Part shown: in pieces, positions 1 through 64,000 of the stretch
Layout: every line of letters begins with the position of its first letter
Position numbering within the stretch: position 1 is the stretch's first letter
Assembly: GCF_006345805.1 (NCBI RefSeq)
Contig: NC_042997.1
Coordinates: 203,484,001-203,548,000, forward strand
Length of the DNA stretch: 64,000 bases
Source: Octopus sinensis
Taxonomy: Eukaryota
Direction of reading: 5' to 3'
Position numbers and translations under genes: made by a program
Notes under the pieces: generated by a model
What the model was told of the DNA's origin: nothing
Seen by the model: only the letters and a program-made list of their open reading frames with translations
Databases searched by the model: none

Positions 1-173
1 GCATACATAATTTATGCATCAATTCTTTCCCACCATCATTTTAGACACACACTTACACACTTACACAAACATATACACATTTATAGAATGACATACATTT
101 ACATGCCTGCATGCATACACACATGCATATGTTGATTGCCTCACATTTCTGGGGAAGTTATTACATATATATA

Positions 174-402
174 TTTCTTTACTGCCCACAAGGGGCTAAA
201 CATAGAGGGGACAAACAAGGACAGACGAAGGGATTAAGTCGATTATATCGTCCCCAGTGCGAAACTGGTACTTTATTTATCGACCCCGAAAGGATGAAAG
301 GCAAAGTTGACCTAGGCGGAATTTGAACTCAGAACGTAACGACAGACGAAATACCGCTAAGCATTTCGCCCGGCGCGCTAACATTTCTGCCAGCTCGCCG
401 CC
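174..402 (-). mobile_element. tRNA-derived SINE, family A (Meta-domain-like), near full length
   Basis: Minus strand begins GGCGGCGAGCTGGCAGAAATGTTAG (box A-like) and has GAGTTCAAATTCC (box B). Central GCCTTTCATCCTTTCGGGGTCGATAAA resembles the MetaSINE domain (from memory). Homologous copies occur across the window. Confidence 0.85.
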
Positions 403-414
403 TATATATAATAT

Positions 415-690
415 TCAGCAGCTGAACTGAAATGTCATCAAAGCACTACATAACCATGTGGCATGATATTCTTGTTAAATCAGTACACAATGCCATCTGT
501 AGGAAGGGCTGTTCTGCGATAGATACTGAAAGTGCATCTGACAAAGAATATAAAATGTCTGTTGACACATTTCAACACAAGGAATATTGGAGGGATATCA
601 TCAACCACCAGTACCTTCCTCTTGCCAAATATAAGCACAACAGTTCTAATATAGTTCTCTTGAATCATAATCAAAGCATACTTTCTGTAT
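415..690 (+). pseudogene. Possible C-terminal fragment of an R4/Dong-like LINE (restriction-like endonuclease region)
   Basis: ORF 432-719 has MWHDILVKSVHNAI and KYKHNSSNIVL, resembling decayed RHD...HN.PDIV motifs. It abuts a (TTA)n tract. Confidence 0.4.
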
Positions 691-760
691 TATTATTATT
701 ATTATTATTATTATTTTAAATGTAGCTTCTCACTGGGGGGCTTTAAAGCTACATTTTTAA

Positions 761-850
761 AGGTGATGAGCTGGCAGAATCGTTAGCACACTGGGCAAAA
801 TGCTTAGCAGCATTTCATCTGTCCTTACGATCTGGGTTCAAATTCAGCTG
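761..850 (+). mobile_element. SINE family A, tRNA-like head only
   Basis: GAGCTGGCAGAATCGTTAGCAC...GGGTTCAAATTC matches the head of the 174-402 copy; followed by (TG)n. Confidence 0.75.
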
Positions 851-893
851 GATGTGTACACACATACATGTGTGTGTGTGTGTGGTGTGTGTG

Positions 894-928
<35 letters not shown>

Positions 929-1439
929 GTTTGTATATACAATCCTCAGTACTAGCACAATTGATGAACTATTAAACTCCACAATCAAGTGCCATTTACA
1001 ATTCGGCTATCCACTTCCTCGTTTCCTCTGAATACCATAACTGGCCCCTCGTCATCACTGCCATCATGTTCTACTGCTGCTACCCTTATCACAACTAAAC
1101 AATAGCAATGACAGGATCAACATTGGAAGTCACTCTTCAATACTAAAACAGTTGTTGACCCATTAAACAATACAGTCCCTAGCTCTTCTCCACAGTCAGG
1201 TCACTCAAATTCTTATCAGAATGACACAAGAGATCCATCATCACCATTGTCATCCTATTCTACTGCTACTATGGTTACCACTACTACTACTCCAATTAGT
1301 GAAGGATCGCTCCCCCACCCCACTGTCCATCTCAATCTGAATGTATATCTGACAGCTCCATCATAAATCTGCCAACTGTAAATAAAATAAAATTATGAAC
1401 ACACAAAGCCTCAAAATATGCTGCTATTATCAACACTAG

Positions 1440-1756
1440 AGACTATGCATTCACAGTGACTGTAACTTCACCCATTGGGCTTCACAGGGGCAATGACCAA
1501 GACCTTTGGCATTATGTTGTGCTTGAGAAGAAGACCCATCAGGTTGAGCAAAATCACAGTCATGACAGATATCAGTGTCATGCAAACTGGCACCCATGCT
1601 GGTGGCATGTAAAAGCATCTTGGTGTCACGTAAATGGCACCCATGTCAGTGGCACATAAAAGCACCTATTATACTCACAGAGTGGTTGGCATTAGGAAGG
1701 GCATCCAGCCATAGAAAATCATGCCAAGTCAGAGGACGTTTAATGATGATGATGAA
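1440..1756 (+). mobile_element. 3' fragment of the RTE-PHD LINE family
   Basis: ORF2 end (DLWHYVVLEK), three GGTGGCA-type UTR modules, GGCATTAGGAAGGGCATCCAGC and a (GAT)n tail. Confidence 0.8.
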
Positions 1757-1799
1757 GATACACAATTTGTACAAGCAATACCAGCCAATGCCAAACCAT

Positions 1800-4420
1800 G
1801 TATCTTACATCACCATCACCACCACCACCACCATTAAATACTAAATCACATTTAATAACTTCACATGTAACTAGGAATCCCAAAATCTGTTGCTATTCCC
1901 AACACAAAAGATTATTTCTGATGTGTGACTGTCCTTTCACTCATCTTCCAGGGACTCAATGCACTAGTAAAAGAATGACACCAAACCACCACCAAATCCA
2001 CAGTAGAGACATCCCTTTCAGTGGCAGTGTTGGTCCAGACTTTCATCAAAACTCAGAAGTCACCCAAACATCTACTGGGTACAATAGTAAAATCAACAAC
2101 CACAAACAATATAACTATAACTATTTTCAACCATGCAACCATACCAATTCCAAACAACAACCTCTCCCAACACAAGAAAATTCGTTTTTAGTGATGATGA
2201 GTCAGGCAAAAGAAAAAAAAATGAAAAAGCTTCTAGCTCCCACAGAGCACCAACCACTGCTATTATAACCCCAGTGCACAACTACACCATTGGTGTCATT
2301 AACCAACAAACTCAACTCAATTATAATGCTGAATGTATGAGGTCTTTCACACTTCATAAATAAAACAAAAGTATCATATCTTGGAGACCTTATACAGTGA
2401 GAAAGGACAATATGCATAGCACTAAGTGAAATGCACCTGTGACTGCAGAATACAGAAACAAAGAGAAATAGTGATGTTCATTCAAGAAGACCTGGCAACA
2501 AATGTCCTCTCCCTCCTCTCCCACTCCAACACAGTGCATGATACACTAATAATGCATGTGATTGACCTCAATTTCATCATAGGCATTACTTACTACCTTG
2601 TTGATGCAGCTAACTACAGAGATCATTTCAAAGATGCTTTGTCACTCATAAGTCAAATCCCAAATGAGCCCAGCACACAGCCAAATGTACTTTTACCTGG
2701 GGACTTTAATTTTCCTAGTCTCAGTTGGCCTGAGGCCTATATCCAACCTGAAATTAAACAACTGAATTGGGGAGATATGAATGATCTTCTTGATACCACA
2801 TGCAACAAATTATTACTCGTCCAACTAAGGGAAATAAATACCCGACCTAGTCTTTACCATCAATACAGACTTTATTCCCAATTTTCAGGTCATTCCCACA
2901 GCTAATTTCGACCACAACATTGTACAATTATCAAAGAGGGCAACACACACCATATCAAACATGACTCACTCTGCATGAACTTGAATTATAGGAATACCAA
3001 GTGGAAGGAAACTGAAATTGAAATCCTCAAAACAAACTGGTCTTCACATATTGGGAACCCCAATGTTAATGAGGAAATGATGTTTCTGTATGAAGAGTTA
3101 ATCAGGATCTGTTGAAAGCATGCCCCATATAAACTCACCTATTCTTGCAAGCACTTGATCCTGCAAGATAGACAGATACTAGTGTGTAACAGAACCAAAC
3201 TCTCTCAACAGATGCAATCGAGAAGAAAAAACAGAACATCAATCTGGACCTAAAACTATCTCATGAAAAAGAAACTTCACAAAGGGAACAATGAGCAGTG
3301 TAAAATATAAAATCTATTTCCAAGTTCCTTTTCCACTTTGCTAAAGAAAAATTAGCCACACAAAACCAGAATGGCTCTCTAATGGATCAAAATGGATCAT
3401 ATACAAATAATCCATCACAAATATGCACATTCTTGAGTTGACATTATAACATTGCAGTTTCCCAACATATAGTTAACAAAATAATATATGAGCCAAATGA
3501 ATTCTTTGATCCCCAGGACTCAACTGCAGACACATCTGAAAATTAACAGTATTATGGAAGATGATATACGTACAGTTAATGACCTAGATTCAAACTCAGC
3601 AGCTAGACCAAATGGTCTCCCAACCATACTGCTACAAATGTGCAAAAACAGCCTCATGAAGACATTAGAAATGCTATTTCAAAAGTCACTAGATACCAAC
3701 GAATTCCCAGAACTACTGAAAGACACAACACTAACACCTATGGACAAAGAAGGGTAACAGGGCTGAAGCTAAAAATTACAGACCTGATTCTCACACATCT
3801 CACACATCTACAATTATCAAATGCATTGTCCAAAATAGAATTAATACAAAATAGAATTAATACAACCTTGTAGATTACATACAGCACAGTTTTTGAACTG
3901 GATGAAGTTGCCTTTCACAACTATTACAGCACCATAACACTATTTTTAATATTTACTTGACAGGAAAGGACACTGACTGCATATACTTTGGTTTTGTTAA
4001 GGTGTTTAATAAGAGTGCTCATGGAATCATCTGTCATAAGTTAAGGGATCTTGGTAAAACAGAAAAACTCAGAGGAAAGCTCTGACTTCCTACATAGTAG
4101 GAACTAATCTGTTGCTGCAAATGGTTTTCTGTATGCAAAGTCACCTGTAATAAGTGGTATGCCTCAGGGAATGGTTCTAGGACTATTATTATTTATCATT
4201 GACCTATCTCAAGTGCACACATCCAAACTAATGTGTTACACTGATGATGCAAAAATATCAATGATTATCCATACTCTAGAAGATACTGTAACACTCCAAA
4301 ATGAGCTAAACCCCATTTATCAATGTGCGGATTAAAACAATATGAAATTTAATACATCAAAATTTCAGGTTCTTCATTATAGAGGATATACACACAAATC
4401 ACAATATTTGATGCCAGAAT
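1800..4420 (+). pseudogene. Decayed CR1-like LINE (possible ORF1 end, APE endonuclease, reverse transcriptase)
   Basis: LLPGDFNFP (APE), RPNGLP..LQMCK, SGMPQGMVLGLLLFII, CYTDDAKI (YADD equivalent) and NNMKFNTSKFQVLHY occur in the expected order, with many stops and frameshifts. Confidence 0.85.
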
Positions 4421-4443
4421 GATTCAGAGTGCTAATGACATAC

Positions 4444-4600
4444 TGTTATATCCTTAAAATGTTGAATTGTTATAATGCCCACTTTGGTATACAGTATACT
4501 TAGTAAAACCAGTAAAGAAATTACTGTCTCTGACCGCCGACTACGCACTCTGTATACTAAAGTGGACATTATAACAATCCAACATTTTAAGGATATAACA
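4444..4600 (+). mobile_element. Putative 5' LTR (TGT...ACA) with 51-bp terminal inverted arms
   Basis: Arms 4444-4494 and 4550-4600 are reverse complements with 3 mismatches. A degenerate PBS-like motif follows, and gag starts about 145 bp downstream. Confidence 0.6.
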
Positions 4601-4744
4601 GCAGGGACAAGAATTTAAACAACCTACGAGGAATTAATAAACTCAATGAAAATAAACCAATTCATGTGGAGTTAATAGAAACTCGAAGAGGAGTTAATAA
4701 ACTCACAAAGTTGGTGTATGAATTTTACAAAAAATTGTAAAAGT

Positions 4745-5900
4745 ATGGAAAATTTGTTGGCAGGTTTGCTCAAGTTTCAAAAACAGCAACAACAACAGCT
4801 GAAAGAACAATGACAGCAGCAGCTACAACTGCAAGAACAAAACTGAAGCAACAATACCACCAACAACAACAACTGAAAGAACAACAACAGCAGATGCAAC
4901 TGCAAGAGCAACAACAGAAACAACAACAACAACAAATAATATTACAGCAACAAATGCTGCAATTACTGAAGTCATCAGGAAATTCAGAAAAAATGTTCTC
5001 GTCAGACTCTGTCACGAACTCCATAACAGAGTTCAAATATGAACCAGACAAAGGAATTACCTTCAAGGCATACTACAGAAGATATAAGCAAATCTTCAAT
5101 AAAGGATGTAAAGATTAGGATGACGAAATGAAAATGTGCTTAATCTTAAGAAAACTGGCAGCAGCAGAACATGAGTGTTACAGCAATTGTGTACTCTCAA
5201 GAAAACCTTCAGACATAAACTTTAATGACACAATAGATATATTGTGTAAAATTTTCAGTGAAAAAATCTCATTGTTGAGCACATGTTTGAAGTGTCTGCA
5301 CATAGAGAACAATAATGATGAGGTCTACATCCCATGTGCTGGTAGAGTAAACAGGGAATGCAAGAAATTTAAGTTGGATGAATATGTTCAAATACCTGAT
5401 TTTTACACAGAGACATACTACCAAAAAGGATGCAGAAGTTAAAACTAGAATTCTCACAAAACTGGAACAAAACCAGGATGTAACCCTACATCAAATGCCA
5501 AAAGAATGTGAAAGGATAGTCAAATTAAAACATGACACAGAGGAAAGTGAATGTAATGATTGTTTCCAAGTAAAGCAAGTGTGAAATAGTTAGAATAGAG
5601 ATGAAGTGTTTTCTAAAAAACACAACAAAAATCAAGAAATAAACCTATGTTTTGCATGTATACACCAGAGGAAAAATTGTCCATTTAAAAATGCAGAGTA
5701 TTTTTATTGTGGAAATATAGGACATATAAAGATGCACTGTAGAACAAAGATTAAAAAAAACATCACAACAAAAGAAAAAGAATAAATAGTATGTCATCAG
5801 AAGAAATTGGTAATATAATGATGAGGAAATTTGTGAAGGTGAAAATCAGAAATGCATGTGTTAAAAAGCAGTTGGACACTGATAGTGATATCTTCGTGCA
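4745..5900 (+). pseudogene. Ty3/gypsy (Mag-like) gag and start of protease, disrupted and 3'-truncated
   Basis: Poly-Q N-terminus, SITEFKYEPDKGITFKAYYRRY, LRKL..EHE.Y, degenerate zinc knuckles (FYCGNIGHIKMHC) and protease-like QLDTDSDI. Confidence 0.85.
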
Positions 5901-6113
5901 CTATGAGCAGAAACATTTCAGACATACAAAAGAGATTAAAAGACATGTTTCCTGGTATATTTTGTACACTGCGGAAACCACTCTCTGGACCTTGTCCTCC
6001 AAGAAATTGGATTTATGGTTTCCATGGTCACTGATGCATTGAACTTTGTTCACTAAATCACCATTCTTCTGAAAGTACGATGGACCAGCCTTTGTGATGA
6101 AAATGTCATATAT

Positions 6114-6150
<37 letters not shown>

Positions 6151-6454
6151 TATATAGATCTATATTGTGTTGTGTGTGTTAGTGTGTGTGTGTGTGTGTG
6201 CACGCGTGTGCATGTTTATATCTGGTTGAGTGACTGAGGTAGGTGCAGTAATAGAGAACTCTATAATAGTCACAGATTTGAAATGCCTAAATCTTTTTCA
6301 GCCACCTGACATGCCATTTATCTGCACACACACACACACACAGAGGCACATGCACTCACATAGACAAAAAAAAAACAATATATTTACACATGCATACATA
6401 CACCCACTCACATATACATATATATGTGCATGCACAAAGAATTAAAAATCAAGT

Positions 6455-6720
6455 TGGCCTCAGTAGATTTGAACTCAAAACACAAAGAGCCAGAAAAAAA
6501 GAGTAAAACAAATAATTGCTTCTAATTTAGACTGACGGACAGCAATTGGATGGAGAGAGTAGCGAATACCAACAACCTCAGCAGTAAACTGGTACTTTAT
6601 TTTATTGACCTCAGAAGGATGAAAGACAAATTTAACCTTGGCAGGATTTCAACTTAGAACACAAAGAGCCAGAAGGAATATTTTTTTCCAATGTTCTTAC
6701 TGTTCAGCCATCTTGCCACA
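6455..6720 (-). mobile_element. Degenerate SINE family A copies
   Basis: ACTGGTACTTTATTTTATTGACCTCAGAAGGATGAAAG matches the 174-402 core. Confidence 0.65.
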
Positions 6721-6839
6721 CTATTAATAATATTAAACTTAGTTAATAAATAATGTTGTTTATTGTTTATTTCTTTTTTGAGTGTCTTGCTTTTTAATCT
6801 TCTCCAAACACCAAAGGGTATGTTTTTCAAATGAAGTAG

Positions 6840-7280
6840 TATACACACTCACTCACACACAAAACTCACAAGCAGCATCCACATACAGATACATACTCAT
6901 AGACATTCACACAACACATACACATAGATATATATATACACACATAGATACACATGCACACACACACTTACACTCACATAAAACATATACACACAGATAC
7001 ACATTGACACAAGTACACACACACACACACACGCAAACACATACACACAAAACACAAAATAACACACACATAAAAGACACATGCAACACATTTACAAACC
7101 GCAAGCATGACACACACTCAAATCCCACACATAAAATGCAGAGAACACAAAAACACACAGAAAAATGCACACACAAGAAACACACAAAAAATAAACACAC
7201 ACACACACCACACACACACACACACACACAACACACACACACACACACACACACAACAGACACACACATGCACACATAAA
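6840..7280. repeat. Degenerate (CA)n microsatellite field
   Basis: Seen directly in the sequence. Confidence 0.95.
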
Positions 7281-7284
7281 CTGT

Positions 7285-7600
7285 CACTCTATCAATTATG
7301 ATGACAAGTGTTCCAGTTGATTCAATCAACAGAACAGCCTACTCATGAAATTAACATTCAAGTGGCTGAGTACTCCACAGACACATGTAAATGTCATTCT
7401 CAAGGTGATTCAGAATGACACAGAATTTGACAAGGCTGATCCTTTGAATTACATGTACAACTCACTTTTGCCAGCTGAGTAGACTGGAACAATGTGAAAT
7501 AAAGTGTCTTGCTCAAGAGCACAACACACCATCAGGAATCGAACCCACAACCTTACAATCACAATCTCAATACTCCTAACCACTAAGCCATGCATCTTCA
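7285..7600 (-). mobile_element. tRNA-derived SINE, family C
   Basis: Minus-strand head TGGCTTAGTGGTTAG...GGTTCGATTCC, then CTTGAGCAAGACAC. Body shared with copies at 12140, 19321 and 27237. Confidence 0.8.
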
Positions 7601-8559
7601 CAACACACAAAATATATACATACAAAATACAAACACAAAATACACACACATAAAATACATACCTTCTTATACATGCACACACTCTCATCCACACACACAC
7701 AGTATATTTGTATCTCTACCACCATCCCTTACAAACACATATTTACCCTATTTATGAAAATACACACGCATACACACACTCTCTCTCTCTCTCTCTCTCA
7801 TCACATGTATATATACAAAGACTCGCACACACATTTACAAAGGACATAACGCACAAACGCATGTTCACAAACATACTCTTCACACCATCAACACCACAAC
7901 CACATTAACATAAGACATGACTGAGTCAAACAGACTGAAACTTGCATAATAAGCAGTAAAATAAAAATTTTCTTTAAATTCTTTTAATTTTTTTTCTGCT
8001 TTTTTTTTCTGGAATCTGATAATGAAATTTCTGCTCTTTTGATATGGATCTTGCTAAAATTCTTTTAAAATGACAACCTTTAGAAGTTTATGTCTTTAAA
8101 CAGAAGTTGAAGAGAATTATGGCACCCTTCCATGGGTAGATGAGTTTTGACACTCTAAACTCACATAAGAAGAAAAAAAGGAAAATAAAAAGGAAAATAT
8201 TGTGCATAAATGTAGCAACACTCATATATGTAGACTTACAAAAATTATATTTTTGACCCAAGCTTTTATGTAAAAAATTAAGATTGTTTCTAGTACAACA
8301 GAAATTGGTTATATATATAATTTTCTGTTAATTTTCGAAATACCAATGAAAGCTAAGTTCTCTTCTGATCTGATCTTGGTGGTGGTGGTAGCAGCAATGG
8401 TGATGGTGAAGTTAAATATTACTGCTCTGATAATTATCTTTTGATAAATGTTATTTTTGACTCAACAACTTCCATAAAGATATTCCTCATTGGTGCTTCT
8501 AGATACATACAACCTCATCAGGAAATGTCCCAGTTTCAGAAAACTGACTCTAAGAAAAA

Positions 8560-8771
8560 AACCAACGAGGGAAGCCACCTGCTCAAAAATAGCAGCCAAT
8601 TCTCCCTTAAACCACACCCTGTTGTTATAAATAATTAAAGGATACCAGAGATAACATAGATCTATATATCTTGTGAAAGATAAGAATGGTCCCAGCTGAA
8701 ATGCCTTCTAAAGTGTTAACTTTGTCATGACCGACTTGAGGTTAAACAACATTAATAACAACAACAACAAC
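8560..8771 (+). mobile_element. Unclassified interspersed repeat with (AAC)n tail (family E)
   Basis: AAATAGCAGCCAA...TAAACAAC. Related copies at about 23490-23715 (+), 26215-26300 (+), 33985-34180 (-) and 50735-50945 (-). Confidence 0.6.
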
Positions 8772-10957
8772 ACTCTTTTGATTTAGGTGATGCCATACTA
8801 AATAATTCATCAGGCTGCCAAGATTTCCCAAAGATTATGCTGCCATGTCATTAATGTGACAGCCAAACCATTTGCTAAAAGACTACAGTGATTCCACAGT
8901 AGATAAGCCATTAGTTTATCTGCAGAGTCTATGGTCACTGGGAACTTATTGTTTCTATCTAACTAATGAGCTGAATGCTAAGAACAGAAATGTAGGAGCT
9001 TGTGGTAGTGTGATAATGTAATGGCAGTGTAGAGTAGAGGTGTGTGGGTGTGCAGGTATGGTAGTGTAGATGGGTTTGGTGTGGTGGTCACATCAGATTG
9101 GTGGGAAGTTGACATGTAGCTAGTTAGAATAGAACATATGTAGAAAGAAGTAAAATAGAGCATAATAAAGCAGAAGATATTTGAGTTATACATGTAAAAT
9201 AGAGTACAAAACAACAGAGTACAGTTGTACTCCATTGTATAATTAATATGATACAAGCACAATAGAATAAAATAGAGTAGGGTGGAATAGAATATGATAA
9301 AATAAAGTATGACAGAATAGAGCAGAATATAACATGAAGTACAATAGAATACACAAGGTTAGAGTACAAAGTAGAATGAAATAGAACAAAATAGAGAGAA
9401 AAGATTAAATTTGAAGAGAAAATAAAAAGAAAGAAACAGTATAGAATATGTAAAATATCAACATCACAGCCATTATCATCGTCGTTGTCATCATTATCTT
9501 TTTATCTGTTTACAAGTATTTTTTCCATGCATTCTTTTTTCCCATCTTTCCACTATTACAACTATTCTGTTGCTCTTCACCCATTTCTGTATGGCCAGTC
9601 ATCCCCTACTCTCCCCTACTTTCTTTCAAATGCATATTTATCATCGATCACCCCTTAACCAATTTTCAGCATTCACTATTTTTGCCCTACTCCATTCCTA
9701 CTCAGTCATTAACTATCCCTCACTCTCCCCATACACTCTTGCAACCTCTACCCACCCACACTTTCACCCACTCATTCTTCTGTCCCCACTCACTTCTAGT
9801 TATCTTCTTGTATTTTGAGGTCCCACGCTAACATCTTATCATTACTATTCTACTCCTATTTCCAACTCCACCCCATTGTTCACACCCACTCTCATATAAT
9901 GCTCTCAGCCATGTAGTTCCATTACAGCAAGAAATCTGTTGTATTCCGGACACTTTTTTCATACTTTAACCTTTCATTACCTAATGTAATGTCATCTTCT
10001 TCTCTAGGCATCAGATGTGTGCAAGAAACAAGTTTGTGCCAGTATGGACAGATGATGCAAATGGATGAGGATATCTGTATAAAATATCCACAATTATTAA
10101 ATGTAGCTGGAACTTGTGGAAGAGGGAGATATGAGGTGTAGTGGTAAAGGTTGATCTCAGGCCGCTGAGCCCGATGGCTGAGATGACAAAAGGACCGGGA
10201 TCTCTGGTGATATGAGGTTCTTGTAAAAACTTGCCCACCTCAGTGAAACTGAGTTCTGGAAATGCTATTTCATGTTCTCCAGACATTACAGTGATTCCTC
10301 CAGTTCATGTATTACACCTACCTCTTCCACTTCCCTCAGGACCTAAAGACTACCCAACCATGTCATATCTCTCTCTTGTCCCCACTCATTCCCAACAATT
10401 GTATCATCTTTACAACTCCTGCTGCTTGTTACCCCACTCTTCTACATCCTTTTAACTTCCCAAAATCATGGCTCTTGTATGATGATACACCCTTCAATCC
10501 AACTTACTTTAGCAGTCAACATCCTCACCCCTCATTCTCTTCCTCATACAATCTTGCAAGCCACCCACCCACCCACTTCTACTCAGCTTTGTGGGGCCAC
10601 CTGGGACAACATCCCCATTATCTATCTCTTGCTGCTCCAACTGATCATTTTCTTTTTCTCTTTCCTCTACTACATGTGAGTAGCCATGCAAATCATTCTA
10701 CAGGAACCTGCTATGCCCTCCTCCCCACCTCATAGTAATCCCTTTGTCTCCTCACGTGAATCTGCACCATTCTCCCACCTTCCCCCAGAGTTTGTAGTCC
10801 TGCAAACTGCATGGCAACCTCAGTTGTGCAGACATTAGAGCTTGAAGCAGTCTTTGAACACATCAGATCCTTCAAACCATCAAACCCAGGTTAGCATGGA
10901 TATTAAATGGTGAATGATGATGATGATATAGGTGGAGTAACATGCTTTCTGAATCAC

Positions 10958-10999
10958 AACTGTCCGACGAACAGGAACTTGAAACTCTCAGTAGCAGTT
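10958..10999 (+). ncRNA. Minimal type I hammerhead ribozyme motif (degenerate copy)
   Basis: AACTGT-CCGACGA-ACAGGAACTT-GAAACTCTCAGTA-GCAGTT; stem I is AACTGT/GCAGTT. Homologous to the pair at 49660-49761. Confidence 0.6.
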
Positions 11000-11039
11000 T
11001 TTTGTGATGTTTTCGCAGCTTTAATAATAAAGTATATAT

Positions 11040-11124
11040 ATATCAGATACATAAAGAAAAATATACCAGATAAGTAGAGAATTAATAGTTATACAGAGAA
11101 ATACCAGATATGTGTGTGTGTGTG

Positions 11125-11161
<37 letters not shown>

Positions 11162-11228
11162 GGTATTTCTCTGTATAGCTTTTAGTTCTCTACTTATCTG
11201 GTATATTTTTTCTGTATGTGTCTGATAT
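11040..11228. repeat. Fold-back palindrome centred on (TG)n-TA-(CA)n
   Basis: ATCAGATACATAAAGAAAAATATACCAGATAAGTAGAGAA is mirrored by TTCTCTACTTATCTGGTATATTTTTTCTGTATGTGTCTGAT. Confidence 0.9.
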
Positions 11229-11423
11229 ATTTTGTCTATCTATTGAATAACTGAATGTGTTATATCCACTAATACCCAAAACAAATTCTGTTGCTATGTA
11301 TCTTTAATGTATATGTAAACATATTTCAACATCAATTAGATTTTCATGAAGCTGATTTTATTTTTCATGTAACCAATATTTCTATTACATTTCATTTGTG
11401 TGTGTGTCTGTGAGTGTGTGTGA

Positions 11424-11454
<31 letters not shown>

Positions 11455-11495
11455 TGTGTGAGTGTGCACGTGTATGTGTATGTGTGTGTGTGTGC

Positions 11496-11544
<49 letters not shown>

Positions 11545-12139
11545 TGCGTGCGTGTGTGCGTGCACATAGCTGATTTTATTTTATTCCTATAAGATATCAT
11601 TTGTTCAGCCTATATCCAAATAACTGGCTAAAACTGCAGCTTTTTTTTGATAAACAAAATCAATTTTTCTTTTTTATTTTTGTTTCATAATTATTACTGA
11701 TAGAATTTTTTTTAACCCTCTAAAATATCAGAGTAGACACTTATACAATCAATCAAGTAAGCAAATAAGCTGGGTAAGAACAGAGGCATTTGATATTTTG
11801 ATAGTTTGATATGTTGAATATAGATGAGTGATGACAGGGGTGTTGGGTGCATAAGAAATATACAATGGCTTGAGTAATTTGTCACATTGAAATAAATTCT
11901 GTAAAAGTAGTCTCTTAAATTGTTTTAATCTAGTATGTATATATTGACACATTTAACCTTTGTCAAAGTTTATGAACAGGCTAGGCTATTAGAGGGTTGG
12001 TTAGAATACTTTGTAATATATGTCCTGAGTCTCTGTGCCCTAAGTTCAAATCTCAATGAGGTCAACTTTGCTTTCATGCTCTTAGGGTTGATAAAAACAT
12101 ACCAATCCAGGGTGGCAGAATGGTGTAACTACAAGATCA

Positions 12140-12452
12140 AACTGGCACTCTGTGGGTTATGATAATGAAGATTCCAGTTGATCCAATCAATGGAACAGCC
12201 TGCTCATGAAATTAATGTGGAAGTGGCTGAGCACTACATTAAGGGCATGTGCCCTTAATGTAGTTCTCAGGAAGATTCAGCATGACACAGAATGTGACAA
12301 GGCTGGCTCTTTGAAATACAGGTGCTACTTATTTTTGCCATCTGAGTGAGCTGGAGCAACATGAAATAAAGTGATTTGCTCAAAAACACAATGTACTACC
12401 AGGTATCAAACTCATGGCCGAATATCCTAACCACTAAGTCACACACCTTCAC
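12140..12452 (-). mobile_element. SINE family C
   Basis: Body matches the 7285-7600 copy. Confidence 0.75.
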
Positions 12453-12879
12453 TTGTAATTACAACAATGTCAGATGCCTAACAGAATTTATTCAGTATTC
12501 TGTGTTGCAATTTTGCCATGGCTTACGCGAGTGGCAGACTTAATCCATCTCCAAGTTTAATGTTCTTTGTAATGTCAACCAACTTACAGAGTGTATAGGG
12601 TGTTCTTTGTGTGTGATACCAGCACTAGTGAAGTTACCGAGTGACTAGTAAAAGAAAACAAGTTCCTTGACTGCATAGGGCTGCAGCAGAGTGATGGAAG
12701 GACATCCAGTTGTAGAAACTGTGCCAAAATAGACACTGGTGCTCAGCACAGTCTTCAGAACTGTTGAATCATCCATCCCATACAAGCATAGAAGGTAAAA
12801 GTTAAATGAAGATGATGCTGGTGGTGGTGACAGTGCCGACGATGACAATATTCACGATGATGATGACAATGAGGATAAC

Positions 12880-13820
12880 AAGGAGGGGAGAGGAAGGAGG
12901 GAGAGGAGAGGAAGGAGGGGGAGGAGAGGAAGGAGGGGGAGGAGAGGAAGGAGGGGGAGGAGAGGAAGGATGGAAGAAGAAGAGGAGGAAGAGAAGGAGA
13001 AAAAGGTGGGGAAGAGAAGTGGAGGAGCAGAAGCAGGTGGTGGAGTAGTAGGAGGAAGAAGGAGAAGAAAGAAGAGGACAGTGATAATAATGACAGCATC
13101 AAGGGAAAGAATGAGAAGGATAAAGACTGTAACAATTATGATGATGAGGAGGAGGAAGGGGAAGAGAGAAGGATCAAATGATTATGATGGTGGTGACAAT
13201 GACGACGACAATGATGATGATGGTGATGACAAGGATGATGGTAATGATGATGGTGGGGGGCAGAGGAAGAGGTGGATTATGAAGACGACAATAATTGTGA
13301 TGATAACAACAGCAAAGTTGATAGCATAAAAGGAAACAAAACCGAATTAGCTATTTGTCACTTTATTTGTTCATAAAGATAATGGTAATTAGTCGTTTTA
13401 AGTATCAATTACTTACTACAAAGTCAAAGAACGAAATAAAGATCAAGCAACATCAACAACAACAACAATAATAATATACATCACACATGTTTGCTGTTAA
13501 AGTACATGTTAATCTTTTTCTATTGATTCTTCTTCTTGCTCTTCTCCTTCTCCACCTTCTTGTTTTGTTCTTTATCTCTTTCTCCATCTCCTCCTCCTCA
13601 TCCTCCTTCTTCCATTTCATCCTCTTTTTCTTCTTCTTCTGCTGCTGCTGCTACCACTACTGCTGCTGATTCTTCTTCTTCTTCTCCTCACTTTCCGCAT
13701 TCCTCATTCCTCCTCCTCTTCCTCCTCTTCCACCACCACCTCCTCCTCTACCTTCTTCTTCTTCTTCTCCTCCTCCTCCTCCTTCTTCTTCTTCTTCTCC
13801 TCCTCCTTCTTCTTCTTCCC
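12880..13820. repeat. Low-complexity (GGA/GAA)n, (GAT)n and (CTT/CCT)n tracts, including an 18-bp tandem GGAGAGGAAGGAGGGGGA
   Basis: Seen directly in the sequence. Confidence 0.9.
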
Positions 13821-14242
13821 AATAGCCTGACCTCTACAGTCAAAGCAGTATAAACACAAAGATGAGGCGGAGATACTGTCTGTCTTTTAAAGAAGAGCAG
13901 GAAATATTTAATGGAATAATGGAATCAGTGAAGATCTATTCACCAAATATTCTGCTCTCGGTGCCAGATATTGAATAATTTGTGTGAAAAAAGAAACTGT
14001 GATTACTGATTGTTATTGAAGAAACTGAAGATCAAACTACATTCTTGATTTTTGGATTTTTTTTTTCCTTAGATATGTCTATTGATTTCCATATGTGAAT
14101 ATGACTTATATATTAACAAATATATACATCAATATATGTATGTTTGTGTGTATACACACACATATATATTGAATGTATATACATGTGTGTGTCTGTGAAC
14201 GTTTGTATATCCTCATATAAATAAATATGTATATGTATATAT

Positions 14243-14291
<49 letters not shown>

Positions 14292-14698
14292 ATATTCTCA
14301 TATAAATAAATATGTATGTGTATAATAGATATATATATATGAGGACATACATCATGTGATCATGTGATCGATCAAACTATGAGATGCTGTTATACATCAC
14401 TGGTCACAATGTGCTTCACATTGTTATAGCTTTCAAATGACACTACCCTACAGGCTAGACGAGCAGGCCAACATTCCCACTACTGATCTATCACATGAAC
14501 TGGAGCAATATGAAATGAAGTGTTTTGCTCAAGAACACAACTTAGCCTGGGAATCAAACACATGATCTAGCTATCATGAGTCCAGCACTCCAACCACAAG
14601 GGCATTGCACCTTCACATGATGACAGACATCAATTATATATCTACATATATATTTATTTATGCTTATGTATATATATATATATGTGTGTGTGTGTAAT

Positions 14699-14927
14699 TT
14701 TCTTTATTGTCCACCGGGGGCTAAACAAAGGACTTAAGAGGGGACAAACAAAGGGTTTGAGTTGATTACATCAACCCCAGTGTGTAATTCATACTTATTT
14801 AATCGACCCCGAAAGGATGAAAGGCAAAGTCAACCTCGACAGAATTTGAACTCAGAATGTAATGGCAGACAAAATACCGCTAAGCATTTTGTCCGGCATG
14901 CTAATAATTCTGCCAGGTCACCGGCTT
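14699..14927 (-). mobile_element. SINE family A
   Basis: Colinear with the 174-402 copy. Confidence 0.85.
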
Positions 14928-15139
14928 GATATATATATCATCATCATTGTTTTACATAGGTTTGTGGAAATTTGTTGAGGCAGATTTTTCTATTGCCAGA
15001 TACCCTGTTTTTCCCAAGTAAAGCAATATTTCCCAATAACCACATGCATTTTCACAAGTTTGACAATGAAGAACACTTCTTACATGACGATAACATTTAT
15101 TTACAGCCATTGCACATGTGATTATCTTGCATTCGAAAA

Positions 15140-16625
15140 TCATGTCCTACTTATCTGCATTTAATTCTCAGCAGCATCCTTTCAATACTGGAGATATCAC
15201 ATTTTTCTATAATTTTGGCATTTGATATCTTATCTTGCCACTTTATATTATAGATATTGTGCAAGCAGTGCATGTGAAAAGTTTCAAGTTTCTTTATATG
15301 TCTATGGTAGAGGGGTCCATGCTTCTGACCCATACAAAAGTTTGCTCAAAATACAAGATTTGTATACACTTAACACTTATTTTACATTATTTACAATGGA
15401 TGGATAACAACAAACAAGATGAGGACACCTTCTGTCCATTATAAATAATGTACATAATTCCTCATCTCAAAAATATAGAATAACACTTATTTTAGTTTAC
15501 AGTGTGACACTGTTCATTCTAGGTGAAGCATGACCTTCAAACATTAGGCCTCACTGAGACAATGACTAGTGACCATGACCTTTGGAAATATGTTGTGCTT
15601 AAGAAGACCCAGTAAGCCAAGTGAGACCATAACCCATGGCCTGTGCCTGTGGTGTAGCCAGCCCACTCATACATACCTTTCTTTGATTGGACACTAAACT
15701 CTGCTTGCAAAGACCTATTGAAGCAAGTGAAATTGAAATCAAATTCGCTGACATGGCTGATAACAACACTGCCTGACTGGCATCCGTGCTAGTGGAGCAT
15801 TAAGAGCACCATCCGAGTGTGATCATTACCAGGGCTGCAGACTGGCTCCCATGCCGGTGGCACATAAAAAGCACCATTCAAGTGTGATCATTACCAGCAT
15901 CACTCTTACTGGCACTTGTGCTGGTGGCACGTGAAAAACAACATTCGAGTGAGGTCATTGCCAGTGCTGCTGGACTAGCTCCTGTACAGGTGACACATAA
16001 AAAAAACACCATTTGAGTGTGGCTGTTGCCAGTACCACCTGACTGGCCCTCATGCCAGTGACACATAAAAGCACCCGCTACACTATCGGAATGGTTGGCA
16101 TTAGGAAGGGCATCCAGCTGCAGAAACTCTGCCAGATTAGATTGAGCCTGGTGCAACCATCTGGCTTGCCAGTCCTCAGTCAAACTGTCCAACACATGCC
16201 AGCATAGTAAGCGGACGTTAAACAATGATGATGACGATGATGATGATGATGATAATTATTTTGGTCATCAAGTGTACTCTTAAAGTTTACTGTGCTTCCA
16301 AGATGTTTAAATGACCTGACCCATTTGAATAGTTTATTGTCAATCATCACATTTGAATCTTGAGTATGTTCTATCCCAGGCTTTGGTTGGAATAAAACTT
16401 CAGTCTTTTTAATACTAATAGTCAGCCCAAATGCATGAGCTGCTGCAAAAAACCTGTCAACTATTTCCTGAATTACCTCAAATATATAAGAAATCAAAGC
16501 ACAATCATCAGCAAACAGACAGTCATGAAGAATCTTTTCCTTGATCTTTTTCTTTGATCAGAAGCCTTGCCCATTTAGGTTTAGTAAACCTCCATCTATG
16601 CAAAACTGAAATTTTATACCTTCAT
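15140..16625 (-). pseudogene. BovB-like RTE LINE ORF2 remnant (RT core and C-terminus), split by a younger insertion
   Basis: CLFADDCAL, FGLTISIKKTEVL and FKHLGST at 16256-16625; LLYGSEAW and FHMHCLHNIYNIKWQDKISN at 15150-15340. Confidence 0.85.
15495..16253 (+). mobile_element. 3' part of RTE-PHD LINE with five UTR modules, nested in the BovB-like element
   Basis: ORF2 end, tandem GCCAG..CTGGC / GGTGGCAC-TAAAA-CACC units, conserved 3' end and (GAT)n tail. Confidence 0.85.
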
Positions 16626-17575
16626 AGTAATCCGAAGGAGCAATATCTGCTGAATATGGAGGTGGGGTAACACATCCCAGCTGAGCTGCAGCAATTTTTG
16701 TCTGGTTCCCAAAGAAACATGTGGTCTTCCTGTTGGCCAATTCTGGACGTTTCTCTTCCAGTTGTGTGCAGTATTTCTCAGAATTAATTGTCTGGTTACT
16801 TTGGAGAAGCTCATAGTACAGAATTCCTTTTCAATCTCATCAGACACAAAGCAAGATTTTTTAGGGTGAAGACCCGCTTTTGGAGTGGCTACTCCAGGAT
16901 CGCTTTCTCTGAACATTTCGGTAGATAATCCATTTCTCATCACTTGTTACAATTTGCATTAAAAAAGGCGCATTTTCATTTCATTTATAAAGCGAATCAC
17001 AGATGGAAATGTGATCCAAAAGGTTCTACTCACTCAACTCATGTGGTACCCAAACATCGTAGCGATTTGTGTACCCAGGTGCTCATGAACAATGGATTTT
17101 GATAGACTGAGGCTTTCTGCCAATTCTCAGGTTGTGCAATGCATGTTACTCTCAATTAATGACTTGATTTGGTCATCATCTGTAGTGGATGGCTCTTTAT
17201 CAATAATCGCTCTTTATCAATAAGGCTACAATCTCCAACTCGGAACCTTGTGAGCCACTTCCATACAGTTCTTTTGCAATAAAGAAACATCACTGTAAAC
17301 TTCACATATTTCTTTGGTTGCTTGTGAGGCATTTTTCCCTTTACAGAAAAAGAAAAGCATCAAGTGCAGAAAATGAACTTTCTTATCTTCCATTTTAAAG
17401 GGTTACAGAATTAACACAGGTTATAGGAACATAAACCTTCTTCCACGAAAAGATAGCTTAAACTGTGCTCTAAATGGAGGTGTAGTAAAATATTATTTTA
17501 TGGATTCAACCATGTACTAAAATAAGTCAAAAGGTAAGCTGCTATAAATCGGCACAAATTTTCTGGACAACCCAA
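16625..17575 (-). mobile_element. mariner transposon, decayed and 3'-truncated
   Basis: TA followed by TIR TTGGGTTGTCCAGAAAATTTGTGCCG; MEDKKVHF start, TSDEKW, KAGLHPKK and PYSADIAPSDY motifs. Confidence 0.9.
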
Positions 17576-17704
17576 TATTTATACATTATTATGTCTACAG
17601 ATATCTAATCTTGCATACATGTGTATATATAAGTACACACAAATATATGCACATAACACACATACATACATACATGCATTTATACATACGTACATACATA
17701 CATA

Positions 17705-18262
17705 CATGGTGGCTGTCCCCTCGTTATCAGGTATAGCCACTGCATGAAGCTTAATCAATCTTGTTATAGTGCAATGCCTGTGCAAGAAGATTTTTTTTTA
17801 AGTGAGGAAAGGCTGTACACTGAGTCAATCCCACTCACTAAGCAACAGCAGCTATAATCCGAAAAGAAGAACAAGTCAACATCATCGGTAACCACTGAGC
17901 CGCAGGTTTTATGTCGGCGTTATCCCAGTTACCTGAGTTACCTTCTCCTAGAAGGATGCCCTAACAAAGGCTAGGAGTCCTTCACTCCCAATGGTTTAAC
18001 TGCGCGATCAGGTATTCAGTCCGATTATTTCTATGTCCCCGCGCATTATACAGCCTTAAGACATTTATTGGATGGCCGTTGACTCTCAAGTGTTCCTCTG
18101 CCCTTTGACAGGTTTTGTTTTTCATCCTGCAAGGTGTCCAATAAATGCCCTCCTCACCAAGCAAGCTTGGTGGGGTTGCCGGTTTAGTCGCCAACGACCT
18201 GACCATGCAACAGGTTGTACTGGGTTACATGTTACCAGTAGCACTCGAAAGTGACCTGACAT
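17705..18262 (-). mobile_element. Non-autonomous RTE-derived element containing RTE 5'-UTR-like sequence
   Basis: CpG-rich. Minus-strand CTCCTAGCCTTTGTTAGGGCATCCTTCTAGGAGAAGGTAACTC resembles RTE 5' UTR motifs. No long ORF. Confidence 0.5.
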
Positions 18263-18324
18263 AACATAACATGCATGTATATATATATATGTTTATGTAT
18301 ATATATATATGCTGACACACTAAC

Positions 18325-18485
18325 ATAGGAGTAGCTGTGTGATAAGAAGCTTGCTTCCCAACCACATGGTTCTGGGTTCAGTCCCACTGTATAACACCTT
18401 GGGTAAGTATCTTCTATTATAGCCTCAGTCTGACCAAAGCTTTGTGAGTGGATTTGGTAGATAGAAACTGAAAGAAGCCTGTCGT
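18325..18485 (+). mobile_element. tRNA-derived SINE, family B (CORE-like)
   Basis: GGTTCAGTCCC box B, ACCTTGGGTAAGT and GTGAGTGGATTTGGTAGA; matches the full copy at 41951. Confidence 0.8.
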
Positions 18486-18520
18486 ATATATATATGTATA
18501 TATATATATATATATATATG

Positions 18521-19159
18521 ACAGAGTGTAAGCATCCTTTGCCTTATTTCCAATCACCAGCTGAGTATATATGTGGAGACAACCAAAAGAGGCATTTGAT
18601 CCACACTGCCTTATTCCAACTGTTAAACATGGAGGAAGATCTGTGATGATCTGTTGGAGGGGCTATATCTTGGAAATCTGCCAGCCCAATGGTTTCCCTT
18701 CATGGCAGAATTTATAGTCAAGACTATTTAAGCATTTTATCTGATCAAATTCATCCTATCATTGCGGAACTGTTTCCAGAGGGAAACGCAATCCTTCAGG
18801 ATGATAATGCACCAATTCACACAGCTAAAGTTATTACAGAATGGTACGAGGAACATTCTAGTGAAGTTGAACATCTTATCTGGCCACTACAGTCCCCAGA
18901 TCTCAATATTATCAAACATTTATGTGTATTTCAGAAAAACAAGTAAGGAGTCAATATTCTCTACCATCATCACTAGAAGAACTGGAGACTGTTTTAACCG
19001 AAGAATGGACAAAAATTCCTTTGGAAACAATTCAAACTTTGTATAAGTCCATACCTCATAGAATTCAAGCTGTAATTACTGCCAAAGGCGGTCCTACACC
19101 ATATTAAGATAAATTTGTTTGAAATTTTAAGGTGTTTCCATTATTTTGTCCAACACCTG
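18521..19159 (+). mobile_element. Tc1-type transposon 3' half (decayed DD34E-like transposase)
   Basis: PTVKHGG, ILQDDNAPIH, WPLQSPDLNII and AKGGPTPY*. The terminus TTTTGTCCAACACCTG is followed by TA. Confidence 0.92.
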
Positions 19160-19320
19160 TATATATATATATGTTAGAAGAAATGAGGTAATCAGAAGAC
19201 CGGATGGTTTATATTTACATATATTTATTTATATATTACATTTTTTACATATATATCATATCACTTAGATCATTAGCGCTTTCTCCCATTCTAGTGGGGT
19301 TTTCAAATCAAAATAATATA

Positions 19321-19620
19321 GTGAAGGCACATGGTTTAGTAGTTAGTGGATTTGTCTAACGACTGTAAGGTTGTGAGTTTGATTCCTGGTGGCACATCAT
19401 GTCCTTGTTCCAGTCAACTCAGCTGGCAAAAATGAGCAGTACCTGTAATTCAAACGGCCAGCCTTGTCACATTCTGTGTCATACTGAATCTCCCTGAGAA
19501 CTACATTAAGGGTATGTGTGTGTGTGCAGTGCTCAGGTACTTACATGTTAATTTCTCATGCTGGCTGTTCCATTGATCGAATCAACTGGAATGCTTATCA
19601 TCATAATCAATAGAGTGCCC
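19321..19620 (+). mobile_element. SINE family C
   Basis: GTGAAGGCACATGGTTTAGTAG head; body shared with the 7285 copy. Confidence 0.75.
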
Positions 19621-19857
19621 AGCCTGCAACATATATGCTCATTTGTTTTTACATTCATTTTCTATACTAGTTTGGGTTTAACATTTGTATTCTGGAGATT
19701 ATCAAAACATTTTTTAACAATAAGATCCTGTTGCTAATCCTTATTTGTGTTTTCAAGTAAAGGATCTTTTATTTCACATGTTTTTAAAGGCTCAAACCAA
19801 GCAGGTTATTTGATGACATGAGAATTGACAAGAACAACAATAAGTCACTTTCTTTAG

Positions 19858-20504
19858 CCCTTTAGCATTAAGATTACTCTGTCAAACATACTTTACTTAT
19901 CATACATTATCTTGCAGCTTCAATATTTCAATGAGGTAATTGCTTATATTTAGAATGACATTAAATGGTAGTTGTGAGATACCAGATCTGGCTGGCTTGA
20001 ATATAAAACAGTTAGAATATTTGAGCTTGTAGTGATCCCTGGCGGTCAAGCAGGAAGGCAAAATGAAAAAGGGATCTAATTAGAGTAATCTCCCTCAATC
20101 TTCTCTAACATTCTAGAAGCTTCCAATTAACTTCCAGATGACATGGAAGTCAGGGACTTCTGGTTCATTCCTTATATAAAGGAACACATTTCTAATTTCG
20201 TACCACTCTTGCCTGTCAGTTCCTAAACATGCAAATGTTCGCCTCATTTGCTTTGAGACGTGGTTGCAAAACATGTTAATGTGATACTACAAGCTTTTCC
20301 TTCAATTAACCTTATATGTTAACACATTACATCCAGTAATAAATATGTTATGACTTATTACAAACATTTTACAAATTCCTGTTTTCTTGTCGTTTATGTG
20401 CAAGATGGTGACCATTCTTTCTTGCATGCAATTATAAAAATTATAGGATGTCACTTACTGACAATCACTATAAGCCTGATATTGCTGGTTTAAATACTAA
20501 AGGT
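19858..20504. mobile_element. piggyBac-like MITE interrupted by a solo LTR
   Basis: Termini CCCTTTAGCATT and AATACTAAAGGT with degenerate TTAA flanks. Confidence 0.55.
20028..20472 (+). mobile_element. Solo LTR (445 bp)
   Basis: Inverted termini TGTAGTGAT...ATCACTATA, imperfect 4-bp TSD AGCT/AGCC, TATA-like TATATAAAGG near 20173 and AATAAA near 20338. Confidence 0.65.
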
Positions 20505-20961
20505 ATAAGAGTACACATGTGTGTGGAATATTCAACCACTTTCACATTAATTCAGGGGCAGGTAATTCAATTGACTGAACAACTGAATCCTCATCATCAA
20601 AGACAGAAATCTACTACCATCATCCACCAAATATAGATTTGTGCATTTAAATGTCTATGACTCTTCCAGGGCACCAATTGTTGATAATAAACTTGTACAC
20701 TGATACTCTTTATTTAACATCTTCAATCCAGTTTCTAAACAAACATGGTAGATGCTGTCATGAAACATGATTTTTGTTTTGTTTATAAAACATTTGCTCA
20801 ATGTTTATCTTACAACAGTGTTTCACAATGTTTGAGTTTACAACTGATAAACGAAACTGTAAATAGTTTGAACAGTGTGTGTGTGTTTATTTGTATGTGT
20901 GTGTGAGTGTGTGTGTGTGTGTTATTTGTATGTGCGTGTGTTCATTTGTGTGTGTGTGTGT

Positions 20962-20992
<31 letters not shown>

Positions 20993-21294
20993 CACTAGTG
21001 ATATTTTGGTATCTAATAATGGTAGTTAGCAACATATTTGCAATGGTGGTACAAGCAAAGGGGCTTAAATGTAGGAAAGTAATTAGCACAAATTGATAGG
21101 AGTTAGTAAAAAACAAAGAAGATTAAAAGTTACCAATTTGTTGTCAGTGTCAACACTATTATCCTTTTTGCTGGTGTTGTTCCCATTTCTGTCTTTATAC
21201 CACACCCTACTTTTCATTAATTGCTTGAAAGGGCACAGTATTTCATTTTTACAACCATAATATATTAATAAGTATATTAAAGGTTATATATATA

Positions 21295-21600
21295 TATAGG
21301 GAGAGTTTATGAAAAAACAAAAGACAAAGACAGGTGGTGTACAAAACAAACAGATGTATTAGTATAACGCTCAGGAATAGAAAAAGTCTTTTACGTTTCG
21401 AGCCTATGCTCTTCTACAGAAAGCGACACAGAAAAATCAAGGAGAGAAAAAAAAATGTGTGTAGTGGCTAATGATCTATCATGGCGTCTGACTCGGACAG
21501 AAGGGTCACACACGAGAGAGAAAGTAAGGGAGCTAACAAAGTAAAGATGACCCCCAACACGAAGGTGCGTGTGTGTATAAGAGAGTACGTAGGTGCATGT
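21295..21600 (-). mobile_element. Penelope-like terminal repeat fragment with a hammerhead-like motif
   Basis: Minus strand CTGTAGA-AGAGCATAGGCTC-GAAACGTA at 21386-21427. Confidence 0.5.
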
Positions 21601-21799
21601 GAAAGAAGGCTGGTGGTCTGGATGTGCACGTGTATGTATGTGTAGGTGTGAAAATGTGGGGATAGGTGTGTGGGTGGTGTGTTGTGATGTGTAATGTTGT
21701 ATGGTGTAGTGTGGTGTGATGTCGTTGGGAGTTGGGGGAGGTGAGAGTGGGGAAAGCACGGGTGGAGTGTGGGTTCGGCTGAGGGTTGGGGTTTGTGGG

Positions 21800-21945
21800 C
21801 TTCTTTCAATTTCCATCTACCAAATCCACTCACAAGACTTTGGTTGGCCCAAGGTTATAGTAGAAGACACTTGCCCAAGGTGCCACACAGTGAGACTGAA
21901 CCCAGAACCATGTGGTTGGGAAGCAAGTTTCTTACCACACAGCCA
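21800..21945 (-). mobile_element. SINE family B
   Basis: Reverse complement of the 41951 head. Confidence 0.8.
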
Positions 21946-23999
21946 CATATTCATACATTCCTATTATACACACATCTCATTACAGAGCATTCTTCCTTTT
22001 TTTCCTTACTACTCTCTTTTTTAATTCTTTCCATCTTCATTCCATCATAATCATCATCTCATTATCATTGCCACCATCATAATCATAATCATCACTACCC
22101 CCACTACCACCACTATCACTGTCATTACTACACCATTGGTAGTAACAACAACAGCCCCACCACCACCAACAGCAGTTTCAGCATCACCATCATTGTTATC
22201 ATTGTCATCATTATCACTGCCATCATTGTTGTCATCATCATCATTATCCTCCTCCTCCTCCTCATCATCATCATCATCTTCATTATCATTATCATTATCC
22301 TCTTTCTCATCATCATCATCATCATCAGAACTCAGCCTCAGTTGCACTGTTTGAGAACAGACATATTTTTTTAACAACCAATTCTTCACACATCCATGAA
22401 TAAAATCAGTACAATCGATAGATGCAACGAAAATATCCATTATATTTCCAAAATTATACTCTAGTAGATGGGATGGAACATCCACCAAACCCGATAATTT
22501 GTACAAAATAAATAATCTTTACACATACCTTTCCATCTTTCCACCTTGCTTTTTTATTTTTCATGTATATTTATTTATTTTAGTATTAAATAAATCAAAT
22601 ATAAATGAAATTGCATCATAAAAATACATGCTAGATATTCATACGTTGATAAAAATATACAATGAAATTATTATTGAACAATACTTTTATTGTTAAAGAA
22701 AGAAAATTGCTAGAAACAAAATCAATATTAAATTGCTTTACCAAACCTTTTGAGAAATTTTATGGACTTTTTTAAGTATTTTATATTTTTCATCTTCATT
22801 TTGGAAACACATATTTATATATATATATTTTTCACCTTTCAATATTGTATGCTTGCCATCAAATCCTTATATTTTACAAAAAGAAAACAATAAAAAAATA
22901 TCTTTAGTTTGAGTTTTATAATGGTAGTTTTTATTTCTTGTTAGATTGCCATCTGTGTATTATATTAAATGTCTGTCCAACTCATACCAGCATGGAAAGC
23001 GAACATTAAACAACGGTGGTGGTGGTGGTGGTGGTGGTGGTGGTGGTGTGGTGGTGGTGGTGGTGGTGGTGGTGGTGGTGGTGATGATGATGAGGATATA
23101 TATATATATATATATACTGTTAAGAGATATAATGCTGTGGGTTTTGTCTGAGAGAAAATCTCTTCAGAGACATGTTGTGTTAAAACCTCAATTTATATCA
23201 AAGTGAGGCAAACATCATCACAGCAGCAACTCACAAGACTGACAGGCATCTTTTACCCCACTGGGGGCTTGTCAATACTATACACCTATCTTTCATTTGT
23301 TAAGATAAAATTTGGGCTTCAATATATAGTAAGCAGGGAATAATACATTCACTGGTTTGTAGAAAGCTTGCCAGGCTGTATGCTGCTTCAATTGTCTTCA
23401 CTTTGTTTTTGTTAGTTAATTGAATTCCATATGTATTTCTATGTTGATTTCAAACTAAATGTGAGAACAATTAAGAACCAAAACAACAGTAAGTGCATGG
23501 TAACTTGACCTGCTAGAAATCACAGCCAAATCTATCACTTGAATCACTTCAACTTAGAAAGAAATGGACACACACTAAATTATTTTGTTCTAGATATGCT
23601 ATGTCAAGAATAAAAGATGGAATGTTCACACCTGGAATGCCTTTGAACATATAGGAGAACATGTTCGTTCTGCTCTACTAGTGCTGATCTGAGACTAAAC
23701 AGCAATAACAACCAGCAAATTTAGTGAAACAGTTCTCCATTATCATCTGCTTCATTTAGTGTATTTATCCAAAAGGGCGTAAGTTTAAAGGTGTTATTTG
23801 ATATAAAAAGGAGCTAAGTAATATATATAGATGTCTCTGTGTGTGTGTGTGTGTGTTCACATGTGTGTGTATACATACATAAATGTATTATATTTTATGA
23901 ATGTATGTTAATCAAAGTACACAGTATTATAGATCTCTTACAGCTGATCTTACCTATTGGTTTCATCCTGGGTACTAAAACTGAATGTTAGATAACAGC

Positions 24000-24880
24000 A
24001 TGGTTAAGTAATAGCATCTGCTCTTCAGAGCTAGAAAGTATGAAAAAAATATGGTGACTACTCTTCATTATTGGAGGTGAAAATGTCAAATCCAATTTTT
24101 GAGTGCTATGAAAAAAGATGAAACAAAGCTATATGAGGCAAACCGAGCAAGGGTTTTATCAAGAGTTATGTTCCGTGGCCCCACAGTCTCTGAGTAGCTA
24201 TAAGGTGGCAAGAGGTTTTTGAAAAATGTACAAAGATTTAGGGATTGGTATTTGTGTAGGCTGGAATGTGTATAGGGGGTTTAAAGGGAAGTGAGGGTGG
24301 TTAGGTGTCTAAACTATAAAATCCATGTTTAAGTACATATATGTCTGTCTTCATATGAACATGTTTTGGTTAAACTCTTTCAATGGTTCTCAAGACATGA
24401 TGGTGAAAAGGCTGAAGGTGGAGAACCTAGTAGTTATAGTCATGATGGTACCCATAAGTACAGCAACATATACCTTTTTCATGTGGGAAAGATCTAAAAA
24501 TCTTACTTCTGTAGCTTAGGTAGATGTCTGGATGCCTAGAATTAAATTTTTTGAAAAAGTTTTTCTCAGCTAAGTATAATCTGCATTTTCTATTGCTATT
24601 AAAACAAGCCTTACACTTCTCAAAGATTTTTCACTTTATGTTGTACTCCATGACACTTTCTTTTAATGACCATACACACCTAGCCAAGGCTGTGATATTT
24701 TGTCTCTCTTGGGTTTTGAAGGAGGACTCATTGAATCTGTTCCTGAAAGGACATTCACACCCAAATATTTTTGCACTTAGGTGAATGATTTGGGCCCTTA
24801 GATGTTACTTCTACCTCATAATTGACTGTTTACATGTTATAGTGACCATTAAAGGGACATGTAGTGTACCTGTACATGGG
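24000..24880 (-). pseudogene. Penelope-like element remnants (GIY-YIG C-terminus; possible RT-end fragment)
   Basis: Minus-strand TCPFNGH, ALARCVWSLKE, NIK*KIFEKC and KCRLYLAEK (24540-24880) match the typical PLE endonuclease end. EVRFLDL near 24500 is weaker. Confidence 0.65.
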
Positions 24881-24914
24881 CATCTAGTCTCTGTCTCACT
24901 AACATCTTTGCACT

Positions 24915-25249
24915 AGATGCACAGCTAAAGGAAACCCTTCAACTACTACTTTTGGTGCATCATTGGAAGGGAGACTATCAACATCCTCACAATATCATAG
25001 CTTCACTGAAGGCCACCATTGTCCAGGTAATGTCCGAAATGAATAAGGACCATCTACTGCAGGCATGTCAATGATTTCAGTCCTACATTGAAGTAGTCAT
25101 TGAAACTGAAGGCAAATTCATAGGATAATTTTATAAAAAAGCTTATTCAGAAGATGTGCACAAGTTTTTATTAAAATACACTTGGTTTCTTGTTAGATTA
25201 CACTTCTTTAATTAAGTTACCAAATTGTCCAAATACCGTTTGCACCCTG
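24915..25249 (+). mobile_element. maT/Tc1-mariner 3' fragment
   Basis: NPFNYYFW, SLKATIVQVMSEMNKDHLLQAC and VIETEGKFI*; terminus GCACCCTG. Confidence 0.7.
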
Positions 25250-26001
25250 TGTGTGTGTATGTGTGTGTGTGTGTTCATGCATGCACTCATGCATGTGTGT
25301 GTGTAAAATTATAATGCATGTGTGTGTGTAAAATTGTTTTGGGTTGTTGCTTGTGAAATGATTTGGTTGAGTTGAGCTGATATCAATGAATGCAAGAACA
25401 TGAATTCCATTTAAAATTTTAAATACAATATTTATTTTATCCTAAAACAAAGCAATGCATTGTTGTCACAACCAATGCGGCAAGAATGTTTATACCAAGT
25501 AAAAACGGTTCAGTAGTTTGTGATGTTTTTGTGTGACTCTAGTACCTAGGTGATATTTAGCTGTGCCATCATTGTCATTGTCATCCATTGATCTTAACTG
25601 CTGCAGCCACACTCAGAGGTGACTGGCTTAAAGCATGCACCACTACTCTCATTCATGCATTCTGATGATTAACAGAAAGCAGACCTATATACAGCTACAT
25701 AAATGGCACCAAAAGATAGTACTATTAATGAGATTCTGTTCTACTTGAGATCGAAGTGGTCAGTGCTTGCTAACATCATCAATAATTGATTGAATCATAT
25801 TTCTGTTGTTTAATTGTTTTTGCATCGGATACAGTGATCCAAATTTGATTTCTAGGCAATGAATTGGTGTTTAGGGACTGCCAAATACTCCTGCCATATG
25901 CACACACACACATGCACAAACATACCCATGCACACACACATGCACACATGCACACACACACACACACCACCACCACCACCACCACCACCACCACACCACA
26001 C

Positions 26002-26161
26002 CAGGCATGGTTCCAGGAATTTTTCGAAGGAAGGGCACAAGGTCAGAAGGGAATAAAATTCCTGGAGAAAAAGGTGTAATAACATTATTTAGAAGGTTGC
26101 ACTGCTTTTCTTGAGGGGGGCACGTACCCCTCAGCCCTACCTTCCATTGAGTATGCCCTTG
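26002..26161. mobile_element. Small MITE (hAT-like), degenerate
   Basis: CAGGCATGGTTCCAGGAATTTTT...GGGGGCACGTACCCC...TATGCCCTTG. Confidence 0.45.
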
Positions 26162-27236
26162 CACACACATACACTTTGTTGTAAATGTTCTGGCAGTTTA
26201 CATTGTGGGTTAAAATCCTGTCAAGATCATGACAGTAACACTTTTGATCATGGGTTTGATTTGTTAGATCCACTCTGGGTTGTACAACAACAGCAACATA
26301 ACTAAAATCTTGATCATTGAAACAATACAATGAACAACAGGACATAATTGTAATTTGAATTGGAAAATTCAACATATTTTGACTGATATTTGTTGGACAT
26401 CTTACATCATCATTGTAAAAATATGAAATAATTGGATTTAAATGATAGAAAAATACTAATTTATTCTATCTAATAGTTCAGTATTAACCTATTTAATACA
26501 GAGACATTAAATTGCTAACTAGAAATAATTACATAATGAACAGATAGATAGACAGACTGATAAATAATGTAAATTAGCGTTGATAAAGTTAATGCAAAGA
26601 ATACTGAAAAAAAAAACTAAGCTAAAAATAATTATGTGGATGGGTGGATGGATGGATGGATGAATGAACTGATGATAGGACAGATGGATAGCCAGATGGA
26701 TGGACAGACAGACAGACAGACAAACAGATGGATAATTTAACATATTTAATATACTGAGGAATTTAAAATAGAAGTAAACTAGAAATAATTATGTTGGGAA
26801 TCAGAGTGGGACATAGACACACAGACATATAGTAAAGCTAGTGCTAACATATTTAATATAAAAAGGTATCTAGAAATAATTGTGTAGTGAAATAGATAGC
26901 CAATGTTCGTCATCATTATAATTTAATGTCCATATTCCATGCTGACATGAGTTGAATGGTTCACAACAAGCCAGATGAGTGCATTGAATTTCCATTATCT
27001 GCTTTGGCATGGTTTTTATTGCTGGATGCTCTTCTTAATGCCACACACTTTACAGAGTGTACTGGGTGCTTTTCTTTCATGACACTGACAATAGTGATAA
27101 TATCAAGTAACTCACAAAACAAAACCCCTCAACTAAGAGGGTGTGTAGTATTGAGGGAGGCGAATTTATGCCAGGTGTTGATAGGTTAAAGTATGCAAGA
27201 GGGACAAGAATAAGTGTCTTGCTGTAGAGGAGATAT

Positions 27237-27593
27237 GGAAGCACTTTGATCCGAATCAACGGAACAGCCTGCTCGTGAAATTAACGTGTAAGTGGCTGAG
27301 CACTCCACAGACACGTGCACCCTTAACATAGTTCTCGGGGATATTCAGCGTGACACAGAGAGTGACAAGGCCGGCCCCTTGAAATACAGGTACAACAGAA
27401 ACAGGAAGTAAGAGCGAGAGAAAGTTGTGGTGAAAGAGTACAGCAGGGCTGACCACCATCCCCTGCCGGAGCCTCGTGGAGCTTTTTAGGTGTTTTCGCT
27501 CAATAAACACTCACAACACCCGGTCTGGGAATCGAAACCGCGATCCTATGACCGCGAGTCCGCTGCCCTAACCACTGGGCCATTGCACCTCCA
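27237..27593 (-). mobile_element. Young tRNA-derived SINE (family C variant) with 15-bp TSD
   Basis: TSD CTGTAGAGGAGATAT at 27222-27236 and 27594-27608. Box A TGGCCCAGTGG, box B GTTTCGATTCC; CpGs retained. Confidence 0.92.
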
Positions 27594-28334
27594 CTGTAGA
27601 GGAGATATATGACTACTCCAACAGGAAAGGGAGAAAGAATGGTGGAGACGAGGTGTTAGGACATATCGTTAAGATACAAGAAGGTGAATATAAGAGAAAA
27701 TAGGGACTGAGGAGAGCTGGATGGATAGGTTTGTGGGAGTGTGAAAGGAGATTAAAGATGAAGATAGAGTGAGTGCAGAGAATGGTGAACAAGGGTGGAA
27801 GTGTGGTCAACATTGAATCTTTGTTTGAGGGGAAAGTAAAGAAAAATAGGAATGGATCAGGATGGAGGAATTGTTAGGTGGCAATGCATAAAAGAGGGTG
27901 AGGTAGAGAACAGCAGTGTAATATAACTGTAAATAGATGAGAAATTAGGGAGACCATAAGAAGTGTTGGGGGAGAGAGAAGATACATCCTGATGGGGATC
28001 AGAAGTATATACGGGCAGATATAGTGAGTGACAAAAATGGGGGTAAAGGCTGTTGTTAGGAGAGGATGTTTGAGGAAAAAGGGCATTCAGAGGCAAGTAA
28101 AATGGTAAGGGATGATAGGAGAGTACAGGATGAGTGACAAGGGAAATGGTTCCAAGGAGAGGAATAACTAGTAGCACAAAATCAGGGAGGAGTATGTGCA
28201 GTTCTGCTCTCCTTCTAATTACAGCAGCTGAGGTAACAATGCTATAGTTGGATGGGTGAAGATGTAATGAGTTTTATGAAGATGAGTTGCTGGGAAAGCT
28301 TGACATTTAATACATCAAGGCATTAAAAATCTAA

Positions 28335-28730
28335 CAAGAAATCGAATCAAATCAAATCGAACCAAATCAAAATAGATGAACATCAATGGAATTTGTATCC
28401 TTGTGGTACCAGTGCCGGTGGCACATAAGAAAACCATCCGAACGTGACCGTAGCCAGTACCGCAACGACTGGCCTCCGTGCTGAGGGCACGTAACAAACA
28501 CCATCCGAGCGTGGCCGTCTGCCAGCCTCGTCTGGCACCTGTGTCGGTGGCACATAAAATCACCCACTACACTCTCGGAGTGGTTGGCGTTAGGAAGGGC
28601 ATCCAGCTGTAGAAACACTGCCAGATCTGACTGGCCTGGTGCAGCCTTCGGGCTTGCCAGACCCTAGTTGAACCGTCCAACCCATGCTAGCATGGAAAGC
28701 GGACGTTAAACGATGATGATGATGATGATG
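28335..28730 (+). mobile_element. Young RTE-PHD 3' fragment with three UTR modules
   Basis: Nearly colinear with 61340-61775; (AAATC)n, modules, 3' end and (GAT)n tail. Confidence 0.88.
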
Positions 28731-29605
28731 AAATAAATTTGTGGTAAGGAAAACCTATATCATTAGTTGATGGCTAATAATATTTTCAGTGAAGGCACAT
28801 GGCCAACTGATTTGGTTATTTGACACATGATTGTATGATTGTGAATTCAATTCATAGGTTGGGCAGTGCATTGTGTGCTTCAGCAAGAACTTTATTTCAC
28901 ATTACTCAAGCCTACTCAGTTGTAAATGAGAACTAGTTGATTACTGAAGCAGCCTCCTCTCCCTCCAACTATCACTTCCTGGATGTTCCTTTGGGTTAAG
29001 AGTACAGGATCAAGAGGGTGCTATGTCTGCTCATCAACATAAATGACTCTTCTATTATACTACTCAGATAACTTTTGCTAAAGTCAGTTTAATCGTCATC
29101 ATCATCATTTTTGTCATTGTCATCATCATTGTTGTTATCATCATCATTGTCGTTGTCATCATCATTGTCATCGACATCATCATCATCATTATTTAATGTC
29201 TAAGTGTTCCAGGCGAAATTAGTTTTAATTTGACAAGATCTGATGAGGCAGAGGACTGTGTCATGCACAAATTTCTACTTTGGCATAATTTCTATGGTCA
29301 GAGAGGGTTGGAGTGATGACCAGTGGGGAGTACATAAAAATAAAAAATAATGGTGATCAGGTATTTAGGTGGACCATCAAGGTGAGAAGAAGTGAATGGG
29401 GACTGAAGAGCTGAAAGTGGGGTTGAGTAGAGGTTGCAAAAATGTGTGTGGTAGAATGAGAGATGGGGATGAGGAGGGTGAGTATAATGGATGAAGAACA
29501 AGTGCTGAGGGGTGGATGTAGTGAATGTTGGATAAGGGATGGTAGGGTACAAATAATGCATAGGAAGTGAAGAACAGTAAAATAGTATGATAATACAGTA
29601 GACAG

Positions 29606-29828
29606 GGCAGCTAGCTGGCAGAATCGTTAGCATGCTGGGCAAAATGCTTAGCAGTATTTTGTCTGCTATTACATTCTGAGTTCAAATTCTGCCGAGGTCA
29701 ACTTTACCTTTCGTCTTTTTGGGGGTTGTTTAAATAAGTACCAGTTATGCACTGGGGTCAATGTAATTGACTTAATCCCTTTGTTTATCCCCTCTATGTT
29801 TAGCCCCACTGTGGACAATAAAGAAATA
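29606..29828 (+). mobile_element. SINE family A with 14-bp TSD
   Basis: TSD AATACAGTAGACAG at 29592-29605 and 29829-29842. Confidence 0.9.
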
Positions 29829-31227
29829 AATACAGTAGACAGAGAGACAGAGAGATAACATGTAGTTGGGTAGGTTACAAGAGTGTGGGAGTAGAAAGTG
29901 GCAAGTATAGCACATGGAGACAATGAGAGAGATATAGTGGTGGAGAAGGGGGGATACTTTGGTACCTCAGCAGGAGTGTTATCACTGCAAAATGTGGGTG
30001 GAGAGGAGAGTATTAAAGATGAAGACTGATATAAAATGAAATGGTTCTAGGTTGTGAGAGAGATTAGTGGTATCAAGGAAAAACTACAGTTAGAAACGTG
30101 ATGAGTGGTGAGGAAGTCTGAAACAAAATCTGAAAGATGACTACAGCATTCATCAGAGTTTTCTTATAAACACTCTGATGATATCACTGACAATGCAATC
30201 ATTGGAAACAGAAACTCTGTTGAAGGGTGAGTATGAAGTAAACTTCCTTCTAAATGTTGCAACTTAGTAGACTTTCAGTCTGACTATGAAATCTGTCAAA
30301 ATTATCTGACAGTTATAAAATAGTCCATTAGGTTATCATTGATTTTCATCATTTGAAATATAACCAATCTCCAACCAGCTTAGGCTGATTGGTCGTTCTG
30401 AGAAGGAACTACACTGTAATATATATATATGTTTACATACAAATACATGTAAGTATGCTGTGTATTGAACTGCCTATATTAGAATAAAGGAAACTTGATG
30501 TATGTATAATATACGTATATATATATATATGTATATATATAAACATACACATGTGTCTGTGTGTGTACATACAGATATATGTATATATTTATATTTATAC
30601 ACACACACACAGAAACATGTAGATATATATATAGAAATATATATATATATATAAGCCAAGTTTCCTTTTATTATTCTGCTGTTACACTATATTAATGTTG
30701 TAACTAGTTTAATTATGCTTCCTATTGATCACAACTTGTGGTCTAGAATGATAAGCTTTTGCAATATTGTTGTTATTTTTTGTCTTTTCTATATAAAAGG
30801 CTTTTACTGCTCTTTATATCTGTCCTTATTTTGGATTGAGGATTTTCCATTTAATTTTTGCTAAGCCAAATAAACAGGTTTTCTGCACAACACCTCAGAC
30901 TAGGGCCCAGTTTTCCAAAGCTTGCTCTTAAATTTTTCGTCATAGTTCCTAAGACCTAAATGATAACTGCTAGAATCATATTATTTACTTCTTTGTTCCA
31001 GCATCAGAGCATTTTATTCTACAATTTGCAATTATACTTTGATTATTCTGTTATTTTGCTTTTTCTAGACTCAGGTATTAGATGGGGATTTCCACATTGA
31101 TTACAAACCATACTTTCTTTTTCTTTTTCATCATCATCATCATCATAATTATTATTAAAATTATTATTTAGACAACAAGCTATCAGAATCATTAATGTAT
31201 TAAGCAAAATACACACCAGCATTTCTT

Positions 31228-31730
31228 CTGGCTGATCAATAAGTATCCAGACTGTTGCCATAGTAATGAAGCTAAAATATACAGTGAAGCCGTTTGGCAC
31301 AGATTAACCTTGAACTCTGCTCTACATGCATACTAAATTTTAACATTCTAACTTACTTCTGCTGTTTACAGCAGTGCTTGGAAGGAAGGTGTGTAGCGTG
31401 TGATCATCACATTGACCATGACAGAGAAAGTGGAGCAGAGAATCTGCATCAAATTTTGCCAAAAGGTTGGTGGTACCTGCTCAGAGGCCTATGCAAAGTT
31501 TTCAAAAAGTTTTCATTGTTCTCGATACAATCATGGAGATTTTATGCAACTGAAATCTGAATGTCTTTTTGGTCAGCCGAAAGCAGTTTTGGCACAAACT
31601 TGGCAGACATGCATCTCGTGCCCAAAACTTCAGTGATAATGGACTGACCTGAACCATAACTAATCTGCACATCCTCTGATAACTCACAGATGGTGAGTTA
31701 TCCGTGGTAGTAATATCCATGATATTACTA
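31228..31730 (+). mobile_element. mariner 5' fragment (N-terminal HTH), rearranged
   Basis: TIR-like GGCTGATCAATAAGTATCCAGACT; MTEKVEQRICIKFCQKVG. Confidence 0.75.
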
Positions 31731-32539
31731 TTCCTCTTCCCCTCTCCTCTATCTCTTTCCTAACTCTCCACCACCACCACCACATCCAACACTTCCCTCT
31801 GTTATTCTTTCCTCTAACATCTTCTCTCAATATAACTGTTCCATGCATCATGAAGGTCCCTTGTGAGCTTTAAAGGGGACTACATCAGTGCTGGCTCCAC
31901 AAAAATGCTCTCAGTACACTCTGTAAAGTGGTTGTTGTTAGGAAGAGTATCCATGAAGACATCAGGTCAAAATTGAGACATCAACATCATCATCATCAAT
32001 ATATGTCCCCTTTCCATGCTGGCATGGGTTGGATGGGTCATCACAATTTGTGTCAGTCCTTGGCCAGACAGAGGGCCACACTTCTTTCATTTGTTATCAT
32101 TTTGGTCTGGTTTCTATGATGAGATGCCCTTTCTATCTCCATATGCTTTACAGAGTATAACTGGTGGAATTTTTTAATGACACCAGCACTAGAGGAAGAA
32201 CAAAGAAGAGAGAGAGACAGAGACAGAGACAGAGAGTGAGTGATTGATTTAGTTTTGGCAAATAAATGGCAAAGCAGATGGGAAATAAATGTTTAAACAC
32301 TTAAGTTTAAATGACAGTAAGTTATTCTTTTATTTCATTACTTTTTATTTATTTCAGTCAATGGAGTGCAGCCATGCTGGGTCACCAGCTTAAAAGCATC
32401 ACTTATTTTAGGTCTAGTACTTTGCGCTGAGTCACTAAGTTACAGGGATGTAAAAAAAACAAAACACTGTTCAGAAGCAGTGAAAGACAAACATGCAAGC
32501 ACACACAGTCACACACACACATACATATCATCACTATCA

Positions 32540-33880
32540 TTATCATCATCATTGTTTAACATCCATTTTCCAAGCTAGCATGGGTTGGACAGTTTGACCG
32601 GAATCTGGAAAGCCAGGAGGCTGCACCAGGCTCCAGTCTGATCTGGCAGTGTTTCTACAGCGAGATGCCCTTCCTAACACCAACCACTTTGTTAGTGTAG
32701 GGGGTGCTTTTTACATGCCACTGGCACAGGGGCCAGAGGAGGCTGGCAATGACCACGATTGGTTGGTGCTTTTTAATGCCACCAGCATGGAAGCCAGTCA
32801 AGGCAGCGCTGGCATCGGCCATGTTCGGATGGTGCTTTTTACATGCCACCGGTATAGGTATCAAAACTACAATTTCCAGTTGATTTTTATTTTGATGTTG
32901 ATGTTGATGTACTTGACTCAATAGGTCTCCTCAAGCACAGCAGGTTGCCCTACGATCCAAGGTACTTTTGAATGGGCTGGGGCTGGTTATGTGAAACTGG
33001 TGTAGGATACAGCCATGAACTCACATTATTTGTCGGGTCTTCACAGTCACAGCATATCTCCAGAGGTCTTGGTCTTTCGTCGTTGTCTCTGTGAGGCCCA
33101 ATGTTCAAAGGTCATGCTTGACCACCTCATCCCATGTCTTCCTGGGTCTAGATCTACCCTAAATTCCTTCAACTGTTTGGGAGTGGCACTTCTTCACACA
33201 TCTCTCCTCATCTATCCGTAGTACATGACCATACCAGCGCAGTCGTTTCTCTTGCATGCCACATCCAATGCTTCTTATGTCCAGCATTTCTCTCAGGGCA
33301 CTTACACTCTGTCGTGTATGCACACTGACATTACACATCCAGCGGATCATGCTAGCTTCATTTCTTTCAAGCCTTCGCATGTCCTCTGCAGTCACAGCCC
33401 ATGTTTCACTACCGTGAAGCATGGCAGTTTGCACACATGTGTCATACAATCTGCCTTTCACTCTTAGCGAGAGACCCTTTGTCATCAGTAGGGATAGGAG
33501 CTTCCTAAACATTGCCCAGACTATTCTTATTCTAGTGGTAACACTCTCTGAGCATCCACCCCCCCGCTACTAACTTGGTCACCTAGGTAACAGAAACTAT
33601 CAACTACTTCTAGTTTCTTCCCCAGGAGTGTAATGGAATCTGTTTTCTGAGTATCAATGGTGTCTATTGCACCTGTGCATCTGCCACACATGAAAGCTAT
33701 CTTCTCGGTTAATTTTCCTTTGATGGTGCTGCACCTCTTGTGTCCATAGCTTACACTGGGTACATATTATGGAGTTTCTACCTACACCTTTTCTGCATAT
33801 CGAGCAGCCCCACCTACTTAAGAGGGTGTGTGATGAGTTTGCCTTCCTACTTACTAGATCTTTGATCTTTGCTACATTGA
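32540..33880 (-). mobile_element. 5'-truncated RTE-PHD LINE
   Basis: CSICRKGVGRNSIICTQCKLW, LHGSETW and RLRWYGHV; three UTR modules and a (GAT)n tail. Confidence 0.92.
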
Positions 33881-34479
33881 CTGAACCCAAAACTACATGA
33901 TTGCAAAGCAAACTTTCTTAGCTGCACCACCATGTCTGTACATGTGAAATAACTTTAAACAGTGTAAAAATGGTATTTTTTTTTTAATCCCAGGTTGGTT
34001 GCGATCAAACAGACCTCTGATCAAAGCATGTTGGCCATGACTATCCAACCTTTCAATGTATAGGACTACAATCTTCAATGTGTCCTTATCTTTTTAAGAT
34101 GCTAGGGTCTGATGTGAAGGAGATTTGGCTACTATTTCTTGCAGTTCGTGCAACCACATAGAGATAGAGGCTTTTTCTTGGCTCATTGAATAGCATGTTG
34201 TGAGTCTATTTAATCTTATTTATGACAGGAAAAGTAGTTAGATCCAAAATACCGAGAAGACATGCAACTATTTGAAGATGTGGAGCTGTTGAAAAGTATG
34301 TTACCATGGAAGAATAGATGGGAAGCAAAAGAAAAAGAGAGATAGAATGTGAGGGGGAGGGAGAGAAAGAGAGGAAAAATATTAAGAAGTGAAAGAGAGT
34401 GTGAGAACAAGCAACTGTGTGTATGCATGTAGGTTTATAAAAATGTGCGTGTATTGTCATAGACATCATCAGCCATTAC

Positions 34480-34920
34480 ATTTGTCATTGTCATCATTGT
34501 TTTCAACATCCTCCAGCACATCATTGTCGTCGTCATCATCATCATCTTCTTCATCATCAGTCTTCATCATCATCATCGTCATTATCATCCTCATCATCAT
34601 CTTCATCATCAGTCTTCATCATCATCATCGTCATTATCATCCTCATCATCATCATCATCATCATCATTATTATCATCATCATCATCACCATTATACGCAT
34701 CATTGTACTCATCCTCTTCCTTATTATCATTGTTGTCATTAGTAGCAACATTATCTTTCTTATCATCATCCCTTTAATCATCATCATCATCATCCTCATT
34801 GTCGTTGTCATCCTCACCATTATCATTATTGTTGTCGTCTTCATTGCTGTCCTTTTCATCATCATCATCATCATCATCATCACCTTTGTCATCATCACTA
34901 TTGTCATCTTCATTATTCTC
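34480..34920. repeat. (CAT)n-rich low-complexity tract
   Basis: Seen directly in the sequence. Confidence 0.95.
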
Positions 34921-35261
34921 ACTTAAAATGTCACCTCTTACAAGTTTCTCATGGCTTGTACAGGGACTGAAACCCACTTTAATCCCAATTGTCTTATTAA
35001 TATATCATCACCTCTTTGACACCCAATGTTTTCAGTTTTGACTTCACAATTCCACCTGCTCACCCACCCCAACATTTCCTCCATGGTCTTCCTTGCTATA
35101 AGTACTTCCTCTCTCAACACATATCTCTTTCCTCCATTCACATTACAAATCAGTAATTATCAGAGATTAATACAGATAGAATTGTGGAATGATGAGGTAG
35201 GAGAGTTAAAATAGAAAGTTTCCCAGGAAAATATAATATAGAAAGTAGATGTAATGAAAAA

Positions 35262-35412
35262 AATGTGGCTGTTGGTTAAGATATTTGTCTCCATACTACA
35301 TGGTTTCAAGTTCAGTCCCACGGTGTGACAGCTTGGACAAGTTTCTTCTACAATAGCTCTAAGCCAACCAAAGCTTTATGGGGGATTTGGTAGACAGAAA
35401 CTGAAAGAAATC

Positions 35413-35490
<78 letters not shown>

Positions 35491-35790
35491 CGTAGCAGAG
35501 ATGACCTGTACTTTACAATAGAAGTGCTAAAACTGGTCCCTCTAGTGGTGAATAACGCTCATTGTGTTGCCATGTAAAAGCACCTATGTGGTACCACATA
35601 AAAGCACCCAGCACACTCAGTAAAGTGGTTGGCATTAAGAAGGGCATCCAGCAGCAGAAACTATGCCAAATCAGACTGGAGTCTGGTGCAGCTCCCCAGC
35701 TCTGGTCAAACCATCCAACCCATGCCAGCATGAACAACAGATGTTAAATGATGATGATGACGATGATGATGACGATGATGATGATGATGA
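35262..35790 (+). mobile_element. SINE family B head, (TG)n, and RTE-PHD 3' end
   Basis: GATTTGGTAGACAGAAACTG; GGCATTAAGAAGGGCATCCAGC followed by (GAT)n. Confidence 0.75.
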
Positions 35791-38700
35791 CAACAAGAAT
35801 AAGAACGGAGAAACTCGCATCTTTAAGTGGAGATTTCACCATACATTACCAATGATCGTTTCTATTGTACAAGCATATTTAGATACAGAAAAAGGCATAA
35901 CATACCAGTCAAATTAATATATCCGAAAATATATGCTAACATAACATTATCAAGGCAATCCAAACTTGGTTAAATTCAAAGTGAACTAAGAAAATATCTC
36001 TAATAGATGAACACGTACATAAAGAACATTAAGAAGAAATATATATTCTATGAAAAGCCAGTTTAGTATTTAACCTTTGATGATGTCAGTAGATAATGAA
36101 AGAATAAAAAAATAAACATAGAAGTTCTATACCACAACAATTAGAAATATAAAATCTATATCACAACAATTAGTTATCTATCCATTAAATATGACAAAAA
36201 AGTTATAGAAATATTATTAATATTAGAAAGCAATAATAATTGATGGATTATTTGGTATTGAAATATTGAAATGTTCTTCTATATTTGTGAGAACATTTCA
36301 ATGTAGAATTGCCTTTACAATTCAATATTACTAATTTAGAAGTAATTATATAATACATTTCCTCGAGGCAAAGATCACATTTAAAATTACAAGTAGTGTA
36401 CGATAGATGTGCATACACACACAAACATACACATATCTGGCCAGTTATAGTGTATAACTGGCCAGAATATCACCATTGGTTTTTCACCAACTAATCCACT
36501 TAGGAAATGATGGCTCTTCCAACAAGCTGGTTGGAAGTGCCTATTACTTATATTGCGTTGGGTTTTTTGTTACAACTTATGGACAACTAACTCTATATAT
36601 ATACAAATGTGCACATTCATACTTGTTTGTGTGTGTGCATGTGTGTGTGTGTGTGAATGTAAGCTTGTGTATGTTTGTGTTTCCTTGTCGGGGTATCATG
36701 AAAATGATTATTACTGTCACACAGGCAGTGTCATTTATTTCCAGTATTCTATAAAAACACGTTAAGCCATGAGAAAATATTACTTTACTTGAAACCAGGT
36801 AAGTGTTGGTGACAAGAGCAGTATCCAGTTGTACAATATCTGTCTCAATAAACCTTGTCTGACCCATGCAAAAAATGATAAATTGGCTGTTACAATGATA
36901 ATGATAATGATGATGATGCTGATGATGATGATGATGATGACTGGAGGAAATGGTAAAGAACAGGAAGAATTGGTTAAAAGAAAAGACTTTTAAAGAAATT
37001 ATCTCACCATAAAACGAAGAAAAGAATTAGATATGAATAGATGAATTCACATTTGAAAGTTTTTTCCCCAAATGTTAAAATACAAAATTGAATTTCTCCA
37101 AGACATTCATTTAGAATTAAATGGCATCGTGCATTTATGATTGTTTGTTCAAATACCATTCTCACTTTGCTTTAAGTTCACTGCTAAATATTTTTTTGCA
37201 TATGTGTGTGCTTCTTAAATATTGTCAACATATACATGCCATAAAGATAAATGCTATATTTAAATTTGATTTTTTTTAAGAAATTTTCTTGCCGTTATTA
37301 AATTTCAACTTTCTCTTGATTTTCCTCTGGGTTTGTATTCTTAAAAATGAACATGCTATCCATCACTACAGGGAAATATAACAATAATGTGTTGAAATGA
37401 TAGAACGTAAATCAATTTTATTCATTGATTTATTCTTCTTTCTTTTTCTTTTCAAAGTATTATACCATTTTAACTTTTTGTTGAATTAAAAACTAAAAGA
37501 TTTGTCTTCTTTACATCTCTAGGAGATAAAGTTTACTGATGTTTCAATACAAATGAAAATGGATGGTGGAGACATGTTATTTAAAATTTTATTTAAAAAT
37601 TTATCTGAGTTTTAACAGACAAATATATAAGTATTTATGCATTCTTGAAGATGTTAGCACTTACTTTTCTCTTGCAGAAAAATGGTTGGCAAAGAGATCA
37701 AACCAATCATAAATGTTATTTTTTTCTATTTATTTATCTTATGCACAAAGGTAATGGATTGACAGAATCATTAGAGTATCAGAAAATATACCTCATGGTA
37801 CTTCTTCACCTCTTTACATTCTGAGTTCAAATCCCACCAAGGTTAACTTTGCATTTCATCCTTTCAGAGTCAATCAAATAAAATAAGTCTCCTCTCTTCT
37901 AATTTGCTGCATCGGCCTTTGCCTTTCTCTTGGGTAACATCGGCAGCATGGAAAGGGGAGGCTGGTATGCATAAACAACCTTGCCTGGACTTGTGCCTCA
38001 GAGTGGAACTCTCAAGGTGCAATCCCATGGCCTTTCTTTCTTTACTTGACTGGTATGTATTTTATCAATCTTAGAAAGGTGGCAATCTTAGAAAGGAGTC
38101 ATAATTAATACTTCTGACTTATAAAATAACTGACAACTAATTCGATCTATAATATTTCTAAAATTAAAAAAATTCAGCGTTTTGGCTATTTGTGAGCAAG
38201 TTTTAGCACCTATAAATAGAAGATGATGTAATGTAATGTTACAATGCATGCACCATCATATTTATTTCACAACTTTGGAGTAAAGAGTAAAGATTGAAGA
38301 GTGAAACTGGCAAAAATCAAGAAGAAAATAGAGAAAAATGCTAAAGTAAGACCCACTAGATCAGATCTGCCAACAATATTCTGCATTGACTATGTCTGGT
38401 TGTGGCAACATCATTGACCTAATGTGAGTGAAGTTTCTCGACTATATTGGGGGATAATATAAAACCTTCCTTCAAGTCATACTTGATTATGAGTGACAGC
38501 TGAAAGAGAGAGAGAAGGGGAGAATGAAAGAGAAAGAAAGTGAAAGAGAGAGAGATAGTATGAGAGAAAAAGAAAAAGAGAAAGAAATTAGCAGTAGGAA
38601 GAGCATTGAGCTATACAACTCAGTTTTATAAACATCAACCAATGAAGTAATTTCCAACCCCACCACCTCAAACTCATTACCCTTGAGAAATGAGTAAATA

Positions 38701-39395
38701 AAAATATATAGAAATATAGTTTATATCAATTTCACATGTAGGTACAGGTGTTGCCATGTGTTCTTGGGTTCAATTGCACTGCATTGTCTTTGGGGCCAAC
38801 CAAATCTTTGTGAATGGATTTAGTAGACAAAAACTGAAAGAAACCAATATATATATATAGAGAGAGAGTAACCATATTTGGTGGTGCTAGGTTGGACTAT
38901 CAGAAAGAATACTCCCATGGAAAGGCTGTCTCCACTATTGAGTTAGTCCTTCACTAACCCCTTTCTGCCATGTGTAGCAGCAAATGCAGCAAACAGGTGT
39001 CACTAAATAAACAATACCACAGTCACCAAACATAGCAGCAACAGCTGCCTACAATCATCCTGTCTGACTATATGCACATGAGAACAAACATAAGATCTGA
39101 TGTTGCTTACAGACCAATAACAATAACACCATTTGATCTGAATTGATCAACGTCTAGAAGTCACCTTGAATCTCTCATTTCCTGTTACTTGATCTTCAAA
39201 TGCTTGACAAGCAAGGTTTATTCCACAAGTCTATGAAACTTTATGTTACAAGGAGGCAAGTCAAACTGATATTAAATACAAAAATGAATGAAATGAGAAA
39301 TAAGGACAGCTTCTAGCATTGCAGAAAGTTTTAAAAACCTTTATATTTCAGCCCCAAAAGTCTATAAGAACAGTCAAAGAAATATTAATATAAGC

Positions 39396-39626
39396 ACACA
39401 GTATTTCGTTATGCAACCATAATTTGCTACAAAGTATATTATACGTCTTTATAAGTCAATACTATGTACTAATGTGTGTTAGCAGTATACTTAAATTACA
39501 TTAAGGTCATCTCTATAGATTTTCTTTAGAAATAATAAGCAGCACTGATTTTGTTATGACGTTTTTGTTATCCAACATGTCGGGCATAAACAATGAGATC
39601 AAAGATGAAAAAATGGTTAACGGGTG
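39396..39626 (+). repeat. Diverged direct repeat of 41462-41687 (flank plus left half of the TTAA MITE)
   Basis: TTATGCAACCATAAT, AAGTCAATAC, TTAAGGTCATCTCTA and AACAATGAGATCAAAGATGAAAAAATGGTTAA are present in both copies. Confidence 0.85.
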
Positions 39627-40369
39627 TGTAGCAGAACTGTTTAACACATTCATTTGATTGTTTTATAACATGGTTTCTGTATATGTTACCTTAGTGTTAT
39701 GAACTAATAACAGTGTGATATAAAATACTATGGAACAGGGCAGACATCAACTGTCTCCACTTGATGTAATCCCAAATACTCTGCCAACAACTGTAACCAA
39801 TCCAAAACAACTCTCAACAAACTATAACAACTTCTCAACAATTTCCTGCAACTCTAATGATCTCATGAATGACACCTTTCGACTTCCTGCAATTTCTCAT
39901 CTCTCTTTCTTTTATAGGCCACACAGAGCCTAATACAGAGGGGACAGAAAAAAAAGGAATGGAAAGGATGAATTAGATAAATGATAAATTAAATGAATCC
40001 GTATGGTCCCACCTCTGAATAAATTCATTTAACCTGTTAATACAACTTTTTAAAACATTATTTGTAACCGTTAACTTTCATCTTTCCAAAGAATGTTTAT
40101 GTTAAATTTCTTTAAAAGTTCAAGATAGCTACCCATTCAGGAATTGTGCTGGTGTCCATTTTCTAGACCTATCACTCAAAGTCCCTCTCATAATCGTTTA
40201 CTCTCGAAAGATATTCTGGGTCTGTCACCGCACACTGAAAGTACTCAGGCAATACTTCTGTTATATTCACTTTTATCACTCTGACCCAAGAGTCTATCTC
40301 ATTATAAAGTTTTTCATTTTGTTTGTTGTACAGTATAACATATTTTTCTTACAGATCAAGGGTGGACAA

Positions 40370-40990
40370 GTTTGGGGCTCCTGTGTGCTCGTGCTTGTCT
40401 TTGTATCAGGTGGAGCATGGAGAGGGTTGGTATCTGTAGGGGGAGGTTGGGGTAGAGTGAGTGTGGGATGGGGTGGGTCATCATTTACAAAGAGTGCTTT
40501 TTACCATCTCTTTCTTCTTTTTTTTCCAACCGTTTCCCATCCATTCTTTTCCTCATTCACTTCTTCCTCAGCTCTGGTACTGGTTTTCATTGGTGGTGAA
40601 GTCATGATTTCCTTCCTGCTTTAGGGTTTCTCTTTAGTTTTCATGGGTGGCAGAGGACAGTCTGCTCTTATGTAGCCTTTCAGGCCACATTCATAGCACT
40701 GCGGGATCCTACCTTCTACTCTGACCCTGAGTGTCAACTTTTCAACCATGTTTTCAAGGTCTTCTGAGGCCACCTGGGTTATCATATCTAGGCTCTGCCC
40801 TGGCCAGTTCTTATGGGGCATTCTGGTGGCCTGGGGGACCACTACCTTCTCTTCCATGCCCAGCAGTACGGCAGCTGCTAGCCAGGCTACATCAATTTCT
40901 GGGGGTACATCTTCTACCCTAACCCTAGAAGCATGCTTCCCAAGGTATATGGGTAGAAGCACCACTTCATCCATGTCTTTGGACCAGCCA
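40370..40990 (-). pseudogene. L1/Tx1-like ORF1 (gag-like) remnant with zinc knuckle
   Basis: RVRVEDVPPEI and RVEGRIPQCYECGLKGYIRADCP (CCHC knuckle with His to Tyr change). Confidence 0.65.
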
Positions 40991-41563
40991 CTATTGACTG
41001 GACACCAGCCAGTCTCACAGCTTTCTTCAACCAGTCATCACCCATCTTCATCATTGCAGCAACAGACAGCAGACCACAGCCACATTATCAAACCCAACAG
41101 AATTGAAGTCATTTGAATGTTTGTTCCAGTCTGTAGTATCAACACCATTCCCTTTGGCAATCTTCTATTATTATAACAAGAGGAATAAATCATAGCTTTT
41201 TTAACTTATTCAAATCTTGTTCGTCTTTCCACACCATATCATTATAAATGGTGACCTATGAACACTCTTCCTGTTATAGATGTCTATGTTATATTTCAGG
41301 AGTTTTTACTCCTTCAATCAGCACCCATCTAACCTATTAAGCATCCACAAACTCATTACTTAAATAGCCACTACTTTTAGCAGTGTGATATTATTGGATT
41401 TACCAATTTACATATCAAACACATTCCTGGAAGCTGGTACATGAATACTGATGACTTGTAGGCACAAAGTGTTTCATTATGCAACCATAATATGTAACAA
41501 AGTACATTAAACGTTTTTGTAAGTCAATACCATGTACTACTATGTTAGCAGTGTACATGTTAA

Positions 41564-41832
41564 GGTCATCTCTACCGATTTTCCATAGAAATTTTAGCCA
41601 GCACAGATTTTGTTACGACATTTTATATCAGGGACATCAGATGTAAACAAACAATGAGATCAAAGATGAAAAAATGGTTAATGGGTATATATGTCAAATT
41701 TCAGGATGCCCATTACCCATTTTCTCATCTTCAATCGCATTGTTTGTTTACATCTGATATCCCAGATACGATACGAAACATAACAAAATCAGTGCTGACT
41801 ATAATTTCTATAGAAAATCTGTAGAAATGGCC
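41564..41832. mobile_element. Fold-back MITE with TTAA TSD (Kolobok-like termini)
   Basis: TTAA|GGTCATCTCTACCGATTTTCCATAGAAATT...AATTTCTATAGAAAATCTGTAGAAATGGCC|TTAA; arms about 120 bp. Confidence 0.8.
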
Positions 41833-41950
41833 TTAACAAAGAAATCTGTCAAAGAAATGTGTTTACATAGATCCTGCTATAGTCTACTTCTGTACTACAA
41901 TGCTTCAAGTGAACTACAACATGCTTCTGTTATTAAATAATACATATATA

Positions 41951-42364
41951 GGCACAGGAGTGGCTGTATGGTAAGTAGCTTGTTTACCAACCACATGATT
42001 CCGGGTTCAGTCCCACTGCGTGGCACCTTGGGCAAGTGTCTTCTACTATAGCCTCGGGACGACCAAAGCCTTGTGAGTGAATTTGGTAGACGGAAACTGA
42101 AAGAAGCCTGTCGTATATATGTATATATATATATATGCGTGTGTGTGTTTGTGTATCTGTGTTTGTCCCCCTAGCATTGCTTGACAACCGATGCTGGTGT
42201 GTTTATGTCCCCGTTACTTAGCGGTTCGGCAAAAGAGACCGATAGAATAAGTACTGGGCTTACAAAAGAATAAGTCCCGGGGGGTCGAGTTGCTTGATTA
42301 AAAAGGCAGTGCTCCAGCATGGCCACAGTCAAATGACTGAAACAAGTAAAAGAGTAAAAGAGTA
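41951..42364 (+). mobile_element. Full-length SINE family B (CORE-like)
   Basis: Box A TGGCTGTATGG, box B GGTTCAGTCCC, ACCTTGGGCAAGT, internal (TA)/(TG) tract and AAAGAGT-repeat tail. Confidence 0.9.
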
Positions 42365-42972
42365 TATATATAAACAAGATTGCATTATTTCCATTCATTC
42401 CAATAGTTTTTTGTTTTGTTTTGTTTTCTCACCTTGTTAAATATTTAAATCTTATTTTCACTAAATATTGATAACAAGACTATATGTAGTCTGAGGAATA
42501 ACAATTTATATTTTGTTTTATAAGGCGAATATGTGTTACATTGAATTGTTTCTTCTCTATTAAAGTTGTTGATTCAAAGTCAAACAGAATCAAAGTGAAA
42601 GTCAACAGCTTCTGACATTTGAGCCCAGAACTGACAAATACCAAACTAGATATTGTAAAATGTCTAGTCTAGAACTTTGCTGTCTCATCAATAACTAAAT
42701 CAATGGCTAATAATTTAAGTTAATAGACCACTGACTTTGATTAATGTTTGTAAATTCAAACCCTAACTGTTTACTTCAATTTACTTCAGTTACCCTGATC
42801 AAAACTAGATTCACTCCCTCCACTGCCCACCTTTCTTTATTTCTGACTGAACTTCTACAGAAGAAAATTCAAATCTAGGGGAACTAAGTGTTATATTATA
42901 TATAAAAGCATTATTTACATACTGGTGGGACTCATGACTATTTCACAGAATTAATGGTAAACTTATTGGGTT

Positions 42973-43362
42973 CATCATCATCATCATCATCATCATTTAG
43001 CGTCCGCTTTCCATGCTAGCATGGGTTGGACGGTTCAACTGGGGTCTGTGAAGCCAGAAGGCTGCATCAGGCCCAGTCTGATCTGGCAGTGTTTCTACGG
43101 CTGGATGCCCTTCCTAATGCCAACCACTCCGTGAGTGTAGTGGGTGCTTTTTACGTGCCACCTGCACAGGTGCCAGACGGAGCTGGCAAACGGCCACGGA
43201 TGGATGGTGCTTTTTACGTGCCACCGGCATGGGGCCAGGCGATGCTGGCAACGGCCACGAACGGATGGTGCCTTTTACGTGCCACCGGCACGAGGCCAGT
43301 CAGGGCGGCACTGGCAACGGCCACGAACAAATGGTGTCTTTTTACGTGCCACTGGCACGGGG
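42973..43362 (-). mobile_element. Young RTE-PHD 3' fragment with four UTR modules
   Basis: (CAT)n, conserved 3' end and four TTTTACGTGCCAC units. Confidence 0.88.
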
Positions 43363-43809
43363 GCCTGAAAACTTTATCCCAAAAACCTGAAAGTGTAATC
43401 TGTGTTGTGTCTGCATTGAAAAATAGTCGTTCATCTGCTACTCATTGAGAAGTGAAAGAAACTGAAATACGATGATTACTTAATGCACTTTATATATATA
43501 CTTTATGTACAATTTTATAAACTTAATACACAGCACTCATAAAATAAATATTCACTCTTATTTTTCCATTTTCTCCATAAACAAGAAAAAAATCACCATA
43601 CATATGATACAACGTCTAGTTAAATTGCATATATCTACCATGTAAATAAGAGTGAATATTTCATGGAATTGCACTTACATGCATGCATTAAGTGACAGGT
43701 GATATAAAAAACTTAGTTCAATTTTTTAAAAATATATACTTTTCACTCTCCACTCACCACTGCCACCTCCACCACAACCACCATCTCTTCCATCACCACT
43801 ACCACCACG

Positions 43810-43858
<49 letters not shown>

Positions 43859-44394
43859 CTTTAACCTCACCATCAGAACATCACCCCTCTACTAAATTTA
43901 TATTTCTAACTCTCTTTTCTATATCACTGCTTTCAACTAACTTTTTTAACCCCGTAATAAATATTACATTCCCCCTACCTCATGTCATTGACATTCTCTC
44001 TCCCACTTTTTCTCTCTCCCACTTTTTCTCTCTCCATCTTTTTCTCTCTCTTTTTTTCTTTCTCTTTTCTGTCTTACTCTTTGCCTTATCTACTTTTTCT
44101 CTCTCCTTTTTCTTTTTCCCTCTTATTCTATTTTTCTCTTCAACTAATCATGTAATGAAATTATAATTACGTTCCCACTGCCTCATGTCATGGATGCTTC
44201 TTTCCCCTTTTTTTTTCTTTCCCTCTTTTCTTTCTCCCTCTTTTTCTCTCACTCTTCACCTCTCCCTTCAACTAATCATGTGAAAGCATTATGGATAGGC
44301 TAAGTAATGGAGTAACAAGCAGAATTCTTATAAGATGTATACCCGCCTTCAGTAGAGTGCCTTGCTGTGGGAAGATAGGAGTAGATGAAGCTAA

Positions 44395-45695
44395 GGGTGA
44401 GAGTTAACCAAATTACAGTGAAGAATTTGGAGTACAGGTAGGCATTCATCAAGGCTCAGTCCTCAGTGCCCTCCTTTTCACCATTATCCTCCAGGCCATA
44501 ACAGGGGAATTCAAGACTGGCAGCTCCTGGGAATCTTGCCCTCATAACAGATTCTATATCAGAGGTAGAAAAGAAATTCCAGGTTTGGAAGCAAACCTTG
44601 AATTCAAAGGAGGGCCTTAAGATTAACTAAACAAAGACTAAGGTCTTAGTAAGCAAGAAAACCCAACTTCCTTCAGGCAATTGGCCCTGCTTGATTTGTA
44701 GGAAAGGTGTAGGAAGGAACTCCATGTAGTACACTGTACCCAGTGTAAGCTATGGACACACAAGAGGTGCAATGGAATAATAGAAAGGTTAACAGAGTAG
44801 TGTTCATATGTGAAAGATGCACAGGATCCATAAAAACTATAGATACTCAGGAAATTGATTTTCTCAAATGCCTTGAAGGCTCTTTAAAGGTAGCAGATAA
44901 TTTCTGCTACCTAGAGGAGCAAATTAGTAGAGGCAGAGGGGGTATGAAAAGAGGATGTATGGCAATCAAAGGTCTCTCCTTCCAAGTGAAGGGAAGATTG
45001 TATGATGCATGTGTATGAATAGCAATTTTGCATGCTAGTGAGACATAAGTTCTGAATGCAAAGGATATGCAAAGGCTAGAGAGGAATGAGGCTGGATGTG
45101 TAATGTAGGTGTACATGTGCAACAAAGTGCTAGTGTGCAGAGAGAAAAGTTAATCATAAAAGGAATGAGATGCAGAGTGCAAGAAAGAACACTGCGCTGG
45201 TTTTGGTCATATGATGCATATGGATGTAGATAGTTGCATATAGAAGTGCCAATCACTCAAAGTAGATAGAACTCATGAAAGACATGGGATGAGGTACTGA
45301 AGGACAACCTCAGGATACTGAACCTTACACAGGAGATGACAGAAGACCAAGATATCTGGCACCTTGCTGTACTCAAGAAGACCTATCCTCCATAGAAGTG
45401 TTAATGTTGCTCCCCCTGATGAAGAGGATTGACCTGCAAGAGACCTACACCAGTGCCACATGAACAGTGCTCATGCCAGCACCACATGAAAGCGCTCATG
45501 CCTGTACCACATATAAGTACCCAGTACACTGTAAAGTAGTTGGCATTAGGAAGGGCATCCAGCCATAGAAACCAAGCCAAATCAGCCTGGAATCTGGTGC
45601 AGCTCTCCTCCTTGCCAGCCATGGTCAAAGCATCCAACTCATGCCAGCATGAAAAACAGACATTAAAGGATGATGATGATGATGATGATGATGAT
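44395..45695 (+). mobile_element. Older RTE-PHD LINE copy
   Basis: QVGIHQGSVLSALLF, WPCLICRKGVGRNS, CTQCKLWTHKRC, FICERCTG and FCYL; 3' end and (GAT)n tail. Confidence 0.88.
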
Positions 45696-46031
45696 ACTTA
45701 TCCAATAATGAAAAAAATCATCATCATCATTTAATATCCATCTTCATCACTGATATAGATTGGATGGTTTAACAGGATCCTACAAGCTGGAGGACCACAT
45801 TGAGTACCGATGTTGGCTTTAGATTTCCTTCCTAACACCATCAACTTTACAGAGTATGCTACGTGATTTTTCCATGGTATTGAGACTAATGAGGTCAATT
45901 GTTTTGCCTAACAGAATATTTGGTTTAGTTCTACCAACTGGGTTTTGGGTGCCTTTTGCAGAGTTCACTCTGTTGGAAACATTCAGATCAAACTTCTGGT
46001 TTTTTCCTCACAATGCAGCATAAATCCCTAC

Positions 46032-46110
46032 CTGCATTGTGATCAGGTTGCGAATAAGCTGCATCAATCTCACCAAGCTCAGATGGCTTATACTGCCCCA
46101 GTTCTCCTAA
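46032..46110 (-). CDS. Candidate internal coding exon of an unidentified gene (LGELGQYKPSELGEIDAAYSQPDHNA)
   Basis: Polypyrimidine tract plus AG, 79-nt open frame and CAG|GTAGGG donor, in apparently non-repetitive sequence. Confidence 0.3.
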
Positions 46111-46595
46111 CTTGTTAAAAAAAAAAGGAACAAAATATATTTATAGAACCAAGTTATTTTGACTTTTATACACTAAAGAAATAGGAGCTAAAGAAAATGT
46201 CAGACATAGCTACACATACATACACATATTTTGCTAAGATTATTTTAGAAAAAAGATTAAAAAATAAGAATTTGGAGAAAAGAAAGACCACAGGGAAGAA
46301 ACCACATATTGATGCGATTATGAAGTTACATGAATATCAGGGTATGTGTGTGTGTGTGTGTGTGTGTGTGAAGGGGTGGAGGAGGAGGAAAAGGAAGGAA
46401 AGGTGTAAGAAGGAATACTAAAGATTTTGCCCAGGTAAAATGTAAATATAAGTAATTAATTATCCACAGTAGGAGACTATTTTCAGTAGAGGTAAAGTGA
46501 ATTACTTCTTGTTGAGATACATGAAGCTATAGAGGAAGATATCACTCTGCAAATAAAGACAGGAAATTAAGAATTAAATACCTAATGTTGTGAAA

Positions 46596-46667
<72 letters not shown>

Positions 46668-47411
46668 TGTGTGCGTGCATGCACGCATGTGTGAGTGTGT
46701 GTGCTTGTGTGCGTGCATAAATGCATGTGTGTGTGTGTAGTTGAGTATTTGCATGCACACACATATAAAGGTGCTTCGTGATGTTATATGTATATTTATA
46801 TGTGTGTATGTATGTATACATATGTATGCATGTATGTATGCACATATAAATATATATATACATACATACACACACACACACTCACGCACACACATACACA
46901 CTATTTTCATGTGGTAAATTAAGAGAGGTGTTAAAGCATCAACTAGAAAGTCTTGTAGTATTTGTTCCTGTACTATGTTCAAATCCAACCAAAGCCGTTA
47001 TTTCCTTTCATCCTTTCAATGTTGATAAACTGAAAATACCACCCAAGTACTGAAGTTGATCTTATTTTTCTCCTGTCTATCTCTCTCTCTCTCTCTCTCT
47101 CTTTCAGAATTTGTTATATTGTACTATGAAAGGGTAGTGATAGATCACAGTATGTAAGGAAAAGAGAGAGGACCCTCCACTGTTATAATTTTTAAAAATT
47201 CAAGAGAGCTTAGAAGAGCCACCCACACTCCAGCCTTTGGCAGCTGTAGACAAGGAGGATTATTTGTTCTTTACTGCTCTAATAATGTTTAATCTTTTAT
47301 CTTTTATCCTTCTGTCTTTTACTTGTTTCATTCAGTAGACTGCGGTCATGCTAGAGCACTGCCTTGATGCATGAATCAATCCCATTATTTTATTTTTTTT
47401 GTAAGCCTGGT

Positions 47412-47592
47412 ACTTATTCTATCCATCTCTTTTGCGGAATCACTAAGTTATGAAGACAAACACACCGACACCAGTATACTTGTGTGTGTGTCTTTATGTT
47501 TGTGTTTGTCCTCCACCACCACTTGACAACTGGTGTCGGTGTGTTTGTTTTCATAACTTATTGATTCCGCAAAAGAGATGGATAGAATAAGT
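47412..47592. repeat. Inverted duplication of SINE family B tail (64-bp arms, 2 mismatches)
   Basis: Arms at 47412-47475 and 47529-47592. Confidence 0.92.
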
Positions 47593-47757
47593 TTATAAAG
47601 CTTATAAAGCTTTATAAGTTTATAAAGCTTGAAACACATGTACCGCAACATCCTTTGTGTTCTGTTTTTGATTTTATTTTATATATACCCTCTCACCTCT
47701 ACCACTAGCTGGTGTATATAGGTACTTATCAAGTATTCACCCTAAATTTGCAGTACC

Positions 47758-47792
<35 letters not shown>

Positions 47793-48964
47793 TTATATAT
47801 ATATATATATACGATGGGCTCCATTCAGTTTCCGTCCACCAAATCCACTCACATGGCTTCAGCTGGCCTGAGGCACTTACCCAAAGCACTATGCAGTAGG
47901 ACTGAACACAGAACCATGTGGTTGGGAAGCAAACCTCTTACCATACAGCCATACTTCTGCCTGTCTGATGATACAAAAACCCAATAATAACAATGCTAAT
48001 AGTAAAATTTGTTTCAAATTTGGCACAAGGTCAGTAGTTTTGAAGACAGTGGGTAAGTCGATTACATTGATCCAGTACTGGACTGATACTTTATTTTATC
48101 AACCCCAGAGGGATGAAAAGCAAAGTTGACCTCAACATGATTTGAACTCAAAATGAAAAGAGTGAGAACAAATAATGTAAAACATTTTTTCCAATGCTCC
48201 AACAATTCTGCCAGCTTATCAAATTTTCAGAAATAATGTATATTTTTAATGCAAATAAAAATGATGTCGTAATTTATATTGTTGCTGTTGTTCTAGTGTG
48301 TATTTATTCAATTATTTCCTCCACCATCCATCCTTAGTATGTTTCTACTTCAAATCCAACTGGGAGGAAATTAAACAAATATTGACAAGACCCACCAGAG
48401 ATATTACTAATTCACTTTGTGAGTAATTCACTAAATTAAGAACACAGGTTATAGTATGTAATGGTTCTCCCAGCATGCAGCCATTTATGAGCATGGCTAC
48501 ATGCTGGGGTAGCTACATATCTCCTCTACAGCAAGACACCTGTCCCTGTCACTTTATTATATGTTAGCCTCTAAACACCTAACACAAAGCCACCTCCTTC
48601 AATACTAACAACTCCTACACTCAGCTGAGGGGTCTGGTCTTAACTACTACTGTTGTCTGCAAAAAATACCCAGTTCACTCTGTAAAGTGGTGCAGGGCAC
48701 CCAGCCATAGATACCATGCCAAAGCAGACATTGGAGTTCAAAGAAGTTCTCTGGTTCATCAGACCCTCTTGAGCCATATAACCCATATCAGCATGGAAGA
48801 CAGATGTTGAAGGATTATGACAATGATGATGATGAGGATGATGATCTTTAAAGTGCCATTTGGATCTGATTGCACTCACACCAACCTACACCATCACCAC
48901 TATTCAACAATATCTTGCTCCTTCCCACATCATCCCTTAAGCATGTATATATAAATAAAAGCGC

Positions 48965-49583
48965 CCATGTGGTACCAGATAAAAACACCTAGTGTACTCT
49001 GTAGAGTGGTTGGTGTTAGGAAAGGCATCCAGCCATAGAAACCATGCCAAATCAGACAAGAGTCTAGTGCAGCTCCCCAGCTTGCTGGCGCTGACCAAAC
49101 TATCCAACCCATTCCAGCATGGACAATGGACTTTAATGATGATGATGATGATATATATGTTTGTATATATGTACAAGTGGTTGGCATTAGGAAGGGCATC
49201 CAGCCATAGAAACTCTGCCAGATCAGACTGGAGCCTGGAGCAGCCCCTGGCTTCCCAGACCCCGGTCGAACCGTCCAACCCATGCTAGCGTGGAAAACGG
49301 ACGTTAAACGATGATGATGATGATATATATATGCTGAGACCCTCCCCCCTTTGGTCATGACTGACCATGGGATTGCACCTAGAAAGTCTGGGCAAGGTTG
49401 TTTATGGAAGACCAGCAGTCACCACCAGTGTTATCCAAGGGAAAGGCAAAGGCCGATACAGCTTGGTACCTGTGAAATAAAGTGTCTTGCTCAAGAACAC
49501 AACATGCAGCCCGGTCCGGGATTCGAACTCACAACTTCGCGATCATAAGCTCAACACTCTAACCACTGAGCCATGCGCCTTCA
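48965..49583. mobile_element. Cluster of two RTE-PHD 3' ends (+) and a SINE family C head (-)
   Basis: Two GGCATCCAGCCATAGAAAC...(GAT)n units; minus-strand GAAGGCGCATGGCTCAGTGG...GTTCGAATCCC. Confidence 0.8.
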
Positions 49584-49659
49584 CATATATTAAATATATA
49601 TATACACGCACACTTCCTTATTATTAAATCAACAAAAACATCGCAAAAATATCACAATA

Positions 49660-49701
49660 AACTGCTACTCAGAGTTTCACGTTCCTGTTTGTCAGACAGT
49701 T
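49660..49701 (-). ncRNA. Minimal hammerhead ribozyme motif
   Basis: Minus strand AACTGT-CTGACAA-ACAGGAACGT-GAAACTCTGAGTA-GCAGTT. Confidence 0.65.
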
Positions 49702-49719
49702 TAGATTGAGACTCAGTCT

Positions 49720-49761
49720 AACTGTCTAATGAACAGAAACATGATACTCTGAGTAGCAGTT
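49720..49761 (+). ncRNA. Minimal hammerhead ribozyme motif (inverted partner)
   Basis: AACTGT-CTAATGA-ACAGAAACAT-GATACTCTGAGTA-GCAGTT. Confidence 0.55.
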
Positions 49762-50436
49762 TATTGTGATATTTTTGTGATGTTTTTGCAGCTTTAATTA
49801 TCATAAAGCTTATTACTCTACCTCCAGTATTTGAGTACTATAATAATGTGTGTGTGTGTGTGTGCATTAATAGTCACAAACAATAAAACATACATATGTA
49901 CACAAACACATATATTGATATATACTCATCTGCTTATACATGCTCACACTCATCTACCTACGCACACTCAGATCCTCACACATACACATACATGCATATA
50001 CACCTGCTCATATACGTACATACATGCATTCATAACATTCATAGCATATGCATTAGCATGCATTATCCTTCCCTTGGAAATATGAAAATATAATAAAATG
50101 CCATACCTCTTTAAACATACAAATATACCATACATATTTATGTACATAACATATCACATACATTTTGATGTATATACAGCTTTATAGTTACACCATATGC
50201 CAAGTGGAACACAGCCCCCCCCCACACACACACACATGCATACACATATATACATAGAGGCACACATACATACACTATGCCTGCTCACAGCATACACACA
50301 TATGCATACACTCACAAAGATATACATACACACACACACACACATACACACATACTGCACCTGCTCACAACACACACACACACATATTATTATTATTATT
50401 ATATGATATTATATGATGTACCCCTGCTATTCTTAC

Positions 50437-50521
50437 ATGTCATATTCATGGATGCAGGAAGTACGGTAGAGGTAGACTGATCCATAAAGCATGGAAGACA
50501 TTTCTGACATATTTCAGAAAC
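50437..50521 (-). CDS. Candidate internal exon of an unidentified gene (VSEICQKCLPCFMDQSTSTVLPASMNMT)
   Basis: CTATCAG acceptor, 85 nt open in frame 1 and a GTAAGA donor. Confidence 0.3.
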
Positions 50522-51314
50522 CTGATAGCAGCAGCAGCAACAACAAAACAACAACAACAGCAGCAGCAAAGAAATATTCTCTGGAATGATGTAACTTTAA
50601 ACAGATGAAAAAATAAATTTTTTAAAAACCCACTTCAGAGATGAAAAAATATGTCCAGTTATTGTTGGAACCCCAACATTTTCTTCATTTTGTTGTAAAT
50701 TTATTTCTGTAACAGTTTCTATTTTCATCCTATTGTTGTTGTAGTTGTTTAGCCCAAGGTCCGTCTTGAGATCATATAGGCCTATGATCAAAAGTATTCC
50801 AGCCTTGACCATTCTATCTTTTCTTCTCATATACAAATCATCTCACAATATATTATTCAATGTATCCTTCCTTTTCCAATTCAGTATTTTTGTCTTTGGG
50901 TTTGTTGTAAATGAAGGTACTATGATTTGAGAAAGATTTGGTTACCATTTCTTGCACATGGAGCAACCATGTAAAAGCACTTTCATTAACTTATATTCTT
51001 CCTCCTCTCCCTCTTCTTTTTTCATCCTCTTTACTCTCTTTTTCTGTTTCCTTTGCTTCTTTTTTCTTCTTTTTATATTTCTGGTTCTTCCACTTCTTCC
51101 TCTCCCTCTTCCTCTTCCCTTCCTCCTTCTCAACCTTCTCCATCTTTTTTACTTCTTTTTCCATTGCTTTCTTTTCTTCCTCTTCTTTTTCTTCTTCTTC
51201 TCTTCCTCCTCCTCCTCCACCTTCGTCTTCCTCGTCTTTTTCTTCTTTTTCCATTGCTTTCTGTTCTTTTTCTTTTCCTCTTTCTGATGCTTATTTTTCT
51301 CCTTTGATATAGCT

Positions 51315-51525
51315 TTTCTATTATAGGCACAAGGCCTGAAGTTTTGGTGGAAGGGACCAATCGATTACATCAACTCCAGAATTTCACTGGTACTTAATTT
51401 ATCGACCCCGAAAGGATGAAAGTCAAAGTCGACCTCAGTGGAAATTTGAACTCAGAATGTAGCAATAGACGAAATACCACTAAGCATTTCGTCCAGCATG
51501 CTAATGACTCTGCCAGCTCGCCACC
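51315..51525 (-). mobile_element. SINE family A
   Basis: Matches the 174-402 head and core. Confidence 0.85.
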
Positions 51526-51558
51526 TTTTTCGTTCTTTGATATATAATATATAAACAC

Positions 51559-51589
<31 letters not shown>

Positions 51590-51593
51590 TGTA

Positions 51594-51630
<37 letters not shown>

Positions 51631-51851
51631 ATCAATGTATGTATACATATATATGTCTGTCTTTGTGTATATATGTATGCAAACAAATGCATGTAAATAT
51701 TTATCTCCCATACTTGCCACCTTGACTGAAGAGATGAAGAGGCTGAATATATTTGTATATAGATATGTATGTATAGTCATATCATCATCAGATGATGATG
51801 AAGATGAGGCAACATGTGTGTGAGTTTGCGTGTGTGTGTGTGTGTGTATCA

Positions 51852-54250
51852 CCATCATCGTCATCATCATCATCATTTAACATCTGCTCTCCATTCTGGC
51901 ATAAGTTAGATGGCTTGACTGGAGCTGACGAGCCAGAGAGCTGCACCAGACTCCAGTCTGATTTGGCATGGTTTCTACAGCTGAATGCCCTTCCTAATGC
52001 CAATCACTCCAAAAGTGCAATGGGTGCTTTTACATGACTCTGGCAATGATTCACAACTATGATTCACAGGTGGGTGCCATTTAAATAGCACCAGCAGCAA
52101 TCCCAACGATTCATGGGTGCCAATTGCATGGCACTAGCAATGCCTACAACCAACAACCATGATTCCCGAGGTGTCACTTACATGGCACTAGTATTGACCA
52201 CAATGATTCACGGGTACCATTACATGATACCCTCAGCAACCATGACTATGATGCATGGGTGTCATTTACATGGAGCTGGCAGTGAACAACCACAACTACA
52301 ATTCATAGGTGCCATTTACGTGACACCAGTAACAACCATGACACACAGGTGCCATGTCCCACTTACATGGTACCATCAATGATCACAACTACAATGCACA
52401 GGTGTCACATGCATAGCACCAGTAATGAGCGGCCATGACTACAATTCACAGGTGCCATTTACATGGCACCGGCAATGAGCATGATGCATGGGTGCCATTT
52501 ACATGACACTGGCATGGTTACAACTATGATTTCATTTGGCCTGATGATTCTTCTCCCACACAGCATATCACCAGAGTTCTCAGTCATTTGTCATCACCTC
52601 CATAAGGCCCAAAGTTTGAAGATCATGCTGCACCACCTCATTCCATGTCTTCCTAGGTCTAACTCTACCACAGGTTCCGTCCACAATTAGAGATTGGCAC
52701 TTCTTTACACAGCTGTCTTCATCCATATGCGTCACATGACCATACCAATGCAGTTGTATCTCCACCACACCACATCTGATGCCTTGGATACCCAACTTTC
52801 CACTCAAGATGCTTACATTCTGTCATATATGCAGACTGACATTGCACATCCAGCAAAGCATACTAGCTTCATTTCTTTCAACCCAACACATATCCTTGGG
52901 AATCACAGCCCATGTTTCACTGCTATGTAGCATAGCTGTTCACACATAGGCATCACACAGTCTGCCTTTCACTCTGAGGAGAGCCCTTTGTTGCCAACAG
53001 AGGTAGGAGCATTCTGAACTTTACCCATCCTATTCTTATTCTTGCAGCTACACTCTCAGAGCAACCACCTCCACTACTAACTTGGTCACCTAGATAGCAG
53101 AAGCTATCAACTATCTCTAGCTTACCAGCCTGGCATTTGATGTAGTCTATTTTCTGTACGTTTGTGGTGTTTATCGTACCTGTGCACCTTCCATACATAA
53201 GAATTATTTTCTTTGTTAACCTTCCTCTGATATTGCTGCACCTCTTAAGTGTCCATAGCTTACACTGGGTACATTTTATGGAGTTTCTACCTATGCCTTT
53301 TCTACAGATCGTACAGGGCCATCTACCTGAGAGGATTTGCAATTTGTCTGCTTTCCTACTTGCTAAGACTTTGGTTTTTGCTAGATCAACTTTAAAGCCC
53401 TTTGCTTCTGGGCCCTCCTTCCATACCTGAAATTCCTTCTCTAGTTCTGGAAGTGATATGATAACAAGGTCATCAGCATAGAGAAACTCCCAGGGGAAGC
53501 CTATCTTAAATTCCTTTGTTATTGCCTGGAGGACTATGATGAACAGGAGGGGTCTGAGGACTGGTCCTTGGTGAACTCCTACTTGTACCATGAATTTATT
53601 GCTATACTTGTTACCAACCTTCACCTTACTGATGCATCCCTGTACATGGCTTGTACCACTCTCACCAGCCACTTGTCTATCCCTAGTTTTCACATTGTCC
53701 ACCAGATAAGGGATGAAGGGACCCAGTCAAAGGCTTTTTTCATGTCAACAAAAGCCAAGTACAAGAGTTTATCTTAGGCCAGGTACTTCTGCAGCTGCCT
53801 TACCAGGAATGTAGCATCAGTGGTGCTTCTCACTGGCACAAAACTGAACTGCATCTCATCTAGACCAACTCTCATCCTAACTAGTTGGGCTATGACCCTC
53901 TCTATTACTTTCATCACCTGATCTAACAGTTTGATACCTCTGTAATTATTTCTGTCCAAGGCATCACCTTCACCTTTGTAGCAGTTGGTAATGATGTTGC
54001 TATACTAGACATTCGGTATGACTCTCCTTCTCCCATGTATTCTCTACATTTAGTAAACTTTCCACATTGACACTTCCAAGCCTCTTTCTTTGCAGAGTCA
54101 CTAAGTGCAAGTGAACCACCATCCATGCAAACACTTTTCTGTCCAACATAACAATTTTCCTTGGCACACTATCTGGCAAGCCAAAACACTTCCAGCCTCT
54201 GGTCCTCACACTGTATGACATTGGCAAACTTCTCCATTTCTGCTTCACTC
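51852..54250 (-). mobile_element. Longest RTE-PHD LINE copy (RT, PHD-like finger, C-terminus, UTR array, tail)
   Basis: NYRGIKLL, AFDWVP, GVHQG..L.PLLF, LYADDL, Cys-rich insert, FCYLGD and LHWYGHV; frameshifted; (GAT)n tail. Confidence 0.95.
52023..52530 (-). repeat. Tandem array of 11 palindromic 20-bp cores with variable linkers in the RTE 3' UTR
   Basis: Cores start at 52023, 52073, 52116, 52170, 52213, 52258, 52308, 52348, 52401, 52451 and 52491. Best unit is GGTGCCATTTACATGGCACC. Confidence 0.9.
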
Positions 54251-54256
54251 CTAACT

Positions 54257-54290
<34 letters not shown>

Positions 54291-55064
54291 ACATGCATGT
54301 GTGTGTGTCATCATACATATGTCATCACACACACACTAGAAAAACAAGTTAAGTCAAGACTTACAGATTACAATTCTTGTTCAAGAAAATTCAATTTATT
54401 TTAATTCAACTACCTTATAAAATGAAATGTTGCTGCAATAATCAAGTGCAGGGCAGCAAATTTGTAAATTATACCAGCTGCTAACTTCCTACTAAATGCA
54501 CATGACTGACCTGTTGCTGTTCCTCTGATAAGAAAAACATATGTTGTAAAGCATTATTTCCAACTAGATCACTGCAGTCAGTACCCAGGATGTCATAAGA
54601 TTATCAAAGTTATAACACAAACTGATAACAGACTTGGACTATTGATAAAATGAAGATAATCTTATAAAAAAGTTTTGAAAAAAACAACAATTAACTAAGA
54701 GTAACACAGACTATTATATCAGGGTGCTATCTGTTAGGAAAGAAAAGTTGAAAAAAGAATAGTTAAAGCCATAGTTGGAAGAGAATAATACTACTTCTGT
54801 TTTATTGAAAGATGTTTAAGTTCATAAGCAATACTTCTGTTTTACTAAAAGGTTTTTAAGTTCATAAGCAACAAAATCCAGTCAGAGAAACCTTACCAAA
54901 ACAAACATTAGAGCACAACACAATCTCCTGATTCATCAAATCCTGTTGAACCAACTAACCTATGCCAGCATGGATGACAGCTGTTAGATGATGATGATGA
55001 CAATATATAATAATACAGTAGACACAGTATGGCCAAATAGTTAAGAATTTTGTTTTTGCAACAT

Positions 55065-55770
55065 AGCTGTGTGAAGTATGCGCATGGATGAGGACAGTTG
55101 TGTGAAGAAGTGTCACATCCCTGCAGTGAAGGGAACCCGTGGAAGAGGTAGACCCACGAAGACATGGGATGAGGTGCTGAAGCATGACCTTTGAACATTG
55201 GGCCTCACAGAGGCAATGACAAGTGACCAAGCCCTTTGGAGATATACTGTGCTTGAGAAGACCCAGCAAGCCAAGTGAGATCATAGCTGTGGCTGATGTC
55301 TGTGTTGTATAACTGGCCCGTTTAAAAGTACCCTTCAATCGTTAGGCAATATGCTGTGCATGAGAAGACCTGTTGAGCCAAGTAAAATCGTAATCATGGC
55401 TGATGCCAATGTTGCCTGACCAGCACCTGTGCCGGTGGCATGTAAAAATCATCATTCAAGCGTGATCAATGCCAGTGCCACCTGACTGGCTCCCATGCCA
55501 GTGGCACATAAAAAGCACTATTTGAGCATGGTCAATGCCAGTGCTGCATGACTGGCCCCCATGCTGGTGGCACATAAAAAGCACCCACTACACTCTCGGA
55601 GTGGTTGGTGTTAGGAAGGGCATCCAGCTGTAGAAACCTTGCCAGATCAGACTGGAGCCTGGTTCAGCCTTCTGGCTTGCCAGACCTCAGTCAAACTGTC
55701 CAACCCATGCCAGCATGGGAATCAGACATTAAACAATGATTATTATGATGATGATAATGATGATGATGAA
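55065..55770 (+). mobile_element. RTE-PHD 3' part with three UTR modules
   Basis: GRGRPTKTWDEVLKHDL, UTR modules, 3' end and tail. Confidence 0.88.
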
Positions 55771-57422
55771 GGTCCCAGATTCAATCCAACTGCATGGCAT
55801 CTAAGGCAAATGTCATTTTCTATAATTTTGGGTTGATCCAAATACTGCAAGTGAAACTGGATGAACAGAAACTGTAGAAATCCATCAGATGGACTGTACC
55901 TTTAATTCAAAGGTGCAGCCTTCTCACACACTGTGTCATGTCAATTTTGTCTAAGAGTTACAGTAAAAAACCAATAAATTTGATAAAGGTTAAATTATAA
56001 TCATAGTATCATCATCAGCAGCAGCAGCATTTAAGATCCACTTTTCATGCTGGCATTGGTTGAACAGCTTGACAGGAACTAGAAGGGCCAGAGGTCACAC
56101 CAGGTCCCATTGTTTGTTGTTTTGGCTTGGTTTCTACAGCTGTATGCCCTTCCAAATACCAGCCACTCTACAGAGCGTACTGGGTACTCTTTACATAGCA
56201 CCAGTACACACACCAATGTTTTTTACGTGGCACCATGGTTTTAGGATCTCAATTTTGCTATGGTGGATATGTTGGCAAAAGTATACTTCCAAAGTTACCT
56301 TCCACATGAGCAACACTCTAGTCATCCATGTAATGATGCCAATGCATGTATATCTACATATACACAACCAAAACTATTAAGGTCTTAAAAAGGCTAATTT
56401 TTAATATATCTTAATAATGAGGTTGCTTTTGTTGTTCATTTTGAACTCCATCTTTGCTCAAAATTATAGCAGCTGATATTGGCTGTTCAAGTGCATGTTA
56501 CTAAATGGAAAAACAGTTAGTATGAATCACTATAAGACATTTTTGTGGTGGGAGCAGGTAGTATGATACAAAAACATGTGTTTATATACAAAGAAAGTTT
56601 TGATTTTTGCTTTTGCACTGAAAGAAGTAACATATAATATTTGTATGTATGCATGTGTGTAATGAGAACAGTCATTTTGACAATGTGTGTGATAAAATAT
56701 CTTCATTTATGAACCATATATCTTGTGTCAAGGTGAATAGACATGTGAGTCACATGTGGGAGATTGTGGGTAGAGCTACAGAGAAGACATGTATCTTTGA
56801 CCGAAAGCTGGCAGGAACTGAGAACTTCTACTGTGTAGCTCAGAACAAGGCTAGTGTCTCAGAACAAGGCTACTGTATCAAAGTGAGGCTACTGTATCAA
56901 AGTGAGGCTAGATACCTCATCAATGTATACATCTGCTGTGCAGGTCAACACATATTACTATGTAATGTGTAACTCTGCTACAAAATCCACAGCTCACTCT
57001 CTACAGCTTTCATTCACAGTGGTTAACTCATCATACAATGAAGTGTGGGAGCAATAATAGACACTGCTTGTAGTTTACATATATGACAATACCTGACCCA
57101 ATTTCTTACACACATGTGATGTTTAATTCACAGCCCCAAATTACACATCACTGCTTATATGGTCTTTTGACTCCCACATATGCACACCCATTCAGACCTA
57201 ACATGCTGAACCTAACAAACATGTTTCCCTCTCACTAGCTTCTCTTAACACTCTTGAAAAGGACTATTTCACCTGAAATATGAAAACTAATTAGAAGATT
57301 CAAAATTAATGTTTCAATATCTTTATTATTACTATTATTGATATTTAATGTTCCAACTGCACTGCTTTTGCCATAGGCTTCTATACACACTATTTTCTAT
57401 ATATACCACAATACTTCAGACT

Positions 57423-57468
<46 letters not shown>

Positions 57469-58446
57469 ATTGTATTGTTCATTGGAAATCTTAAAATTTA
57501 ACTTTTACTTTAAAGGAAAAATGCAGAAAACTAAATTTTTTTCCCCCTGAGTCAGCAACAACATTTCTACAAGCACGAATTCCTTATAAAAGTGACTTTT
57601 TTAAGCTCTTTTAAAGCATACTTCTTCAAGTATAGATCTTTTCAGGTATGGTTCTTAACTAAACAATTACAGTAACATCAAAATATTTTATTTTACTAAA
57701 CAAGAATGTTATATATATTTTTTCTGAAATAAGTCAAGACATTTTATTTTGTTTTTGTTTTTTTTCTATTTTTGCAAGGTTTTATTTGTTTGTTTTATCT
57801 CTCTCTTTTTTCTAATTCCTTTTAGTGTGTGGGCAAAAGTTTAAAACAGTTTCCTGAACCAAATAAAAGCTATATTATTTATTGCTGGGTGTTTTTTCTT
57901 TATTGATGAATAGCCTTTACTCAGAAGTTGTGAATTCAAAACAGCATCATCATCATCAGTATTAACATCATCATTTAAAATTCCTGTTACATGCTGGCAT
58001 GGGTTGGACAGTTCAACAGGATCCTATGAGTCAAAGGATCACATCATGTTCCAATTTTTGCTTAGTCATGGTTTCTATAGCATAAAGTATGAGGTGGTAT
58101 TTTTCACACCTCCAATACAAGTGAGTTTCCCTAGCAACCTGCAATATTAAGGGCTCAAACAGACCCTTATAACTGAAGGAGAATGGTAGAGAGACTGCAA
58201 TGACTTTAGGTGTGGTGATGAGAGAGAGAGAGTTAATAATGAAGAAAGGAACAGATTGATAGTTGTGTGTGGGTAGTAGTAGAGAGAATAACAAAGTAGT
58301 TGTTGGTATTAGGAAGGGCATCCAGCCATAGAAACCATGCCAAAACAACAGAACCTGGTGTGACTCCTAACTTTGCCAGCTCCTGTCAAACTGTCCACTA
58401 CATGGAAAATGGATGTTAAATGATGATGGCAGTAGTGATGGTGATA

Positions 58447-58479
<33 letters not shown>

Positions 58480-58929
58480 CTTTAGAAGCTGACAGAATAA
58501 AATACCAGTCAAGTAACAGGGTCAATGTATTAATTAACCCCTACCTCCCTCAAAGTTGCAGAACTTGTGCTTAAATCAGAAATCATCATTGTGTCCTTCA
58601 TTAGAATGGAAGTATCTTAGTGTGTATGTGTTTTGAGGAGTATTTCACTGCCATATCTGTGTGTGTCAAGACACCAACATTGGTTTCTTGAAAATTTGTG
58701 ATTGTAGAAAAGCTTGTTGTGAGTTTCAGAACTATTTTTCCCCGCCTAAACACCCTTCAATTCACTGCAACATTAGTGTTTGGAAGGTGGTGCAATATGC
58801 TTGTTTCTCTCCTTTCAAAAATCAATATTGCACGGAATTGTCACCTAGTAGAATTACAGTTCCTTAATAAAGCTACACAACAACAACAATAACAAAGAAA
58901 AAATATGATAAATGAATGAGTCAAGCTGA

Positions 58930-59731
58930 ATGGTTGTATGTGTGTTTGTGTGACTCTGTATGTGTGCGTGTACATTTATCTCTGTGTGTGTTTGTGTATT
59001 TGTATGTGCGTGTGCATTTGTGGGACTGTATATGTGTATACTTGTGTGTGTGTTTGTATGTATGTGCATGTATATTTGTGTTTGTGTGTATGTGTGAACA
59101 TGAGTGTTTGTGTATTTGAGTACATGTTAGTTTTTGAATGTGTACTTATATATTTGTGTGTGTGTATGTGTGTGTTTACATTTATGTGCTTGTGAATGTG
59201 TGTGCATATTTGTACATGTATTAATAGGTGAGTGGGTGTTTATGTTTGTGTCTATGTATGTATGTATGTATGAATGTATGTATCTACGTATGTACATGAT
59301 ATATATATATATATGTTAGTGTGGGAATGTAGTGTAAACATGGCTAAAGGTGTAACTGTTTTAATGTGTGTAAGGGTGTGTGTGTGTGTGAATGGACATG
59401 TGTATGAAGTTGTATATATGTGTCAGTGTGTGTATGCGTGTATGCGTGTAAGTGCAATGCTAAAAGTGTTAATATTTTAATATATCTAGCTGTATTAATA
59501 TGTGCCTGCATGTATATATTAATGTGTGTTCATGTGTATATATTCATGCATGAGTATGCATGCATGTGTACAGGGTGAAAAGTGACATTGTCTTAAAGTG
59601 TGTGTGTCCATGTGTATTTATGTGTACCTCACTATAAAGTTGAATGTCTTAATTTATGTAAATACATGTATGTAAGCTTGTGTGTGTGTGTGTATGCATG
59701 TGTGCATCTATGTCCTAAAATTGTGAATGTC

Positions 59732-59770
<39 letters not shown>

Positions 59771-59900
59771 TTTTAATGTAGCAATATATGTAGTTACATA
59801 TGTATGTATGTGGCAGGAGGTACTTAGACTAAAAATTGTGAATTGTGTCTTTATATGTATGTATGTACATACATACATAGATGTGTGTATGTGTATGATC
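58930..59900. repeat. Degenerate (TG)n/(TA)n field
   Basis: Seen directly in the sequence. Confidence 0.9.
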
Positions 59901-60450
59901 TGGTCAGGTGTGGGTGCATGTGCTGTTGCAGTGCATTGCTGCAGTCACCATTTCTCTCTATATTTCTGGGTCCTCTTGGCTGACCCATCAAGCAGAGACC
60001 CAGTCAGTCTCTATCTCTACAAGATACTTCCTCATCTGCCATGACCATGTTGCATGTGGTCAACCAACATGAGCTACCAACCCAGCCAGAAGAGAACAAT
60101 GAAGAAAACATGGCAAGCAGGATTTAACTCAAAAAATCGAGCAGCATGGCTAAACAGCCTAAACTGGTATTTCTGAATCATACAAGTAACAGGACGCATC
60201 CCAGTTTCTGAGTAGAGTTGTTGGTTGGATTCAAAATCTGGCCAATGGTAACCTTTAATCTTGTGAAGTGACCTGGTACCAAAGGAGTTCACACAGCTCC
60301 TAAGGGCCCCAGACAGTGTCCAACCCTCACAACTATAGAGCAGGACAGGGAGAACCAGAGACTTAAAAGACCCGAAATTTTGCCCTCCTGCTCATCAGCA
60401 GTGCCAAACATCCTCACCCAATGGGTCTACAACTGCACCAGGTCATCCAA
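59900..60450 (-). pseudogene. C-terminal ORF2 fragment of another RTE-clade LINE
   Basis: SLVLPVLLYSCEGWTL, SLHKIKGYHWPDF and QFRLFSHAARF. Confidence 0.75.
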
Positions 60451-60611
60451 GTCTTTTTTATTCTATGTGTACGTATTCCTAAGATTGTGTATGCCATAAC
60501 ATGTATGTACAGTAATCCCTCAACTATTGTGGGTGTTACATTCCAAAACACCTACGATGTGAAAATCTGTGAAGTAGAAACAATACTGTACTGTATATCT
60601 TTATAATTTGT

Positions 60612-60812
60612 CATCATCATCATCATCATGTTGGCATGGGTTGAACGATTTGACTGAGGTCTGGATAGCCAGCAGCTACACCAGGCTCTAATCTGATCTG
60701 GCAATGTTTCTACAGCTGGATGCCCTTTCTAACACTGCACACTCCGAGAGTGTAGTGGGTGCTTTTTATGTGTCACCAACACAGGAGCCAGTCAGAAGGC
60801 ATTGGCATCGAT
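60612..60812 (-). mobile_element. RTE-PHD 3' end
   Basis: (CAT)n and TTTCTACAGCTGGATGCCCT. Confidence 0.8.
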
Positions 60813-61136
60813 CACATATATTTATTTTATTATAAATGCAAAACAACACCATGGAGGAGTCGATGTAAGCTTAAATAATAAACCGCAACAGGTGAACCAT
60901 GATAAGTGATTCAGGATATGGTGAGGAATTACTGTACTTACAATATGAGTGAGTGTTTCTGTATGTCTAAGTATATATGTCTGTGCATGTGTATGTAAAT
61001 GCATGTAAGTGTGGCTGGCTAAAAAATTACTAATGTTTTTATATATTTGTACATATGTGTATGATATGTGTAAGTAGGTATGTATGTATTTATGCGCTAA
61101 AAGTGTGAATATTTTGATACATTTTTATGTACACAT

Positions 61137-61775
61137 ATCGACTGGCCTCCGTGCTGAGGGCACGTAACAAACACCATCCATCTGGCACCTGTGTCGGAGA
61201 CACATAAAAACATCATCCGAAGACCGGCAAGACTAGTCAGGCCATAACCCGTGGCCCCTACCTGGGACGTTGTCAGTTCACCTGTGCATACCTTCCTTCC
61301 TTCTTGTGACACTTGTGAAGACCTGTTGAGGCAAGTGAAAATCAAATCAAATCAAATCAAAATAGATGAACATCAATGGAATTTGTATCTTTGTGGTACC
61401 AGTGCCAGTGGCACACAAGAAAACCATCCGAACGTGGCCGTAGCCAGTACCGCATCGACTGGCCTCCGTGCTGTGGGCACGTAAGAAACACCATCCGATC
61501 GTGGCCGTTCGTCAGCCTCGTCTGGCACCTGTGTCGGTGGCACATAAAAACACCATCCAAGCGTGGCCGTTCGCCAGCCTCGTCTGGCACCTGTGTCGGT
61601 GGCACATAAAATCACCCACTACACTCTCGGAGTGGTTGGCGTTAGGAAGGGCATCCAGCTGTAGAAACACTGCCAGATCTGACTGGCCTGGTGCAGCCTT
61701 CGGGCTCCCCAGACCCCAGTTGAACCGTCCAACCCATGCTAGCATGGAAAGCGGACGTTAAATGATGATGATGAT
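61137..61775 (+). mobile_element. Young RTE-PHD 3' UTR with four modules and a displaced upstream module pair
   Basis: Near-identical to 28335-28730 with one extra ~61-bp unit; 61137-61220 repeats module sequence upstream. Confidence 0.88.
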
Positions 61776-62094
61776 AGATGTGTGTATATCATGAAAGTTT
61801 GAATGTCTTTATATGTATACATATGTACATATAGGAATGTGTGTATGTGCATATTTATGTCCCCAAAATAGAGTCATTTGATATCTTCTTCTAGCATGTG
61901 GTACTACCATGTAGTTTGCTCTTATATCATTTTTGCTCTTATTATAATACACACACACACACACACAAACACAGGGTTCAGTGAATAAACTGTCATCTAA
62001 ATTGCACAAAAATGAAAATAACACTGACATTTCATTTAACAGATATATTTACCAAAATTACATAAAAAATATCTTGAAATACTAAAGATTAAAT

Positions 62095-63265
62095 TTAGTC
62101 AGTAAAATCACATTTGGCTTCAACCATGGACTCCTGATGACTGCAGAATATCCTGCAATTCTTCTGGATGGTCTCCTTGTTTCAGTTGGTGAATGCTGCC
62201 ATAATCCTTGCCTTCAGTTGATTTTTGGTGTTACAAGGAGTTTTGTTGGTCTCTCACTCAAATGCATCCCACACATAATAATCAAGGGGGTTGCAATCTG
62301 GGGAGTTAGGTGGCTAGATGTTAGGGGTGGTGTGGTCGCAGAAATTGTCTGACAGCCATGACTAGGTTCACCTGCTTGTGTGGTATGGTGCAGAGTCCTG
62401 TTGTCAAACATAGGGTCTTCCAGCAGCCACCCTCTTGACCCAGGGCAGCACTACCTCCTTCAGGTACTTGATGTAGGCCTCCGTGTTGAGTCTGAGTTTG
62501 TGTGGGAAGATGAATGGAGTCATAACATTGCCACCACTAGTAATCACTCCAAATACCATGATGTTGACTGGATGTTTGATTTTTATCACTCTTGGTACAT
62601 GTTTTGGGGGACATGGTAAGCCAATGGTTGTTCTGTGTGTTCACCATCTGATCCTGACAGAAATTTTTCTCATCTGAGAAAAACCAAAGCATGCTCGGTT
62701 GGATGGGGATGCTTGAGTTTGTTCAAAAGCTTCATTGCGAGTCTTTTCTCTTGTCCCTGAAGGTATGGGATCAAAATTGACCCTTTCTCATCTTGTATGA
62801 GGAATGCTAAATATCTTCATACACTACTTGCCTGATAAGAAAATCAGACAGTCCCACACCCTTGGCAATGGACCTGATTGACATGGAGGGATCATTGTCA
62901 ATCATGGTCTGGATCTCACTAACAAATTCAGGAGTTCTTTTCTTGTCAGAACTATTAGAGTGAGTTTTTTGAGCTGCTGTACCTTCATAATCACCATTAG
63001 AATCATCCAACTCTTTCCGAATCCTCTACACTTTCTCAGATTAACACCCAAACACTCTGAAATGTTTGTATTGGAGCTTTTGGCATGAATGCCAAGCAGT
63101 ACAGCATGTCATTTCCAAGTTACTGGCAGAGTAAATTGCATCATGATGCTGTTTTTGACACAGATGGTGCCCAACTGATCCTACTATACTGTGTAGTCGA
63201 CAAAATAAAAAACATACAATGCGCATGCGCGAAATTAAAAATATAAAACTGTGACAATTTACCCA
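62095..63265 (-). mobile_element. maT (DD37D-type) Tc1/mariner transposon, decayed
   Basis: WFFSDEKNF, KHPVNIMVFGVI, QQDSAPYH and PPNSPDCNPLDYYVW; multiple stops. Confidence 0.9.
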
Positions 63266-63639
63266 ATGCATTTTTGCATTTCATGTATTAATATAGTAAA
63301 ACTTTATATATTGATCTGCCTAACTTGCTTATCCCTACATTTATTTGTATACCTGCTCAAGTTTAATTCTCTTGAGCACTACTAAGTGCAGTACTATATG
63401 CACTATATGGAGAATATTTTATTCTCATCTATGAACTATATATATAAATATTTATATATGTATGTATATGTTTTCATCCAAAATGGAAACTAACGCCATT
63501 CCTCCATGTGACCAGCTTGTAAAATTAAGTTAAGTCATTTTTCTTAACATGAAACCAATAGTAGCTTTGATGCACAAGTAAAGAAATTTTATCCACTAAT
63601 GTAGTCATCAGTATCTAATGTAGTCACTAATCAGTATCA

Positions 63640-63806
63640 TCTTCATCATCATCATCAGTTAATGTCTGCTTTCCATGCTGGCATGAGTTGGACGGTTTGA
63701 CTGAAAACTAATAAGCCAGGGGCTGCACCAGGTTCCGATCTGATTTGGAAAGGTTTCTACAGTTAGATGCCCTTCCTAACACCAACCACTCCAAGAATGT
63801 AGAGGG

Positions 63807-63810
<4 letters not shown>
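63640..63810 (-). mobile_element. RTE-PHD 3' end
   Basis: (CAT)n, TTCCATGCTGGCATG and GATGCCCTTCCTAAC. Confidence 0.8.
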
Positions 63811-63881
<71 letters not shown>

Positions 63882-64000
63882 ACCCGTGATATGACAGGTA
63901 ACATATATATATGTTACCTGTGATATGACAGGTAACTTTGAAAGTATGCTTTTACCACCATGGGTAATATCCAGCTACATAAAATAATTTTAATTAACTT

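What the first reader, a model, noticed from the sequence alone, without database searches (positions are those of the whole stretch)
52023..52530. Repeat-linker array of 11 palindromic GNRA hairpins directly downstream of a reverse transcriptase
Seen: 11 units with periods of 40-54 bp lie between the ORF2 stop and the conserved 3' tail. In element-sense RNA the best core is GGUGCCAU-GUAA-AUGGCACC, an 8-bp stem capped by a GNRA tetraloop. Linkers vary from about 20 to 34 nt. The same core variant occurs once near 1622 (GGTGTCACGTAAATGGCACC). The layout looks CRISPR-like, but the linkers share CAACTATGATTCAC-like words, so they are diverged paralogues rather than acquired spacers. Inference: an expanded structured-RNA array that could act as multivalent RT/RNP binding sites or as processing sites.
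Basis: partly seen in the sequence, partly recalled or inferred. Interest (0 to 1): 0.75.

Follow-up and report, generated by a model that had tools for sequence, protein, structure and literature searches.

The report
Hairpin minisatellite in dead retrotransposon tail
Eleven worn copies of a short palindrome sit in the tail of a broken jumping gene, as in dozens of its sister copies; the row likely grew by copying slips in an old branch of the family and is probably passive repeat DNA rather than a working RNA scaffold.

Summary
The array is real: 11 units, periods 40-54 bp, minus strand, starting at the stop codon of an RT. But only 2 of 11 units keep a paired stem with a GNRA loop, and the RT is a 5'-truncated, frameshifted remnant of an RTE-like LINE in a 2.7-Gb animal genome (likely octopus). 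The array is a subfamily trait: 64 arrays, 338 units sampled. It likely arose by tandem duplication of the first ~46 nt of the 3' UTR. Stems and linkers diverge alike at non-CpG sites (12.9% vs 14.5%, p=0.17), compensatory changes equal chance (29 vs 31), and three unit variants shared by many copies damage the stem. Younger sister subfamilies lack the hairpin and amplify a neighbouring predicted pseudoknot instead. That knot and the conserved tail domain sit in the 5' UTR of distant relatives, so the tail is likely a captured 5'+3' (bipartite) RTE piece. Loop changes that perfect or invert the palindrome are in excess, suggesting DNA template switching. The scan already noted the knot-type arrays on other DNA; this hairpin-type branch was not listed. 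Verdict: modest variant of a known kind.

The parts
52532..54258 (-). Remnant of the single ORF of an RTE-like LINE (RT, PHD-like finger, C-terminus); 5'-truncated, internally deleted, frameshifted; stop codon at 52534-52532
   Evidence: Pfam RVT_1 E 1e-4, below cut-off; three frames against the long ORF of relative L061, 58-78% identity; translation with stops; L061 ORF carries Exo_endo_phos, RVT_1 and a sub-cut-off PHD match
52023..52534 (-). Tandem array of 11 units (about 26-nt linker + 20-nt quasi-palindromic core); the first linker begins at the stop codon
   Evidence: first core lies 25-26 nt after the stop motif in 23 of 27 arrays that keep the RT end
52451..52470 (-). Unit 2 core, the only perfect 8-bp stem with GUAA loop; equals the family majority core
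52023..52047 (-). Unit 11: likely hybrid of a hairpin unit and the terminal pseudoknot core; the knot's first stem is lost in this copy
   Evidence: alignment A2; no fold predicted; other family copies keep a separate terminal knot
51965..52017 (-). Conserved domain that lies in the 5' UTR, upstream of the ORF, in distant relatives
   Evidence: stem 85-89/105-109 of A2 91% paired
51876..51914 (-). RTE-type 3' end, which in distant relatives directly follows or overlaps the ORF end
51848..51875 (-). (GAT)n terminal microsatellite; element lies between CA repeats, no target-site duplication resolved
1530..1760 (+). Short copy of a sister subfamily with hairpin core (1622-1641), then knot, then tail domain
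42975..43365 (-). Younger sister-subfamily tail with tandem knot-type units (also 55430-55754 +, 61400-61775 +, 32536-32850 -)

Best explanation
The array is a minisatellite in the 3' UTR of an old, likely extinct subfamily of an RTE-like LINE, likely amplified by copying slips and likely not needed for function. Steps. (1, shown) The family layout is ORF - variable repeats - knot-type core - conserved domain - RTE 3' end - (GAT)n. (2, inferred from position in relatives) Knot, domain and 3' end are a captured 5'+3' bipartite RTE piece. (3, inferred) In one branch a palindromic hairpin sits between stop codon and knot; the ~46 nt from the stop codon to just past the hairpin were duplicated through a GTG microhomology. 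(4, inferred from shared unit variants) Further duplications and deletions took place in active source elements, most likely by RT slipping and re-annealing between units, and were spread by retrotransposition. (5, shown for L030, L003) Some arrays grew again as DNA after insertion. (6, inferred) The palindrome is partly kept up by template-switch mutation, not by selection on RNA shape. At most one hairpin next to the knot may matter; the extra copies are passengers, and this locus is a dead copy.
For: Family-wide: 47 matches among 40 scored of 522 candidates; 64 arrays of 2-11 units, 338 units, 52 of 64 with the tail and 27 of 64 with the RT end in view. Non-CpG divergence in 116 standard 46-nt units: linker 286/1972, stem 225/1740, loop 51/464 (p=0.17; 10.5% vs 9.8%, p=0.51 without lineage-variant sites); CpG kept at 62 of 464 sites. 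Compensatory double changes 29 observed, 30.9 expected; stem intact in 122 of 338, with GNRA in 90 of 338. Transitions that keep a G-U pair are no commoner than those that break it (171 vs 179 of 1324; 32 vs 38 of 993). Variants linked to linker markers across arrays, hence inherited from source elements: G4>A with C17 kept in 26 of 33 (28 arrays), G16>A with C5 kept in 51 of 63 (linked form in 23 arrays), a one-base insertion in the 3' arm (10 arrays). 30 of 44 RT-end-bearing copies have no hairpin core, and their median terminal branch is 0.016 versus 0.105 for the 11 multi-hairpin copies. No array in the 31 3' ends of metagenome relatives displayed and no knot-core or convincing hairpin-core match in 79 loci. 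Domain upstream of the ORF in 10 of 13 relatives displayed and in L190. Loop G9>T 19/338 vs 21/1352 at other G sites (p=7e-5), A12>C 10/338 vs 7/1352 (p=5e-4), full loop inversion in 3 of 338; these changes destroy the GNRA. Near-identical dimers sharing CpG decay in L030 and L003.
Against: Most differences between dead copies are neutral decay, so the rate and covariation tests cannot see selection on the source elements; only the shared variants address that, and two of five are benign (GCAA loop keeps GNRA in 7 arrays; C5>T gives G-U in the last unit of 38 arrays). Looser unit sets gave linkers more divergent than stems (19.4% vs 13.7%; 22.1% vs 14.2%), which I ascribe to short linkers out of register. 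All subfamilies keep some hairpin just upstream of the knot (36 loop sequences inside one GCCAG/CTGGC stem), hinting at selection on one hairpin. The context-matched control for the loop excess was not significant (4/120 and 1/120, p=0.47 and 0.30; 0 of 31 in terminal knots) and units are not independent. The young, hairpin-free copies were picked as best protein hits, which biases the age contrast. RT slippage was not separated from DNA recombination for most duplications. RTE-clade assignment rests on architecture, not on a tree with named references.
Confidence: 0.72

Rival explanations
1. One hairpin is functional as a folding guard: it ties up the TGGCAC stretch that would otherwise pair with the 5' strand of the pseudoknot's first stem; the array is a harmless multiplication of that guard. 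Compatible with the best explanation for the extra copies.
For: Hairpin kept upstream of the knot in both branches with different 5' arms and loops. Predicted probability of the knot's first stem is higher with the upstream arm than without in 29 of 60 knot-type modules, lower in 5 (mean 0.19 vs 0.09) and in 4 of 7 hairpin-type modules. Knot stem 1 shows two double changes between this family and L111/L127.
Against: Effect small; ViennaRNA does not model the knot; rows are related; L105 fell from 0.88 to 0.0 with 4 more upstream bases; covariation on alignment A2 did not beat the shuffles (26-467 of 500); in this window copy the knot is lost.
Confidence: 0.3
2. One reading: a selected multivalent array of GNRA hairpins that binds several RT/RNP units or marks processing sites.
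For: Family majority core is a perfect 8-bp stem with GUAA loop; the array rode in active elements; one shared loop variant keeps GNRA; sense strand folds slightly better than antisense.
Against: Stem-damaging shared variants, no covariation, copy number from 1 to 11, absence in younger subfamilies and in distant relatives; no Rfam family near threshold.
Confidence: 0.1
3. Purely genomic minisatellite: each array expanded as DNA after insertion, independently at each locus.
For: L030 and L003 show post-insertion dimer duplication; palindromes favour slippage (established knowledge).
Against: The same marked units recur in the same order in separate loci (e.g. window, L008, L013, L019; linkage p 4e-7 to 4e-15); within-array and between-array unit distances are equal (median 13 and 13 of 46).
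Confidence: 0.07
4. CRISPR-like or self-cleaving ribozyme array.
For: Repeat-linker layout; RTE 5' UTRs can carry ribozymes (PMC8501958, passages).
Against: Linkers descend from one sequence; animal LINE context; best Rfam hits 10-21 bits against gathering scores of 36-70.
Confidence: 0.02

Closest known systems
Bipartite RTE elements and SINE bodies built from RTE 5' UTR + 3' end (Kojima 2018, PMC5786205, parts 1-3 of 5 read; hagfish SINEs, PMC7245038, passages)
   Same: A piece from the middle of an RTE 5' UTR joined to an RTE 3' end forms the tail; L195 shows the same join in another animal.
   Different: Here the bipartite piece ends a coding LINE rather than a SINE, and repeats have grown in front of it. 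My tail motif was not found in the text of Kojima's supplement (alignments may be pictures), so identity with his conserved domain is not shown.
Short tandem arrays inside retrotransposons that seed satellites (Lathyrus, PMC7004042, abstract and search listing only)
   Same: Element-borne tandem arrays of variable length, dispersed by transposition, sometimes expanding further as DNA.
   Different: Those are plant LTR elements; this is an animal non-LTR element with a palindromic unit and arrays of at most 11-12 units in my sample.
Tandem monomers in mammalian L1 5' UTRs (PMC5381506, passages)
   Same: Subfamily-specific tandem duplications in a LINE UTR, with turnover between families.
   Different: L1 monomers are 70-650 bp, 5', and carry promoter signals; no such role shown here.
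3' stem-loops recognised by stringent LINE RTs (review PMC3747384, passages)
   Same: Hairpins in a LINE 3' region.
   Different: Those are single, near the terminus and show compensatory changes; this array is 110-620 nt from the end, multi-copy, without covariation, and absent from relatives.
Template-switch mutations that perfect quasi-palindromes and invert hairpin loops (PMC10710096, passages)
   Same: Excess of palindrome-perfecting loop changes and 3 loop inversions.
   Different: Described for primate and rodent loci with longer tracts; here a 20-nt repeat unit, inferred from counts only.
Octopus RTE LINEs (Petrosino 2022, PMC9115989, passages)
   Same: RTE-type single-ORF LINE in what is likely an octopus genome.
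   Different: RTE-2_OV has a 3' UTR mostly of microsatellite and a C2H2 finger; no hairpin array is mentioned in the passages seen; 4 of its supplementary files were not searched.

Membership tests
RTE-clade non-LTR retrotransposon | Single ORF with AP endonuclease and RT | tested here: met
   In relative L061; window copy is 58-78% identical in three pieces but lacks the endonuclease
RTE-clade non-LTR retrotransposon | 3' end in a short microsatellite | tested here: met
   (GAT)n in window and 20 of 20 fetched relatives shown
RTE-clade non-LTR retrotransposon | RT groups with named RTE references in a tree | not tested
   No named references held; homologues mostly unnamed; PDB shows only L1, R2 and group II intron RTs
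RTE-clade non-LTR retrotransposon | Target-site duplication | tested here: inconclusive
   Both ends abut CA repeats
Bipartite RTE-derived tail | Segment homologous to an RTE 5' UTR | tested here: met
   Domain upstream of the ORF in 10 of 13 relatives displayed and L190; gapless knot alignment with L111, L127
Bipartite RTE-derived tail | Followed by an RTE 3' terminus | tested here: met
   Same terminal motif follows the ORF directly in relatives such as L113, L116, L117, L133
Conserved structured RNA (GNRA hairpin array) | Compensatory changes above chance | tested here: not met
   29 vs 30.9 expected; test weak for dead copies
Conserved structured RNA (GNRA hairpin array) | Stems more conserved than linkers | tested here: not met
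   12.9% vs 14.5%, p=0.17; looser sets favoured stems
Conserved structured RNA (GNRA hairpin array) | Variants fixed in source elements keep pairing | tested here: not met
   3 of 5 shared variants damage the stem
Conserved structured RNA (GNRA hairpin array) | RT binding or processing at the hairpins | not testable with these tools
   Needs biochemistry or raw small-RNA reads; only contigs were served
CRISPR array | Unrelated acquired spacers between conserved repeats | tested here: not met
   Linkers 85-90% like one majority sequence at non-CpG sites
Known Rfam RNA or ribozyme | Score at gathering threshold | tested here: not met
   5 matches at E<=10, all far below; none for relatives' 5' UTRs at E<=0.5 other than repeat-driven hits
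Element-borne minisatellite | Head-to-tail units with copy-number variation among element copies | tested here: met
   2-11 units in 65 arrays, modal period 46 in 116 of 275 intervals (one of the 65 later dropped)

The most novel reading that the evidence does not exclude
A LINE moved a pseudoknot-bearing translation or stability module from the 5' UTR of another element to its own 3' UTR and evolved an upstream guard hairpin so that the knot folds; the module is an RT pause and re-priming site that repeatedly multiplies itself, with one branch amplifying the hairpin and others the knot, and unit number tunes element activity.
Probability: 0.12. Interest if true: 0.6.

Novelty: new variant of a known kind. 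Interest (0 to 1): 0.25.

Why it matters
As it stands, it is a clear case of how an abundant LINE spawns minisatellites in its own tail, and a caution: a tidy palindrome with a GNRA loop can be made and kept by duplication and DNA template switching without RNA function. The hundreds of dead units are a natural sample for measuring template-switch mutation. If the guard-hairpin and knot reading held, it would show a 5' UTR module working from the 3' end of a LINE, which is testable with a reporter.

Tried and rejected
Tandem Repeats Finder does not report the array: units are too diverged. Rfam: nothing near threshold for array or relatives. Knot-core and tail patterns in viral contigs: 0 and 0. 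Tail pattern in prokaryote genomes: 9 stretches, all look like animal repeat DNA in bins. Sequencing runs: no RNA holder listed; the one guessed-RNA run laid (X1) gave only family-level pieces, no evidence either way on expression; all runs were contigs, so 40-50-nt products could not be examined. A cross-species rate test at this locus failed: only 0-2 differences in the covering contigs. Pseudoknot covariation on alignment A2 does not exceed shuffles, because 5 of the 13 rows carry other structures at that place. Literature: 'cephalopod, LINE, pseudoknot, retrotransposon' gave 0 papers; 'octopus, RTE, LINE, retrotransposon, UTR' gave 4, two looked into; motif strings in full text gave 5 papers, not opened. 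I did not find the array described in these searches; Repbase and subscription papers were not searchable, and supplements of PMC9115989 (files 5-8) were not seen. Earlier-findings look-ups by place (relatives) and by sequence returned nothing. One false array (L080, reversed knot units) was dropped before the counts; still holds its 2 rows; one duplicate unit pair (L092) remained.

Full report
Observation. The stretch holds 11 related cores on the minus strand with periods of 40-54 bp, far beyond chance (longest cluster 9 versus at most 1 in 20 shuffles) and present in independent contigs. The first linker starts at the stop codon (52534-52532) of an RT reading frame. But only units 1 and 2 combine intact pairs 2-8 with a GNRA loop; unit 10 has a UUAA loop, units 5 and 9 open to six-base loops, units 6 and 11 hardly fold. 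The whole array folds only a little better than shuffles, on both strands (z -2.85 and -2.28).

The host element. The window lies in a 2.72-Gb animal genome; octopus is my inference from size and recalled repeat types. The RT piece has 43,565 first-look candidates in that genome. A long-ORF relative (L061) carries endonuclease, RT and a PHD-like finger in one frame, and its homologues have the same layout. The window copy begins near 54258, lacks the endonuclease, misses about 80 codons internally and has frameshifts and stops. It ends in (GAT)n. I call it RTE-like from this architecture; no tree with named references was possible.

The array is a subfamily trait. A DNA search gave 47 matches among 40 scored of 522 candidates; with further searches I collected 65 arrays of 2-11 units, modal period 46, 64 after dropping one false array, 338 units, 52 with the tail and 27 with the RT end in view. 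In 23 of those 27 the first core lies 25-26 nt after the stop motif, the length of a linker, and the linker starts with the same letters as the stop region. So the unit is the first ~46 nt of the 3' UTR, likely duplicated through a GTG microhomology (inference). Marked units recur across loci, often in the same order, with strong linkage between linker markers and core variants: the array grew in active source elements. L030 and L003 also show near-identical dimers that share CpG decay, so some growth came later as DNA.

Is the hairpin selected? In 116 standard units, non-CpG divergence from the majority is 14.5% in linkers, 12.9% in stems, 11.0% in loops (p=0.17), and 87% of linker CpGs have decayed. 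Looser sets that include short linkers showed linkers more divergent (19-22% vs 14%), which I ascribe to misregister. Compensatory double changes match independence (29 vs 30.9); transitions that keep G-U pairs are no commoner than those that break pairs. These tests mostly measure neutral decay of dead copies. The more telling test is variants inherited from source elements: of five found, three damage the stem without compensation (G4>A, G16>A, a 3'-arm insertion) and two are benign (GCAA loop, C5>T). A tree of 44 RT 3' segments puts the multi-hairpin copies in an old group (median terminal branch 0.105, n=11) apart from hairpin-free copies (0.016, n=30) (the latter were chosen as best protein hits, so the contrast is biased). 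The younger subfamilies carry 1-12 units of a different core with other linkers, and duplications up to several hundred bases.

Where the tail comes from. In 79 metagenome loci of the same protein clade, the 31 3' ends displayed run from the ORF almost directly into the terminal motif and microsatellite, with no array. The conserved domain of the tail instead lies upstream of the ORF in 10 of 13 relatives displayed and in L190. Just upstream of that domain, L111 and L127 carry a motif that aligns without gaps to the younger subfamilies' core and fits an H-type pseudoknot, with two of four first-stem pairs changed on both sides (the alignment as a whole does not beat shuffles). The same knot variant occurs 45 times in the own genome, shortly before a start codon of another LINE type in copies such as L273. 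So the tail is likely a captured RTE 5' UTR piece plus 3' end, the bipartite kind that Kojima describes for SINEs (PMC5786205, parts 1-3 read; PMC7245038, passages). The hairpin core shares its first 13 letters, nearly, with the knot core and its 3' arm with the stretch that precedes the knot, so it likely began as a partial duplicate of the knot (inference). In this window copy the last hairpin and the knot have fused and the knot is lost.

Why a perfect palindrome? The core differs from its own reverse complement only at loop positions 9 and 12. Changes that remove that mismatch are in excess: G9>T 19/338 vs 21/1352 at other G sites, A12>C 10/338 vs 7/1352, and 3 full loop inversions. They destroy the GNRA loop, and match template-switch outcomes described in PMC10710096 (passages). 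Caveats: units are not independent, and the context-matched control was not significant.

Mechanism and rivals. Most likely (0.72): passive element-borne minisatellite. A single hairpin next to the knot may help the knot fold (0.3; predicted gain in 29 of 60 modules, loss in 5, small and context-sensitive). Purely post-insertion expansion (0.07) and CRISPR or ribozyme readings (0.02) are largely excluded.

Novelty. Tandem arrays inside retrotransposons (PMC7004042, abstract; PMC5381506, passages) and bipartite RTE tails are known. I found no description of this array in the searches. Earlier agents of this scan noted the knot-type arrays and the 5' UTR origin on other DNA; I had reached that reading before looking (note). 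The hairpin-type branch was not returned by sequence or relatives look-ups. Score: new variant of a known kind, interest 0.25.

Noticed in passing
window 53240-53330 (-); L061 ORF residues 799-842: PHD-like zinc finger right after the RT domain, shared with many homologues; noted before by the scan.
   Followed up: partly
L199-L218, L268-L277 (e.g. L273:482-560): A different LINE type in the same genome carries the pseudoknot variant shortly upstream of its start codon (45 exact matches); the protein resembles R4/Dong-type elements by recall only.
   Followed up: partly
L068, L072, L073, L075 3' UTRs: Young subfamilies have 135-400-nt duplications that include the ORF end; several junctions fall a few bases after a knot core, suggesting a jump hotspot.
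   Followed up: no
L190-L198: Animal RTE/SINE tails inside contigs binned as bacteria or archaea: likely contamination or chimeric assembly; L195 is a clean bipartite tail.
   Followed up: partly
L113, L116, L137, L190 and L114, L117, L195, upstream of the conserved domain: Two other structured motifs occupy the place of the knot in relatives' 5' UTRs; they recall twister-like and HDV-like ribozymes (from memory), but Rfam gave no match for the six of these seven loci' kin scanned (L190 and L195 not scanned).
   Followed up: partly
window, whole: 20 copies of the tail domain in 64 kb, most without any RT sequence.
   Followed up: partly
window 52219 and 52358: Contigs of X14 and X15 have one extra base in unit 7, restoring a four-base loop; X14 has another letter in unit 4: allele or assembly error.
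   Followed up: no
L085, L092: Array fragments lie inverted next to other family copies.
   Followed up: no
window 33048-33877 (-), 44432-45257 (+): Further decayed RT pieces of the same family.
   Followed up: no
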